DNA of 63,976 nt, filler included, from Basidiobolus ranarum (Eukaryota): NCBI GenBank assembly GCA_040143965.1. It is 3 parts of 3 records of this genome, joined end to end, with 100 filler letters (N's around TTAATTAATTAA, not from the genome) between each part and the next. Parts side by side here need not be neighbours in the genome. Positions count along the whole stretch, not along the records: positions 21,691 to 43,203 come from JASJQH010007078.1; 2 more parts are not named here. One strand, written 5' to 3'. Position 1 is the stretch's first letter. Each line of letters opens with the position of its first letter. Of the stretch, positions 1 through 63,976 are shown piece by piece. The notes below the pieces were generated by a model. The model had not been told where the DNA came from. It saw only the letters and a list, made by a program, of their open reading frames with translations, and searched no databases. The position numbers and the translations under genes are program-made.

Positions 1-257
1 GTATCATCGGCAAAGGGGGTAGCAAGATCTCGGAGATAAGGAGAATGTCGAGTTCTCGTATTAGTATTGAGAAGGTACCAAGAGGAGATATTGGCGAAAG
101 ACGCTTTATCATTCGTGGCACCAAAGACGAAAACGATCGTGTTGTAGATCTATTGATTCAAATGGTTGAACAAGAGAGAGAAAGACGTAAGCTTGAAGCT
201 GAGCAATTGGCGATGGAGCAAAGTGTTTGGAGACCTACCGGTGTTGAGCATTACTAG
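1..257 (+). CDS. 3' end of a KH-domain RNA-binding protein (PCBP/Hek2/Rnc1-like), truncated by the window start
   Basis: The frame from position 3 reads IIGKGGSKISEIRRMSSSRISIEK...ERRFIIRGT, a KH domain with its GxxG loop; TAG stop at 255-257. Confidence 0.85.
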   Translation, partial: IIGKGGSKISEIRRMSSSRISIEKVPRGDIGERRFIIRGTKDENDRVVDLLIQMVEQERERRKLEAEQLAMEQSVWRPTGVEHY

Positions 258-2046
258 GTTCACTCATTCTATATTTTACACAAGTGGTGATACACATTTC
301 TACATCATTTCATTACACCTTTTCGTTGGGCGATGTGTCGCTATACATAATCGAATCTCATGCATTAATTCATATCAATACTAATCCCCAATGTCCTTCA
401 CATAAGCAAGTCATTTGTTTCTCAACATCATTCATTTGAAAGCCTGTCACTACCTCACTGTCCTACTATACCTCTACAATCCCGTCTCCTTTTCTTTACA
501 TTCATGCCCACTATCTTCTTTGCATTCGTCCTCCAAAGAGGTTGATGGTGATGGATCCACATCAACCATTTGTTTACAATATTCACGTATTCCTGTTTCT
601 TCGATTTCCCGGACCTCGCCCAACTCTTCGCATGATAATATCCCTACGTCCTTAATTATATCTTTATCTCGCCTTCTTTGTCCCCTATTTATGACGCCCT
701 TTTCATTGTTGAGATATTTTATCTAGCCGTTTATTTCTACTGTCAAACACTTTTGTTTTCTATAACTCTACTTTTCCGTATTGTGGAACCACTCTCTTTC
801 GCAGTGTTCATTTTCATGTTTCTTTTTATTTTCTATTTCCCTTGCAATCTATTCATTTGTTCAATTTTCTCATTCCAAGAAAACGAATGACTCTTCTCTT
901 CTCTTCAACCCTTTACATTCACAATTGTCCTAAAACTGCCAGCTTTCTTCCCTTTTCGTAACATCCTATTCTCCTCATTATTAAACTTGTCGTTTACATC
1001 TCTACATCAATTGCTATTAATATATTGGTTTTTTGACATGGATATAAATATACTCATACTATTGAAAAACTTCATTTAAGCCCCCATCTCAGAATTAAGT
1101 AAAAATAAACATAATCAAGGTGTAAGTATATACTGACTACTATCAATATGTGCTCCAAGTTAGCCAAGTGTATATTCGAGGTGTACATTTGAAGTCTGTT
1201 TAAGCCTAGACATGGTACTAGAGACAATTAATCATTTCAAATCATTTCCATTAATCGAATCATTGATTTGATGACCAAATTTTTTTCTTCCCTCTTTCCA
1301 GTCATCCAGTTAGATTATGATTTGCAAATTTAGATGTCATGAATGGTTGGTTTCAAGAGTAGAAATTCTCACCGGTATGTAGAAATATTCATTTATTTTT
1401 AAACAGCACCAATAGCAATATTGTACATTATAGATGTCAAACTTACAGATAGTAATTTACGTTATATCGCTACCCCAATAATCGAGCCTACAAAAGGAAT
1501 TTATTTTATTGTGACAGGATGGCAGTGGGACAACAGACGTAGTTTCTAAATCCAATCTTTTTTAGATGAAACCTGCTGCCCATTTAACAAACTCGGTAAC
1601 ATAGAGTGCAGGATATGGTAAGGAAATGGTCAACTTCACGATGATTTATTCATGCAATGAAAGTTGCCCTCTCACTCATGTGAAGACTTGTTGAACGGAA
1701 GCATATTAAACGTATTAAGCCGTACGTCGTGCACGGAAATGGAATACCATACATGCAGTCTACACAAATCAAAAGTATCGTGTAACTTGGATTTGTCATT
1801 TGACGACCAAAGATAGCAAATTCAGTTGGTGTTCGTAAATTCCGCAAACTAACATATTATTCGTTCTTGTACGATGGTTTCTACTGTCCGTCCAGGTTCT
1901 AGGATCAGCCTCTCTCTTTGAAACCTAGTGAGTTCCCCACACATACGTAAATCATTATATTAAAATCGTTTGACCAAGGATCTTCATTTTCTATAAATAC
2001 TTTGGCTTGGTAAACTTTCTATCATCAGCTTGAACATACTACAATC

Positions 2047-3505
2047 ATGCGTTTCTTGCTTGCCTTAGTCGCAGGGTTGTCTACCCTTGAGATTCTAACT
2101 ACCGATGCTGCTCCAGGTCTCTATTCCGATGCTTATGACTACTGCCAAGCTCCCACACCCAGCGGCAAGGAATACAAGCCTATGGTAAGCAAGTTGGTGG
2201 TTGTGTACATTGGATCGATTCTTCTAAACCGTTTTGACCTTTTTTATAGCCTAATGCCAAGCTTGTTCATCTTCAACTTTTAATCCGTCATGGTGATCGT
2301 TCTCCTGTTTATCCCAATCCTAATGAACACGATGTCACCTGGGATTGCGATCAAATACGCGATCATTCTCATATGTATGGTAGCTACAAGGGTGTCAACT
2401 TTGACAGTGGTAATTTTGAGTATGACGTAGTCATTCCTCAAACCAACGCACTCTCCGAGAACTTTTGGAAGGGTTCTTGCGTTAATGGCCAATTGACTGC
2501 CAAGGGAATGCTTCAACACTTAGCGTTGGGTAAATCTCTTCGTGATGTTTACATTAACAAACTGAAGTATCTTCCCCAAAAATTGAAGGATCCCAGATCT
2601 TTCTACATTCGTAGCAGTGATGTCTGGTGAGTTGGCCCTAGTAATTTCATTTCACTTCTCATACTAACTCGATTCCATGATTTAGGCGTACCAAGCAATC
2701 CGTACAGTCCCTACTTACCGGGTTGTACCCCGTCAAAGATAGAGCCAGTAGCAGCAGCCGTTGGACTATCCCCATCGTATTCGAACCTATCGAGATTGAA
2801 ACTCTTCTCTTCAGTAAGGCTAGATGCCCTCGTTATGGTGAGATCTCCAATCAAATGATCAACACCACATACTATCAAAACTACTGGAAGACCGTTACTC
2901 CTTTGAAGAAGCAGCTCGATGAGATTCTTGATACTGGATCCAACCCTGATCGTCAAAACACCATGGTCGGTTATGTCGATTCTATTCGTGCTCGTTCTTG
3001 TCATAACAAGAAGCTTCCTTGCAAGGGAAAGAAGTGTGTTACTGAAGCCATGACTAAGACTTTGTTCAAAGCCATTGATGTGGAGTATACCTACACCCAT
3101 CGTGATGCTAAACTTGCCGATAAGGTAAATGGTGTCCTTATCGGTTGGGTTTTGAAGGATATTAAGGAGCGTATGCAGTTGGCCCTTAAAGAGATCAAGA
3201 GTGCCGCCAAAAATGGCTCAAAGCCCGCCGTACAACCCTTTGAAGTTTTCTCTGGCCATGACGATACCATGACTGGTGTTCTAGGATTACTCCATTCTAA
3301 GGATATGAGATGGCCTCCTTATGCATCCAACTTACTTTTCGAACTCTGGCAGCGTAAGGATAATTCTTATCACCTTCGTATCATTTTCAACGGTAAGGTA
3401 TTGGAGTTGAAGGAAAAATGGTGCAACTTGCATTCTTGCCCCGTAGAGCAATTCTTCAAATACATTGAATCCAAAACTCTCAAGAGAGATGAGTGTAAAT
3501 TATAA
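2047..3505 (+). CDS. Secreted or vacuolar histidine acid phosphatase (His_Phos_2), 3 exons: 2047-2184, 2250-2626, 2686-3505
   Basis: Signal-peptide-like N-terminus. After splicing it has the RHGDRSP catalytic motif, WRTKQS, the SGHD acid motif and PPYASNLLFEL. The GT-AG introns keep frame. Confidence 0.93.
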
Positions 3506-3622
3506 GGAGTCCCTAATGATCCCTCCATCTCTCACCGACAATACCCAAATATTCCTAGTGTTCCTTAGAAAATACTTATCTTTAATAAAATCATGAGTGA
3601 TGGAAATATTCCAGTTTCTTTA

Positions 3623-4912
3623 CTAATCTGAATCATCTTGACATGTACACTTGCGTTCTTTGATGTTGAGACTAGGTATACTTTTTTCTAATCTAATCTC
3701 TTTCTCAGAGAGAGAGAAGGGTACATTGGTAACATATAAACAGGATGGTTTCGTGGTGAATTTCATTTGCGGTTTATCGAAGATTTCGGTTTCTTCCAAG
3801 AAATTCTTGAACTCATCATGAAATCCCGTTTGATATAGAAACCTATAAGGTACGATATTAGCCATGGAGTTGACTTTCTCAAAGCGTAACATCAAATCGG
3901 TAAAAGTGAAATGACTCCATAAAGGTGTACGTGGCATATAATCTTCTTCATCGAAATCCCTGACTTGCATAGCATCTCCTTCATTATTAACATAATAAAC
4001 ACTGCCATAGTCGGATTCCGTAAAATCTGTCACTTCTAACATGAGATATCTCTCACTTTCATCGATTATCTCATCTCTACGTGGGAATGTGATACGTAAA
4101 AAGCGTCGTTCTCCGGCTATGTATTTCCAATAATCATATTGACTTTCCACTAATTCTCCCAAGTAAGGTGAAGGATTGTGTTCCAACAATCTCTCACTAG
4201 TTATCACTTGAAATTCATTCAAGGTATTTATCTGACCATACTTGGGTCCAGTAAATACGAAGCTACCAGCGCCAGAAACGTGAGATAGCCTAAGCCACTC
4301 CGGATTCCACCAAAATTTATGTGCATGGTGAAGTAAAAAGTAAACGTAATCAAGAGGTAAAGTTAAGTTGAACTTTTCTTCCAATTCGATCAAGTCCAGC
4401 AGTTTGATACGCTCTCCTTGGTCTTCAAGAAAGAGTCGGTACTTGGTGAAGTTACCTACATTTCGAACAGGATTTCTATTTCCAGCATTATTAACGGGTG
4501 GTTGGGTACGTAATATACTCTCAACTAAATCATCTTGAATTCTTTTTATCTTACGTAATAGTAAGCAGAAATTTCGAGCGGTATTAAATCTCGGAATACT
4601 TGGATATTTCCAACCTAAAGGGCTCTCCGGGGTAACGTTGCGAAGTGCTCCAGGCACACCTAAGCGTAGATATTTTATTTTTGATGAAGGAGAGTTTACT
4701 TCCTCTAAACCAGAGACCACATGTATATCTTTGGTTAGACCGGGTAGAAATGTGGTTAACTGAGTTCTCCACAGAGAATTCTCTTGTGAACTCAATAATT
4801 TGTATAAGGTTTTACAAAGTAGAGAGACGTTTAATATCTCATCAATACTTAGAAAAGTAAATACACCATACCAACAATCTGGTGGCAAATCAAGTATCAA
4901 CGGTGTAGACAT
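3623..4912 (-). CDS. Intronless F-box protein with a probable SMI1/KNR4 (SUKH)-like domain, 429 aa
   Basis: N-terminal LDLPPDCWYGVFTFLSIDEILNVSLLCKTLY is an F-box. Internal LIELEEKFNLTLPLDYVYFL resembles the SUKH core. Confidence 0.8.
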   Translation of the reverse strand: MSTPLILDLPPDCWYGVFTFLSIDEILNVSLLCKTLYKLLSSQENSLWRTQLTTFLPGLTKDIHVVSGLEEVNSPSSKIKYLRLGVPGALRNVTPESPLGWKYPSIPRFNTARNFCLLLRKIKRIQDDLVESILRTQPPVNNAGNRNPVRNVGNFTKYRLFLEDQGERIKLLDLIELEEKFNLTLPLDYVYFLLHHAHKFWWNPEWLRLSHVSGAGSFVFTGPKYGQINTLNEFQVITSERLLEHNPSPYLGELVESQYDYWKYIAGERRFLRITFPRRDEIIDESERYLMLEVTDFTESDYGSVYYVNNEGDAMQVRDFDEEDYMPRTPLWSHFTFTDLMLRFEKVNSMANIVPYRFLYQTGFHDEFKNFLEETEIFDKPQMKFTTKPSCLYVTNVPFSLSEKEIRLEKSIPSLNIKERKCTCQDDSD

Positions 4913-5085
4913 TGAAGATGTCTATATAAACGAAGCCAACAATTTAAACGATTCAGGTGATCTGAGTGAAATATACAGTAACCCGTTTTTTCTTTTTCCG
5001 GATTGCAGAGATCATATGAGAAAAGGAAATCCAGTAACATTTATTCGAATAATTTAGGGTTTCAGCTAACCAATATACAATTAGA

Positions 5086-6670
5086 TCAAGAGCGTTTACT
5101 TCTTCCTGGTTGATCAATACGAATGGATTCTAATCGGGACTGTAACCAATACAAAAACTCGGTCGGTGCTAACTCCGTAGGGTTCTGATGATTTGAAATG
5201 GACATTTCTTCAAAAGATGATGGTGTTTGTTCATCAGGGTTAGGGTTGAAATCGTAGCTCATCTCTGTCTTAACAAGGGGTGTTTCAACATCGCCATGAT
5301 TGTTTCTACCGTCATCAGTATTGGAGATGGTTGTTAACTGGGTTCCTAACGCTTTTGAAAGTCCTGCTTGTTCATTAGAGTGTAACCCGTGTATTTTGGT
5401 CTCAATCTTGCGGAATTGTGTAGATACAGTTGACCTTTCGCCTGGTTCGCTTGGTTTGAGAGAATTGAGTTGGATTTTGGATTGATTAAGAGATGGGTTT
5501 GTGTTACATTGTGGAGAGGGTTGAGAATGACCAGGTAACGATGAAGCAGGCATCGCTCCTGGATAAATATGCGGCACTAAGGGAGCGGTAAGCTGCTGAA
5601 CTTTGAACCGATTTTCAGAGCCATTCGAGTATTGTTCATGATCCATAAGGTTATTAGAGACGGAATAAGGATGAGCGTAGCTCGGTGGGTTTCTATTGTC
5701 AACTAAGGATGTTGATGCCGAGTGATGATTAAATTTCAACGATTGTGACGTTGTTGAATCAGACACTTGATCTTGATTTGATGAGAATGAGGTGATCGGG
5801 TGGAAATTGAACCGGTGTCGATCTGACTCTGATTGAATTGAGTGTTAGCTTCCATCGCAGTGGTAATCACAATTGCAACAATGAAAATGTTGATTTTGAA
5901 ACGCAACAAATAAACAAATACTTACTCGCATGAAGATCATGGTCAATTCTCCTTTGTTGAACCTCATTTGTGCTTTCAACTTTTTCCTGACAATACTTTC
6001 TTCCCATGTTGCCTGAAATGGCACCTGGCCAATAGGGACCATAGCGTGCCCTAGACGAAGTAAGGATAGGTGGTAAAGAGGGTTGAGTAGCTTTAGAATA
6101 TTAACTTAGTTAGTAAATAGCAAGGGGAGCAAAAGAAATGAGGATTCACAGGCGATACCTAGTTCATAGTTATTGTATGGCATATCAAATGTAGAACGAT
6201 TGTCGGAATGTGATATTGGAAAGGAAACGGAGTTTTGACGCAATGACGGTGGCTCATATCCGGGTTGATTAAAATAAGGAATCTGTACAGAATGTCTCCT
6301 AACTCCGAATTGCTCGTGTGTCTTTTCATGTTTTCTAAGATCCTGGCGACGTTTAAATTTCTTATAGCAGTGCTGGTTTGATAGATAAATGGTTACTCTC
6401 TGGGAATGGACTCTTACTAGATGGTGGGCTTACCTGACATAGAAAAGGCTTTAGAGGTACGTGAACTCTTAGATGTGAAGTGATATGGTCTCTCTTCAGT
6501 GTAACTACTTGACATTGGTCCCAGTGGCATTGCAAGCACAGATTACTAGTGGATTTCCTGCCCACATGGTCGTTTGTGAGATGCAAATAAAGGTGCTCAG
6601 GTGAGGGGAATACTAGTAAACATTGATTCCAACGACAAGGGTGGTTATCATTATGAACATCGGAATTCAT
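5086..6670 (-). CDS. pacC: PacC/Rim101-family C2H2 zinc-finger pH-response transcription factor, about 4 exons (introns 6373-6433, 6091-6158 and about 5827-5925; last junction uncertain)
   Basis: [34 protein letters not shown] and spliced [21 protein letters not shown] form the PacC/Rim101 three-finger signature. Confidence 0.9.
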
Positions 6671-6807
6671 GAGATATATTCGAATAAATTAGGCAGATAT
6701 ATACAATGTCCTGAAAAGAAGAAGTTTAGATGAGATATACAGCAATTCCCGAGTTTAAATAAGCAACGAAGATCCCCGAAGCTTGATCAAAATTTCCGTT
6801 ACTACCT

Positions 6808-7089
6808 GCCAAGCTATATATCGACGAAACTATTGATTGAACCTCGCTCAGTTCGGTTTGTCGCTACAAATATAGTATTTAGCATTAGCCATCTAGGTGA
6901 GAGCTGGACTTGAATTAGCCAGAATTTACTTAATTTAGCTTGCATACGACTCACCCCACTCTCATATCAATTTGAAACTAGGATCTCTCCTAATAAAGAT
7001 AATTATTTAAGGACATGACTCACTACCGTTGTGGATTTAAAAGCAAAGCAATCTTTCTATCGGCTAGGTGATTTTCATTCGTGGCCAAG
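6808..7089. promoter_or_regulatory. Two GCCAAG PacC-consensus sites upstream of pacC (6808-6813, 7084-7089); a third lies at 7760-7765
   Basis: Exact matches to the PacC consensus GCCARG upstream of the pacC ATG. Confidence 0.4.
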
Positions 7090-7772
7090 CTTTCATTGCC
7101 AGATCTAATTAACGATCACTTGGTCTCTTCGCTTATTCACTTCCACCATTACAACCTCCCAAATGGTGAATGACTCCGAGAGAGATGGATATCTGACCTT
7201 GACTGGTTGCGCTGAAGGCTGACAGAGCAAAGCTGAAAATAGACTTACACATGCCCAATAGCAGCTCCAACCTAGATTGTCTTATTGTTGCGACCGTTAT
7301 TCGCTAGGTTTCTTCAAACCTATTTCTTCTCACCCGAGGACACTTGGTTTGTAACTAGATGGATGGATAAATATGGTGCCTGTGGTGCTTGAAACTTGAC
7401 AAACAGCAATGAAGTGAGGTCATCGGAACTCATGCTCCATAATCCGCTGGTCACAAAAGGGGGTCTATGGGCGGGATGCAAGTATATCCGTGTTCATATC
7501 CGTGTTCTAATGAAATAAACAAGGTTTGCAAGTAAAAACAAAGTACCGTCTTTTTATTATGACTTTTATATACATTTATACAAAACTTTCAAGATTTAGA
7601 AAACTAACCAAAATAAGAGATGATGGGGAATATGAAAAAGGGGTGGAATGTTAGAGGCGTAGTGTAAGCGCTTTAGGGTTTAGAGTGGAAGAGTGAGTAG
7701 GGTTTGAGATTCAGCATCGAGCGAAAAGTGTCACACGTGCGAAATATCCAAGGGTAAGGGCCAAGCATCACA

Positions 7773-10700
7773 TCACTCGGCAATTGTTTCACTGGGACTA
7801 TCCTTGGTACGCTCCTTTTCGTTCACCACAACCTCTGCTATTTTTCTGCTGGGATCTTGTGAAGATTTAATCTCTTTATCCGTAATAGGCTCATCCAAAT
7901 TAACCTCTGAAGGACTGGGTTGATCAATCAGCTCGCCTTCCTCATTGTCTGACGGAGCAGAGCCATGGGATCTAGAGGAATCCGGGTGATCTTTACCAGC
8001 TCGATTTTTGTCCTCTTTGAATTCATTTGGCCTCTCATGGGTTTTGGTAAACCTATCGTAGCGTTCATTTCTCGATCTAACACCAGTGGGATCTTCGCGT
8101 CTCTCATATCTTATGCGATCACGAGGTCTATCTTCACGACGATAAGGCTTGTATTCATCAGGTCTATCTCGACCTCGGTCAAGTTTACGATCATCTCTTC
8201 TATAGTCAAACCTTTCTTTGAATCGCTCAGATCTATCATAGAATCCATAGGGTTTGTCTCCTTTTTCTTTAAGTTTTGCTTCCTTGGGGCCCGCTTTTCT
8301 AAAGTCATCAGTATTGTATTTGAAGTCAGATCCGCGGTATGTGCTTTGAGAAGGTCTGGGACTGGGTCGAGGTTCATTCAATCCCTCATCGTCGTCAATC
8401 TCGCCTTCCTCCATGTCGGAATCACCTTTGGATTTAGGACTTTCAGCTGTGGTATCCTTGACTTCCGATTGCTTCTCCTCATCGCCAGGTAAGCTACTTG
8501 CACCTGGTTCAGAACTCTTTGATTCGCATGGGGATTCCGGTTCGCTCTTGGCGATCTCAGTGACTGGTTCATCTTGACTCTCGTGGTTATTGTTTGAATG
8601 AGGAGAATTTTTTAGTTCATTGGATTCTTTGTGTTCACTAGTAGAGTTACTAGATGATTCGTTTTGATTGTTTGTTAAATCTGACTTCAAAGTGTGAACA
8701 GTATCGATATCCATAGGCTCTGGTGATATTTCACCAGCTTCCAACTCATTGGATAGCTCATTCGATTCATTCACTTCTTCGACTTCAACGCTTGGAGAAT
8801 CTTCTACAGGCTCCACTTTCTCTAGAGGCTCAGATTCCATTTCCGGTACAATTTCGCCTTCAGATAGTGAGGCTATCTCTCCTTCTTCGATTTTACTTGG
8901 TGCTGATTGATCTTCAAGAGAGTTGTCTTTGGATTCAGAAACCGAGTCAACTATAGCTTCAATTTCGGATGGAACAACATCAGTTGATTCGTTCTTTTGC
9001 TCAGTATCTTCGTCATTCTCCTGCTCCGATACTATCATCTGGTCATCATTATCCGTTGGTAATGCAGGTGTGTCAGAAGGCGAGGGTGTTTTTTCACTAC
9101 CATTCACGGGGCTGTTGATTACTTCAGAATGAGTTAGAATCGCGGTATCAGGTTTCAATGAATCAATGGATTGAGGCAAAGGATCTTTGTTTTCTCCAGG
9201 AAGGTCGGGGTTGTTGTCAGATATGTGTTCTGATGTAGCAACCGCCTTGGGCGGCTCTTCAACGGGATTATTTTCAATCTCAACCTTTTCTTCTGATACT
9301 TTATCATCATCTTTTGAATCCTCATTAGTTTCGTTTAACTCACTTTCAATTTCACCATCTTCCACTTCTTGACTCGACTCCTCAGGTTTGTTTTCGTCAG
9401 AGTTAATCGGATCATTCTTTGCTTCAATATCCACTTGTGGAATAGTTTCCGTATCCACCTGAACTTCAATTGGATTGATAATATTAGCTTCGTTTTCAGG
9501 GTTTTCTGCGTTGGTTCCTGTGGCTTCGTCATTCTCTACGACGTCCATGGGCTCCGGTTCGGAAAGAGGTATATCAGGAACCGTACTTTCGACCACTGTA
9601 GTTGGGTTGTCATTCTCCACATTTTTAATGGATTGACTAATCACAATCTCCACATTGTCATGTAACTTACGTTCTTCTGGTTTGACTACAACCTCCATCT
9701 CCGTTGTTTTTGAGTCCGAATTTTCTTCAGAAGGATGTACCAGTTGACTCTCAGGAGCTTCCACCAAATCAGTTTTCACATTTTCAGATTGAACTGAAGT
9801 ATCTTCCTTTTCTTCTGGAATGCTTTCTACTTCCTCTGTTTTAGGGATAGCAGCAACTTCAGCCTCATCGGTGACAGCGGCTGAATCAACCATAACGATA
9901 TCTTCAATTGTGTCCTTGGCAATTGTATCCTCGGCTACATCCACAGCCTGAGGTGAGTTTGGTGTCTCTTTTATTTCAGTGGAGACAGCTACGACTTCAG
10001 TGGTATTGGTAGGCGAGTCAATTTTAGAATCCATTGGAGCAGGCTCAGCTTCAGGTGTATCTTTAGCTTCAATAGTCGGCTCGGATTCATTAGCAGGTTC
10101 AGATTCTTTAGCTTCATCAATTTCTACTTCGGGCTCCGGAGCGGGTATTTCTGGTTGGTGGACAACTGCAGCAGCCTTTGCTTCCAATGCTTCTTTGGCA
10201 AGCTGAATGGCAGCTTTCATGCGTTCAATAATTTCTGGGGTAATCCAGTACATAAAACCAATTGGAATCAATATACCTTCCGGTATCACCTTTCCTTCTA
10301 TCATTTCAATTTGGTGAGGTTCACATTTGGCAGTGATTAATATGCCCTGATCAACCCACACGATATCTGACCATTGTAAACTGATAAAGTCAGTCTCGCT
10401 TGTAGAATCGAATTCATTAGACGATTGGATCCGAAGCTGATATTGTGCAGAAGAACTATTTTCAACGGATTCAGATTTCGGGACTCTTTTGAGTTGATAA
10501 CTATTGAAACCATATTAGATGCGAACATACGTGCTCGAGAAGGGTTCAAATGAGCTTACCTATTCTTGGTATTCTCAAGACATAGTATATCCTGCTCGAA
10601 TCGATTGAGATTCCATACAGAAGCTTCCTCCACATCCTCCTGTTGGAGAGCCAAAATAAGATTGGGGTGATACTTATAGCTATATATGAGAATTACCCAG

Positions 10701-13068
10701 CTATAGTTAGAACAAGAAACACACGCTACACCAAAAGTAAATGGATTTACCATGGAACATTATTTCGGTTGAATTTGATCGATACAGAGGTTTCGTAAAG
10801 TCCAGTATATATGAGATGTGGGTTATTGGTCTAAAAATACTATTTAGTAAAGTCTATGAGAAGTGCGATATGTTGAAATTCCACTTACCACCACACAGTT
10901 CATAACACGCTGTCGCATGAGCTCATTAGCTTTGATGAATTCTTTTCTTTGCTTACGTCCTTTCCTAAGTGCTTCTCCAAACTTAAGAAATTATAAGTAT
11001 ATAGTTTGTGAAGTTTTCCGACCATTTCAAAACCACAGATTTGCTCAACCTACTTTTAGTACTTTTACGGACTCAATCTTGAAGCTGACTCCGTCATGAT
11101 CTCCCCACTCTCGGCTTTTAATGCGATACCGAACTGTTGAAGCATATTTTATGAGCTTTGGCATGACGCGTATTGTGACACTAAGATCGTGGTCAGCGTG
11201 GGGGAGAGTGTCAATATTCTTCATTGCCAGTTTAAGATCACCATTAGCTAGAGGTGGTAGAGGTGGAGTGTAGAATCCAGAATGAACCAAGGCTGTTCAT
11301 TAAAGCATTATAAAACATTCATAGTTTAGCAACAGTCTACAAATGACTTAGTTTTGCATTAAAAAAATCATTACCAGCCACAACATCCGAGTCATCAGTA
11401 TAAACATCCGTTCCCCAGATTGCTTGCTTTCTAACTTTCGAATTACCAAAACTAAGATAAATCCCAGGAACTCGGACTTCCAAGAGACCATTCTCTTTTC
11501 CTTCCAGTATAGGCAAGGTTTTAAAGGGTGAATATACGGTATATCCTGTAAAAGAAGTCATCGCTATTAGATTATTTCCTAGAAGAGCGAGAAATTGTAG
11601 ATCCAGTAGAAATTACCCAAGTGAAAATCTTCAGATTTCATAACGTCATAAAGCTTATTATTTCGCACTATTAGCTGTGGAGTATTTCCTGAGCCATTAT
11701 CAGAGCTGACTGGCTTTTTGTTAAACCTTTGTTTCGGCACAAATTCCTCCGATGGCTCTATAACACTTACAGGTGTTTCACCCCGAGACGATACCACTGA
11801 CTGATCACGATTGACGACACCACCAGCTTCCATTATCTCTTCCTCCTCTTCGCTAGCAGTCTCAGTCTCAGGATATTTGACCTGCAAAGTATTTAGGCCT
11901 ACACTCGCGGCTTCAGTTTTTTGGAATTGTGGTTCATCAGTCTGGAATTGGCCATGACCAATATTAGGATGACTCTGTGTAATTATTGTGGCAAGTTTGG
12001 TGGATCCCTGATCCTCAACTTTTAATGCTGGTGAGAACTGATCTAAAGGATGTTGTTGATGAAGGTCAGCTGGTGGTCTTTCCTCATAGTCCCCAGATCC
12101 TCTCAACACATCCGAAGAATCAGATGCGCTATTGGAGCTTAGGATAGACGAAACGGACATGGATTTGGGAGCAAAGGTTGCTTTACCTGAATTTACATTT
12201 GGCGTAGATATAGGTGGCAAAATTGGGACCTCCCTTGAATATTGGGGAATTCCTCTTATAGGTGGGAATGAGGGTTTAGGTGAAGGGGAAGAGCCTAGTC
12301 CTGATCCAACTTCATAACTAGAAGAGAGCACTGCGCCTCCTGCTGACCCAGATGGCGACATACTGTTTGCAGAAAATGAAAACGATCCTGAGGGAGAGTG
12401 CATGGAAGGAGGTGAAGTATTTCTTGAGTGAATAGAAGGGAAGCTGCTAGACATAGAAGGAAGACGAAACGAAGGTAGAGGCTGTGGACTATCTCTTGGA
12501 CCATAATCTAAAATCCCTCTTTGCCCTAAATGCCAACAATCAATGAGTACGAATACATCAAATATGCGTAAACCACTGTATTCGTAATATTACCTAGTGC
12601 TTGTTCCGAAGAATTTATAGGTTCCGAAGTTTCTTTATAGTCCGGATTAAATCTAGGTAAAGACGCGCCTTCAGAAGAAACTCGCGTGTAATCGCGTGGA
12701 GCCTGAGCATCTATATTTTCCAGAACCTGTGTGGATCGCGAATTATGACTTTGAGCGACACTCGAAGAACCCGAATGTACAGAACTGGGTGATTTGCTAC
12801 GTATTGGTGAAGTATTATCTAAATTTTTCAACCGTTTGTGGTCGTGAGGATCGTTCATGGGAATAGACGGGGACCGTAAAGGGCGTCCATCCGAAGAAGT
12901 GGAAGCTTTTCTTTTATTAGAGTGATATTCAGATTCCGCACGATCGGTAGTAGGAGAAAACGAATTAGGTGTGGGAACTATTGGTTGTGTTCTATGTGAG
13001 GGTGAAGAGATATCAGCCGAACTCGATTCAACGGATTGAGACCGGTGCTTCTGAGATGCATTCTCCAT
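7773..13068 (-). CDS. RXT3: Rxt3-domain protein (Rpd3L/Sin3 HDAC subunit family) with a Ser/Pro-rich N-terminus and a very long acidic low-complexity C-terminal exon; multi-exon
   Basis: AIWGTDVYTDDSDVVA|ALVHSGF and IKSREWGDHDGVSFKIE are Rxt3 motifs. Same-strand ORFs separated by short GT-AG introns run down to the 862-aa acidic exon. Joining that last exon to this gene is inferred. Confidence 0.75.
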
Positions 13069-13682
13069 GTCTGAAGCTTACGAGAAAATCCGAGTACGAA
13101 GTAAATATTAAAAGTGAACAGAATATCCTGTCACTGAAAAGAGAAAATCGTCAGAGGAATTGGCACGGGTTTATTCAACCAGTAAACGGCACATTTTTTA
13201 TTTGCAAAGAAAGCGGTGTCACATGATATGCTTCATCATTGATCTAAAAGATGAAAATATTATGCTCTGAACTAGGCGATCACTCTTGCTCTCTTTTGGG
13301 ACTGTAATACGCTATTATATGCACCAATAAAAATACTCGAACTCAAATAATACCTGTATCTCCCTTCAACATTTCGATAATATTTTGAGGGTATTGGCCA
13401 AAAATACATTCGATCTTTGATCATTCAGATTGAATTTGAAGGAAAGCCTTCATTGGGATCATGATTAGTAAACTACATTAGAAGGTCTGTTGTGGTGATT
13501 TTATGCACTAATGATATGTTATACAACTTAGGAGAAACACATGTTTCGGAAGGAAAACATATACAAGAATGAACATCTCGTTTATTCATTGAGTTCACGA
13601 TATTTGCTTAAATGTGCTTAAATATTGAGTATGTACGATTAGAAAATATATGGATTTCTCGATTTTATACCAGCTTATATGC

Positions 13683-16011
13683 TTATTTTCTGCAGCTCAG
13701 CCTTGAATATATCTTTCACATCCTTTACCAAACAAGTACGATCCAACTTAATCATGACACTGTTACCGATAGGCATCAGTTTTATCCAATCTGGAGCGAG
13801 CTCTGACGCTACTTTAACATGGTTGACAACTTCAGCTAAAATTGGAAGTTAGCAAATATTTTCGATAAATGGCGAGTGTCATGAAAATACATACCTTCTG
13901 ATAGAGGTATCTTGTAACTTTCAATGATTTTACGAACCACTTCACCCTGTCGTAAAACGGTCTTTTTGGAGGAAGAAAATATGAAATTGATGGAGTCGGC
14001 AATACTAGGCAGTCGACTAAGTATAGTTTTGCGTGCAAGTACTTCCGGCGAAAGTCCAAACATGATATCTTCATTTCGACGCTTTTCTTTAGCACGAATC
14101 TATAAATAGCAAAATTACAAGGTTAACTAAAGCCCATAGTTTATCGAATAAACTACAATTACTAACTCTATCAAGTAAGGATGATGCTTTAGCTAAAGCG
14201 TTTGAATGTGGTGTTGGTTCGGGGCCATTTGATGGGACTTCCGCTTCTACACCCTTATCCTGCAGGAAACGAATGTTGGTATCATTCGAATTGAAAAGAC
14301 AGTTTGAATGAAGGAAAGCATACCTCAGTTGATTTAGAATTATCTAATTTCAAGGATTTGACAACACTGATGACAGGTCTATCATTTTTGGGAAGTTCAC
14401 ACTTGGGTATATCAGAAACTGAATCAAGATCAAATTGTGGATGCCATTTCAAAAGTGTTCTATTGCTGAAATCGACATTAATGGAGGAAGAAACTAGGAA
14501 TTTCTAAAATGTAACCGACGTTAGGCGATGAAACATCCGCAGAAGAATAGCTATATATATACCTCATGTTCAGCCTTTACTAGGCTAAGTAACCTACGGC
14601 GAAACTCTTTCAAACGTAGCTCAAGTTTGGATCCAGCAAGTTTTAAGTTTTCGTAAATATTGGATTGATCGGTATATGATATCTCTGCGCTATCGCTGAC
14701 CTCGAGCAAAATTGAATCGATACGTTGACCTTGGTGCGTGTATCTGATAGCCTCGTATGTAAACGCTTCCGGATATACTGTCTTTATCTGGGCCAAATGA
14801 TCGAGGGAAAAAGTCCTGACAAAACCATAGACAATTAACACAAACGTACGTACACGAAATAGGCTGCGATTGAACTTACCTATTGCACATATTTTCGACA
14901 GGCTTCTTCATACGATGGTAAACACAGTTAAGGTTTTGACTTTTGAAAAAAACAATAGTATGGTGAAGCGCATGAAAGATCTTCTCTAGTGTTTTAAATT
15001 TATCGGGGAGTGGTAATTCACTTTTTCCCGCTAAGAGGTGTCCGTATTTTTTATATCCTGGCACTGCAGTTTTTGTAGTAGTATTGACTGAGGCAAAAGT
15101 GGTCTCCTTTGATGTTCTAAAATTCCATAAATTAGTCAACTTTAGTTGTCAAGAGCCAGTTTGAAAATCAGATAGACTCACTCTTTGGATTTAGGCTGAT
15201 TTTCATTACTCTGAGATGATTGTAACAGGTGTCGGTATTTAAGGTAGCCTGGAACTTTTTTGTTGTTTTCTGGTAAGCCTTGAGTATCAGAATTAGACTC
15301 TGTTGTAGGTTGTTCAAGGGCCTCTTTTGGGGTGTCCACTTTAAGAGAAATACTGGAGGATTCAATTTTTTTCTCCGAATCATTGTCAACTTGAGTGTTG
15401 GGAATTTGGTCAAAGGAGAAGTTGTTTTTGATTAATCTTTGAGCATCCTCTAAAGCCTTGGCTTGCTCGGGTTTGGGAGCACTGAATATATAACATGTTT
15501 AAACTTTAAAGAATATGAGTGAATTTTCAGTGGATTTTCGGTGTACCTTAATTCAGGTGTATTAAGAAAACTCTTCAACTTGGGTTGAACAAGCTTACGA
15601 CGTGAACGAGTAAGAATTCTATCGATGATATTCTGAGTGCCACCAGGGACCTCAGTTGTTGATTCTTTTTTCGATTCAACATTCTCACCAACTGGTGTTG
15701 TCTGGTGTATGAATATCACGCATTAGGAAGGAACATACACAAGTCTAAGTGAAAAGATAGTAACCTTATTTGTAGTTTTTGAAGCTAGTCGCGCGCTCAA
15801 ACGGGTTTTCTTATTAGGTGGTGAAGCAGATATGGACGTGTCGACTATAGCAATATCTCTTTTCTTTAGAAACGAAAAGTGCTGGTTAGAATGAATTCAT
15901 TAGGGTTAATGTTTGTATATGAAAGTCAACCTTGGTATTCGCGTCTTTTATACCAGTAGTTCCTCTCTTTTGCACAGAGAGGAAGTTTTTGAGCGTTTGT
16001 GTTTGGCTCAT
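13683..16011 (-). CDS. CDT1: DNA replication licensing factor Cdt1, multi-exon (first exons 16011-15931, 15863-15765, then from 15701)
   Basis: LPLPDKFKTLEKIFHAL and FSLDHLAQIKTVYPEAF match the CDT1 winged-helix domain; RLPSIADSINFIF lies in the C-terminal MCM-binding domain; PIP-like motifs sit near the N-terminus. Confidence 0.88.
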
Positions 16012-16040
16012 GTTAAGTACAATTGTAAATGAAGAGACGG

Positions 16041-16050
16041 TTTTCGCGTT
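16041..16050 (-). promoter_or_regulatory. AACGCGAAAA G1/S element (SCB/MCB- or E2F-like) about 30 nt upstream of the CDT1 ATG
   Basis: The + strand reads TTTTCGCGTT, containing the CGCGAAA core, next to a G1/S-regulated gene. Confidence 0.5.
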
Positions 16051-17539
16051 AACTCTATAAAACTGTTAAAGGTAAACAAACAATTGTTTCCAATGTAAGT
16101 ATAATTCGCAGTTCAATGATCTGAACTTCGATCTGACCATAACAATCAATACTATTTTCGGGCTCACAAACATAAAACTGGAGTGTATGATTGGTTGAAT
16201 TTCAATAAGTGAAAATCCATATCTTTTGAATGTATTATTATTGTATAGATTAGTAAATTTTCATCATTGATTTACAGGATCTTATCTGTTTATTTTGCGT
16301 TTAATATGATCACTCATAATATTTCATAATGCTTACGAGATTTCTACCAATCAGTAGAGATAGATAACTGTAAGCTTTGCTATATGATACTGAATTCTGA
16401 AATACTTGCTAACAAATATCCCATCAAGTCATATATTTGGTGTATGCAAATGTATTAGTGGCTCTTAGCAAATGTCATTTGAACATTAGTAGCTAAGATT
16501 GCTTTTCAGTGGAGTATTTCAAAATACAGGTATTCACGGAATGGACTCTGGATGACTTGAAGATAGGCTTGTTGGGGCTAATGAAATCTTTAAAGTAGCA
16601 TGGGCTTGAAATGTCACCCTAGTAATCTCATGTTCAGATGTGCTATACCCAATGATCGAAGATTTGACATCATCAGTAAGTCTAAAATAACCAATTAAAC
16701 ACAGTTTATAAGCTAACTAATTTAAGAGATGTAATAGTTGAAGTAGAAAATGATAAACATGAAGTAAAAAAGAGAAAGCTCCTAGAATCTTTTGGGGGAC
16801 GGGTGTTAACGTTAGAGAAGTAAGGGTCTCCTATTCACTAAACGTTTTTTTATTCTGGAATAATATGAACTTTGAATCATAAATTACTGCATAATATATA
16901 GAAGGCAATGACAGATTCTTGTGGAAATTCACGTAATGCAAGATCAGGTTTTTTAAGAGTACATAGGTATTGGCCAAGAGTATGAGCATCATTAATATCA
17001 TTATGATAGCTATTATTCTTGGCCAGGGTGTCATTTCTGGTAGTACGTTGTACACTCTACAACCTAGGGAACCCCTCCTGTGAATAACTTTGAGTGACTT
17101 ATTCTCCTTAATATTTATCAATCTATTATCAGGACTGAAGAAGAAATCTCATTTAGATTAAATATCAGGATTTCTATTTCTGGTGCTAAATCGTGCTACT
17201 AGCTCCATCTGCAGATTGTTTTGACGGCCAGTTGCCATTCTATAGGGTTATCAAGAAACCGGAATAGCTGAACTCTAGTGATGGTTTCTTTCACCCACTT
17301 CGATATTGATGTAAATTATTGCTCACTCAGAAGTTATTCTTGCGGTTATTTGAATTTTATTGGCTTTACAATTAGGCATCGTTTACATGCCTGACGTTCT
17401 AACATATAAAGGAATGAAAACACAACGACAAGAGATCAATATATATATATATATACAAGTGGTTAGCACCTTATCATTAGGAGACTGGTATCCACAGGTT
17501 GTACGGCGCGTAGGATATCGGATATTTACCAGATGATTT

Positions 17540-19026
17540 TTAAACGTTGATAAGTAGAAAGGGCTCATTGTCCAAGTTATCATGTAAAGATTTGAGGATA
17601 TGATGAGCAACATCGCGATGTTCCCAATAGCTAAAATGTGCTCTAAGGGTGATCATATACCTATGGGCCACGTTATCAATGCGAAGTTTTTCTTGAAGTG
17701 CATGATCCATACGATACTTCAAAGGGGGATGACACAATGGCTCATCTTCAGGGGTTATAGCTTCTGGGATGTCATTGCTAGGCATGCTGGTCGACAGGTC
17801 AGTAATAATCTCGAGGGGCTCGGGCGAATCACTACGAGGGAGTTCTAAAATCTCTTCATTATCAGATACAGAGATATTAGAGTCGGTACTGCTGGCTCGG
17901 TCTTCTGGTACCAGTTGATTGTCAATATTGCTCGGAATATCAGTGAAATCTTTGCTTTGACCACCAACTTTGGATAGGAGAGAAGCAATGAGAGTAGCAA
18001 AGCCAAGATGTGGTAGAGGAAGCGCGTGAGGCTTAACTCTGGGGTAACGAAAAGGCCCAAAACCCAGACGATGGTTCAAGTTGAATCTTGGACTAGAAAA
18101 GACGGGCAAGGTCATAGGAGAGAGCTCTCTATATTTCGGGTCGACCATGGGCTCCATGCGATAAGCCATGGGGTCGAATGGGTGATAAATGTTGTGATGA
18201 ATACAGTAGTCGGGGATCTTATACTGTTCAAATGTTTGATTTCTCATCACCATTACAGCGGCAATTGGACTCCCCATAGAGAATAAAAAGTGTGGCTTGA
18301 ATTTCAGCTTCTGTGGTTTGATATTAATTTTGGCTCGTCCCTCGAGGTTAGCTCCATCTTCTTGGGCACAGAGAATGTCGTAACAACAAATTCCACCCAA
18401 GCTGTATCCAACGAGAGAGAAAGTACCCTTAAAGTTAGGATGGCTTTCCATGTATTTATCGTACTCCTCGTTCATAGATTTGACAATGGTATCCAGTATA
18501 TGTTGACCGCGATCTTGGGTGAAATAATACAAAATATCTGCCATATATTCATGCTGAAAATTCTTTATATTAGGTGGACAATACGGAGGTGTGATGTTAT
18601 CCATATTACTCCCGATACGTTTGTGCAACGAGTTGTGCCATTCTAATAAAAATAAGCAATTAAGATGCAATTCAGAGGATAAAGTTGTGAAGGTGAATGA
18701 CTTACCTATAGGTATTAACTCTGCTTCAACGGTTTGCAATTCTTTTTCATGTTTTAGCACTTTTTTGAGTGATTTCCTAAATCCAGTAACTAAAGTTTGT
18801 AAGCTTAATTAGTCCTCCTTCTACTGATGCCAACGAGAGAAATAAAAACCAACCATTTTCCATGAAAGCATTCTCCTCTCCTAAGGTGGGCCCTATGCCA
18901 TGAACCACAAATAGCACGTGAGTGGCTATAGTTAAGAAAATATGTGAGTATAGATTTAGGCGCCATCAGCAGATAAAAAATCAATATACCATCAGTTTGA
19001 TTTGTCGAAAGAAATGCGGGACTCAT
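17540..19026 (-). CDS. DDHD-domain phospholipase A1 (PA-PLA1/Ddl1-like), 3 exons
   Basis: Spliced MSPAFLSTNQTD|ATHVLFVVHGIG; GYSLG lipase motif; FSMGSP; NIYHPFDPMAYRMEP; AHFSYW. Confidence 0.9.
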
Positions 19027-21590
19027 AGCGCAAAAGCTGGATATATATTTACAAAATTGAAAGGCTCAGCTGAAGTAGGGAAATGGGACTATGAGCATAC
19101 AGAAGACAGGGCAAGTGTTATTATATATGATTTCCAATTTCCCTAAAAGGATTGAGTGGAAATGTATTGGGAAATCTATCCCGAATTCCTGCCAAAACCA
19201 TTGGTAATACATCAAGCGATAGTAGTCTTCGGAAACTGCTGCTTCAATTAACCCGCGGATATAGCAATCAATACATGTGCGATCATGGACGATCAAAGAA
19301 AAAAACATCGATATTTTCGTTCAAGCCCCTGGCTCAACGATAAGGAAGTGTGGTTATTCCTAGTGCTCGGTTCAATCAAACATGCCAACCATCAGCAGCA
19401 TTCCATGGTTCCTATTTGGCATTGTTCCCAAGCTTTAGGGCCAAGGTTAGGAGCGCCATTATATCTTTACCTGCTTTTTCCTGTAGTTTTTGGATTGACA
19501 AACCTTTAGAAGCGCATGAGGTTCACCAGCTTTCTTGCTCTTGCCATATTCACATGGTCTCAACTGATTTAGCTGATAACACAACCCTTCCAAATATAGG
19601 TTCCGATCTTAGATATGTCCCGTTATCCGTATGTGATCCGCAGTTGTTTTTGATCTCAACCTTCTAAATGATCTATTTGGTTTGGCTTCAGGGCTTTCAA
19701 ACTTGGGGAAATTGGAAGAGAATCAAGAATGCATCCAATTCATCGATTCCTTGACTGATTGATTACAAAATTGATCATACTCTCGTGCGATATATATCAC
19801 CAGACTTCTATTAAAACTTGAATAAGTTGGTTATAACGCCTGCCAAGAGGAACACAATCCATATTTACGCTTCATTAATACCTAGTACGGAGGGAGACAG
19901 ATATCATACACAGCTCTTGCGGTGTGAATATCCATTCAAATGGGTGGCAACACCATGTTGTAAAAGAATGATTTTTCATTCTAGGCCCAAGAGTGGAAAT
20001 GCCAAGAAACTATGTAGTTTCTGATGGATTTTTTTAATGCTTGATGGAATTACAAATCAAAAGTAGGCAAGGCGTCATGCTGATATTTTCCCAAGAAAAT
20101 TGGAGTATTTGTTGGTTCATAATGTTTGTTAGATCGTAGAGTAGCAGTTTAAATTAGAGTAACAGTTTAGAGTAGTAGTTTAAAGTAGAGTAACAGTTTG
20201 ACTGGGTCCAAAATGCGAACTTGTTGACTGGGTGGATGGAAGTCATTGATGCTCCAATCAACCAAGCAGTATTTGTCAGCTTAAAGGTGTCTCCATTTAC
20301 AACATCTATTATATATTTTGTAATGCATTGGATCAATATAGCCGTATAAATACACGAATTTGGATGATGATTGACGTTTTGGGGAGTATAATGAAGAGAA
20401 TTGGCGTAATTTACCGGAATATGGTAGTTTCCGAAGAATGCTGAACATGAAATGGTTTTAGCTATACCGATGAGGACTTTTCAACAACCGAAACGGCCAT
20501 ATTTGTACTATCGGAGATGGATCTAAAACACGAGGCATTTCTGAGTTACTTACCAAATTTGCAAACTCATGACGAATCTGTTGCTATGATGATATCAGGT
20601 AAGATGTAAGAAGAGGAGTGCTTAGGGTCAAGTGCTTCCTTTGATGTCATTGTACTTAGGGCTAGTACATCTTCAGTTCAACGCTTAATCGATGTTCCTA
20701 CTGTTGCCAACGGGATAATTTCAATCAAGATCGTTAGCGACAACTGCGGCTATTATCCATATATATTATCTTCATCTATGTTGACAGCCTGTATCAAATG
20801 GAGAGGAATTGCAAATCCAGAGCAGTTGACCTTGTCTCAAGTAAAATGCCATCACTTCACATCATTGGTTTGGAGGCAAAGCGGTTGAAAACGACTATGC
20901 GGCCAAGAACATGTAGATGTATTCAAGGATTCCAATAACTGGCTTACTTTATCCCTTAGTCGATCATGGTGTAACATTTTGGATGCATAGTTAAATGAAG
21001 ATCCCAGCTACGGCTTTCAGCAAGAGGAACTGAGTATGTTCCGCAGTCAAGTTTATCCATCTTTACTGATGAAGCGGAAGTTGTCACAAAGGTAGTTGTG
21101 ATTAGAGATCAGATGTGCTTGCTGATTTGACGCCTATCCTCTTCAATTGCATCAACAATTCGAGTGTATCAAAGCTACTTCCTTGAAGTACATCAACGGT
21201 TCGAACGTGTTAATCATACCTTCTTCAATTCGAACATTTAAGGATTGCTACGGTTTAAGAAGAATTAACTATTTGGTAGAAACATATATACAGTGCAGGG
21301 CCCCTTTAGCATTCCTGTTGACTATATTGAATGGATGAGGGTGAATCTCATAAATAGATTAACAATAACCGCGGACTGAGTCTGATACATAGTTCAGCCA
21401 AGCTCATTTGCCAACGTGGTAGTTTTATTAGTTGAACAAAGAGAATGCCATCTTGACTGTTTATAATCCTCACTATCGGTAAGCAAAGGCATTCTAGGCT
21501 CACCGTGTATAACCGTCAGCACGTGTTTTTGAAGCTGAGTTACAAGTAAGAGTGGATGTCCAGTGGGCGGGTCTACTTTGGTAATGAGTG

Positions 21591-21690
21591 NNNNNNNNNN
21601 NNNNNNNNNNNNNNNNNNNNNNNNNNNNNNNNNNTTAATTAATTAANNNNNNNNNNNNNNNNNNNNNNNNNNNNNNNNNNNNNNNNNNNN
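21591..21690. other. Artificial contig linker N44-TTAATTAATTAA-N44
   Basis: A palindromic 12-mer giving stops in all six frames, centred in exactly 100 nt; an identical linker sits at 43204. Confidence 0.97.
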
Positions 21691-22625
21691 AGAAGGGGTA
21701 GGTTATTTATTAAATACGTTGAAATCGTTAGGAATAAACGGCAGGTAAGTACTAGATGAAAGCAAGGAATGATAGATTACCCGTATAAGTTGATAATTGT
21801 GTTAACTGTATTTACCTCAATCTATGGTGCACGTCAATAGTGGATAATTTACATCTATTGAATATGGTTAGTATATCCAGATTATCTCGACGCCCTTCTA
21901 TAAACGATTCAGGATTGGAATAATCAAGAAACTGGTTGGAGAGGAGTATGTGGAAAGAGCGCTACGTTTAATGTTGCAATCAAATACGGGTTAAGGCCGC
22001 TTTATCTCTACAAATATTGAATCGAAAGTAGCACACACTTAAGGTTAGGTGATGGAGATGACCCATTGCAGTTACAGAAAACAACTGAATACAGCAATCA
22101 ACAGAAGCCCAGCCACCATTTAAAAATTTACTTTAACTCTTGGTATTTTTGTGCAACTACTTTTGGATTGTGCTTGTGACAGTTCGCGTGGAATTGGATC
22201 ATTGTTTCCTTATTTAGATGAATCCACCACCTCATTGACGTCTCATGCGAAAGCTAATGTACTAACTCAGAAAAATATCTCATTTGGTAGCAGTTTGAAA
22301 CACAAAACATACGCAAGATTATTATTTTCCATAATTTTTGGATCTTCCTTGAACTTAATAGTACCAAACTTGTGACAGATCATTCGATCGTAATCTATTA
22401 CCAGTATTGGTTCACTATTAATAACTGCATCCATTTTCTTGACAATCGCCGACCTTATAAAAGAGCAGCCTGTCTCCTCTTCATAGTGTAATATTGTGCC
22501 AAGAATTCACTTCGTTAACTTCACACGGAATACTTGATCCATTCTTTGTTATTAATTGGAGTCATCCGAGCTGTCCTCGATTTAACTCATTTAAGCCACG
22601 GCCAACCCTACGTTTTGTAAGCACA

Positions 22626-23309
22626 ATGGAAAAACCACACACATCCACCACCGCCTCTGATGACGAACTACAAAGTTATACTACAAAAAAACGCCTTAAA
22701 ATGCTCTGCACTATACTTCTTGGCATCCAACTAGTACGTATTTAAATGGTCCACTTGCAATAATAGAGTCCATACTAACATTCATATGTAGTTTATATCT
22801 CTAGCGATTTCAGTTATTTTGGGTATATCAGTGCGACATATCAGTCACGACCCATACTTACCAGGAAATGTACAAATTGACCTCAAGAACCTGAGTGATA
22901 CGCACTATATGTCTTTAGTTGGGTGTGTTTTAACCACCATCAATGCGATTGTGGGTCTTTTTGGAGTTCGAAAGGTAATAACTTCATACCTCGCACATTA
23001 TGCTCGAGAAAGAGAGAAAACTAAATAATCGTTCATTAGGGTGGTTGTGACATGTTAAAAGTTTATGGGATATTTGGCATCATCATAGTACTCATCAAGA
23101 TAGCCTCGAGTTGTCTCTATATCATATGGCGTAGCAAATTTCATGCGATTCTTGTGGTGGCCCCAGTAAGTCAATATAGAAGAGATGATGACATGGAGAT
23201 TGTACTAACAGTTCGGTTTACCTAGTGTTTCGTTGATATTCTGTGCATGGTATGGATTTACCTCTATCGCAATCGTCTTAAGGAAATCACCCATTTCATC
23301 AGCGTGTGA
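22626..23309 (+). CDS. Small hypothetical 4-transmembrane protein, 166 aa; exons 22626-22733, 22792-22974, 23040-23165, 23226-23309
   Basis: Three phase-0 GT-AG introns, two with a clear CTAAC branch site, join four hydrophobic segments in one open frame. Confidence 0.75.
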
Positions 23310-23632
23310 AACCACATTTACCCTTCGTTGTTTATATTGGTTCAATACCAAGGTTGATTTGAGATAGGTGTAAAATATTTGTAAATAAATGAAAGTCGAT
23401 CTATTTTAAACAACATAAATGAAGAATTTATATTTAGTATATGATAGTTTAATTTCATTACTAAATATATTATTGGATGTCAGTGATGATGATAATGAGA
23501 AAGTGATGACCAAAAAGAATATTCTAATGCTTGGTTAGATCAACCCCATGTTCATGCGTGATGATTTCGATTCATCATGAAAATTTGATATAATGGTTGC
23601 TGCTGAGGAGAGAGGTAAGTTACAACCTTACC

Positions 23633-24151
23633 ATGGGAGTTACACGTCAAGTTTTGAAACGCGGTGCTGGCATTCTTTTCCCCAAAAAGGTACTCTATTG
23701 ACTCTAACCTATGTAGTAGCGTTTATCTAACCATATTATTAATCCTAGGGTGATAGAGTGACCATGCATTATGTTGGTACAGTAAGTGAATTTCCAATTT
23801 CAGAGCGGTTCATATCAGGGTTATTGACCATACAATTTTTTCAATAGTTGGAGAACGGTAAAAAGTTCGATTCTTCTCGTGATCGTGGCTCTCCTTTCCA
23901 ATGCAGCATTGGTGTTGGACAAGTCATCCGTGGCTGGGATGAGGGTAAAGAAAATATTTATTATTAATGGAGGAATTACACTAATGGTTATTATTGTTTA
24001 TTCAACATTAGCTGTTCCTGAGATGTCTGTTGGTGAAGTTGCCAAGCTTACTATGACCGGAGACTATGCTTATGGCAAGCGTGGTGTTCCAGGTGTCATT
24101 CCCGAGGATGCTACTTTGATTTTCGAAGTTGAATTACTTGCTGTTAACTAG
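23633..24151 (+). CDS. FPR1: FKBP12 peptidyl-prolyl isomerase, 4 exons
   Basis: [11 protein letters not shown]...[32 protein letters not shown]...[12 protein letters not shown]|...[24 protein letters not shown]. Confidence 0.96.
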
Positions 24152-24667
24152 ACATCATCTATTTAATAAAATAGTCACTGACACTATATATTTAATCCAT
24201 TTACTTTTATGGCTTTAAGCAGGTTGATCATGTTTGACCTTAATTTTCACTTTCCGCTTTCTACTTGCCACTCCATTCTAATTTACAGATCTAATGAATT
24301 ATGTGAAACAGTATAATATAGTATTGTTATCTGGACACCCAATACCCCATCATTTGTTGATGCAATTCAATGGCCATAATTTGTGGGGAGTGTGGATAGA
24401 TTTTATTATCGACAATGAGGCAATAATGAGGGTTGATCGATCCGACATCTCATTGGTAGTAGTAGCAGTATGGTCATCAAAGGGTATCTTTTGAAAGACA
24501 AAAAGACAGCACCAGTTGAAATGAAAAAGAAGCAGTATCTTCAGTTGCAATCAATATAGTTATAAAATATACAGGGGATATATATCCAGCAATAAATGAA
24601 GTAATATTTATGAAGCATGGAATGTAAGATAAACCAAAGAATATATGATGATAAAGAAAGTTCCTAT

Positions 24668-25307
24668 TCAATAAACAGAATGATTGCCTATTTTTTCGCT
24701 GGTTTCTTTTCTCGAAGAGATTTTGTCATTTTTTTTCCCATTTTTCTTGGCATAAAGTAGAGTTGACTTCTTTTTCATTTCTTCTGGATGAAGACGAATA
24801 TAGTGGGGGTCATCGAAATAGAACCACATGGTTTCGGACCTTTTTCGAAATAGTGGAGGTATGTGAGTGAGTGGGTGAATAAATAACTGAACCACTGGGG
24901 TTAAGTAAGCAAAAACGATAAAGGCTCCCGGAGCGTGTACACACTGACTGATATAGAGATTGACTTTATATCGCAGCGAACTTACGAAGGAGCGTTTTAC
25001 GAACCACTCGTTCATCTTCAGAGTAATCAAGATAACGTGTTAATGTCTTTCGCACACGGCGTTCACTTCTTCCCGATCTTCGATCACCATAGTAAATCTG
25101 AGCAATTTGATAGATTTCGCCTGATTGAAAGCGACGACTCCAATGTTCTTCTGGAATGTCTAGGCGAGCGTGGGTCGACTCTTCATCATGAAAATCCATT
25201 GTACATCTCTTCTTATGACTAGAACTAGGGGTATCTGGATTTCGAGAGCGTATCAAAGAATAGAATTTGTGAGCATCTTGGAGCAGAGTGGAGGGTGGAA
25301 GTGACAT
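24668..25307 (-). CDS. Hypothetical basic protein, 182 aa, 2 exons (25307-24986, 24894-24668)
   Basis: A GTAAGT donor and a CTTAAC...CAG acceptor join two ORFs in frame (322+227 nt); AT-rich TATA-like sequence lies upstream; no recognisable domain. Confidence 0.6.
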
Positions 25308-26145
25308 GTTTCAAATAAAGGTGGGTGAATGACAAGAGAATTAACAAGTAATCTTGAGTGAGAGAGAAATATCAGTTTGCGGTACTAAGTACAACTTGCT
25401 CTGATGCAGTTGGAGGAATATTTATACTTCACTCGCTCTTAACTTTCATAGAAGTGATTGAAATTTAATCTATTAAACCCGTTAAGTATGTCGTACAATT
25501 CAAGTTAAATATCCACTAATGAACACTCAAGTGGCCCTGATACATATTGCTTTCCCTTCAAGTGATGCACGAATTAGTAATTACCCAAGCCATCCTCTTG
25601 ACTAGATCCTTTAGGATTAGCAATCCCGCTTCATTAGAGTTGTCTTTGTCATACGAACTTTTTAAACCCCAGTCGTTGTTGAAGTCAGTACTAACCGCAA
25701 AGTTGTCTGCAATAATTGGCATAATGAGCACAAAGTTGGTGGCGGAACATGCATAATATTTGATCAACTAGCAAACTATATACAGGAGATGTAGAGATAC
25801 AGTGGAAATACGTAGCCACTTGATGTGAGAAAAAAAGAATTATGCAGGAGAATGATTAATTTTAGGGGTGTAACATCAATAATGGTTTACATCATAACTG
25901 CGCTAAATGAAATCAAATTTCAGTCACAAAAACGCTCTACATTACTTCATGTCAACGAATCACTTGCCTCTTAAATGTGGAGAGGTCAGACCATATTAAT
26001 TAAGAGCAAAACTGAATTCGTATTTTTAGATTTTAATATCAAATATACACCATTATATGCCACTAGAGCACATAAGCACAAACCGTCAAGTTTGAAAGAC
26101 CGCACATTGAGGATAAGAGTAAGATAGGTAGAGTATATTCAACTG

Positions 26146-27849
26146 TTACGCAGTAACTTTAGGCTTCGATGTAGTAGGACCAGCTCTAAACTCCGAAGAA
26201 TTCTGTCGGCGATTCTCTGACTTGAAAAATACCAGCCCTAAAAGGCAGACTACGCCCACTAACACTGCGGAAAAGATCAAAGCGTTTCGCATACTATATG
26301 GTGGATGGGACTCGGGGCCTGCTCGGAGTGCATCCATAATGAACATGATAATGAAGCCGAATAATTGGGCCACCATCCATAAAATTCCACTACTAGTACC
26401 CTCAGCTACTGGATAAGTGGTTTCGACTCCTAATTCTAGACATACTGGAAGTCCAGCAAACGCTAGCATTCCGATGGCTCCAAAGTTGACACAAATCCCG
26501 GCATAATCATGCTCTCTAACTGGTTGGTAATTGTCGTCAAAAGCTTGAACCTGGTTTTAGATAGAAGGAAAAGCTTTACTTACTAGTAAAGATCAGTGCA
26601 ATCAAACATAATGGAAGCAGAGTAATCAACATCCGGAATACACCCAAAAAGTTTCTGCTTCTATCAAGGTAGAAGCCACAGATACCTATAGATACTCTAT
26701 TAGTAACCACATCAAAGATGTTGATAAATATACGTAATAATCTTACCTCCGCCAACTAAACCAGCAACGATTAGAACAACTCCGAATATACTTCCATCGT
26801 TATCTGAATATCCAAACGGGTTTATGAACTCTGAGAGTAACGTCACAATATCATTAAACATTCCAACAACCACTCCAAAGATCAAAGTTAAAATCAAAAA
26901 GTGAGGAAGTTTCAAGCATGCTTTTAACCCTGGTATAAAAGGTTCTGAAGGTTCTGAAGCGGTCAATGAAGGTGGTGAGGCGGGTCGCTTAGGTATAATT
27001 AACGTGGGTATGGTTACAGCTGTAGTGAATATAGCAGCGGCAAGAAGCTGAAATTATAAAGTTAATACAGAGAGCTGAATGAACAGTAACAGACACGTCA
27101 CATACTGCGTTGGGAAATTCATTTGGTGTGGTGCATACTGAGGTCGCCAGGACCATCCCAACAGCTGAACCTAAAGGATTGGCTATTTCGCAAGTGTTAA
27201 TCGAGTCTTCAATTTACAGGGTAGCTGATATATATTATTATCAGAGAAGCATATAAACAAACCTAAAGAAGCAACAGTGTTTGCAAGTGCACGCTCGTTG
27301 TCTGCAAACCACACGGCAGCCATTTTAGTAGGAGCATTCAGAACAAAAGTCTGAGCAGCACCAGCCATTATCTAGTAAACAAGATATTAGCATTTATTGA
27401 ATGATTTTTTATGTAACGTGACTTTCATATACCTGACCCAGAAATGCAAGAGCAATCTTACCACCACTGTGTTCCTCGCCGATAAATGTTCCAAAATATC
27501 TTATCCAGGCACCTAGGATTTGAAGAAACCCACCTATGAGCAAGGCTGTTTTAAGACCTTTCTCATCAAGTACCCAACTACTCAGTAAAGAAAAGAAGAC
27601 AAACATGAGCATATACAAACTACTCAAAAGGTTGATAACGGTCATAGGAACGTTGTAGTAGCTTTGCGCTTGTGTGGATACCGAAGAGAAAGTTACCCAT
27701 AGAACTGAAGCAGCAATATTAAGTAGAAAAACTGAAAACACAACCAAGAATCTAATTTTATAGACTCGGAATTGTGTTGGTTCAGCGTCTTTTAAAGAAG
27801 CAAGCTCTTCGGCAAGAGATCTTTCTTCAGGGTGTTTTTCCTCGACCAT
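26146..27849 (-). CDS. MFS transporter, FLVCR/SLC49-like, multi-exon
   Basis: FRVYKIRFLVV, AAQTFVLNAPTKMAAVWFADNERALAN and LPVCLELGVETTYPVAEGTSSG are typical of the FLVCR family; many TM segments. Confidence 0.88.
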
Positions 27850-28260
27850 TGTGAAAGATACTACTATCTCAGACCACGGGCTTATAAAGAAAAATCTTCA
27901 AGGGTTCAATAGAAATGGAAGAAGGAGCTGTCTAGCCTCAAAAAACAAAAGCCTAGTGTTGTTTGTACGGTTGTCCCATATTGTGAAAATCGAAATTCCC
28001 TTTCTAAATCACATCCAGATCCATTCAAGAAGTTTCCGATAAGGTGATACCAAATCAGAGACATTTCGTATAAAGCTAGACTCTGGAGTTACTGAGTTGA
28101 TTTCTTTCTCTACAGCTTTGCCTTGAGATTTGATGTTTATGTTTAAGCATATTGGAGCCCTTGATATTGATTAAATTTCAAGGTTCAATTAAACTTAAGT
28201 GATTTAAGAAGCAATTGGCTCATGCTCAGGGTCATGGCATGTGGCAAACATGCTTATTCT

Positions 28261-28310
28261 ATTTATATTCCGATCTATACCTCTTGATTTATATTCCGAT
28301 TTATACATCT
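28261..28310. repeat. Short tandem duplication of a roughly 26-bp unit
   Basis: ATTTATATTCCGATCTATACCTCT is followed by ATTTATATTCCGATTTATACATCT. Confidence 0.7.
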
Positions 28311-29204
28311 AAATCTTGGCATTTTACTGAATAAGACAGATTAGCCTTAAGCGCATTTATCCACATGACTCCCATGTTCTCAGCCCAGCCCTAACCCTAA
28401 ATTAGACAATGAGATAAGTGGTAAGTTCACTCTTGTATGAGCTTAGGTTTAGTTCTGATTCTTGAATGGAACTAAGGCTAAGGGTTCCGGATTCGGGGTT
28501 CGGGATTCTGACAATGGCGGTTGCAGATTCGCACTTGGAATGAGAGGATGATAATGGTTATAAGCACAGTAGCACATGAGCATAATTGCATTTGAAGTAA
28601 TGGTCAAAGTAATGATCAATTGGTGCATAACCCGACATGGATATGCCATCCAAGACTGTAGTGACAGCTCTATGATGTGTAATGCCAACTACAAACCCAC
28701 CCTTACCTAACTCCAACGTTATCATAGAAAAGGTTATTTTCATCCATGAATTTCTAATCGCAATCCCCATAAAGAAATCCATCATAACTGAGCCAATAGC
28801 GCTGCCTTATATCCACCTTACTATCCATTTCTTTAAGTAAATCCCTAGCCTTTCTTAATAACTCCATTAATTTAGCAAATTTGATGGGGAGCGCAAAAAC
28901 GTACTATAGAAATTCCCTAACTAGCCTCCCTTTTACATTCAACTCTCCCTGGTCACTTAATCCTCCCTGTCCTCCCCTCAACTCCCCATTGCCCCCGTCT
29001 ATCTTTGGTTTTAATAAACCGCGATTTTCTTGTTTGCTTTACTTTCTTTACCCATATTAGAGATTGTATCCATCTCCTTTACATACTATTTTCATCTCGA
29101 AGGTTTTGAAAGTTTCCCGTCCTTTCCCTGTCCACCTTTTCTGTGACCAGTACTTTAGCGCCTTTTCAAACTCTATCTATACTTTATAGTCGTAAGCGAT
29201 AAAT

Positions 29205-30737
29205 ATGGGCTTTCTATTTTCTTCGTTGAGAGGGGCGAATAATAGTACTACTAACAGTCCCAATACTTGCAACACTGAGAATGCTCCAGAGTTCTACATA
29301 AACTTTGAAAGTATGTATTATTTTAGATACAAAGGTTTCATCCGGTTTAGTGTCAACGGAGGATAGTACAAATTGGAGGTCTAACGGTATCAATTTTGGA
29401 TTTATTTTTAGACCCAGTTCCGTCTTCAGATGAAGCACAAGTTTATGAACGTGTTTTGAGATTGTTACAACCTACAACTTCCATTATAGCTTCGCTTCGT
29501 CAATATAAAGGTTGTGCGGATGTGATTCGACAGGTACGTTTGGCTTTGGTACAATTGAGAATAGTTATGCCCTGAGACTGACTTTTATGGTAGGCTATAT
29601 CTACACCAAATCCGGAAACTGAGCAAGCAGCGTGGAGGGAATTGACACCTGCCGTTGCCGATCTCAAGCGGTTTTATGAATTTGCTGCTGTATTAGGTAT
29701 GCTTTGGTTGGTCATCTGGTTGGAATGTCGTTACTGATGTGAATATATGTAATTTTGGAATTCAGAGGAAGCTGTTCCTGAGCTTTTGCAGCCATTATGT
29801 CAAGGGAATGCCAATCAAAACATTGACAAATATCAAGCGTTGGCAAAACTCTTTGCTGATATTCTTGACTTTGTCTTTGAATTTGACGAGTTGAAGGTAA
29901 GCAATTATATCTGGTTGATGTCATATATGTGAACTAACTGGTATATATACCACGCCGCTTATAGATGGCTAATCCAGCTATTCAGAATGATTTCTCATAC
30001 TATCGCCGCTCTTTGAGTCGTTTCAAGATGACCAACTCCGTAAGATTGAATAGATATGTTGCATATTCGAGAACATGCCATTCTAACAATTCACATGATA
30101 TTAGACACAAGCAAGCGAGTCAGTTGTGCAAGATGAGCTTGCCAATAGGATGTCTTTATTCTATGCTTATCATACTCCAATGCTAAAGACAGTCATTGAA
30201 GCCGTAGCAGAGTTTGTAAACAAGGTTTGTGGAAGTCTTTGTATTCATCACCTCCGTCTTAAGTTTAATACTAAGGCATGAATATACAGCAAAACGAAGG
30301 TAAAAACGTCGCCGAATGTTTATCTGTGATCACACTCGCCTGCTTCAGCGCTGTCACCAAACAGGGGTATGTTGTCGATTTGATTAACTTTTATCTCATT
30401 CGGCTTAGGACTAACTGCTCTGATAGGTCAAAATCACCCGAATTTAATGATTTCTGTCAAAGAGTAATGGTCGCGTGTACCGTTTTGTACGATCATATCC
30501 ACCCAAGCGGTGTGTTCAATAGGAACTCTACTATCAACGTAAGTTCATGGCCTCCAGGTTAATCTTTCTCTACTTGCACTAATGATTTGGGTTATTTAGG
30601 TCCGTAACGTCATTAGAGCTGTTCAAACCCAAGGAGCTAACTGTAAGGACACTCTTCTTTGTGCCTTGCGTTTTAACAGTAAGCATTTGAATGATGAGGA
30701 CACCCCCAAGCAAATCAAAGCTATGCTCAACGAGTAG
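29205..30737 (+). CDS. CYRI: CYRI/FAM49 (CYFIP-related Rac1 interactor) homolog, about 9 exons
   Basis: MG start, [66 protein letters not shown] and [15 protein letters not shown] are FAM49 motifs. Confidence 0.93.
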
Positions 30738-31640
30738 AGTACTCGCATCGCGCGGCCAATATGACGACGATTGCGTACGCAGCAACAATTTCAACATCTT
30801 TAGTGGCTACCTATATTCCCTTCAATCTTGGCATTTTAATATTTTTTTGATATATCTTTTTACGCATCCCTTTGACTGGTATAATTCTACTTTAATTGCT
30901 TAAATAGTCCACGCTCTTATTTTCCTGTTGATTACGTGAAAATTGAAATGGATCCACACCTCATTCTAATCTTTATTTAGCCAAAAGCGAACATCCTGGT
31001 GATGGTCTACTGTCAACCGTTGGCTTGCTTGAGTTTTTTATTACCGTATATCCACACCGCACCTATTTCTCTTTTTTATCTCTTTGTTATTGCGTATTCT
31101 TTCACCGCCTGATCGTTTTGTCTTTCTGAGAGCATTCTATTGTTGTAACTTCCCTAATCTTGGCCGCGGATGTGGTACTAGTATTCATCTTTTCATTGCC
31201 TTTCTTTTATCGTAGTATTTATTCATTCTACAACTCACTATTGTTATTAATTCATGTACTTTGTCCATCCAAGTTTATTGGTAACTTCTGATTATTATCA
31301 TACAATGCATTTTAAACTTACTTGTGCCAATACCGTATACATATATTATCCATCAACGATGCAACCTATTGTAGAGTTTATGCTGTGTTCTTGTGTATTT
31401 TCTCGAATGCCGTAAATTACTTGTGTTTATAGTGTTGCGGCATGTAGAAACCAATCGCTCAGGCTTCTCAATCATCTGAATAAAATCGGTGATAAGAAAA
31501 AAATTCACACAATTTATGATACTGGATGTTTGATAATTAAGGAAAGTAAAGCAGTCAAAATTTTAGTTGGAGTGTTCCAGACCTTTGGTGGATGATATCT
31601 ACCGAGAAATTTTGCGCGTGAACCTATCGTCTACTCCAAC

Positions 31641-33074
31641 ATGTCTTTCTGTAAAGGTATAGCGCAGACCTGGGGCAGAGTTAACAAGAATGGGCTCTCA
31701 GCTCTCTCTAGATTCAGTCATTCTACTAAAATTACGAAAGATATTTTTCCTGTTGTATTCTACTCGTCAAGAAATACTTTAAGGTCCTTCTCAAACCAAC
31801 ACCAACCTATTGTGCCGGGTTTGATAGGTGGTCTTCGCAATTTCTCCCTCTATACCACTCAACAAAAAAAAGCTCATGTTACCCCTCCCGACGAAACTAA
31901 TTGGAGCTGGAAAACCTTCTCTTTTTACCAATTTGTTCCACTAGAAGAGAAGTCACTTCACAGTTTCAGACTGAGCTTATTAAAGGACCTTGAAGCTATC
32001 AACGTTGTAGGAAGAATATATATTGCTACGGAAGGTATTAATGCCCAGGTTTCATGTCCGGAACACCAAATCGAGGCTATGAGAAAATACATAGACAGTC
32101 TACCTTATTTCAATAATCTGGAATTTAATTATTCTACTCTCCATGTAAAAGCATTCAAGAAGCTCCATGTTCGTGTTCGTCATCAGGTAGATAATTATAT
32201 ATACCATAACTATGTCTTCGAACTTGAGAAATTAATCCTTGTATATTTATATAGGTTGTAGCCGATGGTTTGGATCCATCTACTTATGACTTGACTCAGC
32301 AACCTAATTATCTGACCCCTGAAGAGTGGCATGATGCGTTGAGTAAAGATGAGAAACCTCCACTCTTGATCGATATGAGAAATATCTATGAGGCGTAAGA
32401 ATATATGCATATATGCACATATAGTGTTGAATGCTAACTATTTTAATGAATTAACAGTGAAATAGGAAAATTCGTAAACTCCATTTGCCCCGATGTTGAT
32501 ACCTTTCGGGATGAAATCAAAGTTATGAAGGAGCTTTGCGAAGGCAAAAAAGAGGAACCAATCTACATGTACTGCACTGGAGGAATTAGATGTTCCAAAG
32601 CTGGCGCGATACTCGCTAGTGATGGGTTCAAAAATGTTAATATGGTGAGTCTAAGTGTATACATCTCTTGATTTGTGTACCCCTAGTAACTCTTAAATCC
32701 AGCTCAAAGGAGGTGTTACAGCCTACGGTCGTTACATCAAAGAGACCAAACGACCCTCTTTGTTCATAGGAAAGAATTTCACTTTCGATAAAAGACTTGG
32801 TGAGCCCATTACTGACGATGTTATCGGACATTGTCATCAATGTGATGCTCCAGCTGATGTGTTCACCAATTGCCACAATAAGATTTGTAATTTGCTCTTC
32901 GTACAATGCCCTAATTGCGCAGCAAAATACAAGCATACCTGTGGATCTAGCCTTTGTATTGAAAACATTGAAACCGGCGAAGGAAGAATCAATTCCAAGA
33001 AACAACCTACTATTCTTGACCATACAAAGAGAGTCCGCGGGAAAAAATATATTTCTGAACTGAATCTCTCTTGA
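31641..33074 (+). CDS. UPF0176/TrhO (YceA)-family rhodanese protein (tRNA U34 hydroxylase-like, TSTD2-like) with a probable mitochondrial presequence, 4 exons
   Basis: GRIYIATEGINAQ, DMRNIYEAEIGKF, MYCTGGIRCSKA, LKGGVTAY, FIGKNFTFDKRL and a C-terminal Cys cluster; the N-terminus is Arg/Ser-rich and acid-poor. Confidence 0.9.
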
Positions 33075-33415
33075 TTCCATTCAAATGTACTTTAATATTA
33101 ATAAATACCCAACAGATGAGAATCCATGTGTGGATCATCTCGAAAAATTCTTTGGACAACTATGAATGAGACTGCTGCCAAAGCTGAGTTATTTACTTCC
33201 TATTCTAGAATCATTGATATATGATGTTGCTTTTTAACATACTGGTGTTGTGGATGTTGTTCAGGAACCAGAGATCATCACGTCACATGATTTGATTGAT
33301 TCTCATATTATGAGCTAGACAACAAACCACCCAAAGACACGATGAATGAATGCATGTATTTTAGTAGCTTATAAACTGAATAATATAAAGACTCGACGTC
33401 AGTTTAATAGAAGAA

Positions 33416-34124
33416 ATGAGTGACATAGATTCAGAAATTTTTGCACAGGAACAAGTATGTGCCTAACCTAATAGTCACTCCGTTCATTTGCTTAGAATAA
33501 AGTAGCTTACAGCTCTTTCAATTCTAGAGACTTAAAGCTGCCATTTGGTTTTCTGTCAATCAAATATGTAAGGAAGAAGGTAAGGTTATTTTGAGGTTTG
33601 AACTGTAGCTTTTAGATTAATCCTTCTTCTCTCAGAGAGCTCACTTGGTATCAGTATTACACCGCAATTTATTGCTGCTTTAACTGAGATGGTATACAAA
33701 GAAGCTGGTACATATTCCTTTTGTTTTCACTTTGAATCAAGTGCGCCAAGTATTCATTTTTTATGACCAGAAACTGTTGGTACGGATTTGGAGCACTTTG
33801 CAAAGTTTGTGACCTTGTTATTATTGGCTTATTTTCACTGTCACTTATCGTTATATTCTTTAGACATGCAAAACGCTCAGTAATATCTCCTGACGATGTT
33901 AAGGTATTGAATATCAAGAATTTTTTCAGAATACATCGAGCTAATCCGAGTAACTTTGTTGTAGCTTTGTGCAAGGAGAAACGATAGCCTGGTGTGTATC
34001 TATAATTTGGCTTCATATGTATTATATCCTAAAAATTTCATTCAATTAGTATGAGCTACTTGGTGACTCTGCTGAACGGATTGGTGACAAATCGGCTAAA
34101 GCTGTACGAAAGCGTAAAAAATAG
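33416..34124 (+). CDS. MHF1: CENP-S/MHF1 histone-fold protein, 7 very short exons (absent from the ORF track)
   Basis: Spliced: MSDIDSEIFAQEQ|RLKAAIWFSVNQICKEE|ESSLGISITPQFIAALTEMVYKEA|ETVGTDLEHFAK|HAKRSVISPDDVK|LCARRNDSL|YELL...KRKK*. Confidence 0.92.
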
Positions 34125-34730
34125 TCCTCGAGACTGTACGTTGTTTACTTTCTTTCAAGTCTCATACCAGGTCATATAGACTAGAGTGATCTTCAATCAC
34201 TACAATCATTTCCTTACTGTATCTAATGTAACAATTGAATAAATAAGTACTTTCGACAGACCTTTAAATATGAGTGAATTTTGAGATATTTTAGATTCAT
34301 TCGTTATTTGTTGAATTGTTCCTTCCAAAGCAACCTCTCTATATTCTATTTATAAAAGAACGATTCTCTTTCAACAATACCACGACCATGCCAATCGCGA
34401 TGAAAAGAGCTTCCACAGCTCATCAAAGTTACCATGTTGGAGGAATTATATGCTAATAATGTGATGTCGCAACAAGTGCTAGTGTGTGATTTCGTTAGCC
34501 TTGGCTTATTAATGGATAGAAATCTTAATACAATGAATTAAATGGGATTACGAGTTACATAGCATGAGATAAATTAGTGCAATCAACACGATAATATGAC
34601 AATTCATTCCATAAACCAATCAATTTACCAATTCGGTGGCTTCAGCTAGCTGTTAATTATTCAAAGAATATCTGCAAGCCTTACTAAATAAGCATATATT
34701 TGGACACCAAGTCCAATTCTACTTGAAAGT

Positions 34731-37700
34731 ATGGACGTGAATAGAGTATCCGTTACATGTAAGTGACTTCAACTAATTGCTCAACCAATGCATTACTATG
34801 ATGTTAAAGTACCCTGTTTGTTGAACTAATTGACGACTCTTTCCAATACAAAAGACTGTGATCTTTATAATATATGGCCACAAATAAAAGAAGAATTACT
34901 TGCCTACCTGCCTCTAAAATCCCTGAATTGGAAGCCTGGCTCAGATGTTAACCATGTGATCAATACTTTACCAGTAGAATTGGTTGAGTATAATCCCAGT
35001 ACTGCTGGAGCACCAACTAACGTCCCAGTCCGACTTAGTCAAGAACCTTACTTAAATTTATTTTTCGTGAATTGTGATGTGAGTCCCAATAGTAAGCAAG
35101 GTTCTTTTTATATAAACATTAACAACCTTTTTTCTAGGATCTGGAGCAATATCGTCAGAGCGTAAAGAAGCAAATAAAGGATTGGCATTCCGTGGTTTCT
35201 ACCAAAAAAGACCAAGAATGGCTTATTGTTTATGTTGCAAAGCAGGAGCTTGCGCGTAATGTGTTTCTCAACATAAAGGGCACTGTCTACGATAGAATAC
35301 GGGCTGATTTCAACACCAAGAAGGATAGGTAATCTCGTTAAAAATCCTTGACTAACTTTGAGGCCAAATGATTAATACTAGCCTCTATTTTATCAGATGC
35401 TCTATTCTAAGACCTCACGATCACGAGTCCAAGACCGAGCTTTGGCAAGATTTCATCTCCAAAGTTAAGGATGGGATCATTACCAGCTTTGAGTATCATG
35501 TTGCTCAATATGAAGAGCATATTCGAAGAATGGATTCCCAACGTCAAATGCCCGGTTGGAACTATTGTACTTTTTTCCTGATGAAGGTGATATAAACCAT
35601 GTGATTTCCAACACTAGCCATACTAATGGCTTATCGCACAACTCTAGGAAAGTCTTGCACAATCTTACGAAATGATGAATCTGTTTGATCAAGCTTTGAA
35701 ACAATATGACGAGTTAGAAGCGTCCTTCTTCCAAGTGCTGAAAGGTAGTGTGAATTCCTCATTGTAACGCTTACAAATCAACTAAACGTTTTGCCAAATA
35801 GATAAGGCATTGACGTGGTTCAAAAACTTTGGAGGCTTAGATCCTGGGGATGATAGTGCGGATATTCTCGACATCAATCGTAAATCCTATAGAGATGCGA
35901 TCCTACAAAATGATATTTCTGTGTTTGATTTTCGGATTTACCTCTTCGCAAGGCAATGTCGACTTCTCTTTTTGATTGGAGAGCCAACTGAAGTTTGCGA
36001 CCGTGCGTTGAAATTTGTTTCCACTTTTGTCCGAACGATCAGGGATTTCCAGGTGAGACTGCGGTGTTCCTTATGTTACTTTGCTAATGACTAATTATAA
36101 GCGGTATCATATAGAGTAGTTTCAGTACCAACTTTCTTGAAATCTGGACCTATTCATCGTGCATGAATGTTGTGGAAACCTGCGAAAAAGCTCATATTTC
36201 TTCACGACAAGACTCGGGATTTCACTCGCACTATGCCGCTGTTAAAGCTGAATTAGTGAGATGCGCACGTATCCAGGTAATGTTTAGAATCATGGAGGTG
36301 AGTAAGAAGAGCTCACTAACTCGAATGAATACCTCTAGTTAGATAAACTGGGCATTTTTTATGGTTACCTACCTTGTTCTCCACCATTTATTATGTCTTT
36401 GGAGAGCAATGTCCCGGAGCCCCAATATGAAATTGATCGTTCGCAGATGGAACAGCCCAAAGCCATGTATAATGAAGATCTCAAAAATGCCATCAGTGAT
36501 TCTCAAGCTTTCTATAGCCTCTACCTGGTAAAGATCAAGCCTATCATTATGTATTTCTTGGGTTCTCATAACCATTTATCAGGAATTGAGTGACAGAGCA
36601 ATCAAGTATTACGAGCTGAGCGGTCGTACTCGTTATATTTATCAGCTTCAAGGCGATATTGCTTCCTTGCATTTGTGAGTTACTTATACGTGTGTTTATC
36701 GATTCCACCTCCTCTAACATACTGATTTACGACTCTTGAAGCCATAATCAGCAATACGCCGAAGCCGGAGCAATATTGAAGCCTATCTGCGCGAAGTATA
36801 TTGAGACGGGCTGGTTTACGATCGAAAACCACTTAATGACTAAACTTGCTGAATCGCAGAAGCATTTACAACAGCATAGCCAATATCCTTAATGAATATA
36901 CCATGTTTCGAACTTCACTAAAATATCAAAATTATCCTTAACCTCACCTACGTATGCAGAATCCTGTCTCGTTCTCCTCACAACCACAAGATCCCTACTA
37001 AGTGAAGAGCAGATATTGCTGTATTCTCGTGAGTTGATTGAAGTGTCCAGTGTACTTGAGGACGGTTAGTGTTCCTTATCAAGATTTTTTCCAGTTCACT
37101 CAAGCTAAATTTTACAACATTTAGAAATTACTCGGAATTTCGCGCCTATATTTGATGTTTCTGTTCTAAGTAAAAAGGACACGCCTACAGAGTTAGCCAT
37201 TGAGATGCTTGTCAACAATTCTCTTCCTATGGTTAGTTTGTTTTACTCTCTCTAGCTATCTTTTCCTGCATTAAAGATCTTTTTATTTCTCAAGGAATTT
37301 ACTGCTTCTAAGCTTAGCTTAAAGCTTGCTGGGGATATTACCAATGAAATTGAATTCTACTGTGAAGATCAGCTGCTTAAACCTGGCATGAACACATGTC
37401 GATTGATATGCGAGGTAATAAGTTGCTTCAAGTTGATCTATTAATATGACAACCCTGTTGATATACTCTGTATTACACTTCAGACTTCTGCACCTGGAAA
37501 TTACGTTCTTGACAATATTCGCATGAATGTCGGAAAATTGGTGTTTACCCATTACTTGCTCAAAGAGACTAAGAAAAGAACCTTCCGAATCAACGAGCAT
37601 CCTTCCACTATCAAAATCCATGCATCCTTACCCAAGATTGGTAATGTCTCAAGTTGAAAATTCACCAGGGATGTTCTCACTAATAATCCCGTATTTGTAT

Positions 37701-39791
37701 TACAGTGCACATTGGAGAACAAGATACAATTCTTATTCAGCTTTTGACTCGCCAAGATTCCATCGAAAGTGGAGTGATTCGGGTGAAGAGTTTAACCGAT
37801 TTATTAACTTTAAAGCCATGTGACAGCGTCAGCAGTAAAGTATTATTGAACCAAGAAAGTAAGCCATTTAGATTGCCTGTATGTCACCATTGAAGCCCTT
37901 TTTTGTTAACCTTTAGTTTCAATTCCATGTGTCAGCATTCCTTGAGCCGATCACTCATGATGAAGAAAATTCAATCACTTTGGAACGTGAAGGAGAGGAT
38001 TACAAGCTCCCTTCTCTACAAGAGCAATCTTTGCTCAGATTTGCAGTACCCTGTGAAGAGTTCAATACAAACCATGGAAAGGTTGGCATTTCAGATTACA
38101 GACGGTTCAATGAATCTTCCAAGGAGTATTCTTACCTTTTTCTTGCATCGGATAGATTGGAGTTGTTGTTGAATATACGACTAAAAAGGGGCAAAATCGT
38201 ACCTTCTCTACAACGCAAGAAATTGACCTAGCCATTCCTTTATCTTGGTCCCATAAAGCCTATTTCCAAGAGAATTGGTAGAACATATAGATTAAATCTA
38301 TAACAAGCTTCATTCACTGAACCATCGTAGCCTTTTCTTCAAAGTCAATTTAGAATGCCATTCCTCAACACCGCTTCGAATTCATAGTGCTAACCTCGAT
38401 CCCCCATCAGAGTTTGAAATTGCCCAGCATACAAACCTGAATTGTTCAGAAACGGTAACTTAGCTCTCCCAAATCCATCACTTAAGAAACGAGAATTAAC
38501 CGGCTTGAAATACTTAGCTTTTATTCCCTCAACAAGAAATGTCCATACTCTACAAACTCAAGAAAGGGATAGGTTTGTCGTTAATTAAATCTACATCATC
38601 TTCGTCTCCTCTATTAACCATTCTATGATGTAGATTATGATTCACGAAAAACCAAACACGAATTTAACTTCCAGTTAACTTACTCAACGTTACAGGATGG
38701 TAAGTGAACAATATCGATTCATTGAGGAATCAGTTTGTTAACTCAATTTATCTTGGTAGAGATCGAATCGAATATCATCAACAAACTTCATGACCTTCTT
38801 GAGAAGGAGCAATTGAACCAGCATTTCTCATTCATAACTCCATACATCAAGCAACATATCAAGGAGAACGTGGATATCTTCAATTACGGGATGACCAACG
38901 TATTAGCTCTTGGTCCATTTGATATGGCCTCTCTAGAAAGGATGTTGATACACGATGAGGAAACTACTGCCAAGACTTTACTAGATATCATGACGCGATT
39001 CTTTGAAGTAAGCAAACTCCATTGATCAATCGCCTCCTTTACTCCAATTTCTCACTTGAATTCATTGAACTCTAGACTTACCAAAACGTTGATATGGAGG
39101 ACATGGAGTTTGATCCCAGTCCCTACCAACAAATACTGAATATTCCCATTAGTATACCCGTATGTGAGGTTGGTTAAATGATATGTTGAATCCAATGTCA
39201 ATAGGATATATGATTCTAATCTATGCATATTAGCTTTTATGTCTGGTGGAACTTCAACGTCTTTCAGAAGAATTCGTTAATATTGGAACTCCATGTCCTT
39301 TCAAGTTGCTTATAAAATTAGCGGATTATTGGAAGCCACGTAATGTGAAGATGCCAATTGAATTACAATATGACATTGGTATTGATGGAGAACAATGGTT
39401 ACTTTCTGGGAAGAAACGAGGTCATTTTAAGTTAGAGGTAAATTACCGGATAGAAGATAATTTCCATTATAGTTTGAACCGTGTTCGAAATTTAAGACTT
39501 TATTTATAGGCTGGTAAAACGGAAGAGATTCCTTTTATGCTTGTTCCGTTAAAGACAGGATTTCTTCCATATCCTACGATGTTTATTATCGCTAATGAAC
39601 TTGAACGAGTTGAATGTTGTTATATTAATGGTGGTAAACAATTGTTTGTCGTTCCTAAAGAAAATACAACTACTATCTTTTTGGAGAATCCTCGACCTAT
39701 TATTAATCATATGTGGAGAAGGGATTCGGTGGAAGCTGATCCTTCCGTTTATGGTTCTGAATCGGACTCTCCATCAGATCTCTCGGATTGA
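34731..39791 (+). CDS. TRS130: TRAPPII subunit Trs130/TRAPPC10, more than 20 exons including one AT-AC U12-type intron
   Basis: LPLKSLNWK, PYLNLFFVNCD, RQMPGWNYCTFFLMKESLA, ISVFDFRIYLFARQ, WLLSGKKRGHF and LVPLKTGFLPYP are TRAPPC10 motifs. Confidence 0.92.
36883..36951 (+). other. U12-type (minor spliceosome) AT-AC intron in TRS130
   Basis: 5' site ATATCCTT, branch site TCCTTAAC (36935-36942) and 3' AC. Removing it gives HS-Q-YAESCLVLL; retaining it gives an in-frame TAA. Confidence 0.92.
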
Positions 39792-40352
39792 ATATTCTAA
39801 TCATCCCCTTCCCTTTAAACTTGGTAAATTCTATATGTAATATCTCATGACCTATGAGAGGTAAAACAACTCCCCCCCCCACATACTATTTAAGCATCAG
39901 CAATATCTACAACAGTAGAGCTGCCTATAGTAAATAAATGATATGTATAATGTTCGAATCGATTTCTGCGGATTCAAGTCTAATGTATGAGTAAAAATAG
40001 TGGATTGAATGAGGTACAATGGGACTAAGATTTCAATTTATCTTGCATGAAATAAAAGACTATTTTAGATCACTTTATTGTGTACATACAATGAGCATAC
40101 ATAGTTAGCTCAACCAATATAAACCAGAAAGTGGAAGAAGGGGAAGGGGAAGAGTCAATTATATGACAGAAATTCATTCCATTTAGAGCTATACTATATA
40201 TGTGGACATTGTGGGGTTGATAAAAAAGTACATTAGATGAATAGACAATTTCAATCTTACAATAATAACCACTTCGGTTGGAATCTATTCGAATAAACAT
40301 TCCATTGAATATTATTGGAATGGTTTGCATTTGGATGGGGAGTTGGTCAACG

Positions 40353-41994
40353 TTAATCAAATCTTAAATTCAACAGTTCCCATAATTGTCTCATAGATAA
40401 GGGACCATCCTCACCATTGCCACCGCCACCGCCTGTACCATTACCATAGCGAGAGGCCACTGGTAGAGATCCCAGATAAGTTCGGACTCCACGCACTCCA
40501 TCCCCACTAAACACGCAAAACATCGGTCTTTGAGTGACTGAGAATTCCTTAGGAGGAGCTCTAGAGAATTTTTGTATATCGGAACGTAAAAATGCCGGGA
40601 TTCCAGTTAATGTGATATGAGTTAATCGGGGGCTGGAGTTTAAAAGTTTCAATACTGCTGGTACACTGATCTGAACACAATATGATAAATGTAACCGTTC
40701 CAATGAATGACATGCAGCTAATCCATACACAAATCCATAGATTCCTCTATCCGTGATACCCGCGCATTTAACAAGTCCAATTCGTCGAAGTTTCGTCAAC
40801 GTCCCCAGTTCGAATAAAGAGTCATCCGTCAACTGATTACAACAAGCAAGATCCAAGTATCTTATTCTAGTACAGTGTCGAGTCAACGTAGCTACTCCTT
40901 TATCAGTAATCCTAGCGCAATGACCCAATACCAGATTATGAAGTTGCTTTCCTAGCTTAGCGATATGAGATATAGATTCATCGGTTAGATTGACACACTT
41001 TGCGAGTACCAAGTGTCGTAACCGTGGACATCTATCGATTAGGTTTCCAATGCTAGCATCGGTTATCTGATAACATGAAGTTAAATCCAAGATTCGAAGT
41101 TGATTGAAATTTGGGTTGATGTCGATAAAAGAAATATCCGTTATCTTTGTACAGGAAGCTAACTTCAGATCACGTAATAATGTACAATATTGAAGAACTC
41201 GGCCGATAGAGGAATCCGTCACTTCACTACACTGTGCTAAATCCAATTCCGTCAGACTGGTAAACGACGATATTTGTTCAACAGATACATCGCTGAGTTT
41301 TACGCATCCGGCGCATTTCAACTATAGAATACCAATAAGAACATGGATGGTTCATGCAAAGGAAGGGAAGTGAAGGTATAGATAAGTATATTTCCATCAA
41401 AACACTCGCATCAATAAATGTAAAACATACTCTTTTCATACTTGTATGCTCCTTGAAACTGACCAGACCTGTATCATCGATATTATGCGACCCACTTATA
41501 TTCAAAGACTGAAGTTGCCTGCAATTTTCTGATATGGCCAGAAGACTTTGATTGTCCAGCTCCAGCTCACTTAAATCGATACCAAGCAGGTTTGGCCAAT
41601 ATTTTACAAGTTGTGTTATGGAAATACTACTTAACCTTTTACATCCCCCAAAAGAGACTTTTTCTACTCTGTTACATAAGGCCAGTTTGTTAATTACTTC
41701 ACCGCTTGTGATGTTATCCCCAAGAAGTGATAGATTAATGCGACGTACATAACTGGAATACGGGGGTCGAAGTACGTCTGACATTTGTAAGAAGGGAGCC
41801 ATGGAAGAGAAGGATAATCTATACCAAACATGTTCCACACATAAATCGTACCATCTCCTACTTACTAAAAGGCAAGAAAGATAGGTATTTCTAGAACGAA
41901 TCAGCTGAAATATGATCACCAGAAGCTCATTTGGTAAGTTCTGAATCGTTTGCTTCATAGGAGAAGGTAAGTACTGCCGAGAAATAGTGTTCAT
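40353..41994 (-). CDS. GRR1: Grr1-like F-box/leucine-rich-repeat SCF subunit, 2 exons (intron 41322-41430)
   Basis: F-box IQNLPNELLVIIF; YVRRINLS; cysteine-containing LRRs; LRRIGLVKC; LERLHLSYC; RAPPKEFSVTQRPMFCVFSG. Confidence 0.92.
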
Positions 41995-42849
41995 TATGTG
42001 CTTTTCTAACAACCGGTGTTTACCTCAGTTGATCGACTCCAATATACTCTTACTCTTACTAGGGAAAGCAGTTCAATAATCCAAAGGGAAAAGATAGATA
42101 TCGAAACGGGGGAAGGGGAAAGGGCTATAGGAAACTGGACAAGAAACCGTCTACGTTGACCAGTGGAATAGTACTGAGGCTATGTAGGTTATAAATACGG
42201 CAGGAAAACACGACAAAAAAAGTGACACAAAAGTAGAGAGACAGTTTAGAAACTAAGTTACAGCTACATGTAGTAAATTAAGATCACTCAATACACATAC
42301 AATAGTAGCCATGTACAAATTAAGGATAAAACGGTAACGTTTGTAAACCTCAAGATGAATATAATAGGATGAGGAATTAGGATTTAGGATAAATGCACAA
42401 TATAAATTGCAGCAGTAAATCGATTCTTTCTGACTCTATTTTCAATATTCCGCCAAAAAAGTGATGTAACATTGATTTTGATAGTCCCAAATAATATGCA
42501 GTTTAACAAGCCCTGTATTGTAACTATTGTTTAAAACGATCCTTAGTTTACTATATAAAACTGACCCATTCAATTTGAAACTGGTTTCGATTTCGATGGC
42601 TGACCAATATTATCATTGCCATGGCTTACAAATTTAAACCTCATATCATTGTTGGTATGTGTAACTAACTTATTGTGTAGAACAATTGCTGGTTCCATTA
42701 TATTGTATTATATAATCGTTATGGATTCCAGAATAAATACATATGCTGTATTGGGAAAAATAAAATCTCCACTACGAAAAAAAAAGAAAAAAAGATGACT
42801 ACATTAGCCACTCCAACGGTGACTCGTTGTTTCTAGAATACTGATACAT

Positions 42850-43203
42850 ATGGGTAACGAAGAAAAGAACATATCGGTGCAGGAAGCTGGCGAAGATGAC
42901 AGTTACGATTTCGCAAAGTGGCACGAAGATGTCCCAGTAGTACCACCCAAAAAGAAAAAGGTGAAGAAGGAGAAGAAGGAAAAGAAAGAGAAATCGAAAA
43001 AAAGTAAGAAAGATTCGGAAGACAAAGAAAACTCCGAGTCAGAGGAATCGAATTCTGAGTCCGAGTCAGAGCGTGAACTTGAGGACGATCCCGATACTCA
43101 GCCTCCAGTCAAGAAAAAGAAGGTCGAAGAAAAGCCTGTCAAAGATAAGGAAAGATCCAAACACGGTATTTGGATTGGTAATTTATCGTTCAAGACCACC
43201 AAG
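42850..43203 (+). CDS. 5' part of a nucleolar RRM protein (Nop13-like), cut by the contig linker
   Basis: K/E-rich N-terminus followed by RSKHGIWIGNLSFKTT (RNP2 of an RRM). Confidence 0.75.
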
Positions 43204-43303
43204 NNNNNNNNNNNNNNNNNNNNNNNNNNNNNNNNNNNNNNNNNNNNTTAATTAATTAANNNNNNNNNNNNNNNNNNNNNNNNNNNNNNNNNNNNNNNNN
43301 NNN
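43204..43303. other. Artificial contig linker N44-TTAATTAATTAA-N44
   Basis: Identical to the linker at 21591. Confidence 0.97.
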
Positions 43304-43732
43304 CTATGATGTCTGGAAGCCATCACTAAAGAAGGGGATACTGTCATGATTCTGATCTTGGCATACTGATCCACTGCATATGGAACTCTTCTATTATTAG
43401 GTTGACGACATTTCTTTTCCATTATATAAAAGTGGCTAAAATGTAAATTTGTGGCGAGCCTTTTGTGCGCCAGGGTCTCTTTTATATAAAAGCCCGAGCT
43501 GGACGTTTGCACATACGTGGTCCATCAGATACGTCACATATTGGCTAACTTGTAAAACAATATTACTCAATTCATTTGTCCAAAACACCTTAGTAATCTT
43601 ATAGTATGATGACGTACAATTGACGACATCAAGTTTATTGAAGGTAGCCATGATTGATAAGCCGATACAACTATACAGCCGTGGTATATCCTGCTGGTCA
43701 TTAAATCACTACACTAATAACAGCAAACTGGC

Positions 43733-45279
43733 TCAGTTTGTCTTTAACTTTTGGCCAAAGCGGAGTACTTCAAAGTCAACAAATAGACGGATGATCGGAG
43801 CAGCAATCTATAATGTTACAAATCTAAGTTTCAAGATACCATCGCGCTATATTCAATAAATGATTTGTACCAAGCTAATGACGGATAATCCAAGGTCGAT
43901 AAAGACATTATTTGAAGGGACAAATCCTATGTTAAGGTGGCTTATGAGTATGTGTACTAAAAGTTTGTTTTGCGCCATTGTTCATTTACCTTTGTTAGCA
44001 CATCTGGCTAGGTTGCCGATAAAGTCCGATGAGATAAAGCAATGGTTTTCGCTAATCGCTATAGGTTGTAATGTGAAGATATTAGAAACAAAAGAGTAAA
44101 GAGAAAGTGAATCAAGCACTGCTTATTAAGTACTACCTTGGACTAAGGCTTGGGCAGCGACATCAGGTGAGATGGCCGATTCCTCTCCCTCAATTTGCTT
44201 AGTTATCTGCGGCTTAGTTTCGTTCTATTAGAGTAAAAGGATTGAGCACATGTGCCTTGTTGGAGAAAGAATGGTGTATACCTCTGTCTTTAAGCCCGGT
44301 GTATCCATGTTTCCTGGGAAATAGCAATGCACATCTATGCCGTACATCGCTAGCTCGTTACGGAGCACCTCGGCCAGCCCTATTCGTATACGGTGTTAAA
44401 TCTACACGCTACAAGCTCACATCTGTATTTGTTCAGTATCATACCTCTGATCGCAAATTTTGTGGGCGAATAAGACGCGTAGCCAACGAAGGCAAGAAGA
44501 CCAGCAGTAGAACTAACCAATAAAATTTTCCCCTTAATATTTTGCTCGATCATTTTCTTAACAGAGGCCTTTGAATCAATGTTAGTAGGAGGAGTAAAAG
44601 GAATAAAATAAATATACTAACATGAACGGTATATAATGCACCAAAGTAGTTTAATTGCATAGTCCGTTCAAAAGTTTCGACATCCTGCTCCACAAAAAGA
44701 CCAGGTACTGCCAAGCCTTCAAAATAAACCTTGGGTTTAACATGAAGATAACATTACGCTCAAGTTTCTTAAAATCATACCTGCACAGGGAAACACATAT
44801 TCAGGGATCATACCCTTTTGTTGTTCGATGGCTTCTTCCAGAGCACGTTTAGCTTCCTCCTTTTCACTTACATCCGCAGATACGTAGCTAATCTCTTGAG
44901 TTTGGCTTTTTCTTGCTTGCTACAAATATATAACAGCTCAATAAATGCATTCTCCAGAAGTTAAACTTCAATTTCTGAAACCTTGATTTCAGCCACCGCT
45001 TGTTCTAATGTTTCCTTCTTTCTAGCAACAATAGTAACGTGAGCACCACGCTTGGCCATTTCTACAGCTAACGATTTTCCCAGACCGGTGCTTCCTCCCG
45101 TAATATAACAGTGCTATGAACAACAAATTAGCTAGATGAAGAGGTCTGAGCAAGCGGTTTGAATGACTGGTTACCTTTCCTTCAGGGTTGAATTTTTTGG
45201 CCCATAGAAGGTTATAGAGGGGAGTAAAGTAGTATAACCCCAAGCAAGAGGTAACGGTAAGGTATATTAACCAAGACAT
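43733..45279 (-). CDS. TSC10: 3-ketodihydrosphingosine reductase (SDR family), about 10 exons
   Basis: N-terminal TM; spliced HCYITGGSTGLG, MQLNYFG, VGYASYSPTKFAIRGLAEVLRNEL (YxxxK), YFPGNMDTPG and ENETKPQIT; TGA at 43733-43735. Confidence 0.92.
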
Positions 45280-45954
45280 TGTATTGGCAGAGAGGTTGTA
45301 ACAACTCCAGACTGATCAGAATAATTATCCATTTTGCTGACCATCGATTTTTTCTCTTATTGGTGGGTAGTGTAGGCATGGGTTCAATGATAAAGCTATC
45401 CCATCACACAAGCACATTAGACTGTATATTTACATATTAATATTCTGGATTTAACACTGTATCATACGAAATTCAACCTGGAAAGCAATACAACGTTGAC
45501 GGGGCCAATTTGAAGTAGGTATTGAAGGCTACTGTCGTTTAATTGTGAAATGGCCCAATGAAAAGTATAATAACTACCAAAAACGGAACTTTTTGAGGGT
45601 TAAAAAACCTCATTATTGGCATAGGCCAAGTTACCATTGAGAGTTATATATGATCTCCGAATCTCTTGCCAAAGCTCCAATACATGTGATTTCTGAAACC
45701 TCCTTTTTTTGAGGAACTTCACCAATGATACCATTATAGCTAAACAAGCTTCTTTTAATATGGGACGACGCTATCCATCGAACAAACGATTTTTCCATTA
45801 ATATATATTCGACTACTCCTACCTACTTTCCACTAGTGATCGTTGTTCGGGATCATCTTCGAACCAGATGTGCATCCTCCTTTACTGGTTACGAACACTG
45901 TATACTAAGTTTTTATCTTGCGTAGTATTAAACCCTTTCTCCATCGACTTTAAC

Positions 45955-46359
45955 ATGTCAACTTTAATTAGTATTACGAGTTTACTATTTGCTCCATTAT
46001 CTTTACTTCTTTATATTTATCAAAGTTCCCAACCCTCAGACTTTGAAGAAGACGACTTCTTTGATATGTACCTCACGGGAAATCCCCAATCTGGGTACAA
46101 CTCCTTGGTAGAGTCTGATATACCAGGCTGCATATCTTTAGCAGAAGAAATGATAAAACGTTTACCTTTGATTTCAGATAGAGAATGCGCGAAAACAAAA
46201 TGTGCGATTTGCCATGAGGAATTCGAAAATAAGCAAACCGACTATCAAATGAGACGAATGCCTTGTGGTCATGCATTTCATCAAGATTGTTTATTACCTT
46301 GGTTGCAACGAGTCAATAGTTGCCCACTATGTCGGCGTAAAATTAATGTTGATATTTGA
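45955..46359 (+). CDS. Intronless RING-H2 E3 ubiquitin ligase with an N-terminal hydrophobic segment (alternative start at 45868)
   Basis: CAICHEEF...MPCGHAFHQDCLLPWLQRVNSCPLCR. Confidence 0.88.
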   Translation: MSTLISITSLLFAPLSLLLYIYQSSQPSDFEEDDFFDMYLTGNPQSGYNSLVESDIPGCISLAEEMIKRLPLISDRECAKTKCAICHEEFENKQTDYQMRRMPCGHAFHQDCLLPWLQRVNSCPLCRRKINVDI

Positions 46360-47327
46360 CTTGTAGGCTTAATGGTTGCTTCGTTTGTTGTATCACAATG
46401 TTTCAAAAAATGGACAGGGATTTTTTATGACATAAAGCTGAGTACTATATCATATATGTTGCTATTACGTTGAAATCGAATGTAAACACCTGGTCTTTGT
46501 ATATAACAGAGTATCTAGTCGACTCTTGTAAATTTTAATAAATTCAATATACTGTCTTAGAACATCACTTGTTCACTAGTAGCGACAGAGATGATTTAGT
46601 GTGATTGTCTTCGATGAATTCTAGCGATCAAGCCCAAAGTAGTACATAGCAAGAGCAACTGACACAAGTTCTTTCTAGTAGCGTTGGGTCACACACGCAT
46701 GTATGGATGAGATCTTTTCGAAAGAAAGCTCCCAAACACCAGTTGATTTGAAAATGAACTACGACGAGTACCGTTGATAAATATGCAAAGATCAGTTGTG
46801 CCCAAATTGTCTAGAAAGATATACGGGGTAGTCCGAGTCTGGGCTTCCTAGAATAATATTACTCGGACATTACGGCTTTCCCTAGATTAGATACAACAGG
46901 TTTTGATAATCCACACCATGAATTGTGTATCAATTTAGCTTTTATGCCAATCTAATTGTGGAAAGCTATACACCGAAAGGACACTAGGGTATAGTAACAA
47001 TTGGGTAGATTTGTAAAGAAGTGGTTTTCATTAATAGAACACTCAGAAATGATTTCTTTAGGGCCTTGTTAAAGCCCAGGTACCATGTTTCTCCCTAAAT
47101 ATACAACCGCACAATGCTCCGACACATCCCGATAGATCATTTGGCCCAGATCCTCAATACTGTAAGTAATCTAAAACTCACATTCACTATGGTATTATTG
47201 TTTCATAGATTTCGACCTGGTGCTGTACACCACCTACTGGGCCAACAAATAGACCGAACAGCAGGTGATATATAAGCGAGTCACTCTTAGGATACTCTCC
47301 TCATTTTTACATTAGCCCATCCCAACA

Positions 47328-47810
47328 ATGCCAGTACTGAGCGCTTCGTTTGCATTTTCTTTAATTGGCGCATTCTTACCAATTTCCATCTATTTGCTGA
47401 GTGATCAAGAAGCAAGCGATTCCTCTGATGACGATGCAGCCACATTTGACGTTATGCTAGACTCATTTTTCATCGGAGTACCACATCCAACACGACACCA
47501 AACGCAAGATCGTACCAATGGATTCATACCCGCCTCGCAAGAAGCCATGAATGATCTGCGTACAGTACCGTTGGCTGAAAACTCAAAACATGCCTGCTGT
47601 ATATGTCTGGAGACATTATATTCTTGTACGTCAGCTAAACCAGCCAAGGAGATGCCCTGTAGACATTTGTTCCATCAAGAATGCATATTCTCTTGGCTGT
47701 CGGTATCCAATACCTGTCCGCTCTGCCGATATGGGATTGACACTGACAATAAAGATTACAACGAGTCTCTCCATCAAAGGATGGTCAAAGATCCTCGGAA
47801 CTCAGCTTAG
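47328..47810 (+). CDS. Intronless RING-H2 E3 ligase (RNF181/RNF126-like) with an N-terminal hydrophobic segment
   Basis: PASQEAMNDL, then CCICLETL...MPCRHLFHQECIFSWLSVSNTCPLCRYGIDTD; TATATAA about 55 nt upstream. Confidence 0.9.
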   Translation: MPVLSASFAFSLIGAFLPISIYLLSDQEASDSSDDDAATFDVMLDSFFIGVPHPTRHQTQDRTNGFIPASQEAMNDLRTVPLAENSKHACCICLETLYSCTSAKPAKEMPCRHLFHQECIFSWLSVSNTCPLCRYGIDTDNKDYNESLHQRMVKDPRNSA

Positions 47811-48406
47811 GAGGCCACCAACATTAAGATCCAGGAAGTGTCAAATCTGGATGAATGCGAGTCCTTGATCCCCCATATTACAATGTAAATCATATAGATT
47901 CATTTCAATGCCTCCTTTCTTTTCAACCCAGAAATTCTCTTAAATATGCCATCGAAATCATCATATTATATATATACATTTACAATCCTCACAATCGAAT
48001 CAATTTCTCTCCCTCTAATGAATAAATCTCTGTATTTTCTTAATTTGCTGTAAACCAAACAGACCCTTACACATGACTTCAGCTTGTCCAGCGGGCTACC
48101 TAGAATTTGGCCGAAATGAAAGGGCTTTATGGTAGAAAACTGCCCTCGACAAAGCTCGGTGGAGTTGCAGAGAGCAATCGGGTGGCTGATGCAATGCAGT
48201 GTCAATCTGGTAGCCCATCATAAGATGGCCATTGGCGTTTAATCAGTAGGTGATAATGCTATTAGGATTTCAGTGAATTTAGGATAAGGGCTTAGGATAT
48301 TTATGATTTGAAGATAGATTATGTACATGCAAATACTACATTGGGGGCTTAACATACAAATCGAAGGATTGAAAATGTGGCATTACTAAGTGAGGGAGAA
48401 ACCGTT

Positions 48407-48790
48407 CTACTCAAGACTTCTTTCTAGTTCATATCTACAAAGTGGACATGCACTAACTATGTCAAGCCACGAAAATAGACATTTTTGGTGAAACATGTGC
48501 TGACAGGGCATTTCGCGAACCACGCAATTGTGATGGTTTAAGTTCTCAAGGCATATGGCACATATATCATCGCCGTCATGACGCACGATGGCGAGATTGT
48601 CTTTGGCTGCAGACGTTAATGTATTGCTTCTTATGGGTGAGCAAAGCCATGGCGGCATATCTATCTCCATATTATCGAAGTTGATGTCGAATAGGTAATC
48701 CCCAGTGAACTGAAGGATGCTTGTGAGCAAAGAGAGCATTTTGGTAAAGCTTGTGGGTAATGTGTAGGGATGCTGAGTGGTGGGATCCAT
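48407..48790 (-). CDS. Intronless RING-H2 E3 ligase, third paralog
   Basis: CAICLENL...MPCQHMFHQKCLFSWLDIVSACPLCRYEL. Confidence 0.88.
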   Translation of the reverse strand: MDPTTQHPYTLPTSFTKMLSLLTSILQFTGDYLFDINFDNMEIDMPPWLCSPIRSNTLTSAAKDNLAIVRHDGDDICAICLENLNHHNCVVREMPCQHMFHQKCLFSWLDIVSACPLCRYELERSLE

Positions 48791-51622
48791 TTTAAATGAG
48801 GTTCAGTAAGAGATCGAACTAACAAGCTTTTATAACCTATTCGCAGCGCTGATAAATAGCCCTCATGTCATCAGACTCTACAATGGCCCATTTTAGTTTA
48901 ACTTCCATCCACATCTATAGTCCTAGAATGCGACTAATAAGGTGGACATGCATAGCAATATCAGCTCTGGTAAAGCCACCCAGCTCTCTGGCTGAGGATT
49001 TCATTTGACAATTCGTGATATAGATTGAATTTTTCGTCAGAGTAAACTGGGTCATTCCTGATATTGAAGGTAGAACGAAACCAATTACCAACATGGGAAG
49101 TTTGTCTCAAACCATGCTGAAGACTATTTTGGCCATCATTCAAATTAACCTTATACTTCCAATAGTCTAACTGCAGCACGTGTCAACATGACGTGACAAA
49201 GAAGCCCTATCTACTCGGGAGGCAGTTATTAGAAGCAAGTGCTTACTGTCCTACGACCTCTGATATTCTGTTGGGCAATTTCCATGCTCTGTTGATTTTG
49301 CTCATGACACCTCAGGGGCTCCTAGCTTCATGGATTTGCTGTTGGATGTTTGACTCATCCAGATGGTCGCCGCCCCCTGTCAAATGGGATCATTACTGAT
49401 CGTTCTCGAACACCAGAGAGGAAATACAGCCATTTATAGAAACATACTTGCTAATTGTTACTATATAATCTCCGCAGATGTAGTTAATTTTGAGTTAAGC
49501 AGCTGATCTCTGTACTGCTTAATTGCCGTGGATAATGGTTGGGTTAGCAATCCAGCAGTAGGGTCATGGTTAAGCATGGCTATGGAAGGTTGGCGTCAGC
49601 TGGTTGAAGTTCTAGATCTAATGCGTATGAATCTTTTGTTGTCTTCAAAACATAGAAGAAGACTTCTTTGCGTGATACGCTCCTGTCTACCCGTGATATT
49701 CTCCTAGGGTTATGTCGGATTTCCAAGCCGGGACAGACTTCGATGGTCATTTCGTGTAGAACGATTCGCTCAAATGATTAGATCCTAGCAACTTTAATTC
49801 CTGATTAAGAGCCATTGAAGGCATCCGCTCTTTCGATTCAACTCCCTATTACCAATTTTAATAAGCCTGCATGTGATTTTCAACATCATAGAATCTATGA
49901 TAGAAAATGGCATCGGCCTCATAAGTGGTGGGTGTCGCATTATTTGATCTATAAGTGTTTACGAATGAGCCGCCATACTCGTAGTGATCCTTCATTTGGT
50001 TGGATTTCTACTGCATGATCAGTGTTGTTGATATCTCCTAGTTATAATTGGTCTGCGGCACGCCAGGGCTTTTGAAAAGTCATATTCCCAGTGGTTCTCT
50101 ATAGTGGCTTTCGATAGTATCACCATTACCCTGATCGCCAGTAGCTCTTACTGGGAATGTCCGAAAAAGGGACTCCAACTGGTTTGGTTGGAAATCGATG
50201 AATTCAGTTAGTGGTATCGTGATGAGGGTATCTAAATTAGTACTGATTATAGTATGCCACACTTGGCTATCATATATTACAAACAGGCGTCACTTGACAC
50301 AATCTCCACTTAATAAGGCCCCGCCATTCAACCATTCTCGGACATGACATTAAGAGACAAAAGTGAGGGCAATATCCCACGCTAGAATGCACTCCATATC
50401 ATGACTTGGCATCCCAAGTATATGTTGTGGTGGAGAGCAAAGTCTGGACAAACCATATCTGCTACTGCTCTTGAAACACCGCATTCTAGTCGCTAATTAA
50501 TGCAACTATTTCAGAAATAGATGAGAAACTAGATCACCTAGAATCCAACGGAGTAAATATATTTAAAGCGTACTGTTACATATGGGGAGCTACTAGGAAA
50601 CTAATCCTTTCTACTGTCAGATTCAACAAATTTAGCTTATGATGATTGAAGCATGTGTCATTTGATAATGGTATGCCATATCTGAATAAATTTAGCGAGA
50701 ACTAGTAGGTAGCAAAGAGATTGGTTGAATTCCTCTTACCAAGCGTAGATTATTCCTAACAAAGCTAAAACCAGAACCATTAACCAACTCTAATTTAGAT
50801 CATGAGAGATGACTCGAAAGCCATGCAGCATATGTAAGTCTGGATACCTTTCAAGATATAGATTATTAATTTTTTAATATATACCATCACAATCAGAACT
50901 TGTCTCTCTTACTAGGAGTCTAGCGAGTGTATTTGCAGTAGGCATCTGATTGGATTTGTCTAGAACCAATGTTGCTTAAACACATGTGTATTCGTCTGCC
51001 TACCTGGATGATACGGAGTCTTTGAACTTTTGATGAGAAAGTATGCACATAGTGGAGTTGATAGAAATCAATGGTTACAGTGTTTCAGTAGGCGTTGTGG
51101 TAGGATATTCAAAGTGAAGTTGAGATTTGCACTTTCTCTAATAGTTGTAATACATGTCAAGCCAATGTTCAGCATAGTGTATGAGTATTTGGGCTCTAAA
51201 CTGTAGTGCTACAATTTGTGGGTACATTCCAAGATCTACTAATAATGAAATTTTGATTGCGGTTAACTCGCTAACAAACTTTTGGCATTTATATATAGTA
51301 GTAACATTGTTTGAAAGGCAACAACACACGTAGAGAGCTTGCCTCAATGGTACTACAAATATGGATACTATCGTTGAAGCACTATAGCTGAGTACCAAGT
51401 ATAACGCCTACCTTTGGAAAATGCAGCTCAATGAAATACGTGACAATCTTCATTAGCAATCAGCAGCTATTGATAATATAACTAATCTTGAAATGAAGTA
51501 TTAAATACTTGTTTCTAAATGGGGATATTGTGATACGAGTGCTGAGTGCTGTAGTGACACTTTATCAGTTACTGACAATCCAGGCACTGCTGGTTGTCAA
51601 AGTAATTATGGAATGGTATATA

Positions 51623-51929
51623 TGTTGAAAATGACATAGCTTAAACATATATATAGCCATATAGCTAGCTACCTAAATTTCACTACGTTATTTTTCAAAA
51701 TCTTCATGAGAAATTTACTTGGAATATTTTTACCAACTTGGGAGTTCTAAGATTATACAATTTTCTCAAACTTGCCCAAAAGACCCCAAACTTTGTACTC
51801 GGCATGTTAGCTTATCTACTTCTTGACAAAAGTATAAACATCAACTCGCACTCAATAAATCAGTAAGTGAAAACTACCAACTCTCTAGTTCTCCAAACTA
51901 CTTCCAACAACTCCCAAAATACTTCAACA
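51623..51929 (+). mobile_element. Ty1/copia LTR copy A (degenerate)
   Basis: Starts TGTTGAA and ends TTCAACA; aligns by eye with copies D and G; flanks ATATA/CCATA are not an exact TSD. Confidence 0.8.
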
Positions 51930-52024
51930 CCATATTCATTGTTGGACAACCTCTACCTTTATTCTAGATCTTGTAGTAACCCAGCTTCATAGGAATGGCT
52001 GGAGGATCAATGTGGCCTTCATAT

Positions 52025-52282
52025 TGTTGAAGTACTCTGGGAGTTTGTTGGAAGTGGTTTGGAGAACTAGAATAATTGGTGGTTTTCATTTATTGAGTTG
52101 ACATTTATAGCTGGACAAGCAAATAAACATGTAGAATGTGCTAAGAAGTGACCCAGGAGCATGTGTGCAAATTTTGTGGCTTCTAGGACAAGTCTGAAAA
52201 TTCTATAAACCTGAGAGCTGTTAATGTATTTTGGGAGCCTGTTGGAAGTGGTTTGGAGAAATATAGATATTGATGGTTTTCC
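52025..52282 (-). mobile_element. Two truncated inverted LTR copies (B 52025-52218, C 52219 to about 52282)
   Basis: Reverse complement of the LTR 3' part (TTGGAAGTGGTTTGGAGAA versus TTCTCCAAACCACTTCCAA). Confidence 0.78.
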
Positions 52283-52458
52283 AACATATGGTAGAATTAC
52301 AGTGTTTGGCCTATGTAAAGTGGAAAAATTTGAGATTATCTAAGAAAATATACTAACTATACCTACTGCTTCCTGGTATTGAGGAATAAAGCAGCCTATA
52401 TATTTGTATTCCTAATACCACCAGAATTAGTGAGTTCTGTACCAGTGTATGAGTATTG

Positions 52459-52798
52459 TGTTGAAATTAGCAATGCTTAAACACCTATATAGTCATATAT
52501 AGCTTAGTACTTAGTTTTCTTATATTTCACTAAGACATTATTCTCAATTGGAACTTACTTGGAATTTTTTTCCAACTTTGAAGTTCTCAGATATATAGAT
52601 TTTTCAAACTTGTTCTAAAAGCCCCAAACTTTGCACACATGTTTCTGGGACCTTCCTTAACATATTCTACACGTTGATTTGTATACATCTTGACAAAACT
52701 ATAAATATCAACTTTCAACTCAATAAATCAATAAGTGAAAACTACCAATTCCTCTAATTCTCCAAACCACTTCCAACAGGCTCCCAAATACTTCAACA
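52459..52798 (+). mobile_element. Solo LTR (340 bp) of a Ty1/copia element with a perfect 5-bp TSD, TATTG
   Basis: TGTTGAA...TTCAACA termini; TATTG at 52454-52458 and 52799-52803; internal TATA-like sequence and AATAAA. Confidence 0.92.
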
Positions 52799-54984
52799 TA
52801 TTGTCTGTTCTTATGTTTTCATGTATACAAGTTATTTTTATATATTCCCCTCAAAATGCATCAAATATCTCAGAATTTGTGATGCTGGTTTTTTTAATTG
52901 GTTTACTTGTGACTCCTATGTTGTAGGAGCCTAATATTAGCATTCAATATTTGAGATTAAGGCTCAGGTACTCTTTGAGTTGTACTTCCACGATCTGATT
53001 AGAGTCCCTCAGTAAGGATGTTAGGGTGCTTGAGCAGTATCTAACTTATATTCCCTGAAACATGTATGTTAGCATAGTTTTTTAGGACAAATCCCGATTT
53101 ATCAGAGTGCAGCTCTAACCAGCAACATATAGCTTTATCCTATCACCCGGTCACTAGCACTTATATAACAGGCTTGTTCTATTTGAAATTTCTCTAGCAG
53201 GAGTGTTTAAATAATTTTGTATTCCGCATAATTTTCATCACAAACTCTAGTCCAATCAAACACTTCTTGGGATTCATGTTAGAAGCCCCAGTAACATACT
53301 TGGTAATAATTCAACTATATTTAGTTTGGAACTAGTAATTTGAGGTGAACCATTTTTTGTATAGATAGATGAAGTATATATATGTGTGTGATTGTGACTT
53401 CAAAACCTTTCCTCTGTATACTATTTCACTTTGTATTAGAGGCATTAGGTTAAGGTAATAGAGTTACAAGATGATTTAACTTCTCTTGGCAAGAGGGCAT
53501 GGAAACTTCGTATTAGTAGCGCAGCTCCTCCTGCTAATTTATTCCATCCAAATTCAACAGTATTTGAGCATTAAACTTCAATAATCAATAAACGATTGAA
53601 GATATTTGCATAAATGAATTTTTAAGCTTAACAAAGAAGTGGGGCGACGTGTATTGCATCTTAGAAACATCTGCACTTCACAGCTTCAGGTAGATCTCAT
53701 CAGTAATCCGTGCAACTACTACATGCCAATAAGTATGTATATTATCTCAATGAGTGGATGCTATTATCTTTGAAACATCAATCATGCCACCCTCGACGGT
53801 GCTTGGATACTGGGAATCACAACAAACTCAGCGACGAAAGAGCCTATCAGTCATTGAGGACGGCCAATGACACAAACTCGATAGAATAACATGGTAATGA
53901 AATAGCGTGCTTTTCATTTAGATCTTATGATTCGTACTATATTCAATTCACCTCTCAATGACTCTACTGCATAGCGTCCTCTTAACATATGATTATTTTA
54001 TGTATAGCTAGTAACACCAGGTGACGACTTTCTTTGCTGTGATCTATACAATATACTGAAAATAGGTCGGAAAATAACCTGTGAATATTTGTGGTCTGCT
54101 ACAACTCTCCGATTTATGAACTTAGGGTTAATTTACCAGTAAAACCGGAATCAAATGACAAGATGAGTGATGTAAAGCAGGGCCCGCGACTTTCGAACGT
54201 TAGCCCGGTATAATATCCGCCAGATGGCCTTGAAATGAATGAATCTATCGGTCCAGCCACATTCAAGCTGCACAATGATATGAAATGAATTGATAACAAG
54301 GAGTAATATGTAATGAGACTTCGATTAACACACTAAAACGATGTCACACCAATTGTGCACCAACAAATTCTGCGCTTGTAACATTGATGCTCGTACCACC
54401 ACTAATCTCTGCAGTAAAAATTCCTGGTAGAGGATTAGTTATTCTCAGTCCATTGCTATTTCTACCGCATATTGAGTCAGAGCTTGCATTGCTTTGTATG
54501 TCGTTACATCAATGATGGATAGGGTAGCACCATCTACGACATACATGCCATGATAATGGATTCGCAGTTGCATGGTTCACACTGATCGCCATGACTGGAT
54601 CCTCCGACTCTTGAAGGCTAAAGCAGCGGTTTTTTTTCAGTGTTGGGACTCTCCATGTTTAAAACGACCCCAATGGTATGTACGCCTCGTTTGGAAGCCA
54701 TACTATAAGAAAGCCAATGTCATGAAGTAATAAAACTACGCCACTGTCCCTTCCCCTTATTTGGACATACAATATGAGCATGAAATGACATCATGGAGAT
54801 CGATAGAGTGGAGTATTGCTTTCCAATATTTCATTTGCATTAAATTGGAGTCGAGTATAGCTCTATCGGAGAAGGATTTTCCGGATGAAGTAACCTGATT
54901 AAGTGGAAATGCTCCATATTGTTTGGTATAGAGAATAATGTGCAGATTGCGATAATTCTTATCCGTACGGACCGGTAAGCATCA

Positions 54985-55290
54985 GTAAGGTTTGTTGACA
55001 AGATTCAAATGGGAATTCCTTAAATACCCCATCCACACATCCACCTCGGAATAATATGATATCAACATGATTGAATCATCTTGACTCCGAATCAACACTG
55101 CACAGTTTGTTCTGATTCTTACCAGGGATGTTGATGGAGTCCCTGATCCCAGTCCATCGTATTTGGATTGAGTCAACCAGAGGCCCTATCAACCATCCAA
55201 GCACTAGCGAATGCATATGCCCCAGTGTCCACCAGACCGAGTGCGGCAGCTATAGATGTTGAGAGCCGTATAGATAAACAAGGCAAACTC
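54985..55290 (-). pseudogene. Possible fossil retropepsin-type aspartic protease (retrotransposon relic)
   Basis: The minus strand reads LPCLSIRL...ALGLVDTGAYAF (DTG at about 55218-55235), then after a frameshift GLGSGT...DVWMG; it is interrupted by stops. Confidence 0.35.
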
Positions 55291-55856
55291 AACAAAGGTT
55301 GAAGAATCAACAACTCTCGTACATGAACTTGCATTTATCGAAGGATCTCCGGCAATATTAGTTAATCAGTGGATTCTTTTAATTACTCCATGAATGGGAA
55401 ATGTGATTACACCCTAATATAATGTGCATTGGTTTTTTCAATTCCGACCAGATATCATCCCACTTTAGAATTGGTCCATTTAATGGGGAGGGGAGACATC
55501 ATGATTAGTTAGTCAAGGTTTCTTCAGATTTACTTATTTGGTAACCGGCGTACTACCCCGTTCTCTTGCCAACTCTTCGCCATTCCATAACCCTCAAATG
55601 CTATATATTGATATGCGATTAATGGTGCTTTATTTGTTCTTGTGGATAATGTAAGAGAAATAAACCCCTGCCAATAATATGTCCGCAATTTGGACATTTC
55701 ATAAGCCATGAGGTACTAAACTTTTTGGGGGAGAGACGTGTCCAAATTAGGTGGTTACTGAAAACTATATATGATATTTACAGTATAGATATACATTGCG
55801 TAACAAGGATTAAGTGTCTAGTGTGATTAGGTAATTAGATAATGTTAATGGCAAAG

Positions 55857-56880
55857 TTAAGCCAACGAAGAAACAATCTCTTCACCCTCGATATGGGCTC
55901 TAAGGAACTCGTTGTATTTGTCAGCTTCTTGGATAACGAGCATGTGTCCACATCCTTCGAAGGTGATGATTGGACATCCAAGTTGCTTAGAATGAGCCTT
56001 GCCAAATGAATAAGGAATGGCGGTATCCTTGGTACCGTGGACGATCATGAATCTCATACCATTCTCACTGATCTTGCGAAGGCGACGAGGATTGTTATGA
56101 TGAAGAATACCACAGAGTTTCTGGGGGAATGCCGCTAGAGCTGATTGATTGGGTACTGCGGAGTTGATGCTATCCATCACCTCCGTTAGCACCTGAAGAT
56201 TCGTTTTACCGACCACTCTTTGGGATTCGGATTTTAACCACTTTTGTGGGTAGTTGATTTTGACCAGTGGTTTGGTAATCTCTTTCAGTGATTTGCTCAT
56301 AGTTTTCATGGTGAAAAATACTCCCTTGGGTTTAGGAAGGGCCGCCATGAATGAATGCCAGGTACTGGTAAATGTTACCGTGGCAAAAGTTTCAGGTGAG
56401 ATGGTGACCATCTTTTGAGCGATCATGCCACCCAAAGAAAGTCCCACCAGATGCACATCCTGATCCCATTTTAAATATTTCAACAGATCTAAGGCATCTT
56501 TGGCAAGAGTTTTGGTCGTAAACAGACCAGGATTCGTAGTACTCTCACCACTACCTCGTAGATCAAAAGTACACACTTGGTAATCACTTAAACTACCGAA
56601 ATATTGCGTCTGAGGAAACCAAGTTTCACAAACACTGTTGATACCTAAGAAGCGAATGGGTAAATAGGAGGAACAAAGGGTGGACATGCGGTCAAAAGAT
56701 CGTCTTACCAGTGACGAAAAGAACCCTATATTTGGTGCCAGTGCCAAAGAGTTGATAGCGCATGCGAATGGGTTTGCGAGAGCGATCAGTACCAATGGTG
56801 CATTTCTCGGTAAGAGTGGGGACAGGGAGAAAATGAGGAGATGGTTTTTTCATCGGTTGTACCATGATTTTCGAAGGCAT
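55857..56880 (-). CDS. Alpha/beta-fold hydrolase, 2 exons (intron 56645-56708)
   Basis: RVLFVT|GINS, TFDLRGSGES, nucleophile elbow GLSLGG, HGTKD (Asp) and CGH (His). Confidence 0.9.
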
Positions 56881-58758
56881 GTTGAATGTGTGTATTAAAA
56901 GTGAGTGTCCAGCAAGCGGCCAGGAGTGATATATATATAGATTTGAGAGCGCTGGGTTGCAAGCTTGGCCAAATAACCGTCACACCCATTCCTTTTCAAG
57001 AAATATATTATATTGATATAAATCTTCTGGCTCTATCGAACTAGGGGATATGATAGGCACCCGGAATGCGAATAATCCGCCGGCATGATCTAAATTCTAC
57101 TGCTTCCGTAGCAAGATCAATTCTTATTACAATCACATGGAGGTTCAATCAATTTTCCGTAGTATTGCCTATAATTTAATCATTAATCATATTAAATAGA
57201 GTACCGCCAGAAATTCCAGAATTACCAATCCAAGAGGATTGCATAGAGATGAGTATCTAATGTGTACAAGATTGTTTATGGTTGTGACTTATGCAGCCCA
57301 AAATGCCCCAGATTCCATCGTTTGTTGACCTCAATCAGAATGATCATGAACAGCATGTTGATAGATGCTAATATACCAGGTACATTCTAACGTGATGCGG
57401 GCAACGCAGATCTATTTGAGTTTCAATGCTCAATCTAATGAAATGCGTTTGTCTCTGCCGAAGTCGGAGAAACCTCTCTACTGATGATGTTTGAAGCAAG
57501 TTATGATGTGAATGTTGAGTTTTTGCCAAGAAGCTTTGATGCAATTCATTAAATAAAGGTGCGGGCTTCTAGAGTAAGAGGAACGAACAGGTCGTGGTAC
57601 GTCTTGGCTAAAGCCAAGAAATTCCTTCAAGGCTGATATTGATGATTGATTTCCTTAGGAGGTGAACACTACTCATCTAAACCAGCTTTAAACTTGCCAG
57701 TGGAGTGTACTACTATATTGCTTGGCGGTCAAGCCTAGAAATCATTTCCCGAATGCAGGTAATGCAAATTGTAAATAAGTTTCTGATCATCGTATTTGGT
57801 CATTCTTCCAATGCTTTGCAATTAGACCGTGATTCGATCAAATTAATTTGAAGGAACATATCATCGTGTTTCTGTACATCTCGTGTTGTGATAGGGTTAG
57901 ATCAATCTTCCCAGAAACACTAATAATTTTATTGATTTTGGATTTGCAGATAGATTCCGATATATATTCTTGAATAGAAAACACTACACACCAGTCCAGC
58001 GTTTTGAATGGTTGTATTTTACCAGCAATGTTCACCAAGCCTCAAAGAATCTGGTGGCTTTTAAACCAATACTGTTTGCTAAATAGCAGCTAGCGATATC
58101 AATACCAAACTGACACATATGTCTTTAATGATTTTATTTCTCGAATACAGAGTTTATAGGGTTTTCCAAAGAGATCCTGAATCTGATTGTTTTCTATTGA
58201 TACATGGTGCACCTTGTCATGTAGCAACGTTATGAATATTTAATAGGGTACAGGATTAGGGTGCTTTGTATGGTTATGCTTTCTTTGCAATTTATGATAT
58301 TTCAAAAGTGTCTTTGTGAGATATTCAGAACAGTGTACATTACTATTTAGAAGCTTTCCTAAGATATTTCTGGAGAGCTATTGAACTATTATACAAATAT
58401 TGCTATTTTTCATTTGAATTCTGAACTGGAGTGAACGTATCTTCCTGTACACTAGAGCTCTTTAGAAACACTATCCCAATCCCATATATAGGGGCTACTT
58501 CTGGAATCATGCAGACGCAGATAACATGCAAATAAAACCGATTGTTATTTCTTTACACTTCTCGTTAACAAAAAATCGTACTTGATTAGACCATATAATA
58601 GTACTTAACAGCAGGAATTTTAAGACAGCAAAAGAGCTTTATCGAGATTCTTTATGTAACAAGTAGTGTCTGCAGTTGCAGTTTCTTTTAGAACAAACAT
58701 CTTTAGATATACAGTATTTGCAGTAGTTACAAATATAGCGAAGGAATAGATGCCTTGA

Positions 58759-59226
58759 TTACTCTTCTTTAGTGAGTCCAATAACGCCACATGCTTGACG
58801 GCCACCAGCATTTCCAGTGGTGCTGGAAAGCTCATGACCACCTTTGCCGAGATCGTCCTCTCCTTCATGAACAACAACAGTACGTCCAATAATAGAGTGA
58901 GGGCCCGTTAGCTTAAGTTGAGAGTCAGTGGTGGATAGTGTAGCCTGACCATCTTTGGAGGCTACAACGTTGCCCAAATCTCCTACATGACGGGTCTCAT
59001 CTTCAGGAGCACCATGTGTTTTGCCAGAGGGGTTGAAATGAGCACCGGCGGAGGTACATCCATTGGTATTGTCTCCGAATTCGTGAACATGGAAGCCATG
59101 CTTACCAGGAGCCAACCCAGTAATTTTAGCTTCGACTTTTACTGGTGAGTTTTCATTTTCTTGAGTGAAATGAACTGTCCCTTGAACTGAAGAATCACCA
59201 CGAAGAACAGCAACGGCTTTGACCAT
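58759..59226 (-). CDS. SOD1: Cu/Zn superoxide dismutase, intronless
   Basis: [40 protein letters not shown] and [14 protein letters not shown]; the metal ligands are present. Confidence 0.98.
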
Positions 59227-60723
59227 TTTGTGTTAGGGATTGAAAGATTAGAAAGGAGTGAACTAAGTGACTATCTAACTGACTTGTCCTCTTTTTAAGT
59301 ACTTTTTGGGAAAGTTGTTTTGAATGGTGGAAACAGATACTGAGCTCTTTTTGCCACATGAAATCGGTGTCTGATGGTGAATTGATTCATTCCCATATTA
59401 AGGCTTGTAGAAAATCGTCAGCACTATTCACTCATCTTTCATGCATTAAGTCTTCTCACATGATTGGAGATGTGGCTCATCTTGGTTGTAAGTGACGAAT
59501 GGGAACGCAAGTACATCACTAGTATTCTGACTGTGAAGTTACAGGGTAACATGTCTGACCTTTACTAACAAGTCTAAATACTCGACCCCTGCATGCTGGC
59601 CTCGATTACTAATTATATCAAGTAGAGAGTTTTAAAAACCAGATGAGACCAACTCAATAGAAATATACTGCATCCAACACTGACTAATGGATTGGTAATG
59701 ATATCATCAACGTGGGATAATCGAAGCATACGAATGACAACAATATGGATCATGTATTCGTTGATGATCTGATTTCGCTCAGTTAGAACGGGAGCGACAT
59801 ACAACTGGGCAAGTGGAGACGAGACATTCAAGGCCATCCCCAGTGGGTGATTCCTCCAATCATCAGGCCTTAATCGATTGCTTTGTCTTACTTGCTCGTG
59901 ACATAAGCGAGGTGGGTAGAACGCATGGATTATCTGTTAGAGGGATTATTTTCATTCGAGCTCGTCGATGAAGTCGTCATGTTGTCTCTTGCCCCATCAT
60001 ATCAGTCATACCATCACACATACAGTTGGTGTTCATTCGGCTGTAGAAGATCTAACACCATCATGGCCAAAGGCGCTTTAACAGGGTGGAGATCCTTCAG
60101 ACTCACGGCTTGTTATAAAAGAAAATGAACCCCCAACAGGTGATTGGCGATACACTTGGATGACTCAAATGCCATTTCTCGAAATAAAAGCTCAGCCGTG
60201 TTCCATTATGTCTACTTGGGGCTGTCTATGTAGTCTTTTATCGAGAATAGCTGAATGTCTCGTCCATAGACTGCATGAATCTAGTGGCTGCTGATGCTTA
60301 GGTTCCATATTCCATGTATGTCTTACCAACAGAACTGGATTTTCAAATCGTGCTTATATTAGTCAACATTGCTATTAATCACTCTAGCCACCTTAGGGCT
60401 TGGCTAACCCTAACCCCTAAATGAATCCACAGAAATTCATGAATACGTTATACACAATTCTAGCATGTTAGAATGTACATTGACCATGGTATACTTAATC
60501 AACTTGGCTAATCCAGTGGGTTTTTATGCACAGGATTCGGAATCAACAATGATCTACGCGTCATTTCAACGCAGGCCAAACTTTCGTAATCTAGCCAACA
60601 ATAGACACAAATGAATCTAGCCGTACTAAAGAGACAAAGGTATAAGTTTGAGCCAGGCTCTCTTCGTACTTTGGTGATACTCGTTACAACCAAGATAACC
60701 ACTTGAAAGGCCACTTATCAAAC

Positions 60724-61905
60724 ATGGACAGTGCGCATCCAGAATTCATGGAAACATTACAGAACTTTCAGTTCATACGTCAACTGAATGAAGGCATGCA
60801 CCAAATTTAACTTTCCCCTTAATTATGTACTAACCAACGAAAATTTTAGATACTCATTCCAAAAGCATAACGCTGTTAGGTAGTATTGCCGACGAAAAAA
60901 CAGGAAAGGAAGAGCAAAGCATACTGCTTGTAGAAAAGTTACATTTTCACGCTTCTGAGATCCCTGTGCTGGTTTCTTCTCGTCTTCAAAGCCCGAAACT
61001 CACTTTCAACAATGATATATATCATTGGTACAAATCAAATATAAAAAACGATGAATCGATCCCGGATATTAAGATGACTCTGATATATCCAGCAACGGAG
61101 ATTGTAAGTTGGAAGAGTGTTGGAATTTGACTTTCATCCATGATACTAATGGAATTCCGACCAGCACATTAAAAAATACAGTAAACAAGAAGGGGTTATG
61201 GTTCGTGAAACTCCCGATATGTATAAACAGGTGGTGCTCCCGTATATTGAAGGGTTTCCTACCTCTCGCATTCAATGGGTATACAACATTCTAGACAAAG
61301 TCCAAGAAAGCGAAAGAATTGTATTTGAAGATCCTGATAAAGAGCACGGATTTATCTTGCTACCAGATAGGTAGGTAAAATTGTTGACCAGTGAATCTGT
61401 ACTCTTACTGAATTGACACTTCAACTTTAGTAAGTGGGACCAAACAACGATGAATGCCTTGTATCTTCTAGTCATTTGCCATCGCCACGATGTTCGTAGC
61501 TTGAGGGATCTGCGTTCACAGCACTTAGAGCTTTTACGCCGAATTCAAAGAGAAATCCCCAAAGCTGTAGTGGCTAAATACCCACATGTCAGTGAAGATC
61601 AACTCAAGCTTTATATTCACTACCAACCGTCATATTGTAAGCAGCATGCTTTTCATTTTTTGCGCACTATTTTCTGACATACTTTGATTGAACCATTAGA
61701 TCATTTCCATGTTCACGTTACTCATGTGGCCCTCAGTAGTAGCCCGGGAGCCACAGTTGGTAAAGCAAACCTACTTGATACTGTCATTGACAATATTGAG
61801 AATATTGATCACGAATACTATGCCAAATGTACCTTAAGTTATGTGCTAGGGACCGATCATGGCTTGTACGAAGGTGTTCAGCAATACTTGAATGCCCCTA
61901 AATGA
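60724..61905 (+). CDS. DCS1: Scavenger mRNA decapping enzyme DcpS/Dcs1, 5 exons, first intron GC-AG
   Basis: NDIYHW, KMTLIYPATE|HIKKY, GFILLPD|SKWD, RSLRDL and YIHYQPSY|YHFHVH (HIT motif). Confidence 0.95.
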
Positions 61906-62189
61906 TTAAATACTTCCAGTAGGTCCTCCCCAGTTGATGAGATCCTGCTACATTTTACCAAGAATAAATTGGATAATTGAATATTGGCTTTGAACATATT
62001 ATTTGCTTATAGTACATATTTTATGAGATGTAAGTAAATCTATTACAAATTGATCTTGGTCACTCACTGAAATAATTTTGTCATGTTTAATCCTATTATT
62101 TATGTTATTGTAAGTTAAGCATTATTTAATATAAATTTTATCTACTTTGTCTGCAGATACAACCTGAAATACTACATGATTGAAGGGAA

Positions 62190-62715
62190 AATGCTAATTA
62201 AGTTATTTCCTTGGATTCCAAATCAAGAGAGAAAACCCATTCAGAAAATCATGCTGAATCAGTCTAGATACATCCTAGATATCCTAAAAATTTTAACATG
62301 GGGAATACCATGGCTGTGTCAATATCCATGGATCACAATATGAAATTTCATCTGTCAAGGCTCAAAACAACTCAAATCAAAGCAAGAAGTTCCCTTTTCA
62401 GTCCATGGTAGATAGCTTAATATATCTCATGTTTGAAACATATCCAGACATTGCTGTGGCAGTGGGTGCTATGGACCAATACCTCAAAAATCCAGGATCT
62501 GAGCACAAAACTGCTGTAAAATAAATACTCAGGTATTCAACAGAGGCCACAGATCTAGTTCTGAATACTCTAGTACTTCTAATGGTTGAAGTTATGAGGG
62601 CTTTGTTGATGCAGATAGAGGAAGAAACCTTGTGGATAGAAGATCAACATGTTGGAACACATGTCTCAATGGCAATGAAGTCATAACTTGGAATTACAAT
62701 AAGCAACCTATTGAA
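62190..62715 (+). mobile_element. Degenerate Ty1/copia reverse transcriptase-RNase H fragment
   Basis: YFLGFQIKR, LNQSRYILDILK, SMVDSLIYLMFETYPDIAVAVG...NPGSEHKTAVK*ILRY and GFVDAD...DRRST...ITWNYNKQ match the copia consensus, with frameshifts and stops. Confidence 0.9.
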
Positions 62716-62809
62716 ATTACTCAACTAACAATACATTATTTACTAGTTATTTCATTTATATTGTGATTAATTAGCATTCAGTTCCAGCTCCCAAAAGTTA
62801 AGCTTATTA

Positions 62810-63573
62810 TGTTGAAATTATCATTGCCTAAACATCTATATAGTCATATATTGCTTAATGTTTAAATATGGTCATATGTAGCTTTGTATTAGGTTACCTT
62901 ATACATCACCAAGTTTTTAGCAAGTATTCTCAATCAGAAGTTAATTGGAGTATTTTTTACTATCTAGGAAGTACTTACATATATAGATTTTCAAACTTGT
63001 GCTAGAAGACCTAAACTTTGCCTACCTGTTCCCGGGACCTTCTCTAACACAATCTACATGCTGATTTGTTTACATCTTGGCAAAATCATAAATGTTGACT
63101 TTTGACTCAATAAATTAAACAGTGAAAACTCCCAATTTCTCCATTTTTCCAAACTACTTAAAACGTGCTCCAAGCATACTTTAATGCACTTCTCTAATTG
63201 ATTTATAAAGTAATTAGAGCACTCTCTTGAATTCTTACCATTTTCTCATAGCCACTGACCAGTCTCAAATTTTTACTATTGAATGACAAGTATGTTTGTT
63301 GCAAGCTATACTGGTTCATGAGTTCCATTTATAGTATATGATTAATAGTATATACTTAATTCAAAAGATATTATGTGCATAATATGCATTTCCAATTCTT
63401 TTCTAAAACACATGCTGTTAAAATATTTGAGAGCCCATTGAAAGTGGTTTGGAGAATTAGAGATATTGGTGGTTTTAACTTACTGATGTATTGAATAGAA
63501 AGTTGACATTTATAGTTTTGTCCAGATATATGCAAGCTAACATGTAGAAAGTGCTTAGAAAGATCCCAGAAAC
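62810..63573. mobile_element. LTR copy E (+, 62810 to about 63186) and truncated inverted copy F (-, 63416-63573)
   Basis: Same repeat family as 52459-52798. Confidence 0.8.
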
Positions 63574-63976
63574 TGTTGAAATTAGCATTGCCTAAACACC
63601 TATATAGTCTTATATAGCTTAGTACTTAGTAATTTTAAATTTCACTAAGATATTATCCATTATTCTCAATTGGAATTTACTCAGAATATTTTGACCAACT
63701 TGGGGGTTCTCAGATATATAGATTTTTCAGACTAGTGCCAGAAGCCCCAAACTTTGCATACATGTTCCTGGGACCATCCTTAGCACATTCTGCATATTAG
63801 TTTGCTTACATCTTGACAAAACTATTAATGTCAACTTTCTTCTCAATAAATCAATAAGTGAAAACCACCAATTCCTCTAATTCTCCAAACAACTTCCAAC
63901 AGGCTCCTAAATACCTTAAGAGGTTATGAGCCCCAAGCTTGCACTCTCTGTAATGTCTACTTCTCAAATTTATGGC
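63574..63976 (+). mobile_element. 5' LTR (63574-63921), PBS (63922-63933) and start of a Ty1/copia element running off the window
   Basis: The LTR starts TGTTGAA and is immediately followed by GGTTATGAGCCC. An ATG at 63953 opens MSTSQIYG, a possible gag start. Confidence 0.85.

Follow-up and report, generated by a model that had tools for sequence, protein, structure and literature searches.

TRAPPC10/Trs130 gene of Basidiobolus ranarum

The window analysed here (the whole stretch of 63,976 nucleotides of Basidiobolus ranarum DNA, assembly GCA_040143965.1) carries on its plus strand the coding region of TRAPPC10/Trs130, the layout of which is given in Table 1. The exon model, drawn up manually on the sequence and verified by script, yielded a CDS of 3546 nt without internal stop. 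Of its 23 introns, which measure 53–96 nt, 22 are of the GT-AG type, leaving intron 10 as the sole AT-AC intron, with a length (69 nt) in the size range of its GT-AG neighbours. Most 3′ tails of the 22 GT-AG introns contain CTAAY-like (A/T-rich) branch motifs, as judged by eye and without counting.

The assignment of this gene to TRS130/TRAPPC10 is correct. The Pfam family PF23036 (TRAPPC10 N-terminal) matched four exons with 34.7–69.9 bits (cut-off 27) over profile positions 14–316, while PF12584 (TRAPPC10 C-terminal; cut-off 22.5) scored 34.3 bits in one exon and a sub-threshold 18.5 bits in another. Exon 6 was 100% identical to the deposited B. ranarum protein K7432_005264 (GenBank, 1184 aa; P0001) and 96% identical to a protein of B. 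meristosporus CBS 931.73. A phmmer comparison of K7432_005264 with the PDB retrieved the yeast Trs130 chains 7e2c_I, 7u05_B and 7e8s_I of TRAPPII structures (E 2e-20 to 2e-18). The hand-built model and K7432_005264 differ solely at intron 22 (39160–39233), for which the former uses the donor GTATGT at 39160 and the latter a GT located 9 nt further on, at 39169, thereby including an extra VCE. The presence of VYE at this place in B. meristosporus supports the deposited version.

Table 1. Features of the TRAPPC10/Trs130 locus around intron 10 (positions along the window)
Feature	Position	Strand	Basis
TRAPPC10/Trs130 coding region, 24 exons, 23 introns, about 1181–1184 aa	34731..39791	+	stop-free exon model, Pfam, K7432_005264 (P0001), yeast Trs130
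Intron 9, GT-AG, upstream of exon 10	36675..36741	+	exon model
Exon 10, ending ...CATAGCCA, codon split after CA, phase 2	36742..36882	+	sequence, exon model
Intron 10, putative U12-type AT-AC, 69 nt, phase 2	36883..36951	+	motifs, hand-built exon model, spliced product equal to P0001 and P0026
5′ splice site ATATCCTT	36883..36890	+	8/8 to U12-type consensus RTATCCTT
In-frame TAA (36890–36892) and TGA (36893–36895)	36890..36895	+	end the frame on intron retention
Branch-point motif TCCTTAAC	36935..36942	+	8/8 to TCCTTRAC
3′ terminal AC	36950..36951	+	10 nt after second A of branch motif
Exon 11, starting G TAT GCA GAA TCC TGT CTC; completes Q, then YAESCL	36952..37064	+	sequence, exon model

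Motifs and reading frame of intron 10

The plus strand reads ...CATAGCCA / ATATCCTTAATGA ... TTATCCTTAACCTCACCTAC / GTATGCAGAATCC..., in which the slashes follow positions 36882 and 36951. Between the branch motif TCCTTAAC and the terminal AC lie the seven bases CTCACCT, which places the end of the motif 9 nt from the last intron base. Taking the second A of the motif (A36941) as the branch point, the distance to C36951 amounts to 10 nt. In U12-type introns, the distance from branch point to 3′ end is about 8–21 nt.

Without splicing, the frame of exon 10 continues as CAA TAT CCT TAA TGA and meets two consecutive stops, the ORF at 36740..36892 terminating at the TAA of intron 10. Joining 36882 to 36952, on the other hand, completes the split codon to CAG (Q) and continues with YAESCL, giving the peptide ...QQHSQ/YAESCL.... 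The exon end, intron start, branch motif and terminal AC were all read from the sequence at the positions that an earlier note on this DNA had claimed for them. The splice product (Q-YAESCL) and the immediate stop of the unspliced frame (TAA) proposed in that note were recovered as well, and its core reading, a fungal TRS130/TRAPPC10 gene interrupted by a U12-type AT-AC intron, is borne out by the motifs together with the matches to PF23036, PF12584 and yeast Trs130. Judging from the sequence, we are therefore highly confident that 36883–36951 is a bona fide U12-dependent AT-AC intron, being intron 10 of B. ranarum TRAPPC10/Trs130.

Taken singly, neither consensus is unusual in the window. RTATCCTT was found five times on both strands against 6.3 matches expected (at least five in 75 of 100 shuffles), and TCCTTRAC six times against 4.3 expected, a number that 23 of 100 shuffles reached. 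In contrast, ATATCCTT followed 30–60 nt on by TCCTTRAC occurred only once in the window, at intron 10, and in none of 100 dinucleotide-preserving shuffles. What chance cannot explain is that the two motifs are paired at this spacing and at the end of an exon, in a place where two stops have to be spliced out.

A relaxed motif scan of both strands of the window returned 17 motif pairs, of which only one other was attractive. This candidate for a second U12 intron (3306..3149, minus strand, 158 nt) starts with ATATCCTT and has TCCTTAAT 13 nt before an AC, but was rejected as a chance look-alike because it runs antisense within a plus-strand histidine-phosphatase coding exon (PF00328, 2681–3502). 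The occurrences of GTATCCTT at 8452 and 56023 were also set aside, each being located opposite a long minus-strand ORF.

Alternative junctions and the spliceosome involved

The spliced product was identical across the junction to K7432_005264, which is itself a prediction. The B. meristosporus model 341931 (P0026) reads QQYSQYAESCL at the same place, and a protein of the chytrid Phlyctochytrium arcticum (P0003) aligned there without gaps (TTQYLEVCL). Two metagenomic relatives were likewise continuous through the junction column, with ...NKYAQACL... in locus L034 and ...TGFVLCCL... in locus L049. Excision of intron 10 consequently restores both the frame and a conserved protein, ungapped with respect to these four homologs.

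As terminal dinucleotides alone are known not to settle spliceosome type, intron 10 might also be removed by the major (U2-type) spliceosome, like a small class of AT-AC introns with which it has its termini in common. However, U2-type AT-AC introns lack a U12-type donor and branch site, both of which are present in intron 10. Its donor is ATATCCTT and not a major-type AT/AAGT-like site, and its branch region is a perfect TCCTTAAC at 10 nt from the 3′ end, whereas the CTAAY-like motifs mentioned above (seen by eye, uncounted) mark most GT-AG intron tails of the same gene. Moreover, its last 30 nt are A-rich and without pyrimidine tract. Intron 10 thus departs from the U2-type AT-AC introns in donor and branch site, both of U12 consensus, as well as in the missing pyrimidine tract, and we regard its removal by the major spliceosome as very unlikely.

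Use of a conventional junction close by was weighed as an alternative by enumerating all GT-AG, GC-AG and AT-AC pairs in 36760–37050 that keep the frame and are free of stops. Among the resulting 69 junctions (3 GT-AG, 27 GC-AG and 39 AT-AC), only 36883–36951 has both a U12 donor and, at working distance, a branch motif. No plausible GT-AG alternative was present among these junctions, as the three GT-AG options span 189–207 nt, have weak donors and would each entail the loss of at least 40 residues. The best conventional candidate was a GC-AG pair at 36879–36959 (81 nt, turning SQYAE into K), which keeps the frame, removes both stops and ends on a CAG (36957–36959) resembling a normal acceptor. 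Nevertheless, its donor GCCAATAT is far from the GC-AG donor consensus and its use would drop four residues, among them Y/F and E/A positions retained by model 341931, the chytrid protein and the two metagenomic loci, making a conventional junction even less probable than removal by the major spliceosome. Least credible of all is the explanation that does without an intron and takes the stops as real (through pseudogenisation or an error in the assembly) and the motif match as a coincidence. The 24-exon gene is otherwise intact and contains no stop, both flanks of 36883–36951 are conserved in register with the homologs, and coincidence is contradicted by the motif pair being absent from all 100 shuffles.

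Predicted excision of intron 10

If intron 10 is U12-dependent, established knowledge of minor splicing predicts that the U11/U12 di-snRNP would pair jointly with donor (ATATCCTT) and branch site (TCCTTAAC), after which U4atac/U6atac.U5 would take the place of U11 and the intron would be excised through the two transesterifications known from the major pathway. Upon retention, a stop would be met at around residue 524 of 1184, three codons into the intron, and the product would be truncated or NMD-targeted. U12-dependent excision would in turn make the full-length TRAPPII subunit, and hence an essential trafficking gene, dependent on the minor spliceosome.

An Rfam scan of the 64-kb window yielded no matches, and its ORFs comprised no minor-spliceosome protein, the other genes being ordinary housekeeping genes. 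A working U12 spliceosome in B. ranarum is suggested by the data published for B. meristosporus, and intron 10 might serve as a motif-perfect marker that B. ranarum, like B. meristosporus, uses the minor spliceosome.

Gene models at the junction

The earlier note had also expected standard gene callers to mis-model this junction, which proved to be so for one of three public models only. Both the record of this genome (K7432_005264) and B. meristosporus model 341931 have the junction right. The other B. meristosporus model, K493DRAFT_301887 (P0002), lacks the stretch corresponding to residues 472–559 of K7432_005264 and has some 20 unrelated residues instead. This gap covers the end of exon 9 together with exons 10 and 11 (36583–37064 in the window), around the AT-AC intron, and is an example of how annotation can go wrong at an intron of this kind, to the point that both flanking exons are dropped. 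The same model error may cause published intron-orthology tables to miss intron 10.

Several further insertions relative to K7432_005264 were seen in model 301887, and the model is apparently wrong at more than one intron. The C-terminal halves of models 341931 and 301887, encoded on contigs of 52.8 kb and 134 kb, respectively, are apparently identical, and the pair may represent a recent duplicate, a haplotig or a partial TRAPPC10 copy.

Minor introns described in Basidiobolus and other fungi

According to the accessible parts of two recent surveys, in which this early-diverging fungal genus is placed in the Zoopagomycota (PMC10639083, PMC11347168), B. meristosporus is rich in minor introns. 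The first survey reports 249 of them (0.554% of introns), a density above that of any other fungus reported (Larue & Roy 2023, PMC10639083). The second counts 237, and describes U11, U12 and U6atac genes together with a putative, divergent U4atac (Olthof et al. 2024, PMC11347168). For the Zoopagomycota as a whole the reconstructed ancestral minor-intron density is low, even though that of Basidiobolus is the highest in fungi, and no minor introns were found in Dikarya (PMC10639083, accessible part). The catalogued minor introns of B. meristosporus agree with intron 10 in genus, intron class and consensus motifs, and its model 341931 encodes the same junction peptide as the B. ranarum site. Outside the genus, Rhizophagus irregularis (Glomeromycota) offers a parallel in the accessible text of PMC10639083, as it is also an early-diverging fungus with canonical U12 motifs (n=205 minor introns) and with all four minor snRNAs reported, although it belongs to a different phylum than Basidiobolus.

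We did not find B. ranarum named in the accessible parts of PMC10639083 or PMC11347168, nor Basidiobolus gene ids in the available supplements of the latter, and a full-text literature search on TRAPPC10 with minor intron or U12 retrieved nothing naming intron 10 of a fungal TRAPPC10. Nevertheless, minor splicing in Basidiobolus and TRAPPC10 as a mammalian minor-intron gene are both already in print. Intron 10 is a further member of a well-documented class, and an ordinary example of it since the genus has already been published as the most minor-intron-rich among fungi.

The minor intron of human and mouse TRAPPC10

In the accessible part of Table S6 of Olthof et al. (2024, PMC11347168), a minor intron is listed for human TRAPPC10 (ENST00000291574, chr21:44079705-44080014) as well as for mouse Trappc10 (chr10:78207547-78207891), so that these members of the same gene family as the B. 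ranarum gene each have a minor intron. The same source lists the human intron as responsive in MOPD1 fibroblast and MDS data sets and in U12, U4atac and U6atac morpholino data sets. In its Table S8 on the orthology of human minor introns, TRAPPC10 occupies column 179 and the B. meristosporus row reads ‘protein_ortholog’, denoting a reciprocal-best-hit ortholog without orthologous intron, where an orthologous intron is defined by a match of at least 40% over 20 flanking residues (PMC11347168). A row for Rhizophagus was not found in the accessible part of this table. The best hit behind the B. meristosporus entry was probably the longer model 301887, and since this model is without the exons flanking intron 10, the entry may be uninformative.

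Coordinates given in the accessible part of Rawlins et al. (2022, PMC8963566) for human TRAPPC10 exon 18 (c.2786 = g.44089849) and exon 22 (c.3392 = g.44102823) place the human minor intron ahead of exon 18 at a distance of 9.8 kb, which does not fix its codon. Literature searches under TRAPPC10 or TMEM1/AT-AC yielded no placement of the human minor intron, the TMEM1 matches being unrelated TMEM genes.

Intron 10 site in other lineages

Of 60 metagenomic TRAPPC10 loci that were fetched, 17 were listed around residue 522 and one more (L051) was inspected, with the other 42 left out. A single alignment ran through residue 522 without intron in eight of the 17 loci (L002, L004, L010, L034, L044, L046, L049 and L053), while the remaining nine had no alignment covering this residue; L051 was continuous through the intron 10 site as well. 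By appearance, most of the read-through loci are Dikarya-like, for which the absence of intron 10 is expected because the minor spliceosome was lost in Dikarya. The intron was, however, also absent from the chytrid-like contig of L049 and from L034, the closest metagenomic relative (64% in the best segment), the latter having intron positions in common with B. ranarum near residues 381–385, 595 and 635–637. A regular-expression search for U12 motifs in all 60 loci gave seven matches, none of which lay within the TRAPPC10 match on the coding strand.

In three Dikarya-like loci (L031, L036 and L046), an intron-like insert with an in-frame stop was observed at the column of intron 9. From these inserts, the GT-AG position of intron 9 seems to be widely shared, whereas the neighbouring U12 position is not.

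The pattern of absence fits either repeated loss of intron 10 or its gain on the Basidiobolus branch. That this U12 intron arose within the Basidiobolus lineage and is not ancestral is a possibility that we regard as rather doubtful. [quoted passage not shown] Equally, intron 10 could occupy the site of the human TRAPPC10 minor intron, in which case it would date back to the opisthokont ancestor and have been retained since. Whether intron 10 is homologous to the human minor intron or a lineage-specific gain is the question of wider interest at this locus, as a gain would mean that animals and Basidiobolus acquired minor introns in TRAPPC10 independently and would provide a concrete case of minor-intron gain, an otherwise very rare event.

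Other features of the window

On the minus strand, positions 7776–10514 hold an uninterrupted ORF of 913 aa without Pfam match at E 1e-4, a length that stands out in a gene-dense, intron-rich region. What looks like a small local gene family occupies 45802–48802, where 3 kb contain three separate RING-H2 zinc-finger ORFs (PF13639), of which one is on the minus strand and the other two are on the plus strand.
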